Origin: Octopus vulgaris
Taxonomy: Eukaryota
Length of the DNA: 64,000 nucleotides
Direction of reading: 5' to 3'
NCBI GenBank assembly: GCA_951406725.2
Contig: OX597823.1
Location: 72,664,001 to 72,728,000 of the forward strand
Shown: positions 1 to 64,000 of the stretch, piece by piece
Position numbering within the stretch: position 1 is the first letter of the stretch
Layout: every line of letters starts with the position of its first letter
Program-made: the position numbers and the translations under genes
The notes under the pieces: generated by a model
The model's database searches: none
Seen by the model: only the letters and a program-made list of their open reading frames with translations
What the model was told of the DNA's origin: nothing

Positions 1-284
1 ATTCTTTGTATTTCAAGATATTTTTATGTAATTTTGGTAAATGTGGCTGTTAAAATGAGATGCGAATTTTATTTTCATTTTCGAGTAATTTAGACGACAA
101 TTTATTCACCGCATCCTGCATTCGCCCATTTGAACGTGGATGTTCTATAAGGACAAACAACAATTGATAAATACCTTGAGGGAAATTCTCGTATTGGCTT
201 TTGTTGCAAATTGGCCACTTGATATGTATCGCAGTATAGTTCTGTTCTAACACAGAACATCGACGTCTAAATGAGCATAAATAT

Positions 285-392
285 TACTTTGCCTTTCGGG
301 GTTGATAAATTAAGTACAGTTTGCTTTCTTAGGTCGATCTTATCGACTGGCCTACCCCCCAAAAAATTTAGGGGCTTGTGCCTAGAGTAGAA
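285..392 (+). mobile_element. SINE family D-like 3' fragment
   Basis: CCTTTCGGGGTTGATAAATTAAGTAC...GGCTTGTGCCTAGAGTAGAA. Confidence 0.6.
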
Positions 393-663
393 TATTTATT
401 AATTTGGATAATGTTCACATTTTGTATTTTAAAATCTAAAACTACACGCGTATATGCCCAACGCCACGCACACATGCAAACATATACACACACACGCGCG
501 CATACACACACACGCGTGCATACACACACACGCACATGTATAAATATATATGATTTTTGATTTTGATTTTTCCAGTTTCAGCTCATGAGCTGTGGCCATG
601 CTGGGGCACCGCCATTGTATATATATATATATACATACAGACATGTAAAGTCTGCTATTATTG

Positions 664-723
<60 letters not shown>

Positions 724-1912
724 CATACATGTAAAGTCTGCTATTATTTTTAAATAACAAGATGTTAGTGGCGAATAGCTATTTAATATAATATTATTAG
801 ACAGTAACCGATAGACAATTTTAGTACTATTTCTGAACAATCTATTATGGATTAATCAGCACTTTGTTTCCAAGCAGGGTAAGAGTTAATACAATACAGA
901 TTCGTCTAAACGAATGTATTTCCGAGATTAAAATAAACGTTGTCTTAAATAAACAATTCTGTACTTTGTATTATTTAATTCCCCCAGCTTAATTATATAT
1001 TTCGAAAGATAATTTTTATAGTCTGAATTGCTTAATATGTCGTTATTGTGAAGAGGTCATAGAAATGTCTTCGAAAGTTCAAACAATTAATTATATATGT
1101 TTCGGTATATTGAAGAAAAATGAATACATAAAGGAATAAAAACATCTTCTTGTGAATATATTATTGGTGTGAGTCCTATTACTGATAGCTGAAAATTAGT
1201 AATATTATGTAGTTCTAAATAGACCGTTCACGCACGAACACATACATTTCCATACACTTAGAGGCATACAGACTTGCACACAAGGGTATACCACACATAT
1301 CTGTGCATGCGTATGTGCATTTCTTTAAATATATACAGAGAAACATATATCAGAATGTCGTTGGTTAAACAGTGCGGATAAAATTTCAATATATTTTTCT
1401 TACATATGCACAAAAGTGGGAGATTTGAATAGAAATTTATAAAAAGAAAACATGAAATGCAGAAATATATTACCTGATTAAATATGCTTACTACCTATAG
1501 GCATAAGGGTAAAAATATGTGGGTCATAGGGCTAGTCGATGACATCACTCCAGCACGAATCATAAAATAATACATCTCTACTGAAAATAAGGTCAACCAC
1601 GGGTGATTTTAATGCATACAACGATGCTACCATGCGGGTTGTCCGGTGTGCGAACAATAATATTAATTAATAATAATTTCTTGCCGTGTAGACAAATTTG
1701 AAGGGCTGGTCCATCATCAGTGCCATAGTGTTAAAGCTGGTGCATGCAGAATATCCGCAGCTGTGGAGAAACACGTGATACTTCAAAAGTGGCAAATTTG
1801 AACTAAAGACACGTAACTAAATATTAACCCTTAAATTGCCATAAATATATATATTGATTATTCATGCATGGCTTCGTTCCTTGGCACTGACATTACCCTA
1901 AGAAAATACATA

Positions 1913-2075
1913 GGCGTAGGAGTGGCTGTGTGGTAAGTAGCTTGCTTACGAACCACATGGTTCCGGGTTCAGTCCCACTGCGTAGCACCTTCGCCAAGTG
2001 TCTTCTGCTATAGCCTCGGGCTGACCAAAGCCTTGTGAGTGGATTTGGCAGACGGAAACTGAAAGAAGCCCGTCG

Positions 2076-2153
<78 letters not shown>

Positions 2154-2366
2154 TGTGTCTGTGTTTGTCCCCCCAACATCGCTTGACAACCGATGCTGGT
2201 GTGTTAAGTCCCTGTAACTTAGCGGTTCGGCAAAAGAGACCGATAGAATAAGTACTAGGCTTACAAAGAATAAGTCCTAGGGTCGATTTGTTCGACTAAA
2301 GGCGGTGCTCCAGCATGGCCACAGTCAAATGACTGAAACAAGTAAAAGAGTAAAGAGTAAAGAGTA
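1913..2366 (+). mobile_element. tRNA-derived SINE, family A (internal (TA)n(TG)n, AAGAGT tail)
   Basis: A/B-box-like TGGCTGTGTGG / GGTTCAGTCCC; near-identical copies at 18502 and 27912. Confidence 0.92.
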
Positions 2367-4373
2367 AGTCGCAAAATCTACTTCAAAATAGCGTTTTTAA
2401 GGCGTGTGGTGAAGAAATATGCACAAAAAAATAGCTGCCATAACATTTATGATGATTTCAAACTTTGGCACAAGGCTAGAAATGTGTGAGGGAGGAGTAT
2501 ACATATGCACACAAGGAGTGTAACCACCACGTGTTCTGTAATACACTATGTTTGATAGTGTATTGCAAAATGTAGTTCTTGAATATTTTAAACTAATAAA
2601 TGTCTGTTTTAAGCAATGTTTTGACTCTTACTTATAGCAACTCTTGTTGGTTTGCTCCTAGCTTTTAATTATTTAACTGTAGGTAGCTTAACGTTTTGAC
2701 ATGCCTGTGTCCCACTTTTTCTCGCTACTCTAACAGATGATGGAAGAGGCAGCGAACGCACTGTTTTCTGATAGGCTACAAATTCTGAAAATTTGAACAC
2801 GTGTAACATTTTCACAAATATATTCTGGAATTAATGAATAACAAATTCGGATTCAGTGTCAAAAATTATATCTTATATGATCCATAAAATTTTATTTAAT
2901 ATTTCGGCATGGTGTGAAGTTTCTGCTATTTTGTTTATTCTCGGTGTTCGGGAATAATAGTTAAGTTTAGCTATTGTTTATACTGAAACATTTAACAACA
3001 GAATAACATAATAGTGGCAAATTCCTAATCTTAATTGTTGTCCCATTAAAATACCTACTAATTTTCCTGGAGTTATATATTAGTTAAATTTTAAATCTTT
3101 GTTATATTATAATCGGAACATACGTAACATATATTACAATCTAGTAATCATATCAGAAAACACCTGTCTTTGGGTTTTATTTATTCCTAAGGAATGTTTT
3201 TTTTTATATATATTTATCCAGTAAAGCTGGTCATAAAAATAAAAAAAACTTCTGTGCTCTATGCTAATACATCTTTAATGATCTGAAAAGAAATCCGTTA
3301 TTCTTCCAAACTTTCATTGATATTCTTTACCTGAAGTTACTTTCGATATTGAGCTATAATGTAATTATCAAAGCAAAACTGCTTGCAATATATCATAAAC
3401 TGAAATAATATATTCAACGTCATATGTACTGAATAAAATAAGTACTTTTGCTTTATTCCAAATAAATTTACTTTTTATATACTTAGTATCATAAGAGTAT
3501 TTATTAAGGTAGTATAAACTATGGGAGCGAATTAGTATGCATACCTTATTTCACACTAAATCCACGTTATCTCATTTTTGTTACATTTAATCCAACAAGC
3601 TGTTATGCTTTCCAATCATTTTTCAACCAATTCATTATCTCTGTAATCTCATGTAGAGTGTATTTACAGTGTTATTGTACCATAAATAAATGATTTTGAA
3701 TCTAAATGCACGGTATTATTATGCAACATGAAATACAATGTACTGAAATTCAATATACTATTCCGGACAAGTGAAATCACGCTACCAAATGTAAGCACAT
3801 GGTCGTATGAAAATAGAAAATATGTAACTGTTTGCATCGTTCTTGTATTCACGTGTTAAAGGCATTGAAATTGTGTCTATTGCAATTATTACTCCTTATT
3901 TTATCTCGTATACAAAATTATACAATGCATGTTTATTAACTGCTAAATTTTGTTTTGTTTCTAGCAGAGTAATTGTTGTAAAACTAATTGCTAGCTTACA
4001 CTGAGTCAAAAAAGCAATGAAGATTTTAAATTTGTTTTCTCCTATTGCATTTCGTGATGCAAAAACGACAGATACGCCCAGAATCAATATAGTATGAATT
4101 TTTTCGAGTCAAAATGAAACCTATATTAGTTTCGATTAAAGTCAAGTTCAATGCTGCCTGAATATATTAAAACATTCTAAATACCTTCATTATAATACTA
4201 TTAATGCCATTTAGACATATATTAAAATAGAAACTCCCCTCTCCGCCTTTTCCATGATATCGTTTCTATTTTCACAGTAATTTTTCACATCTTTTACGAG
4301 ATAAATATTCGAAAACGATTATATATTTCCATCTCCTCCAAATTTTCCATCCGTTCAAGTTTGTTTTTAACAG

Positions 4374-4640
4374 CTGGAGTCATTGCTTGGCAGTTAAATT
4401 CCAAGTTATGTAATTTTAAACTCATATTGTTTAAATTCAACTATGAATCTGAAAATGATTGCATCATTTATACTTTCCGGATTACTTTTTCAAAGTCGTC
4501 CGGACAAACATTCCTTTGTCAGATGTTGTGTACCTCAATCCGAGTACATTTTTGGGGAGTTTATTTTGAATCAAATACCCTTTCCCAATCCTTCTAATCA
4601 AAATAAAAGAGTAGGTGGAATGCAGATGGCAAGAACTTGA
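4374..4640 (+). other. Candidate orphan exon containing a 65-aa ORF with a hydrophobic N-terminus
   Basis: ttgtttttaacag|CTG...CTTGA|gtgagt; ORF MNLKMIASFILSGLLF... has no recognisable family. Confidence 0.2.
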
Positions 4641-6657
4641 GTGAGTACATGTGAGTTGTAACGTCCGTTAACGGAAGATGGAAGTGACAAATATTTAATT
4701 AGAACTTTATTAATAAAGTGTCTTATTAAGAACATGACAGTACGTTCAAGGTATGATGGAAAATAATTTGGAATATTATTTTCGATGACATACTGAAGAC
4801 AGAATATTTGAAATTAAAAAAGATACGTTGAATTATATATAAATATTGCATTTCACACGTACAGAAATGAACAGCATGGATTAGATACACATAGCATGCA
4901 TGCAAACAGACCCATGCAAGCAAGCACAAACAAACTAAATGTATGTATATGCAAATATTCCCGAAAGATAACACTGTTCATATCTGTCACTTACAAGAAA
5001 TTCTTAATATTTCTGTTTCTGAACTCAGACAAATTTATCAAAAATGTTCTCGAAACCAATATTTGCCTGTTATTGTTTATAGCTATATAAATGACTCCAG
5101 ATCCAATTCAAAGAAAGAATTATTTGTTTCAATTATTTATATCTTCTATTATATTTTGTCTTCCTCCAGCTTTTAATTTTACAGCAAGTGTTACTTTTCT
5201 TCTCCGATTTCTTAAACAGGAACTTGTCTATCCAATTTACATTAGGTTTTCATTTCTTGTGATATTCTTCCGAACAGCTTTTTCAATTCAAATAGTATTA
5301 ATTATTTTGTCATTGAGAAATATTTATCACCTTATTTTACACAGTTAAAGCCTTACCATCTCTATATATAAAAAGGTTCCTCAGTTTTTCATTAAATGAG
5401 AATTAGCCTCCAAAAGGTCTCTTCATTTGACAAAGAGCTATTCCATTATATTTCGATATAGTATACAAATTTATCTCTCTAGTTCTATCTCTGCTGTTCT
5501 TTCTTAGAGACGATAGCTATGTTATAGTATAATGGTACACTGTTACTACTTTTAAATCTTATTTCTATTGTAGACCTCTATCTTCGTCCATTCAGTCTAG
5601 TCTTTTCTTCGTGCAATCTTATTCTCTTACTTTCTTCATTCCAAACAAATATCTTCTTATCTACTGGCCTGCAGAGTATTGCCTGTACATGCATATATAC
5701 ATACACATAGATATCCATTCAGATCTGTGAGTATTCTAATCCACATCCTTTTATACTTCACTCTTTCTCACTCTTCATCATCTTTCTCAACACACAATAC
5801 TTTCTCCTACTTCGCAATTGCTTGACACCTAAAGGGTAAACTAGGAAATAGAAAAGAACAAGTGATTTCGTACTACGCAATATTGATACGTCATATATTC
5901 TAATTGTTTTCGAAAGTCTAATGACCGAATGAAATTTTATACTGATAAGCATTTGTTTCTGGAACATATAGAAAGCTAGCAGAAAAGGAAATTTCGCATT
6001 TAGTGTTATTACAATATGTGGAATTAGCATATATATTACAATGGTGACTAACGAAGGAGAATGCATTCATGCGAAAATATATTTGCTATCTGACTTTCTT
6101 AACCAGAAGCTGCATTATTCTCAATAGGAGTTGAAATGAAACTGTGGACATGTGCTAGTGGTTGACATATTTACTTTATGACAATCTCCCATTAAATATA
6201 TTGCAACAGTGATAGTGATGAGATGATGTTACTTTCAAGAATCATCGAGTGAATGGATACGGCTGCAGTTGAATAGAGAAAAGTACCATGATGTGACTAC
6301 AGCAAATCTCTTTATGCATATTACTACGTTGCTTTATGACACACAGCTAGAAGGAAATGGCGTTGTAGTCACATATGTTAGAAATTTAGTTACAATGTTA
6401 TAACTGGAAATTATTATTTCAATACCTAAGTGATTAATTACAGTCACCATAAATTACTTCTGTTTATTTCCAGTATAAATGTTTCATTCCGTTACTTTGA
6501 TATAGGTCATTTGGAATATATAGCCGATATTCCTACAAGCTCGCTAAGAAAACCGAGATTGTATCATGCACTAAACAGGATGCGCGTAGCATGCATAAAT
6601 GTGCTTGTCACCTGCGTAAATGTTATCCGCAAACGTAACGTGTATCCGAAAGTGTAC

Positions 6658-6726
<69 letters not shown>

Positions 6727-6964
6727 AGAAAGATATATATATATATATATATATATAATTAAGACAGAAATATATACGTCAATAAAGTAACTGAGGGTAG
6801 AAGTCAGCACCAGCATTGCTAGAAATAAAAGTTGAAACAACTCATAGCCACGCGAAGCACATATCTGAATGACTCACAAAGGAGGCAAGCTCCATCAACG
6901 TCCAAGCGCTATCCCCGGTTCTACCTTGATGATTATATTATTAAAATACCTGACTCTGTCGGGT

Positions 6965-7712
6965 CAAGCTCACTTCATCTCTTTACAGCAGTGCTTAGTA
7001 TGAAAGCGTATGGCATATGACAGAGAAAGTTGAGCAGAGAATCTGCATCAAATTATGACAAGCTTGGCGATACCTGCTCAGACCCCTACGCAAAGTTTTC
7101 AAAACTTTTCATCGTTCTCAGCAAAATCAAGGAGATCTTGTGCAACTGAAATCCGAGTGTCTTTTTGATCAGCTGAAATCAGTTTTGGCACGAACTTGGT
7201 AGACACACGTCTTATACCCAAATCGTCAGTAATAATGGACTGAACTGAAGCGTAACTAATTTTCGTAGCTTCCGATAACTGACGGATCGTGATTCGACGA
7301 TTTCCCCTCACAGCTGCACACACATCTGCGATGCTTTTCTCAGTTCTGCTGGTTGCGAATCTCCCAGAACCTTTGTCACTATCGACATTTTTTCAGCCAT
7401 CTTGGAAGCACAATTAGACTACTCGTCTAATTGTGTGCGGCCCATACAATCCTCTTCCTACATTTTCTGCAACTTTGCGCAGGCCTCTGAGCTGTTCTCG
7501 CCATGAAAACCTCTGTCATGGTCAATGCGACGATCAGACACTACACACCGTCATTCCAAGCACTGTTGCAAACAGGGGAAGTGAGCTAGAAGGTTAAAAC
7601 AATGTGCATAGGCAATAGAGTTCAAGGTTTATCTTTACCAGGCAACTTCACACTGCTTGATTTAGTTTCGTTACTACGGCAACAGTCCGTATACTTATTG
7701 ATCAGACCTCGT
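6965..7712 (-). mobile_element. Non-autonomous mariner derivative built from two 5' ends
   Basis: Minus-strand HTH relic (VRGNRRITIRQLSE...RRVSTKFVPKL); TIR-like CGAGGTCTGATCAATAAGTATACGGAC at the right end; plus-strand MTEKVEQRICIK start at ~7018. Confidence 0.85.
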
Positions 7713-7941
7713 CCATACATACATCCCGGGAAATTGAAGGAATTTAGAGATAGCAGTCGAGCAGTGAGGAGTTAAGTATTGGGGTTTAAAGGTGTGTGAG
7801 AAAGGAACGAAAATGGGAAGGAACGTGACAGGAAACGTTGCAAAGAAACGAGATGAGTGAAAGTGTACACATGATTGCATGTATGTGCGTCATGGGTGCA
7901 TGCGTATATGTGCTTCCTACATATGCTATATATGTGTATGT

Positions 7942-8255
7942 GAAGGCATATGGCTTAATCGTTTGCGCATTCGGCTCTCAATTGCGAACTCTTGAGTTCA
8001 ATTCCCGGCGATAAGTTATGTCTTTGAGCAAGACACTTTATTTCACGTTGCTCCAGTCCACTCAGCTGACAAAAATGTCTAGTATATGTATTTCAAAGAG
8101 TCCGTCTAGTCACATTCTGTATCACGCTCAATCTCCCTGAGAACTATGTTAAGTGTATACATGTCCGTGGAGGGCTCAGCTACACGTACGCTTATTTCAC
8201 CAGTAAGCTGCTCCTTTGATCGGATCAACTGAAACCCTCGTCGTCGTTTCCGACA
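7942..8255 (+). mobile_element. tRNA-derived SINE, family B
   Basis: GAAGGC.TATGGCTT...GAGTTCAATTCC...TTGAGCAAGACACTTTATTTCA. Confidence 0.8.
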
Positions 8256-8469
8256 AGGGGCTAAACATAGAGGGGACAAACAAGGACAGACAAAGGGATT
8301 AAGTCGATTACATCGAACTCAGTGCGAAATTGGTACTTTATTTATCGACCCCGAAAGGATGAAAGGCAAAGTCGACCTCGGCGGAACTTGAACTCACAAC
8401 GTAACGACAGGCGAAATTCCGCTAAGCATTTCACCCGGCGCGCTAACGTTTCTGCCATCTCGCCGCCTT
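8250..8469 (-). mobile_element. tRNA-derived SINE, family D
   Basis: Minus strand GGCGGCGAGATGGCAGAAACGTTAGC...GAGTTCAA.TTCCGCCGAGGTCGACTTTGCCTTTCATCC. Confidence 0.85.
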
Positions 8470-8487
8470 TTATATATATATATGTAC

Positions 8488-8554
<67 letters not shown>

Positions 8555-8564
8555 AATCCTTAAA

Positions 8565-8800
8565 ATCCTTAAAATTGTCTCAGCCGAAGGATGCGGCCAT
8601 GCTGGGGCACCACCGCTGAATGAGCTACACTAATATGTGAATCCACCTCTGATACGTGGCACTTGGCACTTTGTGAAGCAGAGATCCAGTATATTATTTG
8701 TCCTTGTTGGTTGCAGCACTATTTGCTCCATGAAAGAGGCATTTGTGAGATGGAGCAGGGACTCTGCCTGTGTCTGCTGATGGTGTGTCATCCCTGGGAG
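8565..8800 (-). mobile_element. CR1/L2-like fragment: endonuclease piece fused directly to a 3' tail
   Basis: FMEQIVLQPTRTNNILDLCFT followed by GGTGCCCCAGCATGGCCGCA...(TTTTAAGGA)2. Confidence 0.7.
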
Positions 8801-9232
8801 CATATATATATATATATATGTACACAAATATATATTTATTTATTTAAACACACACACACACAAATTTATTTAAGTATGTATGACGGTGCCCCAGCAAATC
8901 CACCGACTAGTGACTGAAGCAAGCAAACTTTCGAAGATATGCACTTGTGTGTGTGTGTGTGTGTTTTTGTTTGTGTTAGTGGTTTCAGAGTTTGTGTTTC
9001 AGACTTTAAATATTTATATGAACATATACATAAGTTCGTGTAGGTTTCTTTGCAGACCTACTCACATACACTTCTGCAGTTGTAGATACAATTGGGTTAG
9101 CTTAAATATATATGCACGCAAATAAGACTTTTTGCGGTAGTATATAGAAAGATACAAGTCTATATATCTGCCTATCTATCTAGCTGTCTATCCATCTATA
9201 TCTATCTATCTATCCAATACATATATATATTA

Positions 9233-9270
<38 letters not shown>

Positions 9271-9744
9271 AATTTATACAAATGTGTGTGTTTCTTTCTC
9301 TTGACACACACACACACATGTGTGTATATATGTATATATTGCTTAAAAACATGTGTACGTTTGAATTACATATGCATATGCATCTATCTTGTGCATTTCA
9401 TTTAATATAATATTCTATTTCTCCTAAAATTTTATAGCTCTTTTGAACATTTTGGTTTATCATATGACTCTTCAAAAGGAATCTTTGATTGAATATTCGA
9501 TAAATAAGTTGTAACTTATAACTATATAAAAAGTGAAATTATGATATTTATGATATTGTAACTCCTTGCTTACCTCCTATGATCTTATGTCGTTCGTAAC
9601 TCTGATGCATCATTTTACCTTTGTACTTGTTTTTACTTCGTATCTATCAATGACTTGTAGTGACGAGATATTTCGTTATGCAAAGATATTATACTACAAT
9701 GTATGCCAAACATTTTTCTAAGTGAATGATGTTTACTACTATGT

Positions 9745-9910
9745 TAGCAGTGCCCTTAAATCACGTGTCAGGAATTCCACTGGTACTTAAGTTATCGACC
9801 CAGAAAGAATGTAACGTAAAGTCGTCCTCGGCGGAATTTGAAACCAAGAACGTAGCGACGGATGGAATACTGCTAATTATTTCGTCCAGCGTGCCTCTGT
9901 CAGCTCACCT
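9745..9910 (-). mobile_element. SINE family D-like fragment
   Basis: AAAGTCGTCCTCGGCGGAATTTGAAACC. Confidence 0.7.
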
Positions 9911-9911
9911 G

Positions 9912-9949
<38 letters not shown>

Positions 9950-10212
9950 TAGGTCACTTGACCATTTAACACTACTACAATCATTCTACTTGCATTCCTT
10001 CTTATTCTCCCTTCTCTTTCTCCTTCTTCTTCGTCTTCTTTCTTTTCGCCACCGCCTTCTTAACTTTACGTCTATTGTTGTTTAGAATAACACCTACGCA
10101 AATTTTATAAACAAAATATTCAAAAGAGATTTCTGAAGAATTCAATCACTATTACCATTCACAACCGGACACTTGACCATTTAACATACTACTATCATGA
10201 CAGACTCGCATT

Positions 10213-10507
10213 CTTCTTCTTCTTCTTCTTCTTCTTCTTCTTCTTCTTTATCTTCTTCTTCTTAATCTTCTTCTTCTTCTTCTTCTTCTTCTTCTTCTTC
10301 TTCTTCTTCTTTTTATTCTTCCTCTTCTTCTTCTTCTTCTTCTTCTTCTTCTTCTTCTTCTCCTCCTCCTCCTCCTCCTGCTTCTCCTCTTCCTATTCGT
10401 CCTTCTTCTCCTCTTCCTCCTCCTCCTCTTCTTCTTCTTCTTCTTCTTCATCTTCTTCTTCTTCTTCTTCTTCTTCTTCTTCTTCTTCTTCTTCTTCTTC
10501 TTCTTCT
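10213..10507. repeat. (CTT)n/(CCT)n microsatellite
   Basis: Direct reading. Confidence 0.98.
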
Positions 10508-10644
10508 CCCCAACGACCTTGAACCCACAAGAGTAAACAAGAGAGACAGAGACAGGCAGAAACAAAGAAAATGCTCCTTGTATTTGAATAGTATGGAAAC
10601 ATTCCTTTTAATTTTTCCAAAATTTAATTCTTTTCCATACTAAA

Positions 10645-10679
10645 AGTTGAAAAAGTCTCAATGACTGAAGCCGGTGCTG
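10645..10679 (+). ncRNA. Degenerate second copy of the U3-A8 hammerhead-like motif
   Basis: AG-TTGAAAA-AGTC(TCAAT)GACT-GAAG-CCGG-TG-CT. Combined with the 20.8-kb copy, the consensus is GAAACCGGTA. Confidence 0.45.
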
Positions 10680-11676
10680 AAATGTTTTTTTATAAAATTA
10701 ACTTAGCATTTTCTACCCTGACTTTTTTCCAACATATACATGTGTGTGTGGTGTGTGTGTGTGTGTGTGTGCGTGTACGTGTGTGTGAGTATGTGTGTGT
10801 TTGTGAGTGTACGTGTGTAAATTCCATGGCATATTCTTAATGCATGTATTCTGCTCGTTCACTGGTACCGTGCAGTAGCGCCGTGGGGATGAGTTCCTCT
10901 AAGCGCTTGGTTTGAAAACACCTGGAAGCCATAGATGGGTGAGAGAACTCGCCCCTCTCCCCGTTCAGGAACGATAGATATCGATATTTAGCAATGTTTG
11001 TGGCTTATCAATATAACGTAGCTCAATCAAACCCGTGGCGAAGTCAATCGGCATTCTATGAGAATAGGTATGATACTTTCTTTCCCATAGCGGGATCAAA
11101 AGTCTGGCGAAAACTTTGTCGGTATATAATGACGTTCTCATATCCAGAAGATATTAGCAAGTATATAACTACAGGAATAAATGTGTGACAAAATAAAAGC
11201 CAAAGAGATTATTAGATTTATGTTCATTCAGCATTAGACTACACTTGCTTCGGCCGTAAAGGATCCTGAACACAGTAGTGTGTGCCACTGTGATATTTTT
11301 TAGCTTCATAAAGAGATTGCATTTACCATTGGGTTGACAGTCATTTATTGCCATATGTAAAAAAAAAAAAACGTTGTGCTTCACTTACATGAGTCCTTTA
11401 CAAGCACAGAGATTTGTGTGTATATGAGTGTGTGCGTGTGTGAGCGCGTGTGTGTACGCGTGTGCATCTGATGTGCGCCTGCGTATGTGTTTGATGGAAG
11501 GAAAAGTAAAAGAAATGTGCATATTGATATTTCTTATTCTCAGTATGAGTAGATGCGAATGTAATTTCATGTGGCACACATACACACACAAACGCACACA
11601 CACATACACACATACACACACTTACACAAACACACACACACGCACACACACATATATATGTATAAGTGTGTGTGTT

Positions 11677-11721
<45 letters not shown>

Positions 11722-11723
<2 letters not shown>

Positions 11724-11858
11724 TGGCTTCTTCCTCCCAAATCCATTCAGAAAACTTTGGTCAACCCGGGGCTATACTAGAAGACACTTTCCAAAAGCGC
11801 TAACCGGGAACTACATGGCTCGGAAGTAGCAAACTTCTTAGCGCACACCCACGCCTGC
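11722..11858 (-). mobile_element. SINE family A, 5' fragment
   Basis: Diverged reverse complement of the family A head. Confidence 0.75.
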
Positions 11859-11904
11859 ACACAAAATGTTAGATAGCTCTTTAGTGTGTGGGATTGGTGA
11901 TCTG

Positions 11905-12032
<128 letters not shown>

Positions 12033-12079
12033 TATATATATACATATATATGTGACATCTTTGTCTGCTTCCTCAAGGT

Positions 12080-13190
12080 ACGATTTTCTATGCTTCTCGT
12101 TGATTTTTCCTTTGCCATGGTGTTGTTTTCATAACGGATTGTTCTCCTCACTTTTCTCTCGTTACCACTCTTGTTTTATTTTGCAACATTGTTTATGGAT
12201 ATTTCCTCTTCTCGTTTGGTGTGTTCTGTTCATAGTTGTAGTTTTTTTTTTTTTTTGTAATTTTAATATCACTTTTTATAGAGATTTCAGCTAACATGAC
12301 TGCATCAGTTGTTTGAATTGTTCGTCATATCTTATTTTTCGTGAATAGAGAAATGATATTCCTGTTTCCATACAGCATAACGTTTGCACGTGTCGCTGTT
12401 TCTTTTAGCTTTTCACCTTCTTTTTCCTCAATGATGAAGTTTCTGGGGAGGATGGGGCTTCCGTTGGTTCACCAATTTTGGTAGGCCTTGCCTATGCTTT
12501 CACATCGAATAATTTTACAATATGCATGTTTGCGTTGAATTAGAAGTTTAATCAGAATTGTGGTTTCATTGATGTTTGTTTTATATATCCACTTTTGTTA
12601 GTTTCTTGTAAATTTTTCTTAGAGATACGGGTGGTAGTTTGGTAGAATCTATGTTGCTCGTTCTTATAGCTAGAGTATATTTCAGGAGAGTTTCTTGTGT
12701 AGGAATATCTTGTTTTGAAATCAGCAGGTTGAAATTACTAAATATTTCTGTGAGGCGTTACTTCACGTTTTTATCCACAATTCTGACTACAACGACTACA
12801 ACCATTAAAATCTGCACTTCACCTTCAAGCAATCTATGCATATTCGTATGTACAAGACGCCAGAATCAATGAATCACAATCAAACACACAACCGAAGGAT
12901 ATCAGGAACGTAGAGGGAAAAAAAGCCGATATACGTAAGCAAAATCCAGTGAAAACACATCTCTGAATTAAACTTCTGAAGAAACAAAAACTTCCATATT
13001 GTAAAAGTATTCGATGTGACAACATAGTCAACATATTTCAAAATTCGTGAAAGAAACAAAAATGCCCAATCCTCCACAAAAAGATTCCTCATCAGGGAAA
13101 GAAAATGTAAAACGCTAGACGAGAAAAGGATACGTGCAAACTTAGCATTATGCGGCCTGTAAACAGAAATAACCTTGGTACAATCATGAA
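12080..13190. mobile_element. Diverged inverted pair of retroelement coding relics (possibly Penelope N-terminal region)
   Basis: 12350-12600 (-) and 12940-13185 (+) share TTAAACTTCT, CATATTGTAAAA.TATTCGATGTGA and ACGTGCAAAC; PILP.F.I.E-like peptides in both. Confidence 0.45.
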
Positions 13191-13262
13191 GGTATATATA
13201 TACACCTATGGCCTAGCGTGTAGAAAAATTAGTCAATAGGCTATATATTATTCATATAAATA

Positions 13263-13509
13263 CAGTGTATATTTAAACACATAAGCGGTATCCTTCATAG
13301 GATTCCTTTTGCGCTAGAAGGAACAGCTAAAGTCCAAACCTCTATTAGGGATAAAAACTCGAAGGGAATGAAAAATAATTACATTTACCATCTATTTCCT
13401 AGACCATAGTTTCTGACTTTTATTTAACAAAGGAAATAATTAGCTAGGCTGTTCCTTCTAGCGCGAAAGGAATCCTATGAAGGATACCTCTTATGTGTTT
13501 AAACGGACA

Positions 13510-13512
<3 letters not shown>
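13263..13512. mobile_element. Tc1/mariner-type MITE, 250 bp
   Basis: TA|CAGTG...CACTG|TA with ~65-bp imperfect TIRs (TTTAAACACATAAG.GGTATCCTTCATAGGATTCCTTT.GCGCTAGAAGGAACAGC). Confidence 0.9.
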
Positions 13513-13555
<43 letters not shown>

Positions 13556-14159
13556 GTGAGTGTGTGTATTGGTGTCTATATATAAATCAGCCATACCTTC
13601 AGGGTTCTTTAGCCTTCATATTCGTAATCGTCATGAATTGTATCCCTGTGAGGTGTATTTCAAGAATCCCATCTGAAAGTACAAATCAATAAATAAATAG
13701 ATATATCTACACAGAGACACACACTTCATACAAAAGAATATTTTTCATTTGCTTCATGTTTTGCCAGAATACTTCAGCTCCGTTTCCTAACGCTCAAACA
13801 TCAGCGACAGATATATTCTGGCATTTTCTCCGATATCAATCGGAATTATTTTTAAAGTGCATATTATGTATCTGGAAGAAAAAATGCGTAAGTTCAGTTT
13901 CGGTTCGGAGATTTGGTTTCAGTCTTTGAGTTTAGGATTTTTGTTCCGAACTACCAATTTAATGGGAAAAGGAAACTGGAAGAGATTCAGGTTGTAATGT
14001 CTGCTATTTTTCTTTTCTATTGGATGTAGACTTTTAATACACAATGTCATGTCAAAGAAATCTAAAGAAACTGGACGAAACATTCACAGACTGAAATTTG
14101 TAGAGCCTTGTGTATTGATATAATCTGCGTGTTTGTGTGTGTGTGTGTGTGTGTGTATA

Positions 14160-14400
14160 CAGGGTTGGCTCCAAAACATCTGACAGTAAAATCAAAATTC
14201 CATAAGTACTTAATATTCAATTTTATTTATTCATTCCAATTACGAATATTTAATATTTGAATGGTGTGAGTTAAAAATCACCGTTCTTTTTAACATTTGT
14301 CTATTTTGTTAGCGAAGTCTCATTCAGTTGTTAGACATAAATAAATCTTGGAATTAAATGGTTTTGAATTACTGTTAGGTGACATTTGACAAACCCTCTG
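14160..14400. mobile_element. Degenerate Tc1/mariner-type MITE
   Basis: TA|CAGGGTTGG...CTGACAGTAA versus TTACTGTTAGGTG...AAACCCTCTG at the other end. Confidence 0.5.
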
Positions 14401-14432
14401 TGTGTGCATGTATATATATATATATATATATA

Positions 14433-15260
14433 TAGTCTCATCTATAAATATCCGGACAATTGTCATACTAACGAACCTAAAGCACGCGCTGGCCTTAGAA
14501 TTTTGCTGTGCGCGCACACTATGTTTTAACTTTCTACCTCACTTCACTGCGTGTGATCTTCGCATTGAACATGACAGAGAAAGTTGAGTAAGAGAATCTG
14601 CACCAAATTTTGACTAAATCTTGGCGATACCGGCTCAGACGCCAACGCAAATTTTTCAAAAAATTATCATCGTTAACCACACAATCAAGGAGATCTGAGA
14701 CTGAAAACCGAGTATTGTTTTGGTCATCTGAAAGCAGTTTTGGCACAAACTTAGCAGACACGCGTCTCATACCCAGTTCTTCAGTGATAAGGGCCTGAAC
14801 TGTATCGTAACTAATCTGCATATATTCTGATAACTCACAGATGGTTATTTGACGATTTCCCCTTACAGCTGAAAGCACAACTGAGATGTGTTTCTCAGTT
14901 CTGCTGGTTGCGGGTCTCCCCGAACTTTCCCCAATAGCTACATTTTTTTCAGCCATCTTGGAAGCGCCTGAACCACTCTTACAGTTGTGTGCGACTTTTA
15001 CACTCCTCCCCATAAATATTCTGCAATTTTGCGTCGTCCTCTTAACAGGTATCACCATGAAAACTTTCTTTGTCATAGTCAATGCGACGATCAGACGCTA
15101 CATACCTTTTTTTCAAGCAGTACTGTAAGTGAGCTAGAACGTTAAATCTTATTGCACATGGACAGAAGAGTTCATTGTCAATCTTTCCTAGCGGGTTCAC
15201 TCTGCGTACTTTAGCGTCGTTACTATGACAACAGTCCGGATACTTGTTGATCATATCTCG
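14433..15260 (-). mobile_element. Second copy of the same double-5'-end mariner derivative
   Basis: ORF 14534-15082 contains SGRPATSRT...ELGMRRVSAKFVPKLL; TATCCGGAA/C-containing TIR remnants at both ends; same junction as copy 1. Confidence 0.85.
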
Positions 15261-15391
15261 GAATTTTGATTTTGAATTGCGTCTTGCCAGCTTAATTATT
15301 TTCTACATACATACACACATACCTACCTACCTACATACATACATACATACATACATACATACATACATACATACATACATCCATCCATCTG

Positions 15392-15726
15392 AGACCCCTT
15401 CGGTCACGACACTGACCATGGGATTGAACCTAGAAAGTTCTCCTCCCAGGCACAAGTTCGGGTTAGGTTGTTTATGGAAAACCAGCAGCCGCTCGTGCAT
15501 ACCGGCTTCTTCTCTCCACGCCAATAGTGTTATCCAAGGGAAAGGCAAAGGCCGATACATCTTGGCACCTGCGAGGTCGTAACTCAATTCTACAGCTGAG
15601 TGAACTAAAGCATCTTGAAATAAAGTGTCTTGCTCAAGAACACAACACGCAGCCCGATCCGAGATTCGAGCACACAACCTCACGATCGTAAGCTCGACAC
15701 TCTAACCACTGAGCCATGCGCCTTCA
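15392..15726 (-). mobile_element. tRNA-derived SINE, family B-related
   Basis: Minus strand GAAGGCGCATGGCTCAGTGGTTAGAG...TTGAGCAAGACACTTTATTTCA. Confidence 0.85.
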
Positions 15727-16425
15727 AATATGTATGTATATACATACATACATAGGAATTATAACATATTGACCGGGTTGTCTCTTTTGAAATGACTTTC
15801 ACTGACTCCCATTTGCATTGTTTTCCTGAATGTCAAGTAACAGCTAAAGAGGTAAAACAACCGTGTCTTCGTTACAGACACTACAAACATTGTGTCTGAA
15901 ATATTAAATTTATTCAATCCACAATTATGATGAGTCTTATTCAACTAAACACAATAATATTCCTCTTAACACAATAAACTTTCTTCTCCACTTCAGTTAG
16001 TAGTTTCTTTCCGATATTCCTTAATGGAGCTTGTTATGTACATAAAATTTCAAGTACAATACAGCAAAATGAAAGTAAATATTTGCTACTTTTCTTTATG
16101 TACGCTCGAAAAGGTTTAAATGCAAGTTAGGACACTTAGGCTGAAATATAATCTCACTTAAGAGAAAACTATTTCCTTCTTAATTGTGGCAGACTGCTGT
16201 CGTTTTGAAACCAACAAGGGGACAAATCTATGGACAATTAAAGCGTTATATTCATTGGTCACCATTTAATTCGTAATGTAGGGCACTTGAGAGTGAGCAG
16301 GTGAAAGTAGACACACCTTTTACAGTAACCATGTAGTGTTAAGAAATATTGTACTTGAAGTACAAATATCCACCTCCTACGCTCTATTACCCTGGTCTCT
16401 TATTATTTACTATAATCGTCTATAT

Positions 16426-16461
<36 letters not shown>

Positions 16462-16593
16462 TACACAACACAATATTATAAATATATATATATATATATG
16501 CAAACATATGTATACATATATTGCATATGCATGTGTGTGCATAAATGCTTATACATGCTCAAATATATGTCAATATATATATATGTATATGTA

Positions 16594-16647
<54 letters not shown>

Positions 16648-17355
16648 ACAATTGTACATCATTGATTTTGTGTTCTGTCCATTATATTCTCAAATGTCTT
16701 CAATATTCCAACATCTCAAAGGCTGACTGTTTCATAATACTATACTTAATGTCGATGTTACAGCTCCATATAGCAGAATAGAACACAAATAAAAGCTTTA
16801 ATATCCATTCACTGGTTTAGATATTAATGTTTCTTCATGTGAAAATGGTTTTCATTTTTTGAAATGTAATTTCTAGCTATCTCAATTATTCTTTTGATTT
16901 CAACTTCATATTCCCCGTTTGCTGATTGAATGTATCTCAGCTATATTATCTTTGGTGTCTGTTCACTTGGCTTCTCTCGATTGTTATAATTATTTTGGGT
17001 GACTGTTGTTTCATACTGATTACAAATCAGTTTCCTTTCGATGCATTATTTTCATCCCACGGGACCTTCCTACATTCTTTGGAATGGAAAATGGTTTCGT
17101 CGATTCTGTTACTTAGGGTTACTGAACCTACCCAAGGGACGTAATACAGTGGAATAAATATCACAGTGTAAGCTTTCTTCGACTGAGAGATATATTGTTT
17201 TAGTTCTTTATTCATTTGTCTTATACAAACATCCATACATGCGTACGTACATATATACATACATTCATACATACGTACGCACATACATACATAGTTACAT
17301 ATACTCAAACGGAACACACATATATACCTATATTTTACATGCATGTGTTGTATAA

Positions 17356-17394
<39 letters not shown>

Positions 17395-17484
17395 TATATG
17401 TAGGTCCTGGGCTGAGTCGGGGTTAACCACAGTAAATAAGGTACTCAATACATGGAATGGTAAATTAATTTATTTTATAGAAGG

Positions 17485-17535
17485 AGCTTCTACAGGACTA
17501 GAACTGTTTCATTCAAATGAAATCATCAGGAAGCT
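17485..17535 (-). ncRNA. Type-I hammerhead ribozyme motif (left arm of inverted repeat)
   Basis: Minus strand AGCTTC-CTGATGA-TTTCATTTGAAT-GAAACAG-TTCTAGTC-CTGTA-GAAGCT. 6-bp stem I, canonical core, 4-bp stem III, GUA triplet; U-U mismatch at the base of stem II. Confidence 0.8.
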
Positions 17536-18172
17536 TGGTGTCAAGAATAGTTTTGGCATTTATACATTTAGGCAGATTTGATGGGGTGGTGGTGGGGGAC
17601 TTTTTGGGGAAGGCAGGGCACAAACTGTCTTTCTTAGGGGAGTGGTCAAAAGAGTCAGCGATAAAGTAGATAAATGAATAAATAGAATAATAGAATAGAG
17701 TTTTAGGTAAATAGGAAGACTATTGCTTATATATATATATATATATATGTGTATACATATACATACACACATGCATACACATATACATATGTATACACAT
17801 AACACACACACACATACACATACTCATACACACACACTTATATACATACGCACATATATATATACATATATATACAGATACACATACATGCCAACATGCA
17901 AGCACACGCACATATATATCTACACATACATATATATAAAAAAAGGAATATTCACACCCATACACACACACATACATATACACATGCATATACACACATA
18001 CGCATACACACACATATATATATATATATGTGTGTGTGTGTATGTGTATGTGTATATATATATGTATGTATATATATATGTGCGTATGTATATAAGTGTG
18101 TGAGTATGAGTATGTGTATGTGTGTGTGTGTCTATGTGTATACATATGTATATGTGTATGCATGTGTGTATG

Positions 18173-18218
<46 letters not shown>

Positions 18219-18409
18219 CAATAGTCTTCCTATTTACCTAAAACTCTATTCTATTATTCTATTTATTCATTTATCTACTTTATCACTGACTCTTTTGACC
18301 ACTCCCCTAAGAAAGACAGTTTGTGCCCTGCCTACCCCAAAAAAGTCCCCCACCCCCACCCCATCAAAATTGCCTGAATGTATAAATGCCAAAACTATTC
18401 TTGACGCCA

Positions 18410-18459
18410 AGCTTCCTGATGATTTCATTTGAATGAAACAGTTCTAGTCCTGTAGAACT
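18410..18459 (+). ncRNA. Type-I hammerhead ribozyme motif (right arm of inverted repeat)
   Basis: Same motif as 17485-17535, with a 1-nt deletion in the 3' strand of stem I (GAACT). Confidence 0.75.
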
Positions 18460-18463
18460 CCTT

Positions 18464-18501
<38 letters not shown>

Positions 18502-18503
<2 letters not shown>

Positions 18504-18664
18504 CGCAGGAGTGGCTGTGTGGTAAGTAGCTTGCTAACCAACCACATGGTTCCGGGTTCAGTCCCACTGCGTGGCATCTTGGGCAAATGTCTTCTGCTAT
18601 AGCCCCGGGCCGACCAATGCCTTGTGAGTGGATTTGGTAGACGGAAACTGAAAAAAGCCTGTCG

Positions 18665-18711
<47 letters not shown>

Positions 18712-18929
18712 TTCTTTGTCTGCGTTTGTCCCCCTAGCATTGCTTGACAACCGATACTGGTGTTTTTACGTCCCCGTAACTTAGCGGTTCGGCAAAAGAG
18801 ACCGATAGAATAAGTACTGGGCTTACAAAGAATAAGTCTCGGGGTCGATTTGCTCAACTAAAAGGTGGTGCTCCAGCATGGCCGCAGTGAAATGACTGAA
18901 ACAAGTAAAAGAGTAAAAGAGTAAGAGTA
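18502..18929 (+). mobile_element. SINE family A
   Basis: Colinear with 1913-2366. Confidence 0.92.
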
Positions 18930-19062
18930 AATATAGCACAAAGCAGTACTCGACCATTGCCGCAGTTGAATAACAAGTAAAATAGTGAATATGTACATTC
19001 ATATGCATATACACATGCACATACACACACACATACACACACACACACACACATATATATAC

Positions 19063-19159
<97 letters not shown>

Positions 19160-19497
19160 TTATTTCAAACAGTTTTACCTGACTCCATGCGACTTAAAGT
19201 TTCATATATGTGTGTGTGTGTGTGTATATTATTATCGAAAGCAATATAAATAGTTGATAATAACGGAAGCATTAATGGTTGCAGGCTTACAAAAAACCCA
19301 TCAAATAGCTAAAGAAAATTATATGAATTATAAGCACAAATTAAAGTGTCTACACGCAATAAATAAAAGTCGGAACCCTTATTTGGACAACAAAACAATT
19401 AACCCTGAAAGCAAGAGATTCAACAATATACTAGCAGATCGAAAAGTTTCTCACGTACCAATATAGCATAAAGCTATATATTTAATGGTACAGGTAT

Positions 19498-19548
19498 ATG
19501 TGGAGGGGTTTCTGGTTTGATACAACAATCTTAAATTCTTCAGCACAT
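19498..19548 (-). ncRNA. Decayed hammerhead-like motif
   Basis: Minus strand ATGTG-CTGAAGA-(weak stem II)-GAAAC-CCC-TC-CACAT. Stem I and core are intact; stem III is broken. Confidence 0.35.
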
Positions 19549-19689
19549 CTAACGTTTTGAAATACTTTCCGAATTTTCTACGTTGAAATCTGTTGGCGTT
19601 TTTAATTGTTTAACGGCAAAATGCGGACAGCGTCAGCGTGACAAGTACTAAACAGCAGATTTCTAGCAGATACACACTTTAATGTGCCC

Positions 19690-19880
19690 TTATGATTGAT
19701 CGCTAGCCACTAAACCATTTTCTCTCTCTCTCTCTCTGTTTATTTTTGTTGAAGAGCGTAGGCTCGAAACGTAAAAGACTTCCTCACTTCTCGAGCGTGA
19801 AATTAATGCATTTCTTTGTTGTTTACACACTCGTCACTGTCTTTTGTTTTGTTTGTTTTATTTGTAAATTCCAACTATAT
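19690..19880 (+). mobile_element. Second copy of the 25.4-kb terminal repeat family
   Basis: Similar to 25380-25565. Confidence 0.6.
19743..19777 (+). ncRNA. Minimal hammerhead-like motif, CUGUNGA family (copy 2)
   Basis: TTT-TTGTTGA-A-GAGC(GTAG)GCTC-GAAACGTA-AAAG. Confidence 0.5.
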
Positions 19881-20720
19881 ATATACATACACACACACAC
19901 ACATATATACTCTTTTTCTTTGAGGTCACTAAGAATTGGTAGTTTATTTTCTTTCTTGTACTCGATAGCAAATTTCTGTAACATAAATATAATTGGGAGG
20001 AGTCTACAATATTCAGTACTTCACTATTTAATTCACTGGCGCAAATTTATAATAATCGTATAACTAGCTTTCTTTATATGTATATAATGATGTAAATATC
20101 CTGCTGAAAACTACTTAAAGTGTTAGACCATTTAAGTTTAATAATGAATGTACTTTATAATACTATGCTACACTGCACTACTTTCAATAAGAATTTTCTT
20201 ACTGGTTGTTTTTTTTTATTTCTATAGAAACATATCTACGCGCAAATATTTATTTGTCGGGAATTGTGATACAAAACTATGAAAATCAATGCTATCATTT
20301 ATGCAACTTCCGATTTTTTTTTTATTTGCCTTTTAACACGAAATCACGAACAGCATCTTTGCTGATATCTATGACAACGAAATGTGATAATTCTTATTCT
20401 GTTTGACGGTTATATATTGAAGGAGTCCATTCATGTGTTAGTACTCATCAATATTTGTTCGTTTATATGTTGACTAATCCGAGCAAGCAAAGCATTCAAA
20501 TTTAAGAAATGTATGTGCGCAACAATTATAAACTGATATATCTTTAATCTAGTTCACGAGTTTAAATTTACCATTAAATTTCCCTGAGAATGAATTTATT
20601 TAAGACTTTTAGTGCATAATTTGTACTTAGTAAATATATATATATGTAGGTGTGTGTGTGTGCGTGTGCCTGTATGTGTAATTGATACAGAGAGAGAAAG
20701 AGAGTCCATGTGTGTATGTC

Positions 20721-20757
<37 letters not shown>

Positions 20758-20759
20758 TG

Positions 20760-21480
20760 GAAAAAAAAGTCAAGATAGAAAATGCTAAAATAATTTTATA
20801 AAAAACATTTCAGTAACGGTTTCAGTCATTGAGACTTTTTCAACTGTAACAATTAAATAATTAAATTTAGAAAAATTAGAAGAAAAGTTTTTTTTAAAGA
20901 ATATTTGTATAACGTTCAAATACAAGTGGCATTTTCCTTGTTTCTGCCTGTCTCTGTCTCTCTTCTTTACTTTTGTAGGTTCGAGGTCGTTGTGAATTTT
21001 TGGTAGGGAAGAAGAAGAAGAAGAAGAAGAAGAAGAAGAAGAAGAAGAAGAAAAAAAAAAAAGAAAGAGAAGGGAGAATAAGAATGAATGTAGGTAGCGT
21101 GAAAGTAGTGAGGTGGTAAATGACATAAAATTGGTACGTTATGGATTACAGCAGTGAGTGGGACTGTTTCTAATGAATTCCTGGGAATCTCTTGAGTGCA
21201 TCATTTTTAATATTTGCGTATGTATTTGTGTTATTCTAAGGCCGTGAATAATATGGCGTTTGTCGTAGACGCGTACAGGAGGAGCCTGAATTTTGTAATA
21301 AAGAGAGTTTCTTTACTAATTCGTTGGCTCCAGGTTGTATCGTCCCTGAATTGGTAGAGGGGAAAAATTTTGAAACTTGGATTTTTGTCGTTGGCGCAAA
21401 TGTCTATGTTGGCTGAATGCTATTTTATCTGTTTTGGGGAATTTTTATCTGGGATCTGTGCAGGTAGATTATTTCTTGTT
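20760..21480 (-). mobile_element. Penelope-like element 3' end: GIY-YIG C-terminal relic, (CTT)n, terminal repeat
   Basis: Minus strand, frameshifted: LHRSQIKFPK...SQH.DICANDKNPSFKI FPLYQFRDDTTWSQRISKETLFITKFRLLL, matching the PLE endonuclease C-terminal pattern. Confidence 0.7.
20811..20846 (-). ncRNA. Minimal hammerhead-like motif with U3-A8 core at the 3' end of a Penelope-like element
   Basis: Minus strand CAG-TTGAAAA-AGTC(TCAAT)GACT-GAAA-CCGT-TA-CTG; lies downstream of a GIY-YIG relic. Confidence 0.55.
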
Positions 21481-24406
21481 TGGCCTATGTATTCAATACT
21501 GTTCCAAGAACACACACCATAAATCACATCAGGGCACCCCGCAACAACAAGGATCAACTACATAACGGCTACCATCCCAACCACCGCAATCATTTTTTAG
21601 ACTCAATACGCAAACACAGAGACACAAGATATCACCAAACAGGCAGGAGGAACCAAAAGTGATAAAAATTATCAATCTAACTCAATGCAGATTTATGCAA
21701 GAAACGTTTATTTAGCTGTTATTTTTAGCACATCTCACAACTCCCTCAATAACAAAAATAAACGAGTAAACAAGTAGTTTTAAGTATTCAATATGCATAT
21801 AATGCAGATGCGATGAACAACACGTTACAAATTAAATATTAAAAAAAAAAACATTTTGTTGACCAGTTCATAAATTCTCATGCTCAATTGTCGACAGGTA
21901 AAACAAGTGGTTTCAAAATATTTATGAACACGTGTTTTCTCGCAGACAAAAGACTCCTCATGTTCTGCTTGTTACTATGGAAACAAGCATGAATGTGTCT
22001 GTGGCTTACGATTGGCTAAAATGACTGAAATTGTTAAACTTTTATTGCTAATTATTTATTTATTCATTTATAGTGAAAATGATTTTCACGTCATTCATTA
22101 GCCAATAAAAGTTTACCATTACACTGAATATGATATCATTTCGAACAGAATTGATGCTGGCATCCAAACGAACTAGATCCCAAATCTCTCTACTTGATGG
22201 CAATACTATTCAACCGTGATTAGAGAATAATAGCTTACGGTTAATGGCTAGAAACTGATGACCTAGTTCTGTATCAATGTCACATTGACCACGTTCCATT
22301 CTCTTATATTTTCTTCCTTTTCGTTATCAATTGATTTGCTTTGGTCTTGACAAAGATATCAATGTGAACGTGGTTCGCTCCATTTTCAGTCTATTAATTG
22401 ATCGACATCGATTGATAAAATTGGACCATGAGCGCACCCAAATTTATATCTGAAATCGTTGTAAGCTTGTAACAAAAAACAACCTATTATTTTCGTCTAT
22501 TTTATGTATCATCTTGTAAGAAAATGCCATCCCGGATATACGAATATAACTGGTGATGGACTTCGACATCAGCTTTTCACATCGATTTACCTGCAGTATG
22601 ATAGGGATTACAACATATTTTTGTTAGCCTGGCGTGTTTTTATCGGCAGAGCGATGGTTCAGACTCACTTATTAGTCCCCTTTTGAAAATGTTATACACA
22701 ACACACACGCACACGCACATACAAATACACACACATATATATATGTATCATCTTTTGTGCATGCTTAATAACTTAAGATGACGTTGATGGTGTCTAATGT
22801 CAGATGGTTAAATTATAATTTTCTGCCTCCCATAAACTTATAAACGTATATATAGATGACATTATGCTTCAGTTATGTAATTCCGTTTGTTCCCTCCGCA
22901 CTTCTCAATAACAGTATGGATAGCCTATACCTCCGATCTATTTGAACCTATCGACATCAAATTGTAATTGAGATGGAGGTTAATGTCTCTATGATAGCAC
23001 GTTAGATTTTCAGTATATGTTAACCTTAGATCGTTTAAAACTAAGTAATGTAATCCAGAAACATTATTTATTGGGGGAAAAAAAATTACAATAAACGTCT
23101 ATGCTATAGAATTGCGCATCTCAATGATACCTTTTCCCCATCTGGTTTACACATCGCTGTGGATTCTTTGAGCTGTTAATAAGCTATCTTAAATCTATAA
23201 TAATTGCAAAACAAGTTATGTTTATTTCTAAACTTCCAATATTTCTAACGATAATTTCATAAAAATACAGCGGTTATTCATTTCAATCTATTTATTCCTC
23301 CTTATTGAAAGTCTATATTTAACGTGTAAATCTATAAGTCATCAGAAACGTGGAAGTATTAAGTCTAACAATAAGCATTATTCTAACTATATTAGTAAGT
23401 AATAGTATGAAAAGTAACTTATTTTTAATCTAAATACTGCTAGGCGCCTGGCTGACATGAAAAGATAATAATGTAAGCGACTACAACACTTGTAATCCAT
23501 ACTACTACCATTATTATCGCATATGAAGAGACACAGGCATCACCTACTAGACATCGCAGCCAAATACCTTGCAAATAACTCGTTGCTCTCATAAAGGATA
23601 CATGTAACAGTATTGTCATGTATATATAGCAAAAATGTAAAGCCCAATCATTATGTCTGGAATACCTTCGTTCTTACATCTCAACCATCAGGGTTGACAT
23701 GGAACTAAATGAGAATAATAGTTTGGAGACCTAAAAGTTTGATTTTTTTCTTTTTCGTATGAAACTTCAAAATTTTATTTACTTGTTACCAAAGGAACCT
23801 ACAATGATTCGCTGGGATTCAGCATGTTAATTAATTCACTGATATGCCAATCTTAATAAAATTACTTGGGTTTAACATATAGCTTTATGTCCTAATGTTC
23901 GCCTTTTCAGTACTATGTTTCATAAGTAGTAACAAGAGGAGCTGCCATTCAATCCTTATCACTTCCTTTTTCGTTAGTGTAGAAAAAAATTATTTTAAAT
24001 TACATTTTGTATCCGTTATTGACTCGCTAGATCTCTGACAAAAGTCGTAATCACTCTTTAATTGCTTGTATACTCTAAGAATACTAGCATATATACTCTC
24101 TTAAATCTGGTAACGATTATTTTAATGTAATAAGTTCAAAGGATTAATTTTCTAACATATTTATCTGATGTTCATCCTGATGACATAGTTTTGGCAAAAT
24201 ATATAGTGGTGTTAGCGGTGGCACGAAATATCAGTGGATATAATTATTCACTATTTTTTACATCGGAGGGAACGTATTCCGTCTTCAATGTGGCGGTATG
24301 ACGAGACCCAAAAAGTTGATATATAAAATCTATGTATCCAAAAAGGATACATAAATAGGTATATAAATTATATATATAAGTATATATATGTATATATATA
24401 TATATT

Positions 24407-24441
<35 letters not shown>

Positions 24442-24469
24442 GTATATGCACGTATGTATATATCTATAT

Positions 24470-25570
24470 ATTACTGTGTTTGTGGACAGTCATTATGTTT
24501 TATTGCCTTAATATTTAACACACTCACCGGTTCGATTTCCACTCATTTACTTATATATATATACTTATATATATATACTCTTTTCAATTGTCATTCCCTC
24601 TTCTCCCTTACTCTCTTTCTCTCTTCTCTATTTCTCTCTGCTCCCTCACTCTCCTTCTCTCCTCTCCGCCTCCCTCATCCTTCTTCCCACCCAACTCTCC
24701 TCTCTTGCCCCAACTCCTACTTCTCTTCACTTCTACTCTCTTTCCCTCTTCTCTCTTACTCTCTTTCTCTCTTCCCCCTACTCTCTTTCTCTATTCCCCC
24801 TACTCTCTTTCTCTCTTTCTTTTCCCTCTTTCCCTCTTCCCTCTTCCTCTCTTCCTCTCTTCTCTCTACCTCTCTGCTCTCTTACTCTCTTTCTCTCTTC
24901 TGTCCTCCTCTATTTCCTCACATACCCACCTTCTCCTCCACCCATAAACCCACCCACCCCTACACATCCCAACTCCACCTTCCCTATCCTTCCCATCCCA
25001 TCCCCCATACTATCCGACGCCCCTCCCCCACATACCCCACACTCTGCCTACCCACAAACCCCAACTCTACTCCAACCCACAGTCGAACCCACACCCCACC
25101 TGTGCTTTCCCCACTCTCACCTCTCCCACCTCCCAACAACATCACACCACACCACACTACACCATACAACATTACACATCACATCACAACACACCACCTA
25201 CACACCCCACATCTTCACACCTATACATACATACACGCACACGTCCAGACCACCAGCCCTCTTTCACGCGCACATACATACTCTCTTATACATACACGCG
25301 CCTTTGTGTTGGGGGTCATCTTTACCTTGTTATCTCCCCTATTTTCCTCCTCGTGTTTGAACCTTCTGTCCGGCACTAGTCATCATGATAGATCGTTAGC
25401 CACTATACATCCTGTTTTTCTCTCCTTGTTTTTTCTGTGTCCCTTTCTGTAGAAGAGTGTAGGCTCGAAACGTAAAAGACTTTTTCTATTCCTGAGCGTT
25501 ATACTAATATATCTGTTTGTTTTGTACACCACCTGTCTTCGTCTTTTGCTTTTACGTAAACTCTCCCTAT
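24470..25570 (+). mobile_element. Probable Penelope-like terminal repeat with pyrimidine-rich low-complexity interior
   Basis: The 3' part (CATGATAGATCGTTAGCCACTA...GGCTCGAAACG...ACACCACCTGTCTTCG) recurs at 19690-19880 (+) and 29715-29940 (-). The 354-aa ORF is a low-complexity artefact. Confidence 0.55.
25443..25478 (+). ncRNA. Minimal hammerhead-like motif, CUGUNGA core (family copy 1)
   Basis: CTTT-CTGTAGA-A-GAGT(GTAG)GCTC-GAAACGTA-AAAG. Confidence 0.55.
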
Positions 25571-25764
25571 ATATATATACATATCTATATAATATATAAT
25601 ATTTGTGTGTGTATGTTGGTGTGTCTCTGTTATTTCTACTAAGTTCTACATCAATTTCGTTGTTCCTGATGTTCTTTTCTATACAACTGGTATATTTGAC
25701 CGCAGTTAATATGGAATATATCACAGAAATACGAGGGGGTTTTGTCATTGCTTTAAACCCGATT

Positions 25765-25882
<118 letters not shown>

Positions 25883-27911
25883 TTCCTATTTTGTGATTAT
25901 GCTTATCCATAACTTCATGGCAAGCATTTCACAAATAAGTTGAATTAGTTTTTAATACCAACAGAGAATTTTTACTACTTCGTTTATTGATTTCCTTGTC
26001 GTTTTACACACACACAAACAACAAACAGACACACACACACACCCAAACACACACACAGACACGCACGCACATAATGTCTGCACGAATTATTATTAAAAAA
26101 TTATTTTTGTATCCTTGTGGCAAATGCTAGTAATTGTTATTTCTGATGTGAAATAAATATAATGAATAAAATAAATATATTTTTCAGATTAAACACACTC
26201 ATTTCTACTTCGAAATACACGATAGATATTTGCGTTTTTGCTTCTTATCAAAATTTAATAACAATACTATCTTCCTTGCAACAGACGTAGCCAAAATAGT
26301 ACTTTACACAATATTGTCATCATTAAATATATATAGATAGTCATTCCAATTATGGATGGAATTTAACCTGCCGCAAGATAATGTCTAGTAATTTAATGAA
26401 TCTTACAATAAGCATTATTCTGTTTTGCGTAGTTTATTTCAATTTTATCAGCGCCGCTTCATAAATACTACATTAAGAAGATAGTTTGAAGAAATATGTG
26501 ACCATACACTTTGGAGTCTTGGTAACAATTCATACCTTTTCCTAGGGCCTCAACGCCAATTTCAGCGGATTAATGGATGAAAATTAAACCTATATTGTCT
26601 GTTTTCATCGGAATATGTGGTAGTTGTCAATAGATTTGAGAGAGCATATACAATGCTTTATTTATTGCTAAAAGATATTTATAAAAATTTGGGGAAATAT
26701 CGACGTAAGAATAAAATTGAAACTGAAAGAAAATCCGGACTATTCTAGTCTTGAAGTTAAAATTGTGCGACAGTATATGAGATATACGAATCTTGGTCTA
26801 AGTATTTTATATTCAAATTTCTTTGTTAAAACTTATTCCTGGCTGCAGTATTCAGTATGGCAGGGTTAGTAATATTACTAAATAAATATCGATGCAAATG
26901 AACGTGCAACAGTGATACAAAGGGATAATATAGAGTGATATTGATTTTTATGTGACAATAAATGGACATTATTAGACGTAATGTTTTATATTTTATGTGT
27001 CAATGTAAGTACCGTATCTATTCATTCCAAACTATTCACCCATCTGGAAAGAAATATTACGTAAATGTGATACAGTGAATTGGCTGATTAAGTAACTTTT
27101 CTCTTCGATTTGTTCGTACAACGTATCAATATGAATAATGATACTAATAATTACTATACAACACTAAAGGTTCAACATTACATGCTTTCTTAACTTGTAT
27201 TTCATGTGAGAAATACCATCCTAGAAAGCAAAAAAAACACTCTGTTCCATATAAATGCTCCTCTGCCAAATACTTCTATATTGAATTTCACTTAGACTGC
27301 TAATGATGTAAAGTAACAAAAAATAAGTAAAATAATTCGATAGTTTTCAAGCTCGTCGGCCTTGAAACTCCAGAGCTATTATATCTACGAGAAGGAGACA
27401 TTTTAGCATGTAATTACAACAAACATACGCAAACATGTTTTTAATGCAACTTTTACGAGGAAATGAAGTCATTTACTTTCGTAAAGTGTTGGATACCATG
27501 TATTTTTATTTTATTATTTAATTTCTTTTAGTGTTATTACATCCGGAATAAAATCTATATTACATGCCTTTTTTATGAAACAATCTCTAGTAAATGCACA
27601 CAGGTTAGATACGCAAAACTGTAACAAGAACCGTAGGACGATATGAAAATAATACCTTGGGATCAGGCGAATAACGAATGATGGAGATCAACGATGAAGC
27701 AGAGAACTCTGACGATGTGGCTTAGATGACGATGAATGCAAACACACAGCATGCGTTACTCTAATGCAAATGCTGTTATATAACTGTTATAGACAAATGA
27801 TAAAACGACAATGACAACGACAAAGTCGATGATAGCATTTTAGCGGACAATAATAAGGGAGAGAATATCAATGACGATGTGAAATACTAGTTCGGATTGT
27901 GAATAATATTC

Positions 27912-28078
27912 CAGGAGTAGCTGTGTGGTAAGTAGCTTGCTTACGAACCACATGGTCCCCGGTTCATTCCCACTGCGTGGCACCTTGGGCAAGTGTATTC
28001 TACTATAGCCTCGGGCCGACCAAAGCCTTGTGAGTGGATTTGGTAGACGGAAACTGAAAGACGCCCGTCGTGTATATG

Positions 28079-28113
<35 letters not shown>

Positions 28114-28334
28114 CTGTGTGTATATATTTGTGCGTCTGTGTTTGTCCCCCAACATCACTTGACAACCGATGGTGGTGAGTTTACGTCCCCGTAACTTAGC
28201 GGTTCGGCAAAAGAGACCGATAGAATAAGTACTAGGCTTACAAAGAATAAGTCCTGGGGTCGATTTGCTCGACTAAAGGCGGTGCTCCAGCATGGCCGCA
28301 GTCAAATGAGAAAAGAGAAAAGAGAGAAAGAGTA
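27912..28334 (+). mobile_element. SINE family A
   Basis: Colinear with 1913-2366. Confidence 0.92.
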
Positions 28335-29714
28335 TCCGTTGATGAATATTAACGCATGATCTATGCGTTTCATTATTATATATTTCTCTGAAATTAGACT
28401 CAACTCAAGCACAAGAATTACATCATATGCAAAAGCAGGAGTTGTAATATCCAAGCTCACATATTAGTATTATCTCGATGATGAAGCCCAACTAAACAAA
28501 ATCGTGAATTACAACTGAATGGCTTATTTTCTCGTCACCTGTTCATTGCATTTAGAATAATTATTCCACACATATTCCTGAGAGACTTGTTTCATGAATT
28601 TACATTTCCACTCAAGTGCTATTCATATATTTTAAAAAAACATTATTTTTAATTATGTATTTTGTATGTATAACAGGAATGCTTAATAGTATTTTTCACG
28701 TCTTCCTAATAATATGTTGGATCTATATTATTTTACACTATTTCAGAAATTTACTTTTAACTAAAAATTCAATTAAGATAACAAAACAAATGCCTTAATA
28801 AACAACCAAATGAATTGATAAACATGTTCTTCATTTGACAGCATTTGTAATAATTTAACGATAAAGGATAAAAATTGTGTACAAATAAAAATCTAATTAA
28901 GAAGACCACACTTTAAGGCTGTGTGTTAAGGACTAGATGAATCCGGTAAAATTATATATGAACTTAATAATATTACATAATATACCGAAAGCCCTTTACT
29001 ACAGAAAAGCAAGGAAATTTTATTCTTATTCTTTATGATACACAATACTGAATTACTTTGAGGATTCTCTTGTGATGACGAACTCTCTATAATATAATAG
29101 GGTAACATCCAATTCATAAAATATATTTGTTTCTTCATGAAGCCATTATATCAATGAATATTAATGAAATACTTTCTTGCACGTTTAAATTTTCCATTGG
29201 TGTGTACTTTCAAAGCTAAGGCATTTCGTGCTGGAGAATATATATTTCTTAACCATTACTATAAACTCTTCAGAATTTGCTGGTGGTACTGATTCTTTAT
29301 TCTCACTTTCTAGACGACGCAACCTTTATTCTATAAAACCACATTGTGTTCTAAACATAAACAGAAAAATATTATGTCTTTTTGCATAAAAATCGAACAA
29401 TCAATATCGGCATTTCATTTTCATCAGCCACAGATTTTGAAAATGGTCTTCCTGTTCCCGCACACTGGTGAAGAAATTTTGAATATTCTTTGTTTGGCAA
29501 GAGACGATCTAATAAAACTGAAGCAATTTCATTGTCGTGAATTCATGATAGCTATTTGAAAAAGAAACACGTATCACATAGGACGCAGTTTAAAAAAAAA
29601 ACAAAATTGTATAATACTAATACTATAAGCAAAATGAGACCATCTTTAAAGCACAGATCATGTGCACCACTGTCATGTATAGGTGTGTGTACATACGAGT
29701 GTAAACAACACACA

Positions 29715-29940
29715 GATGTGGTGTAGACAACAAACAGATGTATTAGTATAAAGCTCGCGAAGTGAAAAAGTCTTTAACGTTTCGAGCCTACGCTCTTACA
29801 CAGAAAGGAGCACAGAAAGAAGCAAGGAGAGAAAATAAAGAATATGTAGAGGCTAGAGATCTATCATGGCGAATGCCGGACAGAAGGGTCACACAGGAGA
29901 GCTAGGGAGAAGAGAAGATAATAAAGTAGTGGTGATACAT
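29715..29940 (-). mobile_element. Third copy of the 25.4-kb terminal repeat family
   Basis: Reverse-complement similarity to 25310-25535. Confidence 0.6.
29772..29807 (-). ncRNA. Minimal hammerhead-like motif, CUGUNGA family (copy 3)
   Basis: Minus strand CTTT-CTGTGTA-A-GAGC(GTAG)GCTC-GAAACGTT-AAAG. Confidence 0.5.
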
Positions 29941-31181
29941 AGTCATATACACAACCATACACATGCGTATACACAGACATATCTATAGATAGTGTGTATA
30001 TGTGGGTATTGAAAATTTATATAATCCTTTCCATTGCATTTTCGATAGTAGACCTACGTTTATTACGCATTATTACCACAATTCCTATATTAATAATGTT
30101 GCTCTGATTAAGATTTACATCGTATTTAGTTTCCATTCCACAAAACAGAGACCAACCTTTTAGAATCGATATGCGTGTGTGCACGTCCGTACGTGTATAT
30201 GTGTATTTGTGTGTATGCGTGCGTGAGTGTACAACACATGAAGCTAAATTATATGTAGAATGTGCCATTCCAATTATCTGGAAGTATCTTTTGATGCAAT
30301 TGATAATCTATTGAATCAAACTTAATGTCAGCTGAAAAGAACAGAGAGCAGTGATCATTTCTAGTTTGAAAATAATTGTCTGCCGAAGAAGCCTCTATGC
30401 ACTCGTATATCATATTAGCTCATAGTAATCATACTGGATGTAGTATATTCACTTCTTACAATATTATAAAGGGTCCATAAATACTAGTTTAACTCTAATT
30501 TTATTCAGTCTTCTTTGACTGTAAAACAATCTTTGCATAATCGTCGTATTATAGTATAGAGAATCATGGCATTTTAGACATTTTATACGGAAGTCAATGA
30601 GAGTAATCTTTGAAACTATACTTCTTTGTCGAATAATAGGTTGCATAGCATGATCTACATAATTGGTCGGCTTAAACTACTGCCTTTGTATTCAAACCGT
30701 ATAATAAATATTTCGTTTCATAGTCAATAAAGTGTAACAACTGGTCATTTTACTGGACCTATGCTTCACATCATTGGAGTTTTAAGTGTGTAACGTCAAT
30801 GTCACATAATAACAACGCAGTCTAACACCATTCTCAGTAAACGTTCATGACTTCTATATATTTTCCTAAATGTATACATATATACAGAAAGATAGGAGTG
30901 ATGGAAAGAGGAGAAATGGATGAAAATGCGGATCAATTTTCTAAGGTCTTACAACATTCAATCTTGTAAGATGCAATCTACACACTCATACACACACAAA
31001 CACACAAACGCACACGCGTACACACACATACTCCAATGCACCAACGCATACATATGTGAATATAATGTTACATAAAGCAAGCATATACATACACTCAAAC
31101 TTGTAAATGCTTGCTGTACACCTGTGTGTGTGTTTGTGTAGGGATATTTGCATGAATATCTGTGTCTGTAGAATGAGAGAA

Positions 31182-31224
<43 letters not shown>

Positions 31225-31847
31225 GAGAGAGTGTGTGTGTGGTAGATATATAGATAAGTAAGGAATTGCTAAAATTGATTACAGGGAAATAACACAGATG
31301 GTCATGTAAGTTAGTAAATGAGTTAAGTGACGAATACGGGAAAAACAATTTATAAAACTTGAAACTCGGAGACGTTAAACAATACTTCCATGGGAATTAT
31401 TTTCTACTCTGAAGCAAAACTAGAGGTCCTTTGTATAAAATAATATAGTTCAAGATTGTTACCTGGCCTGGAGAAACCATCAAATATTCTTGAAGCATGA
31501 AAATATGCTTTTCTCTGAAACTGTTAGATTCTTGAAATTATCTCTCCATTTCCAGTAACAATAAATGCCAATTTTCATGAGACCGTTTCTGCATGCATGA
31601 TTCAGATTAACAAATATATATTCAGCTTTTTCATGGTTTTGATTTAATACTAAATTTGGTTATTAATATTACAGTTCACCGAGTTTCACAGAATAGTTCA
31701 TTTCTTTAGTATCTGTTATAAAACTAAATTTCAGAATAGTGACAAATAAGAGCATTGAAATTAAGGTGTGTAAACGATTACCATTTTTTCTCTAATCCAA
31801 ATTTTATAATTGTGGTTCCTGTATTTTCTATTGTAATGTAAAGTATT

Positions 31848-32426
31848 AGTTTCAAATTTTGGCACAGAGCCGGCAATTATTTCAGGGTGGTGTATCAGTG
31901 AATTACATAGACCCTAGTGAACAAATGGTACTTATTTCATAAAACCCGAAATGACGAAAGGCAAAGTTGACCTCGGTGGAATTTAAACTTAGAATGTAAA
32001 GCGCAGACAAAATGCTTATTTCTTTACTACCGACAAGGGGCTAAACACAGAGATGATAAACAAGGACAGACAAACGGATTAAGTCGATTATATCGACCCC
32101 AGTGCGTAACTGGTATTATTTCATCGACCCCGAACGGATGAGAGCCAAAGTCGACCTTGGCGCAATTTGAACACAGAACGTAGCGGCAGACGAAATACCT
32201 ATTTCTTTACTACCCACAAGGGGCTCAACACAGAGATGATAAACAAGGGCAGACAAGCGGATTAAGTCGATTATATCAACACCAGTGCGTAACTGGTGCT
32301 TAATTTATCGACCCCGAAAGGATGAAAGGCAAAGTCGACCTCGGCGGAATTTGAACTCAGAACGCAGCGGCGGACGAAGTACCATAAAGCATTTCGCTCG
32401 GCGTCCTATTCTATTATCTCACCGCT
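31848..32426 (-). mobile_element. Three nested/tandem SINE family D units
   Basis: ~184-bp unit repeated twice (TATTTCTTTACTAC at ~32017 and ~32200), then an older unit with a different tail. Confidence 0.88.
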
Positions 32427-33389
32427 TTGGGTTATTAGTAGCTAATTGAAAAAAAACTGCTGTACAAGAAATTCGCGGAAAAATATATATTGGAAATAAA
32501 ATTTAGTAATGAATCTTAAAGTAAAATATTTTTAGAAAGATTACCAAGAGAAATGTTATTTTTACAATGTCTATTTTGAAAGGTTCAATATTCAGAGGAC
32601 AAAGATTAGTTTGATAACTAGCTAATTGTTTAATTAGCCTTTCGTTGCAGAAAGAACTGAGATTTTTATATTTTAAGCCATGCAACAATGCAAAGCAAAA
32701 ATAAAAGAAAAGAGGAATCCGACTCCTTCAGCATATTTAAAAAGTTCACCATGTCTTCTATATCATTTCTGATTCGTTGACTGAATTTTCAATAGTAAGA
32801 GAAATGTGGTACATGGAAATTTAAAACACCGCGTTGTTTGTTTCTTTGCATGTGTACATGTGTACATGTATATGCGTTTGAGTGTATGTATGCATATATA
32901 TAGTGCTGAAAATGAATACTTATCTAGACATAAAAGGAAAGAATATTCATTGAATATTGGACTCATTACCATCATGGATCAAGTTTTGTTTTTACGTTTC
33001 ATAATTTTATTAACAGTTATTCCAAATACTTCGTGTGAATAGGCTAAATAGTTGACGAAAATAGGAAACACGAAATCATTGCCCATAAAAGGTAGACGAT
33101 ATATATCTAGCTACCACCCACCTATTGTGCATCAGTATATATATGTATATATATATTTGGGTAGTTATATGAATTATCTTATTAAGGATAATTCGAGAGA
33201 TAACCGATACCTGTGTAGCAAATTCACATCAGAAAGAACACGGTTGAAGCTACGTCCCGAGGGCATAGACTACGTGTCTTCATGCGGAAATTTGTATGTT
33301 TATTTTAAAATTATAAGTATATGAAATAATGGAGTTGAACTCAATTCTTTCATATACTTATAATTGCTTATTCTACTTATAATTTTAAA

Positions 33390-33482
<93 letters not shown>

Positions 33483-34161
33483 TGCAAATGTATCCGCATA
33501 GTAAACTGTTGCGTAGTGTTAATTTCTACATTGTGCATCTCGATCACGTGTGATAAATATTGTTTGTGGTGAGTACGTGAAAGGGGCACGATTGTACGTG
33601 AAAAGGAATCAAACTAATCTACCAGAAGGCAAACTAGGGCTATATATTCTGTGATTGTGCATGAGCAGGTTTGGTCTAGGTGGTAAATAACTAGATCTAT
33701 CAGTTTTCCTGGAAAAAAAAAGCTTGAACTGAGCTTTGCAAGACATGCAGTTCTACATGGGGTCGTTCTGATTATAAGGTCCAGGCAAAAATCTATGCGT
33801 AGCGACAGCATTTCACAAGCCATGAACACAAGTTAGTAATCCAAGATCTTCTTCGGTGGTATCTTCATAGATAGATGGCAATCTCATTCTCTAGTTATCA
33901 TAATAAAACATTACTAATGAAATATTTTCAAAGCAATTTATCAATATATTTTTTTTCTAAGTATTGGTGAGTAATGTTAAATGTGTGTGTGAAAGAAGTC
34001 TATGCTTAAGCCAAATTACATTTTCTTTAATTTTCTTTAACACACACTTCTTATATTTGCTCACTATGTATATGTGCACACACAGACAGACACATTCACA
34101 CACACGGACACACACACATACGCACATTTATCTATCTATATACGTGTGTGTGTGTGTGTGA

Positions 34162-34205
<44 letters not shown>

Positions 34206-34231
34206 TTATGTACATATAACAAGTAATATAC

Positions 34232-34270
<39 letters not shown>

Positions 34271-34400
34271 AGTGAATTGCTTTATCTGAGCAACGCTTCG
34301 GTAATGGATGCATTTCCTATTATAAATTATGCAAAACTGAAACCTACGAAATTGTGATGTGATTTCAAAATATTATTATGTGGTTTGATTTTATTATTGC

Positions 34401-34435
<35 letters not shown>

Positions 34436-35296
34436 CATTTATTTTATGTATATTTGAATGTCTCTTCTTTTAATGTTAAGCAACAACGTGTATTATATTT
34501 GTATTCACTATACCTATTATCGATATGACTTCTGTAAATAAAGACTTAATTCATTGATATGGACATCTTAATATTGCACCTCACTATCAGCAAACTATTT
34601 CTAGGAGATATTAATGGAATGCGGGAATAGCAATCTAGTAGATAGAGAAGGCGATTTCAAGAGACCGATAAGTAAAAGCACATAATTTCTGGTCTTCGAA
34701 GGCGATATAAAGGTGGCAGTTTGCTATCAGTACCTTCAAAGTTATATACTTTGTTCTCCATGCATTTTTTAATATTTCAGTTGTTACTCAAATTAAGACG
34801 GAATGGCGTTTCTTCTCTCGTATATTCAACGTGCAGATATATTAATGAAATGTTTTGTTGGCTATCGACAAATACACTACGAGGCTTTAGATAGTATTTT
34901 ATTAAGCTTATTTACTGTATTACTTGGTTTAACTCTTTTTAAATGATTATGATGGTGGAGAAGGCTTTACAATTTTCTTTTCATGTATACTACGCAATTG
35001 CCTCGTCAAATTCGGTTTCAGCGGAATTCAATTGGAATAACTTATGATTAAATTAAGTGATAGGAATTACTATGTGCATCATAAAATCTATGAAATAGGA
35101 TATCTTTATTTATAACAATACGAAAGACCAGCAATGTTAAACGCAATTTCATCAACATTTTATAGAATTGTAAGAATTGAAGCATTGTAAAATTGAAATG
35201 TAGATGATTTGGGTCTCCACTGATGTTGAAATATGTATTTATCCGTATATACAATATGGTAGTTAAATTAAATAACGACACTAGATTATATGTAGC

Positions 35297-35558
<262 letters not shown>

Positions 35559-35740
35559 AAGATACCGAATGTTTAACTCATGATTAACTGTTCTCTGACC
35601 CGTCATCAGAAGATATTTCACCTTTATTCAATAGTAAATAGCTATGGATAACCAACACAAAGGACAACACAGATGTCATTCATAATTTGCGAAGAAGATA
35701 ATTTCATTAACTAATTAATTAACATTTCATACATTATGTG

Positions 35741-35851
35741 GAAGACTCGTGAGTTAGTGGTTTGGTTATTCGGCTCACGATCATAATTTCCATTCCCAGC
35801 GAGGCGTTGTGTCCATAAGCATGACATTTCTTTTGACGCTGCTTCAGTCCA
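35741..35851 (+). mobile_element. SINE family B 5' fragment, cut by the ORF1-only element
   Basis: Diverged similarity to 7942-8060. Confidence 0.55.
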
Positions 35852-37499
35852 GGCTACTTACAATTTAATTAATGTTTCTTCGGGCGGGAACTACTTATTC
35901 CCTTCCCCTCCTGCGTCTTCTCTTGTGGGGTGTGGTGAGATTTCACCCAATTTTAAAAAAAGTCTGGCCGGAACTCATTCGTCGACGGCCCGACCCAATT
36001 TGGGTAAGTTTCTTACGTGCCATGTTCTTTGCACATTGAAAAAGTGGTAGTTCACTGTCGTATATGATTTTGTGTCAATCTCTTTCAATTTCATCTGTTT
36101 AAGTGTTTTTTCCAAAGGAGGCATCTTCAGTGTAAAACACTGAAATGCCTTCATCAAATAGATCGGCGCAAGGCGGCCAAGTTTTGTTAGTGGGGGCTGG
36201 GGCCTAGACTGGGGCGTTGGGCGTGGGGTGGATAATGTGGACTGCGTTCAAGGGCCAGGGTTTGTTTCCGGCGAGGGTTGGGGCACAAGGAGTTTTGGGG
36301 GGAGAGGGACAATAGGTGAACGAGGGAGTGGCTTGTAGTGTCTGGGGATGGTGGGTTTTGGCCGGCGTGCACTTGGGTGGAACACATCATTTTCCCCTTT
36401 TTGATAAAATATTTCTTTCCACTGCGTTTGTTCTGGTGCATCAGTAGTTTCTTCAGTTACTGCTGCTACTGCCACTGCTGCTGTTCTTGATGGTTATCTC
36501 AATGCCACTGCTGCTGCTGCTGCTGATTGCTTAGTCGCTGTCACCGCCGCCAAATTTAAAACACCTCCGCTACCTTCCTTCCACCATTACCTTCATGCTG
36601 ACTCCTTCGTTGATCATAATCTGATGTGGAATCTCTTCTAAATCTCCGTTTTAGATTGAATCAACAATTCAAGAGATTGTCCTTTCCAATTCTGTCCAGG
36701 GAACTTCTTTTCCTGTGAAATGTTAATTTTTTTCCTCTTGCATGAAGCTGAAGGCCTCTATCATCCAATTTAAATTTACATCTGGTGAAAATTCTTCCAC
36801 TCTCATTTTCGATGTCCTTTTACCCCGATAAGTGTGGAGAACAATTTCAGATGACTTTAACGGCTTCGTTGAGTGCTTTCTAGCAATTTCCTCGATGGAA
36901 AACTGTACTTCCACGGTGGTATACATTTTACCTTTACCAGCGTATGATGTTTCTCTCCATTTCGGTTGTAAACATTTCTCCACTTGCACGTTCGGTGCTG
37001 CCATAATTCTTTTTTCCTTTATATTAAAAATTTTATAAATAATGGTTCTCTGCCTACAGTATTCCCGGCCTTCTTGCAAAGCCTTGATACTTAATTAATC
37101 CCAAAATATCTACTTCAGCTGCCTTGGAATTGGCGGCAGCAACATGGGCGAAATTAATTGATTTTTCCTTTGCTTTCTCAATTTTTTGAATTACGAGCAG
37201 CGCTGAGAACACTTCACTTGATAATTCAGAATCGTTCGGCGACCCTGACTCGTTCGCCATTATATCAAACTATATTTGTTCCATAATAATGCTTTTTAAG
37301 CAATAGAAAATAATTATTTTCGCCCCTTAAAAGGTGGGAAAAAACACAATTATTTACCCTTCAATAAGGGAAATATAACAGCAAAAATTCAACAAGTTCA
37401 ACAATAATAATTCCAACAGCAAATTAAACTTACTTTAAGCCACAACGAAGTGAAAAGGATGACGCCAAAGAAGTGAATGTTTAAGTGTTGAAAAAATCC
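35852..37499 (-). mobile_element. L1/Tx1-like ORF1 relic with no ORF2 (HAL1-like)
   Basis: 5' UTR, then MANESGSPND..., ...TVEVQFSIEEIARKHSTKPL...TYRGKRTSKMRVEEFSPDVNLNW, then Ala- and Pro-rich low complexity. No EN or RT motifs before the element ends. Confidence 0.5.
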
Positions 37500-40254
37500 G
37501 TGTATCTATTTGGCACCGAATATATGGAGAAATTCAATTTATAGGATACACCCATAAGCGCTTTGTGCAATAACAAACGACTGAAAGAAGTCGATGAACT
37601 ACAACAAAAAATAAAATAAACTTTCCGAAAGTTGTTTCGGAAGGTTTAAGCCGTTGCACAAACACAAAAGCAAGGATTGCTATCAAAGAAAATTCAACAC
37701 CTATTTTCAGGCCTAAACGGAATGTGACGTATGTGGTTGTAGACCAGGTCAATAAAGAACTAGAAAGACTGGAAGCCTGAATATAATTGAAAATATCACT
37801 ATCCAGATTTGGCTGCACCGGTGGTCGACATGAAAAAAAGTTAAGAGCGTGAACAGAGTTCGCAACAGGACCCAACGACTGTTTACACACACACAATTGC
37901 CCAGTACCAAACCCAGAAGTATTTGCTAAACTAAACGGAGGTAAAATGAACACGCACCGTGGACTGTACAAGTTCAAACCACTGCCGCTTGGAGTAAATG
38001 TGGCACTCGCTACATACCAACAAATAATGGATGCGATCTTGAGTGATTGCGACTTCGCCATCCAATCCCTCGATGCTATTTTGATAAAGAGCGATTCTCG
38101 GGTGCAACACGTCGAACACATAAAGAAAGTATTCAAAGAGAATAAGTGAATATGGCCTAAAACTGACAGAAGGAAAATGCGAATTTTTGATGGCCAAAAT
38201 AAGATACCTAAGTCTAGTAATCGACGAAAGTGGACGCAGACCGGGCCCATCAACTGCGACGACAATGCGCAATATGCTGCCGCCGGCGAATGTGACAATG
38301 CTATAAGCATTCCTTGGCTCGGTAAATTATTATTATTATCATTAATTATTATTGTCAAGTATATATCCCAAATATTCATAAGGTAAAGCGCCATTTAATT
38401 AATTACTAAATATAAATGTCAAATGCGTTTGAACAGAGAAGTACTCGAAAACATTTAACAAGTTAAACGATGTGTTAACTTCAGTGTTGTATTTTACGCA
38501 TTTCGACCAAAAGTTAGGGATAATACTAGCTACAGATACTAGCGAGTATGAGATAGGAGCCGTGTACCTACACAATGATAATAATGGTAGGAGAAAGGCC
38601 ATGGCTCACACATCAAGAGCGTGATTGATGGCGGAAAAGAGCTAAAGCCAGATTGGAAAAGACGATTTGGCTGTTAAATTTGGCGCTCCAAAATTCAACT
38701 GGTTCATTCACGGCAGAACTTTTTGGTTGCAAACGGACTATAGACCTCTAATAACGATATACAGTTCCAAGAAAGGAATCGCGTCACATACGGCAAACAG
38801 ACTGCAGCGGTGGGGCAGATATTCGATATCTTGTTTGAAGGCAGATATTAAACTATCTGCATTCAACAAGTTGGGGCGAGCTGATGGTCTGTCACGGTTA
38901 ATTCCGAGAGATAACGAACCGCTGGAGGACACCGTAATTGCAGTGCTAAGAGAGGAAGCGGAAACGAAAAAAGTGATGTGGAATATCGTGCGGAAATTAC
39001 CAGTAAATTTGGAAGAAATGCGAGAAATGACGAATTTATTAATGAGACAACAAAGAAAATTACGGTCGACAAAAGGAAATAAATGCAAAGAACCACCAAG
39101 ATGGGAGCGTGTAATCTATATGTGATGGTGTACTAATATATGCTCATAAAGTGGTCATACCGCAGACATTACAGAAGAGAATGCTAAAAGAGTTCCATAT
39201 GAGATATCCACGCATCTCTAGAATAAAGGCGCTGATGTGAAGTTTCGTATACTGGCCAAGCATTGAGAAGGAAGTTGAAATCCTGGTAAAATGCTGCAGA
39301 GGATATGCGGTGGCAGCGAAACTAACTACTACAAAATGTGAACCTTGACCGGAAGTGAAAATACCATCGTCGTGATTGCATATCGATTTTGCAGGCCCGG
39401 TAAATGTATATCATTACTAAAAAGTAGTAGACAGCTACACAAAATGGCCTGAGGTCGCAAGGTGCAAACGACCAACCTCACATACGGTAATAAACTTCTT
39501 ACACCAGCTGTTCACAAGATTTCGTATACCGGATATAATTGTCTCTGATAACGAAGCACAGTTTGTATCCTGTGAGTTTAAAAGACTCTACGAGATATTC
39601 ACTTTAAAACAGAACATAAGACTATAGCACCATATCACCCAAGATCGAATGGAAGGGCCGAACTGTTGATGGATTCTTTTATGAGAGCTTTAAAGAAAGC
39701 TAATAAGGGATCCACGGATGAGGTCACGATCCAACAATTCTTAACGGTATACAGTGTAACTCCGAATTCAAACGCGCCAGAAGAAAGTTAGCCAGCAGAA
39801 TTAATGTTTGCCAGAAAGGTGAAGTCAGTATTCGATAAACTGCTACCAGTGAACAAAAAAAATATGTGCTAGTTAAGATATGCCAAAACTCTTTAGAATC
39901 GATAATAAGGTATATCTAAGAATGTACAAAAATGATAAGCAATACTGAGAAGGAGATATTGTAATATACATAGGAAGAATGATGTATGGTGTAAGAAGCA
40001 GAAATGGAATATAAAGAGAGATAGAAATCAGCTTAAGGAAAGAGGCATAGAAAAGGAACCAACAATAGTAGAAATACCAATGGATTGGCTATATGATACT
40101 TTCCAGGTCCAGCACCGTTGCAAGAAGTCTAAAGAAGAACACTGAGTTCCTAAAAGTAGACCCCAAAAAGAAACGATATTGAGTATATGAAAAAAGGAGG
40201 AGGAAGGGTGAATAAAAGAAATTGATTGTTAAATAAAATAATTAAAAGGGGCGA
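37500..40254 (+). mobile_element. Decayed Ty3/Gypsy pol (end of protease, RT, RNase H, integrase)
   Basis: LFGTEY..FNL; PIFRPKRNV; NTHRGLYKFKPLPLG; LATDTSEYEIG; GRTFWLQTDYRPL...ANRLQRW; LHIDFAGP...VDSYTKWPEV...VSDNEAQF; PYHPRSNGRAE. Many stops and frameshifts. Confidence 0.92.
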
Positions 40255-40510
40255 CGTTGTATAGTGACACTGTACACCTTTCCCGGTAAAATGTGGTAGA
40301 AAACATAAACAGATAAGTAGCCCGTCGTCAAGTGAGGGTCAGGGGCCGAAGAATTGAGAGCCGACAGTTCTAGTGGGTATCTTGTGGTGTTATCAGTGAT
40401 TGAAAGATATAAGTCAGTGTATTACTATTCCGGTAGGAAGAGATACAGCGATATCAGATGACTAGTAGCTATTGTGGCTACTAGCGTAAAACATCAACTA
40501 CAGTACAACA
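40255..40510 (+). mobile_element. 3' LTR of the Gypsy element
   Basis: Follows the purine tract AAAAGGGG; termini (C/T)GTTGTA...TACAACA. Confidence 0.7.
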
Positions 40511-41699
40511 GCAGTCACATATCACACCAGTGGGAGGAACACACTTTACAACATTCAAAATTTAGAAGTTATAGGGTAGAGGCTTACTTTTGCTAAGCTA
40601 GAACCGATTGAATCATCAAAAATGCAACGGTAACAACCAGTTCATTAACATCTCAGTACAAGTTTCAAAACAATTAAAAGGCTGTTGAGGAGACTATCTG
40701 AGAATCTATTGGTCAGTACTCCATAAATTGTAATAGTTTTTGCAGCAGAAAAAAAAATTGAATCTCATAACTGACATTAAAATGATGTAAATTTTAGCGC
40801 AGATTAGTTGTGATATTATATGTTTAATTGGTCGTTAAATTGTTATAAAAAGATACATGCATAAAATTGCAAACATTTAGAAAATGGAAAATCTTAATGT
40901 TGCGTTATAAAACAAGTTAGAAAACATTCATACAAAGTGAACAAAATACGGAAAAAACATTTATCTATTTGGGTAATTTCTCTATTGGCAATGCAACAAA
41001 TTCCAAACTGTTCACATGCCTTATGTATCCCTTGTATATAATGCATATAAATCAGGGGACTCTTTACGTTCTTTTCTGCAGATATTTACATACGTATAAA
41101 TTAGTTAAAATACGTCGCATAATTGTTTTTTTTTTCTGGCAGAAGGCTCAGTCGCTATCATTGCTGAATTGTTTGATATTTTGTGCGGTACTTTCTCTAA
41201 ATCACGTTGGCATTCGAAAACCAAAGTAGAATAAGCTTTGGGAACTATGATATTGAACGACAGGTAAATCTCACTGCGAGGGTGAAAAGTTAGAAGAAAT
41301 TGTGTTTAAAAACAATCGAAGGCAGCAAAAGAGACAGCAGATCTAAACGACCATTTTATGTCAAACAAAATCATTCATCGTCAGTGCGATAAAATTGGAC
41401 ACCATGGAAGGGCTGCAATTGCTAAACTGCTTCCCTCAATCATAAACATTCATAAGCATGAAGGAAATTTTTCCTAGATCACCAGAAGTTGTCACTGAAT
41501 TGTTGAATAACGTCAACCGCACTGATGAATTATGATTCTCCCTTTTCCCCACTTCGAATCGAGTTTATGTCTGAAGACAGCCCAAAGGAGTTTTTAACCC
41601 TGACTGCTTGACAACCACTCTAAATCATGTGATGATGTGGTCACCTATATCACGTGATGATTTGGTCACCAATATATCTAGACCATTTAGTTTTTGTGC

Positions 41700-41965
41700 C
41701 TGGCAGAGTTTTGGTCAAGAATTGTCTGAGATACCTCCGGTACAATAATGATAGCTCGATATTCCAGGATAATATTGCGCCAATTCAGAGGGCATAGGCA
41801 CTACATCTCAATATACGGAATATTTATGTCATATTTTCGAGAAGTTCCCTTCCAGGGTCGTCTCAAGTAAGTTCTATTTGGAGAATGATTTAAAATTATT
41901 CTAATAGCATTTCAGGCACTGCATGGGTCAGTTCCTCCGTGCATTAAAACTGTTATTGATACCAA
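41700..41965 (+). mobile_element. Very decayed CR1/L2-like 3' coding relic
   Basis: IQRA...FQGRLK...AFQALHG.VP peptides in shifting frames. Confidence 0.35.
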
Positions 41966-43175
41966 AGGTATTTCCATTATTTTGTCCGAAAATTTTATTC
42001 AGACACACACAGACACATACTCATATGAACTACACATATATATCTTAAACTATTTGTAAGAATATAGAACGACTTGTGAGTATTTATCGCTAAATCAAAA
42101 CACAACTATGCGTATGTACAGCTACACCTATGTATAAATCTTTCGACACTAGCTTACCGATTATTTAATATAACGAAAATTCAAAGTAATATGCAAGCAT
42201 CGATATGTGTGGAAATGATAACATTAAAATTATAAGAAGAACCTGGGAATGCAAAATTACTAAATGTATTTAGAATGAAAAATTAAAATTTGATAAAATG
42301 TATATGAATATGAATTACATATTTACTTAATAATTATTTCATATAGAGCTTGCATTTAAACACATGAAAAAGGTAATGTGTGTGAGTACACATAGTTAGA
42401 CACACAAACACACTCCCATACACAGATGTATAAGTAATAGACAGAAATAATAGGTTATATACACATATTTATTGTCGGCTTAGGTTCATATTTGGGTGCG
42501 TTCATAAGTCAATTTTATCAATCGATCTACTGATCAACCAAAGATGTAAGGAACAATCCTCCCAGCAATATCTTCGTCTTAGTCAAAAGAAATCAATTGT
42601 CAGTAGAAAAAGAAAATATATAAGAAAATATATAAGAAAATATAAAAGTATTTTATTTGGACGGTGTGGTAGTTTTACAGAACTAGGTCACCCATCAAAC
42701 TTAAGCTATTTTCTCTCTTACCGCAGGTGAATAACATTGACACTCAGTACATTTGAGACTCTAGAATGTCTTTAGAATCAGTGGTAGACTTTTGGCATTT
42801 ACTGCTACACTTTCAGTTATAATGTGAGGGGCAACATTTGCAGATATACAAAGCAAAACATAGCTAATGCATTGTCAAAGTTTTAGACATAAAGTATTAA
42901 TATCTATCTAATTAATTATCGAGAAATTTATATAAGTAAAAGCAGTAAACAGAACTAATAAGAAATAGTAATCAGGGATGATAAATAAATAAACTATAAC
43001 AGATAATGTAACAGTTGTACTAAGGCTACATGTAATCCTAAATTATCTAATTTTTATTAAAGCATGTGAAATAACGAATCTAATACATGATTCTTACGTG
43101 GAGTCGTAGAGTAAATTACAAAATAATATCAAATACAACCAAAGCGACCGGAAACAACAAAGGCAAAGATGGGAT

Positions 43176-43600
43176 TTAATTTTGGATGTACTGGCCTATT
43201 CTGCCATGTCTTATGCGGTACTCCTTTTCAACGAGGACTGGGCAGCCAGAAACAACATGATCAATTGTATCCGTGAATTTTCCGCAAAGTTTGCACAAGG
43301 GGGTCAGATCCATTTTTAAGGACGTTTGTATGCTAGTTTCTGGTGCGTAAACTATGATCTTGCGCTGCAATAACAAAACCTTCTGTTTCCCCTTTCAGAC
43401 CAGCCCCTTGAGGCCATTGGTGTGTACGAATTTGATCACTATCTGGTGGTTAAGGTATTTTCCATGCAGGAGCGTAACTTTCCAGTTGACTTCGGTATTA
43501 TTCATACAAGCCTTCTTTGGTCTTTGTTTGATTTTTTAAAATCAAAGGTAGGTTTTTCATTATTTCTGATGGTTAGTTTCTAAGTCAGGTGAAGTAATGG
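43176..43600 (-). mobile_element. R4/Dong-like (RLE) LINE fragment, CCHC region
   Basis: CKLCGKFTDTIDHVVSGCPVL.EKEYRIRH. Confidence 0.8.
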
Positions 43601-44122
43601 GAGTTCTGTCAGTATTTGGGTGTATTTTGTCATTCTTATGTTAATTTGCAGTTGGGTACCGTATGAAATGTTTTAAGTCGACAACTACGAGAAAGGCATG
43701 TGTTGGAAGTGAATAAATGTTCTGGGAGGAATATATCGTGTGTAATAGGAAGTCCGCAGTAAGTGATGCCGGACACAAACTCATAAGCAGTGTGTCAATC
43801 TTGAATATTTATGTTCAAAGGGTACAACTTCCAGCGCCACGGATAGAAGTAATACTAATAGAGGCCATAGTAATAGTAGCAGAATAGATGAGAGGGAAAA
43901 ATGTGTGTCACTGAAGATGTTGATGACACCATGCAAACTACTCATGTAGTCTTTTGCAGGATAGATCAACGTTTCAGTCTGATCTATAGGTTGTAGGAGA
44001 GTTATAGTAACTTGCATCTTTCAGTTTTACAATACATGTTTCCTTTAAAATCTTGAATATTCAGATTTTTCCGGATTTAGTAATCAATCAACTCTAGCAC
44101 AATAAAATAATCGTTATCCATT

Positions 44123-44186
<64 letters not shown>

Positions 44187-45045
44187 TAACTGTGAATATG
44201 ATAACTTAGAATTTATTTCTAATTAATCTAATGAATTTGCATAAAGCTTTTAAATGTACATGCCATATGAATGATTAATTTATTCAAGTCAAAATATCTT
44301 TTTAATACGGGGACATCATACTTCATTAAATCTATAAATTATTCATATATTATTAGGTTTAACAGTTGCAATTTATTGTTAAAAGCTATTTAAGTGCCAA
44401 AGCTTTAAGTAGACAACCATAAATGCATCGCTAAATAAAAGTATTCATTTAAATTTACGATAGTGAAAATTAAATAACTTTTGTGTAACATTTTTCGTAT
44501 AGCATTGCTTGAAAATGACTTCAAAGCATAGTAATATAATTTATGCAATATAATAAAAATGTCTGCTAAAATAGGTATTCAGAAACTTAAATATGCTTTG
44601 AAGAACATTAGAATACGAGAATTGTGAATTTGTTTCCGTGATTTAAAACTTGGACTAGTTATAATTAGACGATTTTGAACTATTCTTGCCCTGCTCTCTT
44701 TTTCACATTGTCACATCTGTTTAGTTTGTTTTCCATCATGCTCAAGTGAATAGAACGACTCCGGAAAACTCAAGCCGTCTTGAGTCACTGGATTTACCGT
44801 AAACTATCAATACAAATGCTGTTTATTGTACATCAACTTCTCCTAACTGCATGACGATGGTTTATACCTACTGGACGGTGAAGTTATATTCTCCACTGTA
44901 TCCGGAAGTATGAGCAACAGTAGTTTCTCTAACCTGTTATTGTTGTTCTTCACCTCCTTTCACTCTTTCATGGTGGGATTTCTTTTCTGTACGACAATTA
45001 TTATATTATTTAATCTCAGAATGAGATTGAAACAGTAATCGCTTG

Positions 45046-45327
45046 ATAATGTAAAGTATAGAAGCCATCTTATCATGGCTAACCACATTGGGGAGGGGGT
45101 TGTTACTGTAGCTTTATAGCCCCAAGAGATCTTCGTCTCTAGCTGGCTCTAAACACAATATCTGTGTCTTTGGAAGGGATGGCCTCCCTTTGCAAATACT
45201 CCAAAGACACAGATATTGTGTTTAGAGCCAGCTAGAGACGAAGATTCTTGGGGCTATAAAGCTACAGTAACAACCCCCTCCCCAATGTGGTTAGCCATGA
45301 TAAGATGGCTTCTATACTTTACATTAT
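45046..45327. repeat. Near-perfect fold-back: 129/128-bp arms, 25-nt loop; homologous to the 58.4-58.9 kb repeat
   Basis: 45046-45174 is the reverse complement of 45200-45327 except for one 1-nt indel. Shares TCCCTTTGCAAATACT, AAGCTACAGTA, GGTTAGCCA and TATACTT with the 58.7-kb copy. Confidence 0.95.
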
Positions 45328-45903
45328 TATATTATTCTTTCCGATAACGACACTCAATCTCTATGATCTTCCAGGTTCATTAAACGCTGCATGTCCATTC
45401 CAACGCCTCGCAGCCTCAAGTCTTTCCGGGCTGTCCGCTTTTTCATATTTTCAATTTTTCGACCAAAAACGTAAACGTAAACCAGAATTAATTGCAATGA
45501 TCAATAATCATCCTCACAACCATTCCATTTTGTTGTCATTACTAGATTACGCACTTTCTCAGTCGGGTAATTTTCCCGGCATTAGTTTTAAAAGCCTTAA
45601 GCAGAATCCTTTATGTTCTATTCAGAAAAAATGGAACAAATATCACTACAACGACCTTTTAAGTGGGATAAACCACTCAACCTGAAAAAGACTCTAACTG
45701 GTCCCCACCTGCAAGGCCATGCGCTGTTTGCGTTGATATGAGATTACCATGTTTCGTTCAAATGATTGTGATGCATGTGCTTGATGTACTCTTATCAGAC
45801 GGGTAGTCATGACGTGTATACTGAGCTTTGAGTATCTAACCCCAGTTTCACTTAGATGACATGTCCTGCTCTCTCACCCAGTAATAAAATAATAATATTT
45901 TAC

Positions 45904-45947
<44 letters not shown>

Positions 45948-45949
45948 TA

Positions 45950-46321
45950 AATTAGCAAAATGTGGAACCTGAAGTCTAAAACGATAGCTGTTGTCATAGG
46001 TGCCCTGGGAATGATAGCAAAAGAGGCTGATTGATATCTAGCTCAGATTCCAGGAAACCCCAAAATGGCAGAAATTCAAAAGATAGTGCTCATGGGAATT
46101 GCTCATATCCTACGCAAAATACTTTCTATGTAATCTCAAGTCTTAAAACAAACATAATTTTCTTATGGATTCTTAAACACTCTCTAGAACAATACTAAGT
46201 ACAAAACCAAATATATGGCACCCTAGGCATAATACCAACGTGACCTTCCAACTTGTTGTCTCTTGAGGTCTCTGGGTGAGACTTGGAGCCAACTTGTACA
46301 AATGTAAAGCAAAAGTCAAAC

Positions 46322-46322
<1 letters not shown>
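45950..46322 (+). mobile_element. R4/Dong-like 3' end flanked by (TAA)n on both sides
   Basis: KMWNLKSKTIAVVIGALG...IQKIVLMGIAHILRKILS*, followed by a 3' UTR. Confidence 0.85.
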
Positions 46323-46366
<44 letters not shown>

Positions 46367-46370
46367 TAAA

Positions 46371-46405
<35 letters not shown>

Positions 46406-46959
46406 TAATAATAATATCATTAATTAAATAATACACACGAAGAAACGCAGTTTGGAGGGCAAATATATCTGATATATTGAGAAAAAACAACAGACGAAAC
46501 AAGAAGTTTTCTTTTTCTATTGTTTAAGCAATAAGGAAGGTTTGAAAGAAGGCTGAGTTAGAAGAAATCACTAACGTTGGCAGGAATGTTTCATGCTTTC
46601 CCTTGAGTGTTGAATAACCTTGCAAATCAATGAGTAATCACATGAAGCTATAACAACAGAAATAGAGAAGATGCTGCATATAAATACAACTAGAAGGCAC
46701 GAAATCCTGACTAAAATATTTCACAGGGACAGAAAAAAAGGTAGCTATAATAAAAAGAAATGAAATTGGGGAAAAAACTGAAATACGCCAGAGAACAGAA
46801 AAATTGATGTAAGGGGTTGTATGTCTCTAAAGACCAATTTCTGGTCCCAGAAGACATAATCGAAGTGTGTTGTAAGAGAAAACGGTGTTTAGCATGACGT
46901 GAAGTGCCTAGTAGAAAGATTTTCACCACAGTATTCGCTCACACGTTTATCCTGATACA

Positions 46960-47960
46960 TTAGCTGTTACTAAAATGACAGCTTTATAAGATGCATTGAG
47001 CATGTCAAGATTAAATAGATAAGCTAGAGACTTATAAATGGTAAACCGTTCTCTATGAAAAAAGAATTATGTCAGGGGATTTTATGTATCACAACATTTA
47101 CGTCTGACACTAACCCTATGAAATCAATTTGTTAAACTGCCCTAGATTGGATAAATCAACCACCTCCTCTATATCTATTAAAGGTAACAGATAACTAGAA
47201 ACACTCTTTCAGACATGGATTTATTAGAGAAACCAATATGCGATTCGGATTAAAAAATGTGCAAATGCAAATTCGAAGAGAGAAATATTAAGAACGCTAA
47301 CATAGTTCTAATTTAAACACAAGAGAATTCGACCTAACGCATAAATACATCCAGTAAAGAATCGATGAATTTAACAGAGTACAACATGCAGAAAGGACGG
47401 AAAGGAGTTAGCAAGAAATATTATATACGCATTAGATAATTAACAGACCTAAAGGCAACAATAACGTAATCTGCATAATTACATTAGCTGTACAAGTAAT
47501 AAGTTGTAGTTATAAAATTCTCAATTGAATGCTAAATGAACTAGCTAGCCAGACTAGGCTAAATAATAAGAAATATAATTACTTTATTTAGAATACACTA
47601 CACAAAACGCAACACAGGAAGATTATATTTACCATGTATAAGAGTGTAATGCAACGTGGCAGCATATATTCAATACAGGGATACAAAATTATATACTATT
47701 CTTATTCCATAATTAATGCAACATTTGGATCTAGAATAAAAATTGCATTCGGTGCTAATACCTGGAGCTTCCGTGAAATATGTATATTGTAAATGATTCT
47801 AAAACATGTAGACGAACACATAACAAAAACTGCAGCATATAAATATAGACAGCATGCAGAAAATAACGCTACATGGTACCGCAGGGATATTGCATAGAGT
47901 AAGTTCATACCAACAAAATAACAAGACCCCATAACATAGGCAAATCATAGAAATGCTTTG
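46960..47960 (+). mobile_element. Highly decayed R4/Dong-like RT/thumb fragment
   Basis: Residual NMRFGLKN, and N.LAVQVISCS-like peptides. Confidence 0.45.
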
Positions 47961-48096
47961 GTAAGTAGATCAGTGAAATAACAGAACATAAATAAAATCA
48001 TTGAAAATTAGTTCTATTATATGTGCAAATCCTAAAAATTAGGGTAGGGTTTTTAGAGGTTTACATCAACTGCTGTAATGGATTAGCATCATATTT

Positions 48097-48159
<63 letters not shown>

Positions 48160-48166
<7 letters not shown>

Positions 48167-49070
48167 GTCAATAAGATGATTTTGGAAGATTGTCATAAAA
48201 CACAAAAACTTATCAATAGCCTGGGTAGACTAAAGAAGTTTTCGATTGTCTACCACATAGCAGGATTGAGAAATGTTTGGAAATTTATAAAATAACACCT
48301 ACTCTGCGAAACTTCTCATCTGTATGTATGAGATCATGGATAACATCGACAACTTCGTATAGTGACACTGAAACTTTCAATGCTGGTGATGTAAAAATTT
48401 CATGTAGCATTTTCCAAGGTGACTCTCTATTACCACTCCTCTTTTCTCTAACTTTAATATCTCTTTTGCAATTGCTCGATGATGTACAATATGGCTATAT
48501 ACATTCTTGATAAAAATATAAATCATCTCTTTCACATGGATGACTTAAAGTTCTTTGCAAAAATGGACCCACAACTAAAGGGCTTACTGGCAAGAGTTCA
48601 ATGATGAAATCAGGGTGAATTTTGGCCGAGATAAATAAGGAAAAGCTTCCTTTATTAGAAGGAAAATGATAGAAAAATCCAACGTTAATCTTGAGCAAGA
48701 GAATGTTATAAAGAATTTAGAACCAGCGAAGAGCTACAAATACCTAGCGGTGTTTCACGGTGACCAACATCTTAAAGTACAGCAGTAGCCCAATATGTCG
48801 TGTATATAAACAACAAAATGAATCCATCGATCATGTTGTCTCCATGTGCAACATTCTTGCACCTACAGAGTATCTCAACAAGCATGATAGAACTGCACGA
48901 TGTATTCACTAGGGAATTTTCAAAGACTTGGACCTGCCCAAGGATAAAAGTCGGCGGGAAAACAAACGACCGTCAGTGCTTGAAAATGACCAACAATGGA
49001 AGCAATTCAAAAGATATTGCTCATAGAAACTGCGCATATCTTATGTAAAAATGTTGTCTATGTAATCCCC
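48160..49070 (+). mobile_element. Internally deleted R4/Dong-like LINE (RT + CCHC + 3' end) next to (TAA)n
   Basis: VNKMILED; IFQGDSLLPLLF; INHL..MDDLK; CRV...NESIDHVVS.C.ILAPTEYL.KHD. Confidence 0.85.
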
Positions 49071-49261
49071 CAAACATTTTAATCTGTCAAAATACTTTTA
49101 AATAACAAACACGTTTCACATTCATCTTAACATTACACTATCATCAAATAATAAAAATTACTTTTAAAACAAACTTCTAATTCACTTGTTCTCTGTTATT
49201 GCACACATAAAATGAAAAAGCCAAATATATAACAACAACAACAACAATAATAATAATGATA

Positions 49262-49680
49262 ATAAATGCCCTGATTCATTATCAGGCAGTGGCTCTCATG
49301 ACTTTTGATCTTAGCTGATTAGGAGTGTTAACATGTATATTGCTTTGTCTTGATATTAAAGACTGGCTACAGCAAATATTCTGCTGAATACCACAAGTTT
49401 GCTTGACAGTGGTTTGACAATAATGAGTTGAGCATGTCTCTTAGTGGCTGATGATATGTTAATCTCTGATCACGAGCAGAAGTAGTTGGGAGCATCATAG
49501 CTATGTATTGAGAGGAATTCTTTGGGGTTTGAGCAATTCACCTCTGGACACATAGATGTTTTGTTCATCATCCTTAAAACAAGCCTCATTCCGTCTTGTG
49601 TGGAATGGGCTACTCGACCTGAAGAAAATTGTAACTGGACCCCACCTGCAAGGTCACGCACTGTTTATCTTGATATCGAA
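49262..49680. repeat. (TAA)n-associated dispersed repeat, overlapping in sequence with 45680-45895
   Basis: Both share CCTGAA.AA...TAACTGG.CCCCACCTGCAAGG.CA.GC.CTGTTT...TTGATAT; probably the 5' region of an R4/Dong-like element. Confidence 0.55.
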
Positions 49681-49766
49681 GGTGACCTGGCATCTACGTT
49701 TATTTTCTGTAACCTGATGTTAGGATTCTTTTCTTCTCGAAGAAAATAATCTTTTGAGTGTATATG

Positions 49767-49854
49767 AATAACAATAATGAAAATAATAACAATAATAATA
49801 ATAAAGCTAATAATAATACTAATAACAACAACAATATTAATAATAATAATAATG

Positions 49855-49932
<78 letters not shown>
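49767..49932. repeat. (TAA)n microsatellite
   Basis: Direct reading; further (TAA)n at 45900-45948, 46322-46415, 48098-48163, 50148-50231 and 56932-57006. Confidence 0.98.
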
Positions 49933-49936
<4 letters not shown>

Positions 49937-50144
49937 TATTCAGACAAATACATAACAAAAACACCAGGACTTACAAACACATATAACATACAGAAAATTG
50001 CACTACTAGGCACTGCACACATCCTACGCAGAACCCTTTCCATACAGTAACCATCAGAGCATCACAACAAATCACAGCACATACCCAAGGCACACAGAGC
50101 TGCGCTCGGTAGTGAAGTGAAAGCACGCTATAAAAATAAAACTA

Positions 50145-50150
<6 letters not shown>
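49932..50150 (+). mobile_element. Short R4/Dong-like 3' end between two (TAA)n tracts
   Basis: PGLTNTYNIQKIALLGTAHILRRTLSIQ*. Confidence 0.85.
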
Positions 50151-50232
<82 letters not shown>

Positions 50233-50239
50233 CTCTGCC

Positions 50240-51510
50240 TAAGCAAATCCCGTAGACAAAAATGGTGTTCATCTTAGGGCATGCCGACAAAGTTTGTATG
50301 ATCAATGAAGAGAAAGAAGATTGTTTCAACTCACGGAACAGAGAATATATGATCAAGCTAGAGCAATAAGAAAAAAATCGTTGATTCACAGATTTAGAGC
50401 TCGAAGCTATCAAATGACGGGTATTGGAAAACAGCAGCTGGGGAAACGATGGAAATAGAGTTCCTACTGATAAATGTAATCTCATAGCAGAAAACAGAGG
50501 TAAAATTCTAATAAAACACAGGAACAGAACAATGATAGCTTGCTCGATGAGAGACATATAGATAGTTTGAAAGAAGACAATAAAACTAATGATGACATGA
50601 CAGATGGGCAAAAAGGCAATCTATGACAGAATACAGGCAAGGCTACGGGAGAACGACAGCGAGAATATTTGCAACCGTAAAAAGGTTGACCGGTGGAAAT
50701 TGAATCAAGTGACGAAAAATGAGAATGAAATTCTGAAATACATCAGATCAAAGAACATCACAGAAACAAATAGTCTGATCAAAGCAGCAAGTATTTTGTA
50801 GCAGAAAATGTCGGTGTTGATGTCAAGAAAAAGAAATATAATGGGAGTGACAAAAGAAAATATCCGTGGCGGAAAACAAGAATACAGGGGTTAGATAAGC
50901 TCTCGAACGAGACATTTCTATGTTAGACCGAAAAGAAAAGGGAGAGCTTAAAAGTGAACAAAAATACAGGACAGTGGACAGGAAATATAATATTGAAAGA
51001 AAGGGCGTGAAACTGGTAATGGAGGAACTGAAACAGCATCGCGTTGCAAAGAAAGCAAAGATGCTAAGGTACAATAACAATGAAGGGATACCAGCAGAAT
51101 AGGTTATTCAGAGTAGATCAGAAGAGATTCTACAAAGCAATAAATGGAAATTGTACGGATGAAAAGTTCATATCAGATAATATTGAAAGTCAAAGGTTTG
51201 TGAATGACATATGGAGAAAACACAGGGAGCACAGGAAGGATGCGGAATGGTTGCAAGAACTGAACCAAACAGCAGTCTGTCCAAAACAGGCAGAACTAGT
51301 CTTTTTAGTTAGGGAAGTGAATGAAATGTGCAAAAGAATAGGGCAGCTACTGGATCAAAAGATTTGGGGGAATATCATGTACGAATAGATGAACAATTCA
51401 ACACATCGTTACATGCCGATCAAATAACACCAGAGTGGTTGACAATGGGTAGGACAGTGCTGTGCTTGAAAAACATCGGAAAAGTTAATACGGTATACAA
51501 TTACATAATC
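50240..51510 (+). mobile_element. R4/Dong-like pre-RT region fragment
   Basis: YQQNRLFRVDQKRFYK...DAEWL...PEWLTMGRTVLCLK. Confidence 0.8.
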
Positions 51511-52084
51511 CATGGTGTCATAATCCATAGTATTACATTTTACCGTAATGAAAGTCACTTCCAGGAGAACTTCCCGCAGGCTATGAGGGTTACATCGTGT
51601 TTTAAATATACTGGGGGAAATAGCAAGGGTAAGACGTTGTGGAGTGAGTTTAATGGTTTGGGCTATGCCCCAGATGTCAGAAGTTAGAGGCTAACTGCTA
51701 CTTGATAGAGCATCATAAAAGGAATTGGCAGAATTAACTTAAATTGAACCTATTTGGGGAAATTCAATACATAAGTATATCAATGATAGAAAAATTAGGT
51801 AAAACCGTAGTACAATGTTATTACTCGTTACTTATTAATAGAAACCTAATCCCAAACCCTATGGGTAGTAGTGTGAGGTCAAATTAATCCTCCAAGTTAA
51901 GTGGTCAGCTAATATTTGAAAACAATGACGTTTCTTTAGGGCCGTTAGAACTATCAATAAAGTACAAGACAAGTAAAAACAGTCTAAGATGTCTTACTAA
52001 TGAATGGGCGATGAAAAACACTTACGGGTATGGATATAGTGTTTTATATGAATTTATCTGAGATATATATCAAATTAACAACGA

Positions 52085-53690
52085 GATCATATTAGTTTGT
52101 CACTGTTGGATATCTGAGGAAATGTTTTAAGGCTGGATTGATGCCATTTTAGTCTCCTTGTATAAATTGGGGCCTAAAGATTTGTGTGGTAATTTTCGTG
52201 GGATTTCGCTTTTGTTTGTGGTTGGAAAGGTATTTGTCCATATTCTGTTAGATCGTTTAAATACCTCCATAGTTCCAAATACAGTGTCTGAGCCTCAAAG
52301 TGGTGTCCGTTCTTCCAGAGGTACAGATGATTGTATCTTTACTATCAGACATTTTCAAGAAATGTGCATTGAACAGAATCTTGCCCTATAACATTGCCTT
52401 GTTGATTTGAGCAAAGCCTTCGATGCTGTTAATCTCAATGCTCCGTGGCTAATTCTAAGGAAAATAGGTTGCCAGGAAAAAATCGTAAACATGCTTACAG
52501 CTTTGCATCGAGATATGAAATATAGAGTTAACTTTGGTGGTAGGTTCAGAATCTTTTGCCGTGGAAAATGGAGTAAAGCAAGGCGACATTGATGCCCCCA
52601 ACCTCTTTGCAATATACTTTGCTGTTGTGTAGTCACACACGTTTTTCAAAGTTCTGAGCGGGTATTTACATAAAATATCGAACAGGGAACGTTTTTATCT
52701 GACTAGACTGAAATTGAAAACGAAAGTTATCATTTCACTCATTAGGGAACTTTTATACGCTGATGATTACAATCTTGTCAGTCATTCTGAAACAGGTCTG
52801 CAATCTCTTGTATCTGCATTTAACTCAGCTTGTGATGATTTTGGCTTGACCATCAACTTGAAAAAAGAAAAACAGTCGTAATGCATCAATCTGCGCAGGG
52901 CGCTGCTTGTAACCCCCACTAACATTTTTGTTAAGGGTAAGTTACTTGCGGTTGACGATTCGTTTACCTACTTGGAAAACTCTGTACAAAATGATAGAAA
53001 ACTTGATACAGAAATACATCTACGAATTCAAAGGGCAGCAAAAGCATTTGGAGGCCTGGAGTCACGCGTTTGGTGCCAGCGACATAAATAACAATACAAA
53101 GCTGGCTCTTTACAAATCATTCGTCTTACCATCCTTGTTGTATTGTTCCGAAATATGGACTTGTTATAAAAGGCATTTTAAATTGTTAGAACAATTCCAC
53201 CAAAAATGCCTTCATCACATTTTAAATATTAAATAGAGTTCTTTTACTCCAAACATAGATCTCTTTGCATCTGCAGACATCACCTCAACTAAATCGATGA
53301 TTTGGGAAACCAAATGGGACAGACATCACCTCAACTAAATCGATGATTTGGGAAACCAAATGAGATGCTGTAGCCATATGGTCCGAACGGCGAATGACCG
53401 CATTCCCAACAGCTGGTTTATGGTGCGCTTGCAGACGGGAAAGGCTATCTGCGTAAACCGAAAAAAAAAAAAGATTTAAGAACGGCGTAAGGACAACTAT
53501 GAAGTCACTTGAATGGATCCAGAGGACTTAGAATCCGTTGATTTGGATCGAACTGGATGGAGAAGAAAAGTGTGGAGTGAAGAGAAAGATTTTGAAGAGG
53601 CCAGAATAACGCATGTAAGGCTCAAAACAGATTTAAGGAAGAATGTTACGATCGAGACGGTGAATCACAATGTTGGTACAGGGGGTGGCC
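52085..53690 (+). mobile_element. 5'-truncated RTE-clade LINE (RT and C-terminal region), decayed
   Basis: CGNFRGISLL..VGKVF.ILLDRL; QSG.RSSRGTDDCIFTIR; VDLSKAFD; GVKQG; RELLYADD; LLYCSEIWT...LEQFHQKCL. Confidence 0.92.
53274..53362 (+). repeat. 46-bp-period tandem duplication inside the RTE element
   Basis: AGACATCACCTCAACTAAATCGATGATTTGGGAAACCAAATG twice, identical. Confidence 0.95.
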
Positions 53691-53869
53691 AAATTCTGCA
53701 TAATACATATATATATATATAGTGAAACACGTATAGGAATAAACAAACAAGCGGAAAAAACGCACAGAAGGTTCAGTTGAAAAGCATATACTAAATGAAA
53801 GGAAAACAAACATAGAAGGTCACCAACTCTTCATCACTTAACGTCCAGGGGTTCGGCCGCAATTGCGTG

Positions 53870-53943
<74 letters not shown>

Positions 53944-54260
53944 GGAGGCGCAATGGCCCAGTGGTTAGGGCAGCGGACTCACGGTTGTAGGATCGCGGTT
54001 TCGATTCCCAGACCGTGCGTTGTGAGTGTTTATTGAGCGAAAACACCTAAAGCTCCACGAGCCTCCGGCAGTGGGTGGTGGCGGTCCCGGCCGTACTCTT
54101 TCACCACAACTTTCTCTCACTCGTTCTTCTCTTGGACTGCTCGCTTAGCCAGCGGGGTGGTGTCATTTGAAGGCTAAAACAATGCGAAGCGCATTGTGAC
54201 CAGCGATGTGTAACAACACCTGATAGCCTGGTCGGTGACGGTGACGATGATCACGGTGAT
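53944..54260 (+). mobile_element. tRNA-derived SINE, family C
   Basis: GGCGCAATGGCCCAGTGGTTAGGGCAGCGGACTC...GGTTTCGATTCCC head; (GTGACG)-like tail. Confidence 0.85.
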
Positions 54261-54385
54261 ATATATATATATATATATACATAGAAGGTTCCGAATCATA
54301 GTTGGCTGTGGAATATGTGCACTGAATATTATGAAAGCATATAAGCAAAAATAGATTTAAAAATATAAAGGTTTCTTGTACTTAC

Positions 54386-54474
54386 GTTTATTGGCTGAAC
54401 GCTCTCGCCTATTGTTGTCGTTTGTATTAACATTAGAATGCATCAAGAGCTTATAGTAGCTATCTCAATTAACC
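54386..54474 (-). other. Candidate orphan exon (non-coding or start-containing)
   Basis: Minus strand tttattctatttttcag|GTT...AAAC|gtaagt; strong sites at both ends, but all three through-frames contain stops. Confidence 0.3.
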
Positions 54475-56320
54475 TGAAAAATAGAATAAAGATAACTGAT
54501 TCATTCGATGAAATATTTTCAAAGTTGATTAAAACAATTCTTCGACAATGCACAGGTCTTCTCGCACAGACAGAAACATACACGAGCATATTAAATGAGC
54601 TAATGAACAGCGAACATTGACATTTAGGTTCATAAAATTTTCGAGAGGGCGAATGAACTTTTACTACAATATTTGGGTGAACTACAACTAATGCATTATT
54701 TATATTTCTCAATAGAAATCCAATTGCAAAGACGGTTTGCCCCGTGCTGAAAATCACAGTAGCTATCTTCTGTTGACCTTTAGTGCTCCAAAGTCAATTT
54801 TAACCAGCAAGATTTCTATTCAGCTTAACAGCAGAAAGCGATTCTATTATCAGATTATCGTTGTACATGACCCTTGTGCAGTGTTCCTAATATGCATTTG
54901 GCTTAAACAATAAAATTCAACAAGTTTAGTATCTTACATGATTGCTTAGCTACATGCAGTAGTCAGATAAAATAATTGATGTAAATTGGATTCTACTTTA
55001 TTATCCGGAATGATTTATTGATTTGAAAATAGTTTAAGTGCACGGAAGCTTACAGCACTGTATGAATTGAATTTCCAAGACGGATACCTAATATATATTT
55101 CTAAGTGTATTCTGTTGTTCTTCTGCCGGTTCATTCCAATATTACAAAACGTACCACAGCATCATATGTTTGTTTTATTATACATGATCTCATATTAAGT
55201 TTTTGTACAGCATCTGTATATTTTAACTACATGTTAAAACATCTGTATGCAAGTAATGCTCGCAAATATTTTAGAAATCATTGCTTCAAGAGAGAAAATT
55301 CATTGGAATCATCCTCGTTGGAATGAGGAAATTTTCTATCCTTTGGTAAATATGTCTACAAGACAATCCGCTTGAAATACAAACGTGTCACTCCATTACC
55401 ATAAATTTCTAGCAGCATGTTGACGAACATATATTACATGCAATATCATCAAATAACTTAGGTTATCAAATGAGATATACGATGATTACTTGCGATTAAC
55501 GTACAACGTCTTAAAAACTGCATTGTTCTGCAATAAATTCTGTGCGATAAACGAATTAACGGATCAATTTTGATTTTTAAGGTGAGTTAATTAGTAATTG
55601 TTATTATAGAAGGCATGCGTGTAGATGATTAACACCTGCTAAAAGTCATAAAATTTTTGGAGTAATTTAGCAAAATTATACTTATCCATCAACATGGAAG
55701 TCTATTGTCATTTCGAAGCAAATTACTTCTTCGCATTATCCACAGCTAATTTCAATGACCATAAAATAATTTTGCTTGAACTTACTTTATTCTCATTTAC
55801 AAATAATAAGCTAAGGAGGTTATCACCATGTAGGTGAAAATTTTAACGATCTTAAAAATTCTGCGATCAGTACTTTTGCAAATGTATTTTCCGAGAAAAC
55901 ATATCTAGTTATGTTAGCATCCAGAATAACTATCCAATAACTACCGCGGAAATTATTCTGGCTCTTTAAGACCGACTACCAAAACTTCTACACTAAATAC
56001 ATCAATTCCCGATCTGTACTATATCCACAGATATCTTGCTTTAAATGAACGTTATACAGTATGTACTAGACGGAAGCAACTAATACTGTAAGTCAAAACA
56101 GAATCATCAAAGACTTTGTTAGAAATTTCAGAAGAGATTAATGATTTCTTTTTAATTAGTTGAAATAAGCTGTTCAGCACTGCTAATTAAATTCCTCATA
56201 TATCTGTGACAGCTGAATAAAATTTGACAGGAGATATCTGTCAACGGTTCATACAAATATTATTAATACTGATGACAGTCCACGTTGAACTACAGAAGTA
56301 ATAGCAAAAAGCAAATTAGG

Positions 56321-56381
56321 AATAATAATAATAATAACATTAATAATGATGATGATGATGATGTTGATGATGATGATGATA

Positions 56382-56426
<45 letters not shown>

Positions 56427-56465
56427 GTGATGACGATGATGATGATGACTACGATGATAATGATG
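56321..56465. repeat. (AAT)n(GAT)n microsatellite
   Basis: Direct reading. Confidence 0.98.
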
Positions 56466-56559
56466 AAACGAAAGTATGAGCAACATCTTGAATGAGTGCA
56501 GTACGCTATCACAAAAGAATATAAACTTAGAAACACCTGTGTAAATAAAAAAAAATATG

Positions 56560-56927
56560 CATCAGGATATTAGGCGTGTGTGTGGCTTCGAAAAAATAGG
56601 AACGTTGCATGAGTATGAACAAGCCAGAAGCTGTGACAGAATATGAGAATTACAGTTTATTATGGACGTCCCAATAAACCCTGACATGCTGTTGAGGCAA
56701 GAAGACCAAATGTGATTATAGATAATAAAATAAATAGTTAAATATTAGACTTTGAATTTCCCTATGATAACAAAGTCGATTCCAAAGAGATGAATAAAAG
56801 AACTATCGGGCTGTAGCCAAAGAAATGGAGAGACTGTAAAAGACTAAGATACCAAGGACTCTTGTGGTAAATGGTGCATTTTGCACAACACCCGAAATGC
56901 TACATAAAAAAACTTAAAGACAAATTA

Positions 56928-56930
<3 letters not shown>
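56560..56930 (+). mobile_element. R4/Dong-like RLE endonuclease fragment ending in (TAA)n
   Basis: LW..PI...EARRPNVII...LDFEFPYDNKVDSKE. Confidence 0.7.
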
Positions 56931-57006
<76 letters not shown>

Positions 57007-58392
57007 GCAACAACAACAACAACAACAACTTGAAGAAGAAGAATTGCGCGATGCGATTTGTAATAATGATTGATTCTTTTTATTGAACGGATTGAACGAT
57101 ATTTCGACAGATTGTGTGTCTTCCTCCATGTCAAAATGTAAAATTAGAAAAATAAATGCCAAAAAAGAAAAGCGAGAAAGAAACGCAGAAACACAGGAAT
57201 TGAAAATATGTACGAGGAAATCCTGCATCCGCTTTCACTTTTTCAGATCTGGTAACAAGGAAAGAGAAAAAAGAAGACAAGAAAGAGACTACTTTGTCAG
57301 TTTTGTGTAAATGCGATGACAATCACATCATTTTATTCATTCCTTCAGCGCGTGTCTTATGCAGTTCACAAATATATTTCTCCTCATGCATTTGGAGTAC
57401 TGAGAATGTAGTAGAGTCAGGATATATTCTGGAACTGTGCACTTTCAGGTGTTCCTAAGAAGTATAACCGTTCAATATGAAATGTTCAGCAAGTTCCGTT
57501 GAACTAATGCTATTGGCGAACATTACACATCAAAAGCCTGTAGAGTATGGGCCATAAGCTAACCGTCCCAATATGAATTATATCTCTGTTACTGCACTAC
57601 GCAGCCGTCACTTAAACCCATCGAACAACCTCTGTGTGCTCGTGTTTCAGCAACGTCTCCTTTATTCTGATAACACATTTTTGTTTTTCCGGCCGATGAA
57701 ATGTTTGAGAGGCTAATCTAATTGTTCTCTTTAGTTTGAATTCACTACAAGCTGACGATGGATACTAATTTGATCTGGAAAGATTTCCGCACCGGGAGGA
57801 CAAGAAATGATACTAATAACCTACCATATAACCATTTGTTGTCTATAGGAAAATTGAAATTATGTGCAAAAGTCGAAACATCCAATTTCTTTGTTGTAGA
57901 TATTCCGTATGAAAGAATGTGTCGAAAAGATAGGTACCTCTTAAATGCTTCCCCATAAATAATGATGAATGGTTTTAATAAAATATCTCAATAGACACAT
58001 AACTAGCAATAACTAGGCAATAACGAATTGAGTAAGAGACTAGTTTCTCCGGAAAAAAGAGAAAACCTATTTGGGAAAACCTTGTTCAACCTCAGCAAAA
58101 ATAATTTTCGTTATAAAGTGAAATGTCTAGGATTCAGTTTTCTCGAAGGAATAAAGAGAGGTAAGAAGTTATTTGTAATATTGGCAGAAGTTTAAGATCA
58201 AAATTTGTCCGTGACTAAGGGGAAATGATATTATGGTCCAAATAAGAAGTGTCGTCTTTGTGAAACCACTGTAGATGATTATAACACGTATAATCTGCGT
58301 CTTATCGTAAAAGATATAAGACGAAATAAATCTGACTTCTACCTTACATTTGTGTTACCAGTTATGAGATAAGTGCAGCATATCTTTTCTTC

Positions 58393-58870
58393 AAAATACT
58401 GATAGGGCACAAGAAGTGTGTTAGTAACCAGGTGGAGATGTCTTCCTGGGGCTACAAGCTACAGTAGCATCAACCCTTAAGGGTTAACCACATTTAAGTG
58501 GCAAATATACTTCACGATGTCGTGCAGCTACTGTTTATACCACGCTCAGAGATTTATTATTCCTTGTTTCCACTTTTTCGACACTAGTGACTTTCGTCAC
58601 TGGAAAAAAGTTTATACATATTTGGATTGAGAACCCATCGCCAACCGGTGGTTGTCACACGTTGATGACGGGTCAATATTCAGAAACTCTGGTCCGTGTG
58701 TATCTCGTCAGGCTGGAGATGGGAAAGATGACTTCCCTTTGCAAATACTGATAGGGCAGAGAAAGTGTGTCAAAAGCCTGCTGGAGGAGATGTCTTTTTA
58801 GGGTTACAAGCTACAGTAGCATCAACCGTTAAGGGTTAGCCACATTTAGGAGGCAAATATACTTCACAAA
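58393..58870 (+). mobile_element. Partial tandem repeat (~1.35 units, period ~349 bp) carrying a hammerhead; retrozyme-like
   Basis: ATACTGATAGGGCA...ACAAGCTACAGTAGCATCAACC...GGCAAATATACTTCAC recurs at 58396 and 58745. The unit contains several hairpins and one hammerhead motif and has no ORF. Confidence 0.65.
58656..58700 (+). ncRNA. Minimal type-I hammerhead ribozyme motif inside a ~349-bp tandem repeat unit
   Basis: CACACG-TTGATGA-CGGGT(CAAT)ATTCA-GAAAC-TCTG-GTC-CGTGTG. Stem I is a perfect 6 bp, the core has C3>U, stem II is weak, stem III is 2 bp, and the cleavage triplet is GUC. Confidence 0.75.
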
Positions 58871-59959
58871 TACTTTAAAACTTTTTGCTTTTATTTACGC
58901 TAAAACTCGTCAAAAATAGACTTTAATTAGAAATTATTAACATAACTAGTTACGGTTAATAGATAGTTCAAATTATAACTTAATTATTGGTGAAAAAACA
59001 CCCCGCCCTCCATTTGTTTATCATTAGTTAATGCTGAAGGAGTGTATCTTCTAAGAAGAGCTCTGTGAAACGTGATCGTTTAGAGTTAACTACAGTAATA
59101 ATGACAATGATGCTTATGAAGATAGTATTGCATTTGCAAAACGATTAAACAGAAAAATGTAACGCATTAATGGAAGAAAACCAAATATATGACAAGATGA
59201 AATTAAAAAGGCAAAATAAAATGAAATGAAGGAGCATTATAAGCGACAGTGGTAACTGATATTTCTATCACTGCTAAAAGTAGAAAATGGCATATATCTT
59301 AAGCAAGGGAGTTATAAAAGTCAATAGCAATGACATTAATACAAGATACATTATTCAGTTTGAGATTATGAAAATTCATGAAATGCTAAATATAAAATTA
59401 AGAAATATTGAAGAAATTGAGTTATGGGGAAAATTAGACAAACAGAAGCGAAGACATGAGTAATAAATAATACAAATGGCAATAGGGTGCTGTAGAAGCT
59501 AATATAAACAGCGCAGTTACCTGCCATTGTCATAATACTGAACAGGAGAGCTACTTTCAATTAGTTAGCCTTTAGCTAGTGTGGAATATTACAATATCAT
59601 TTTTAAACAAGTAATAAGCTGCATCAACATCTTACTATTATTATTGTCATGTTCTTAGCTTTTGTTACTTGAGAGCATACGTATGAATAGAAATGTAAGC
59701 AAGAACGTTTTAACTGTTCATATTTTTTCTGTAGGATAATTGACAGGATGAAGTGTTGCAAATTTTGTTGGAGTTACTTTATGTAGTGGCTTATTAAATA
59801 AAATCTTTTGTTGAAAATCAGAAACAAATTAACAGAGAGTACGTTTGAATGAAGAACTTAACAGAAGAAATTGCTGTATAACAACCGAGTTAAATGAGAT
59901 CTGCCAATGGTTATACGTACATATTTCCTGTACCTCAAAAATGTGATTCAATATTTGCT

Positions 59960-60612
59960 TCACATTCTTGCACATGGCCAGCAATTTCGAGAGAGAAGAA
60001 AGTCGATTACATACAGCCCAGTTTTCAACGAGTACCTATTTTATGGACCTCGAAAGTATAAAATGGAAATACAATCTCGGCGGAATTTGAACCCACAACT
60101 TTAAGACGAATGAAATACCGCTAAGCATTTTTCCCGGTGTGCTAACGATACTGCCAGCTCGTAGCCTTATATTGTCTTCCCCTACTATAAAATTAACAGA
60201 GACTGTGAGCCGGTAGAATCGATAGCACGCCGGATAACACGCTCGGTGGAATTTCGTCCATCTTTACGTTTTGGATTCAAATTCCGTGGACGTGAGCTTT
60301 GCTTTCATCCTTCTACGAGTTGATGACTTCAGGCGATGTATTCAATTTGCGCTTCCCCGAATTCGCTGGCCTTGTGCCATAATTTGAAACTAATAGTACT
60401 AAATTAATAAAGGCGGTGATCTGGCAGAATCGTTAGTATGCAAGGACAAATACATAGCGGCATTTCGTTCCTGTTCAAGTTTACATTCCGCCGAGACAGG
60501 CCTTGCATTATATCCTGCTGGAATCGATAAAATAAGTGCCAGTTAAAAATGGAGTCGGTATAAACGACTTACTTCTTCCCGAAATTACTGGACTCGTGCT
60601 GGCTCTGAAATC
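59960..60612. mobile_element. Cluster of three old family D-like SINEs: one minus (59960-60168), two plus (60203-60392, 60411-60612)
   Basis: Each has a diverged CAGAATCGTTAGC / TTCAAATTCCGCCGAG head and a GCCTTGTGC..AAT/TTGAAAC tail. Confidence 0.75.
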
Positions 60613-61659
60613 AATATTACTAAATTAATATAAATACTTGTAACCTCCTGAATCTCTTCTCTCTTTTGCAAATACAATTGTAGTTCGAAAGCCATATCTA
60701 TTTTTGACTGAAAACCATTTTAGTTATAAAGAATATAATTTTTGGAACTTTGAAAAGAAAGAGAAGAAGGTTGTAAATTAATACAGGACAGTATTAAACA
60801 GGAAAGGAGAAAGTCGTAAAGTGACTGGTACAGGAAGTGAAGATCGGGTGCGAAGAGAAATGGAATTTGGTCTGTGGGAGTGTTTGTGTAAGAGGCAACA
60901 ATGCGGTAGTTTTGCTGATAGATTGAAATCAGTGGTGACAGCTTCTATGACTGAATAGGAGAGGCCACATTTAAAGAAGTGATATTCAAATTTGTGTTTC
61001 TAAATGTGGCTATGGATAATGGACATAGCATATGTGAAATGAGAAGATCTATAATTGAAACTCGAATGAGTGTCGGCAGAGAGAAAATAACTTCTGAAAT
61101 GTGAAAGTAACTGACAAATATGGTCATGACAACTGAGATGAATTCTGGGGGAATAATACCGCTGTTAATGAAGAGTATAAAGTAAGATCAATTCTGGGAA
61201 AAGAATTTGCACCAATGTGCTTAGCGATCTAAGTGTTTATATTGTAGGATTGACCAAGAGAGTTGTCTAAATGTTTGATCTTTAGGTGGTTGAACAATAG
61301 ACTATAATAATTTCAACTAATGTTAGTGTTTATAGCTTTCACCGATAACTGTAGATGAAGCCTTTGGGATGGAGAACAAGGTTTAATTATTATGTAATCG
61401 CAGTCTATAATCTGTAAGAAGTTTCACTTTAATAAACGATTGTTTCAAATTCGTCATTAGGCGCCATTAGCAGTATAGAGCAATAGAGCAGATTATATCA
61501 TTATTGAGAATCAGAAAGATATATTATATTCATTCTACCCAACACAGCCAGTAAGTCTGTTGCTTCCTCTCTCTTACATACATAATACGTACATACATAC
61601 ATACATACATACATACATACATACATGCATACATACATGCATACATACATATCACCCAC

Positions 61660-62110
61660 CTCATTAGCAGCTACCACAAAATGTAGATGATAACTGCGTG
61701 ATATAGTTAATAAGACTATTTACAATGGTATCCTCATGAAGTGCGGTTCTAAGGTATCCATCAAAAACATGTCAAGACCAGCAAGTATTCACACTTTTAA
61801 AAACAAGGAATACTGGTGGAACACCCCAATAAAAACACCAATTCGGTGCAAACCTTACAGACGTGATATTGTTATGTGGACTAGAAACAAAAGTCATCAA
61901 CTGTTGCAGAAGCCACCTGTCCAACGGATGTAACTGTAAAGAAAAGGTGAACATTTATGGCGAATTATTGCGGAACATACAGCATTTCTACCTAACATCA
62001 TAGGGGCATTAGTGTATGAACCAACATAAACCTAGAAATACCCAGAATCTGCAAACCCAATCTATTAGTGACACAGTGAAGAATTGTAACACATTTCCAA
62101 AATTCTCCAT
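61660..62110 (+). mobile_element. RLE-type LINE endonuclease fragment
   Basis: KEYWWNTPIKTPIRCKPYRRDIVMW...IIGAL. Confidence 0.65.
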
Positions 62111-62791
62111 CTGAGATTCTTATGCAAATAGATGCACATACGTGGGTATATTATCGACAGTTCAACCAACACATCAACTCCACCGGGAACTCCCCAAACT
62201 TAAAATGTCTTGTCGCTTTGTAAGTGACCAGCTTGATTTGTCTGAAGAAAAACTTATATAAACCTCGATGCAAAAGATATATACTTACATGATACATGCA
62301 TTCATACATACGTACGTGCATACGTACATACATACCAACATACATTGATGTGAAAACCCGGAAAATACTAACATATACACACAATTTCTACATAATCAGG
62401 GACTTAGACCGCCCTTCCCTACAATGAAAACAAGGCATCAGAGGCTTAACGTCGATACAAAATGTCTTGGAATGTCGTATCATAACCCTTCGGCAACATC
62501 CTTTAACCACCAAGTATTGAATTGCATTCTTCAATCAAGTGTGCAAAAATGAGACTGATAAGATCACAAAACTTGGAAGACAGGTCCTTGAGCAACATTC
62601 CTTGTCTGAAACCTTAAATACATGCCCAAATGAAGTCGCATGACACACACATTCACACACACAAACATACTCATATATACACATATATACATATGTATAT
62701 ATATATATACATATTCACGCACATAAACATATATATACACACATATATACATATACACACGCATATATATGCATATACATACTCACACGCG

Positions 62792-62824
<33 letters not shown>

Positions 62825-63607
62825 GCATTCACACACAAACATACACACGCATATATTTAAAAATGTTCATAATTGTATACATATTTATATGCATGTGTGC
62901 GTATGTGTTCGTGTGTGTGCGTGTGAATGTGCGTGCGTGCGTGAGTGAGCGTGCTTACGGGTGTGTGTAAACATAGAAAGAATGCATACGTCTGTGAAAG
63001 TTACAAGTTCCTTCCCGATGCAATTTGCCACTCCCCATCCTCACGGTCATGTTTGAATTATTCACATTCTACTTATGATATATTTTAATGAGAGAGCGTG
63101 TGTGTGGGTGAGTGAGGGAGAGAGAGACTGAGAGAGTCAGAGAGAGAATGAGAAGAGGATAAAGAGAGAGAATATCAGACACTTGTCCACTCGAGAATGA
63201 TATCATCATATCCTGTCTAATCGTTTACTCCCCATGATATACTTTTAAATTTGAAAAATCGGCCACACACAGTTTCAACAGGATATCAAATGTCAGCATA
63301 AACGTCATCCAACGTATTATTTCCATTGTTGTTTTAAATTTCTACAAGCAAACAATTTCGATTCTATTAAGCAGTCTACTGTCAATCAGTTGGAAGTTTT
63401 TTTGCATTTTATTTTCCGACTGTGCTCCAATGAGAATGCATTAGATTTTACCTGTCATCATTGTAAACATTTCTCTGTACAATGTAACATAACATAAACA
63501 TTGCTGTTCTTCTTTGATTGAAGCAAAAAATAGTATATTCTCCTTCGCGAAGGCATAAAATAAATCGGGTATGAATGTGCACACAGACTAACTGTGCCAC
63601 AACTAAC

Positions 63608-63639
<32 letters not shown>

Positions 63640-63645
<6 letters not shown>

Positions 63646-64000
63646 GATTCAGATGAATATGGTACTTAAGTTGAGGTACCAGAATTTAGTGCGGCATTAT
63701 CTATACAGTTTCCAAATAAGTTGATTAAAATCAAAATAAGCAAGAAGGGATATCCAGAGGTAATGCAGTACGATCGTTTCGAGCAACTCCATTTAATTGA
63801 ACAACACAATCATTACATCAATTTAAATGTAGAGGAATCCTCAGCTGCATAAAGACATAGAATTTAATTAAAGTAAAACTGATGGATACATTAGTATAAT
63901 TTTACCTAAAATCGCCAAGAAGTTAAGAAGATAGACAGAGAACATGCTGTATTCATTTCAGCTTAATTAAATTCTATGTTTTTATGAAGCTGAGGATTGC
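63640..64000. mobile_element. Penelope-like terminal repeat (-) followed by the start of an inverted copy that runs off the window
   Basis: 63836-63871 AATCCTCAGCTGCATAAAGACATAGAATTTAATTAA is inverted at 63963-63998. Confidence 0.6.
63763..63850 (-). ncRNA. Minimal type-I hammerhead ribozyme motif with long stem II
   Basis: Minus strand ATGCAG-CTGAGGA-(57 nt containing CATTTAAATTGA/TCAATTAAATG)-GAAAC-GATC-GTA-CTGCAT. Perfect 6-bp stem I, canonical core, palindromic ACGATCGT stem III; the base of stem II is mispaired. Confidence 0.75.

Follow-up and report, generated by a model that had tools for sequence, protein, structure and literature searches.

The window analysed here, a stretch of 64,000 nucleotides of Octopus vulgaris DNA, contains a 474-bp insertion of a repeat that we designate RZ1, with one hammerhead-like motif inside it. 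The insertion stops at site S (3´ offset -2), one of two positions, S and T, at which copies of the family preferentially terminate. The relevant features, in window coordinates, are the following.

58394..58867, + strand: RZ1 insertion, 1.35 units of a 352-bp retrozyme-like repeat, 5´-truncated, 3´ end at site S
58394..58515, + strand: partial first unit, 5´-truncated, from the truncation point to site S
58559..58564, + strand: internal position of site T, which lies 42-47 nt beyond S; 24 of the 71 mapped family copies end here (offset class +36 to +56)
58586..58602, + strand: conserved hairpin of the unit, with an A-T to T-A double change in the pentamer lineage (by eye)
58648..58706, + strand: type I hammerhead, whole
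58648-58652/58702-58706, + strand: outer stem I
58656-58661/58695-58700, + strand: stem I
58662-58668, + strand: hammerhead core, C3>U in the window copy
58670-58673/58678-58681, + strand: stem II, two G-C pairs changed to G.U in the window copy
58683-58686, + strand: GAAA of the hammerhead
58686-58693, + strand: helix III octamer, its palindrome broken in the window copy
after C58694, + strand: predicted cleavage site
58743..58867, + strand: matching part of the next unit, where the insertion terminates at site S
58868..58874, also 58394-58400, + strand: AAATACT, which may represent target duplication (7 bp) or microhomology at the 5´ end; the element itself has the sequence of the left copy, so the two are inseparable
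45012..45310, no strand assigned: fragment of a third related family, about 75% identical to RZ1 and RZ2; it lacks the hammerhead part and has two arms in head-to-head orientation, of which one ends near S and the other continues past S towards T

The initial annotation had pointed to a recurring block, and this block is clearly detectable: 58394-58515 is found again at 58743-58867 with 84% identity over 125 columns (E 3e-33). The unit length of 349 bp given there applies to the 5´ part of the block; at its 3´ part the spacing is 352, which is also the period of the family, the window copy having suffered small deletions. The hammerhead-like motif at 58656-58700 is present as described. It is one of two matches in a loose motif scan of both strands of the whole window, and the one of the two with six of six stem I pairs. 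Its designation as a "minimal" hammerhead had to be abandoned, since the ribozyme is of canonical type I and possesses a short palindromic helix III. The additional hairpins listed for the unit are all in place; one of them (CAACC/GGTTG) shares bases with the outer part of stem I, and the two structures compete. The unit was said to lack an open reading frame, and the longest frame in RZ1, on both strands and read round the circle, is 28-32 aa (28-58 aa across the families). None of 100 shuffles folds as well as the 353-nt unit of the window (z -2.6); a 101-nt stretch around the hammerhead motif alone folds no better than shuffles (z +0.7). Just upstream of the insertion, at 58200-58370, there is a short frame with a CRLC...ET motif, suggestive of the zinc knuckle found at the C terminus of LINE proteins.

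Compared with the family majority, the window copy is 91% identical, with 31 substitutions and 12 gap columns. The 12-nt core is intact in 20 of the 30 best RZ1 matches. C3 is kept in 29 of these 30, and among them the C3>U change noticed earlier is private to the window copy; it does not by itself mark a dead lineage, because the same change is fixed in the younger sister family RZ2. The self-duplex of helix III is worth -1.2 kcal/mol in the window copy versus -7 to -15 in others. Because of C3>U, the weakened stem II, the broken helix III palindrome and the presence of a single ribozyme, the window copy is probably inactive and can be viewed as an ordinary decayed insertion.

Search of the 2.8-Gb, 227-contig assembly, in which the window belongs to contig C10, placed this copy in a large family. 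The RZ1 unit gave 91 matches from the 40 scored of 3592 candidates, and the exact 34-nt intact core was found in 78 genomic copies, versus none for a control pattern; RZ1 copies are scattered over most of the large contigs. The wider family was seen at two places in 427 kb of overlapping loci fetched around Penelope-like elements (PLEs), and at two more within the 64 kb of the window, which suggests, as a rough figure, thousands to about ten thousand copies. As the initial annotation had anticipated, the family majority restores CUGAUGA, paired stem II and stem I, and tandem arrays display the 352 period. RZ1 has a GC content of 0.46 and is 60% paired; folded as circles, the RZ1 majority reaches z -4.0 and RZ2 z -4.5. 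RZ2 itself is a sister family with a 354-bp unit, 70% identical to RZ1, represented by 29 units with 93-99% identity to their majority, and it is younger than RZ1. Its example loci are:

L209:2070-2661 (- strand) and L215-L234: RZ2 copies whose inverted arms are multimeric and whose U3.G8 core is fixed

One further locus (L237, G000:C1:94321300-94325800) carries a tandem duplication of about 1.39 kb, near 100% identical, which includes an RZ2 fragment together with a LINE-like reverse transcriptase (RT) piece.

The RZ1 hammerhead consists of a 6-bp stem I followed by an internal loop and a 5-bp outer stem, a stem II of 4 bp above a C.A mismatch, and a helix III of 2 bp closed by a tetraloop. 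The four common forms of the helix III octamer, ACUCGGGU, ACCCGGGU, ACUCGAGU and ACUAUAGU, are all self-complementary, a design that PMC4209133 (seen in part) connects with dimeric cleavage by canonical type I ribozymes. According to the same portion of that paper, "minimal" motifs are another type, and pseudo-LTRs (pLTRs) of PLEs bear type I hammerheads; the minimal hammerhead of PLEs has helix III absent or reduced, a long helix II and a short helix I. RZ1 differs from it by its 6-bp helix I with the outer stem, 4-bp helix II and 2-bp helix III with a palindromic loop.

Conservation is higher in the core columns than in the non-CpG columns of the unit (0.969 vs 0.909, p 0.0006, or p 0.005 when subfamily-variable columns are left out), although the copies are related and these p values thus do not come from independent draws. 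Between RZ1 and RZ2, both sides of pairs are changed in stem I, the outer stem, stem II and the palindrome. In 22 distinct RZ1 and RZ2 rows, 89% of cells are paired, compared with 16-54% in slid controls, and changes on both sides occur in 26 cells versus 9.9 in shuffles. Measures that count pairs and types did not exceed the shuffles (297 and 319 of 500), and the covariation mostly represents one RZ1-versus-RZ2 event per pair. The hammerhead models proposed as a check gave a negative answer: Rfam has no hammerhead match on the window region or on a lone copy with an intact core, and none among the matches listed for four loci (150 of 190). For this reason, the identification rests on the core motif, the family comparison and covariation. 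When the isolated motif was folded, the minimum-energy structure differed from the hammerhead fold in all five copies tested.

Not all spreading copies have the consensus core. When Y is allowed at positions 3 and 4 and R at position 8, exact RZ1 matches rise from 78 to 150; a hand count of the first 100 of them gives 58 CUGAUGA, 37 CCGAUGA, 3 UUGAUGA, 1 UCGAUGA and 1 CUGAUAA. The first 100 of 219 RZ2 cores comprise 97 UUGACGA, 2 UUGACAA and 1 CUGACGA, the C3>U change of RZ2 resulting in a U3.G8 wobble. The CCGAUGA (U4>C) subfamily of RZ1 is dispersed and also forms a 9-mer array. Two array-forming lineages have spread with non-consensus cores, U4>C within RZ1 and C3>U in RZ2. A U3...G8 core with a 2-nt insertion, from a halophilic source, is described in the part of PMC7151607 available to us, and the literature yielded no rate for U3.G8 without the insertion. 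Descriptor pipelines that demand a consensus core would presumably miss both RZ2 and the following U4>C arrays.

L238:700-3847, contig C2: 9-mer array of the U4>C subfamily, exact 352 period, ends at S
L142:2053-3821, contig C25: 5-mer array of the U4>C subfamily, exact 352 period, ends at S

Units differ by 3-13 bases within the 5-mer, by 1-6 within the 9-mer and by about 30 between the arrays; this homogeneity suggests that the U4C lineage is younger than the remaining RZ1. In the 5-mer there is a dimer-level pattern (unit 1 resembles 3, unit 2 resembles 4), which is not predicted by a single monomeric circle. Units belonging to the same RZ2 insertion share private variants more often than expected (2.9 vs 0.5, 0 of 5000 permutations), often across both arms; L227, where the two arms share no variant, is an exception. 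Such sharing fits repeated copying of one template, but it would likewise follow from local expansion, from gene conversion or from a linear transcript of several units. In contigs of four presumed-RNA sequencing runs (coded organisms A-D), depth lies on the element and not on the flanks, a picture that a repeat in a DNA run could also produce and that carries no information on strand, circles or expression. All depth in these runs has C at the C3 position.

The most informative property of the family is the way its copies end. We mapped ends at 71 loci chosen by the intact core alone (72 of the 78 places, with six left out). Their 3´ ends fall at S in 35 cases, at T in 24 and elsewhere in 12, so that 59 of 71 are fixed, with the reservation that the S and T classes were defined after the data had been seen; among the 30 best RZ1 matches the corresponding numbers are 18, 5 and 7. 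Site S in RZ1 is located in the loop of a small predicted hairpin. The 5´ ends are scattered, the copies being 5´-truncated. Directly after the fixed ends, TATA or ATAT follows in 39 of 59 cases (background 0.11). Target duplications, 5 of 39 with a permutation mean of 1.4 and maximum of 5, are not clearly enriched. Copies longer than one unit (24 of 71) continue into the same unit again. A head-to-head inverted 5´ arm is present in 26 of 71 loci. Where both arms end at S or T, 13 of 14 insertions have one arm at each site (P 6e-4, assuming independent draws and with post hoc classes); the other 12 of 26 have at least one arm ending away from S and T. At 15 RZ2 loci, scored by eye with a segmental twin counted once, six pairs of arms are S/T and one is T/T.

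The paired S/T ends correspond to the "tail" signature of Penelope elements. In the available part of PMC11167929, both strands of AT-rich DNA are cut by a PLE protein, which starts reverse transcription at two internal sites; the distance between these sites gives the tail, a feature termed "unique to PLEs". Similarly, PMC3846280 reports the tail on one of two inverted ends, and 10.1101/2021.04.23.441226 inverted insertions with a tail at one end (both sources in part). In RZ copies, the paired ends are a footprint that PLE-type two-site priming on a retrozyme has left directly in the genome, and they mark the RNA segment to which a PLE protein should bind.

At least two young PLE families, both with long RT-GIY-YIG frames, are present in the genome and were compared with the retrozymes as candidate partners.

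L091:2628-6809: P1, young Neptune-like PLE, 1106-codon frame with RT, cysteine linker and GIY-YIG-like motif
L203:1651-6168: P2, young abundant PLE, 784-codon frames with RT and GIY-YIG, 174-bp pLTR and 34-bp tail

Six P1 copies are 95-98% alike. The P1 pLTR has a minimal hammerhead-like motif with A6 mostly changed to U (CUGAUGA in 1 of 19 motifs), and P2 has a minimal hammerhead-like motif with a U3-A8 covariant core. Both P1 and P2 terminate in TA repeats. They share no sequence with RZ1 according to blastn, neither has ends matching the retrozymes, and local alignment detects no similarity of their pLTRs to RZ1 or RZ2 (p 0.14-0.74). Matches to PLE proteins flank only a few RZ loci. P2 pieces also occur in the window at 21258-21685. 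Long frames at 24367-25452 and 14534-15097 show likeness to the low-complexity 3´ region of P1, and we take a mariner-type transposase fragment to be among their likenesses as well.

We believe that the most probable interpretation, and one in which we place considerable confidence, is the following: the window copy is a decayed, 5´-truncated copy of a non-coding 352-bp hammerhead repeat, probably a non-LTR retrozyme whose RNA served as template for insertion by the RT-endonuclease of a PLE. What we observe in favor of it is the family itself, the hammerhead anatomy with covariation, fixed paired ends, TA targets, exact-period arrays and the lack of an ORF. The view of the initial annotation, a decayed insertion of a non-LTR retrozyme family, gains support from the family core, the stems, the 352-period multimers and the absence of a joined coding element.

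A possible sequence of events would begin with transcription of a tandem source. Type I hammerheads would cleave the multimer into single units, probably acting as dimers held together through self-complementary helix III, and ligation of the units would yield circles. TA-rich DNA would then be nicked by a PLE protein, and cDNA synthesis would be primed internally at S or T, which lie about 175 and 220 nt beyond the cleavage site. Read-through of the unit junction would generate 5´-truncated copies longer than one unit. If synthesis were primed from each strand, at S in one case and at T in the other, head-to-head inverted insertions would result.

Three other explanations have to be considered. 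The first of them accepts mobilization by PLEs and dispenses with the circle: a non-autonomous element would be copied from a linear multimeric transcript, its hammerhead being vestigial or dispensable. Several facts speak for it, namely that hammerhead mutations leave insertion by the anole PLE protein unaffected in vitro (PMC11167929, available part), that in vitro cleavage occurred in only 1 of 9 Xenopus retrozyme dimers (10.64898/2026.07.22.740005, available part), that two spreading lineages have non-consensus cores, and that the pentamer has its dimer-level pattern. However, families diverged by 30% keep their helices and the helix III palindrome by compensatory change and have one core position altered per lineage, which does not resemble the decay of an unused motif; moreover, U4C is a known variant, slow in vitro yet sufficient for a viroid (PMC3088659, available part). 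On balance, we find this explanation improbable.

A second explanation, to which we give a small chance, is that the repeat is an orphaned pseudo-LTR, that is, truncated 3´ ends of an undetected autonomous PLE with no separate RNA-circle parasite. Every end signature is that of PLE termini, type I hammerheads occur in PLE pseudo-LTRs (PMC4209133, as cited above), and the comparison covered two PLE families. Against this, copies extending beyond the unit run into the same unit, and arrays reach five and nine units. The initial annotation had raised the question whether copies are always the terminal repeat of a longer coding element. In the fetched loci, what lies upstream of a monomer is either the same unit or unique flank; flank-sharing profiles of these loci revealed no common upstream sequence, no shared PLE-like ORF joins them, and PLE protein matches are confined to the flanks of few loci. 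Three same-strand RZ2 pairs, 1.4-3.6 kb apart, were tried as pLTR pairs and rejected, being local duplications without a PLE ORF. Finally, the RZ hammerhead is canonical, in contrast to the minimal-type motifs of both local PLE families. The last explanation, a satellite or DNA-level repeat formed by unequal crossing-over or a rolling-circle DNA transposon and containing a hammerhead-like motif by chance, accords with the internal homogeneity of arrays (1-6 differences per 352 bp) and the missing Rfam match, but is very hard to believe given the conserved ribozyme core and helices, and is largely refuted by the end pattern (dispersed copies, fixed 3´ ends, ragged 5´ ends, S/T inverted arms); local expansion may have lengthened single arrays.

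If the repeats are retrozymes moved by PLEs, the variant cores invite a further suggestion, which we offer tentatively and regard as rather doubtful. Rolling-circle retrozymes driven by PLEs might be under selection for a slowed ribozyme, two lineages having independently changed one core base with all helices kept, because a slow hammerhead would let the circle survive for repeated copying by the two-site-priming Penelope RT. The Discussion of PMC7229834, in its available part, notes that some factor other than self-pairing must block the hammerhead in animal circles. If true, our suggestion would answer how animal retrozyme circles avoid cutting themselves, and would supply natural substrate pairs. 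The consensus core, U4C and U3.G8 reside in one genome as matched natural ribozymes, so that tuning of the cleavage rate, or the need for cleavage, is directly testable.

By every sequence feature testable here, RZ1 is a non-LTR retrozyme of the kind described in PMC7229834. Short head-to-tail tandem units (range about 170-400 bp) are represented by 352 bp in RZ1 and 354 bp in RZ2; each RZ1 unit has one canonical type I hammerhead, no protein coding in the fetched loci, GC below 50% and a highly self-paired monomer. The metazoan retrozymes in the available text of PMC7229834 (350-390 bp repeats of mussel, Rtz_353 of axolotl) share the unit size, GC below 50%, the lack of an ORF, the occurrence as dimers to multimers and the single type I hammerhead per unit. 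HHR_Amex2 of Rtz_353 even resembles RZ1 in its helix III, which has 2 bp and a tetraloop, and in the mismatch at the foot of stem II. In that work circles were demonstrated, which for RZ are a prediction; RZ also differs in fixing non-consensus cores in two lineages. As for these cores, U4C (in a viroid) and a U3...G8 core are already on record in the available parts of PMC3088659 and PMC7151607; unlike there, both are here family-level states of dispersed animal retroelements, as read from genomic copies. The available text of PMC7229834 gives no cephalopod example, and its main text contains neither "tail" nor "truncat" and so describes no S/T pairing. Our literature search found no cephalopod retrozyme and no S/T ends of retrozymes, though supplements and repeat databases may hold an entry; in a published octopus repeat annotation, the word "ribozyme" is absent from the main text.

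The mobilizer of animal retrozymes was previously argued from co-occurrence and, in frogs, from pLTR homology. PMC7229834 names PLEs as the likely mobilizer, and 10.64898/2026.07.22.740005, which treats animal retrozymes as non-autonomous PLE derivatives and supports a PLE origin in vertebrates, arrives at the same mobilizer as we do. Its evidence, in the available part, is co-occurrence and pLTR homology in Xenopus, with no molluscs and no mention of a tail; ours is insertion anatomy, pLTR homology with P1 or P2 not having been found. Endonuclease-containing (EN+) PLEs, as portrayed in the available parts of the reports on Poseidon PAc (PMC11167929), rotifer Penelope (PMC3846280) and Neptune/Naiad (10.1101/2021.04.23.441226), differ from RZ, which has no ORF, direct head-to-tail units, a canonical instead of a minimal hammerhead and a tail of 42-47 nt rather than 30-40. 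They resemble it in having two 3´ ends, a tail confined to one arm, an inverted 5´-truncated arm, AT/TA targets and a hammerhead upstream of the priming sites. What is new here is the occurrence of fixed paired ends, 5´ truncation, TA-rich targets and inverted arms on a retrozyme.
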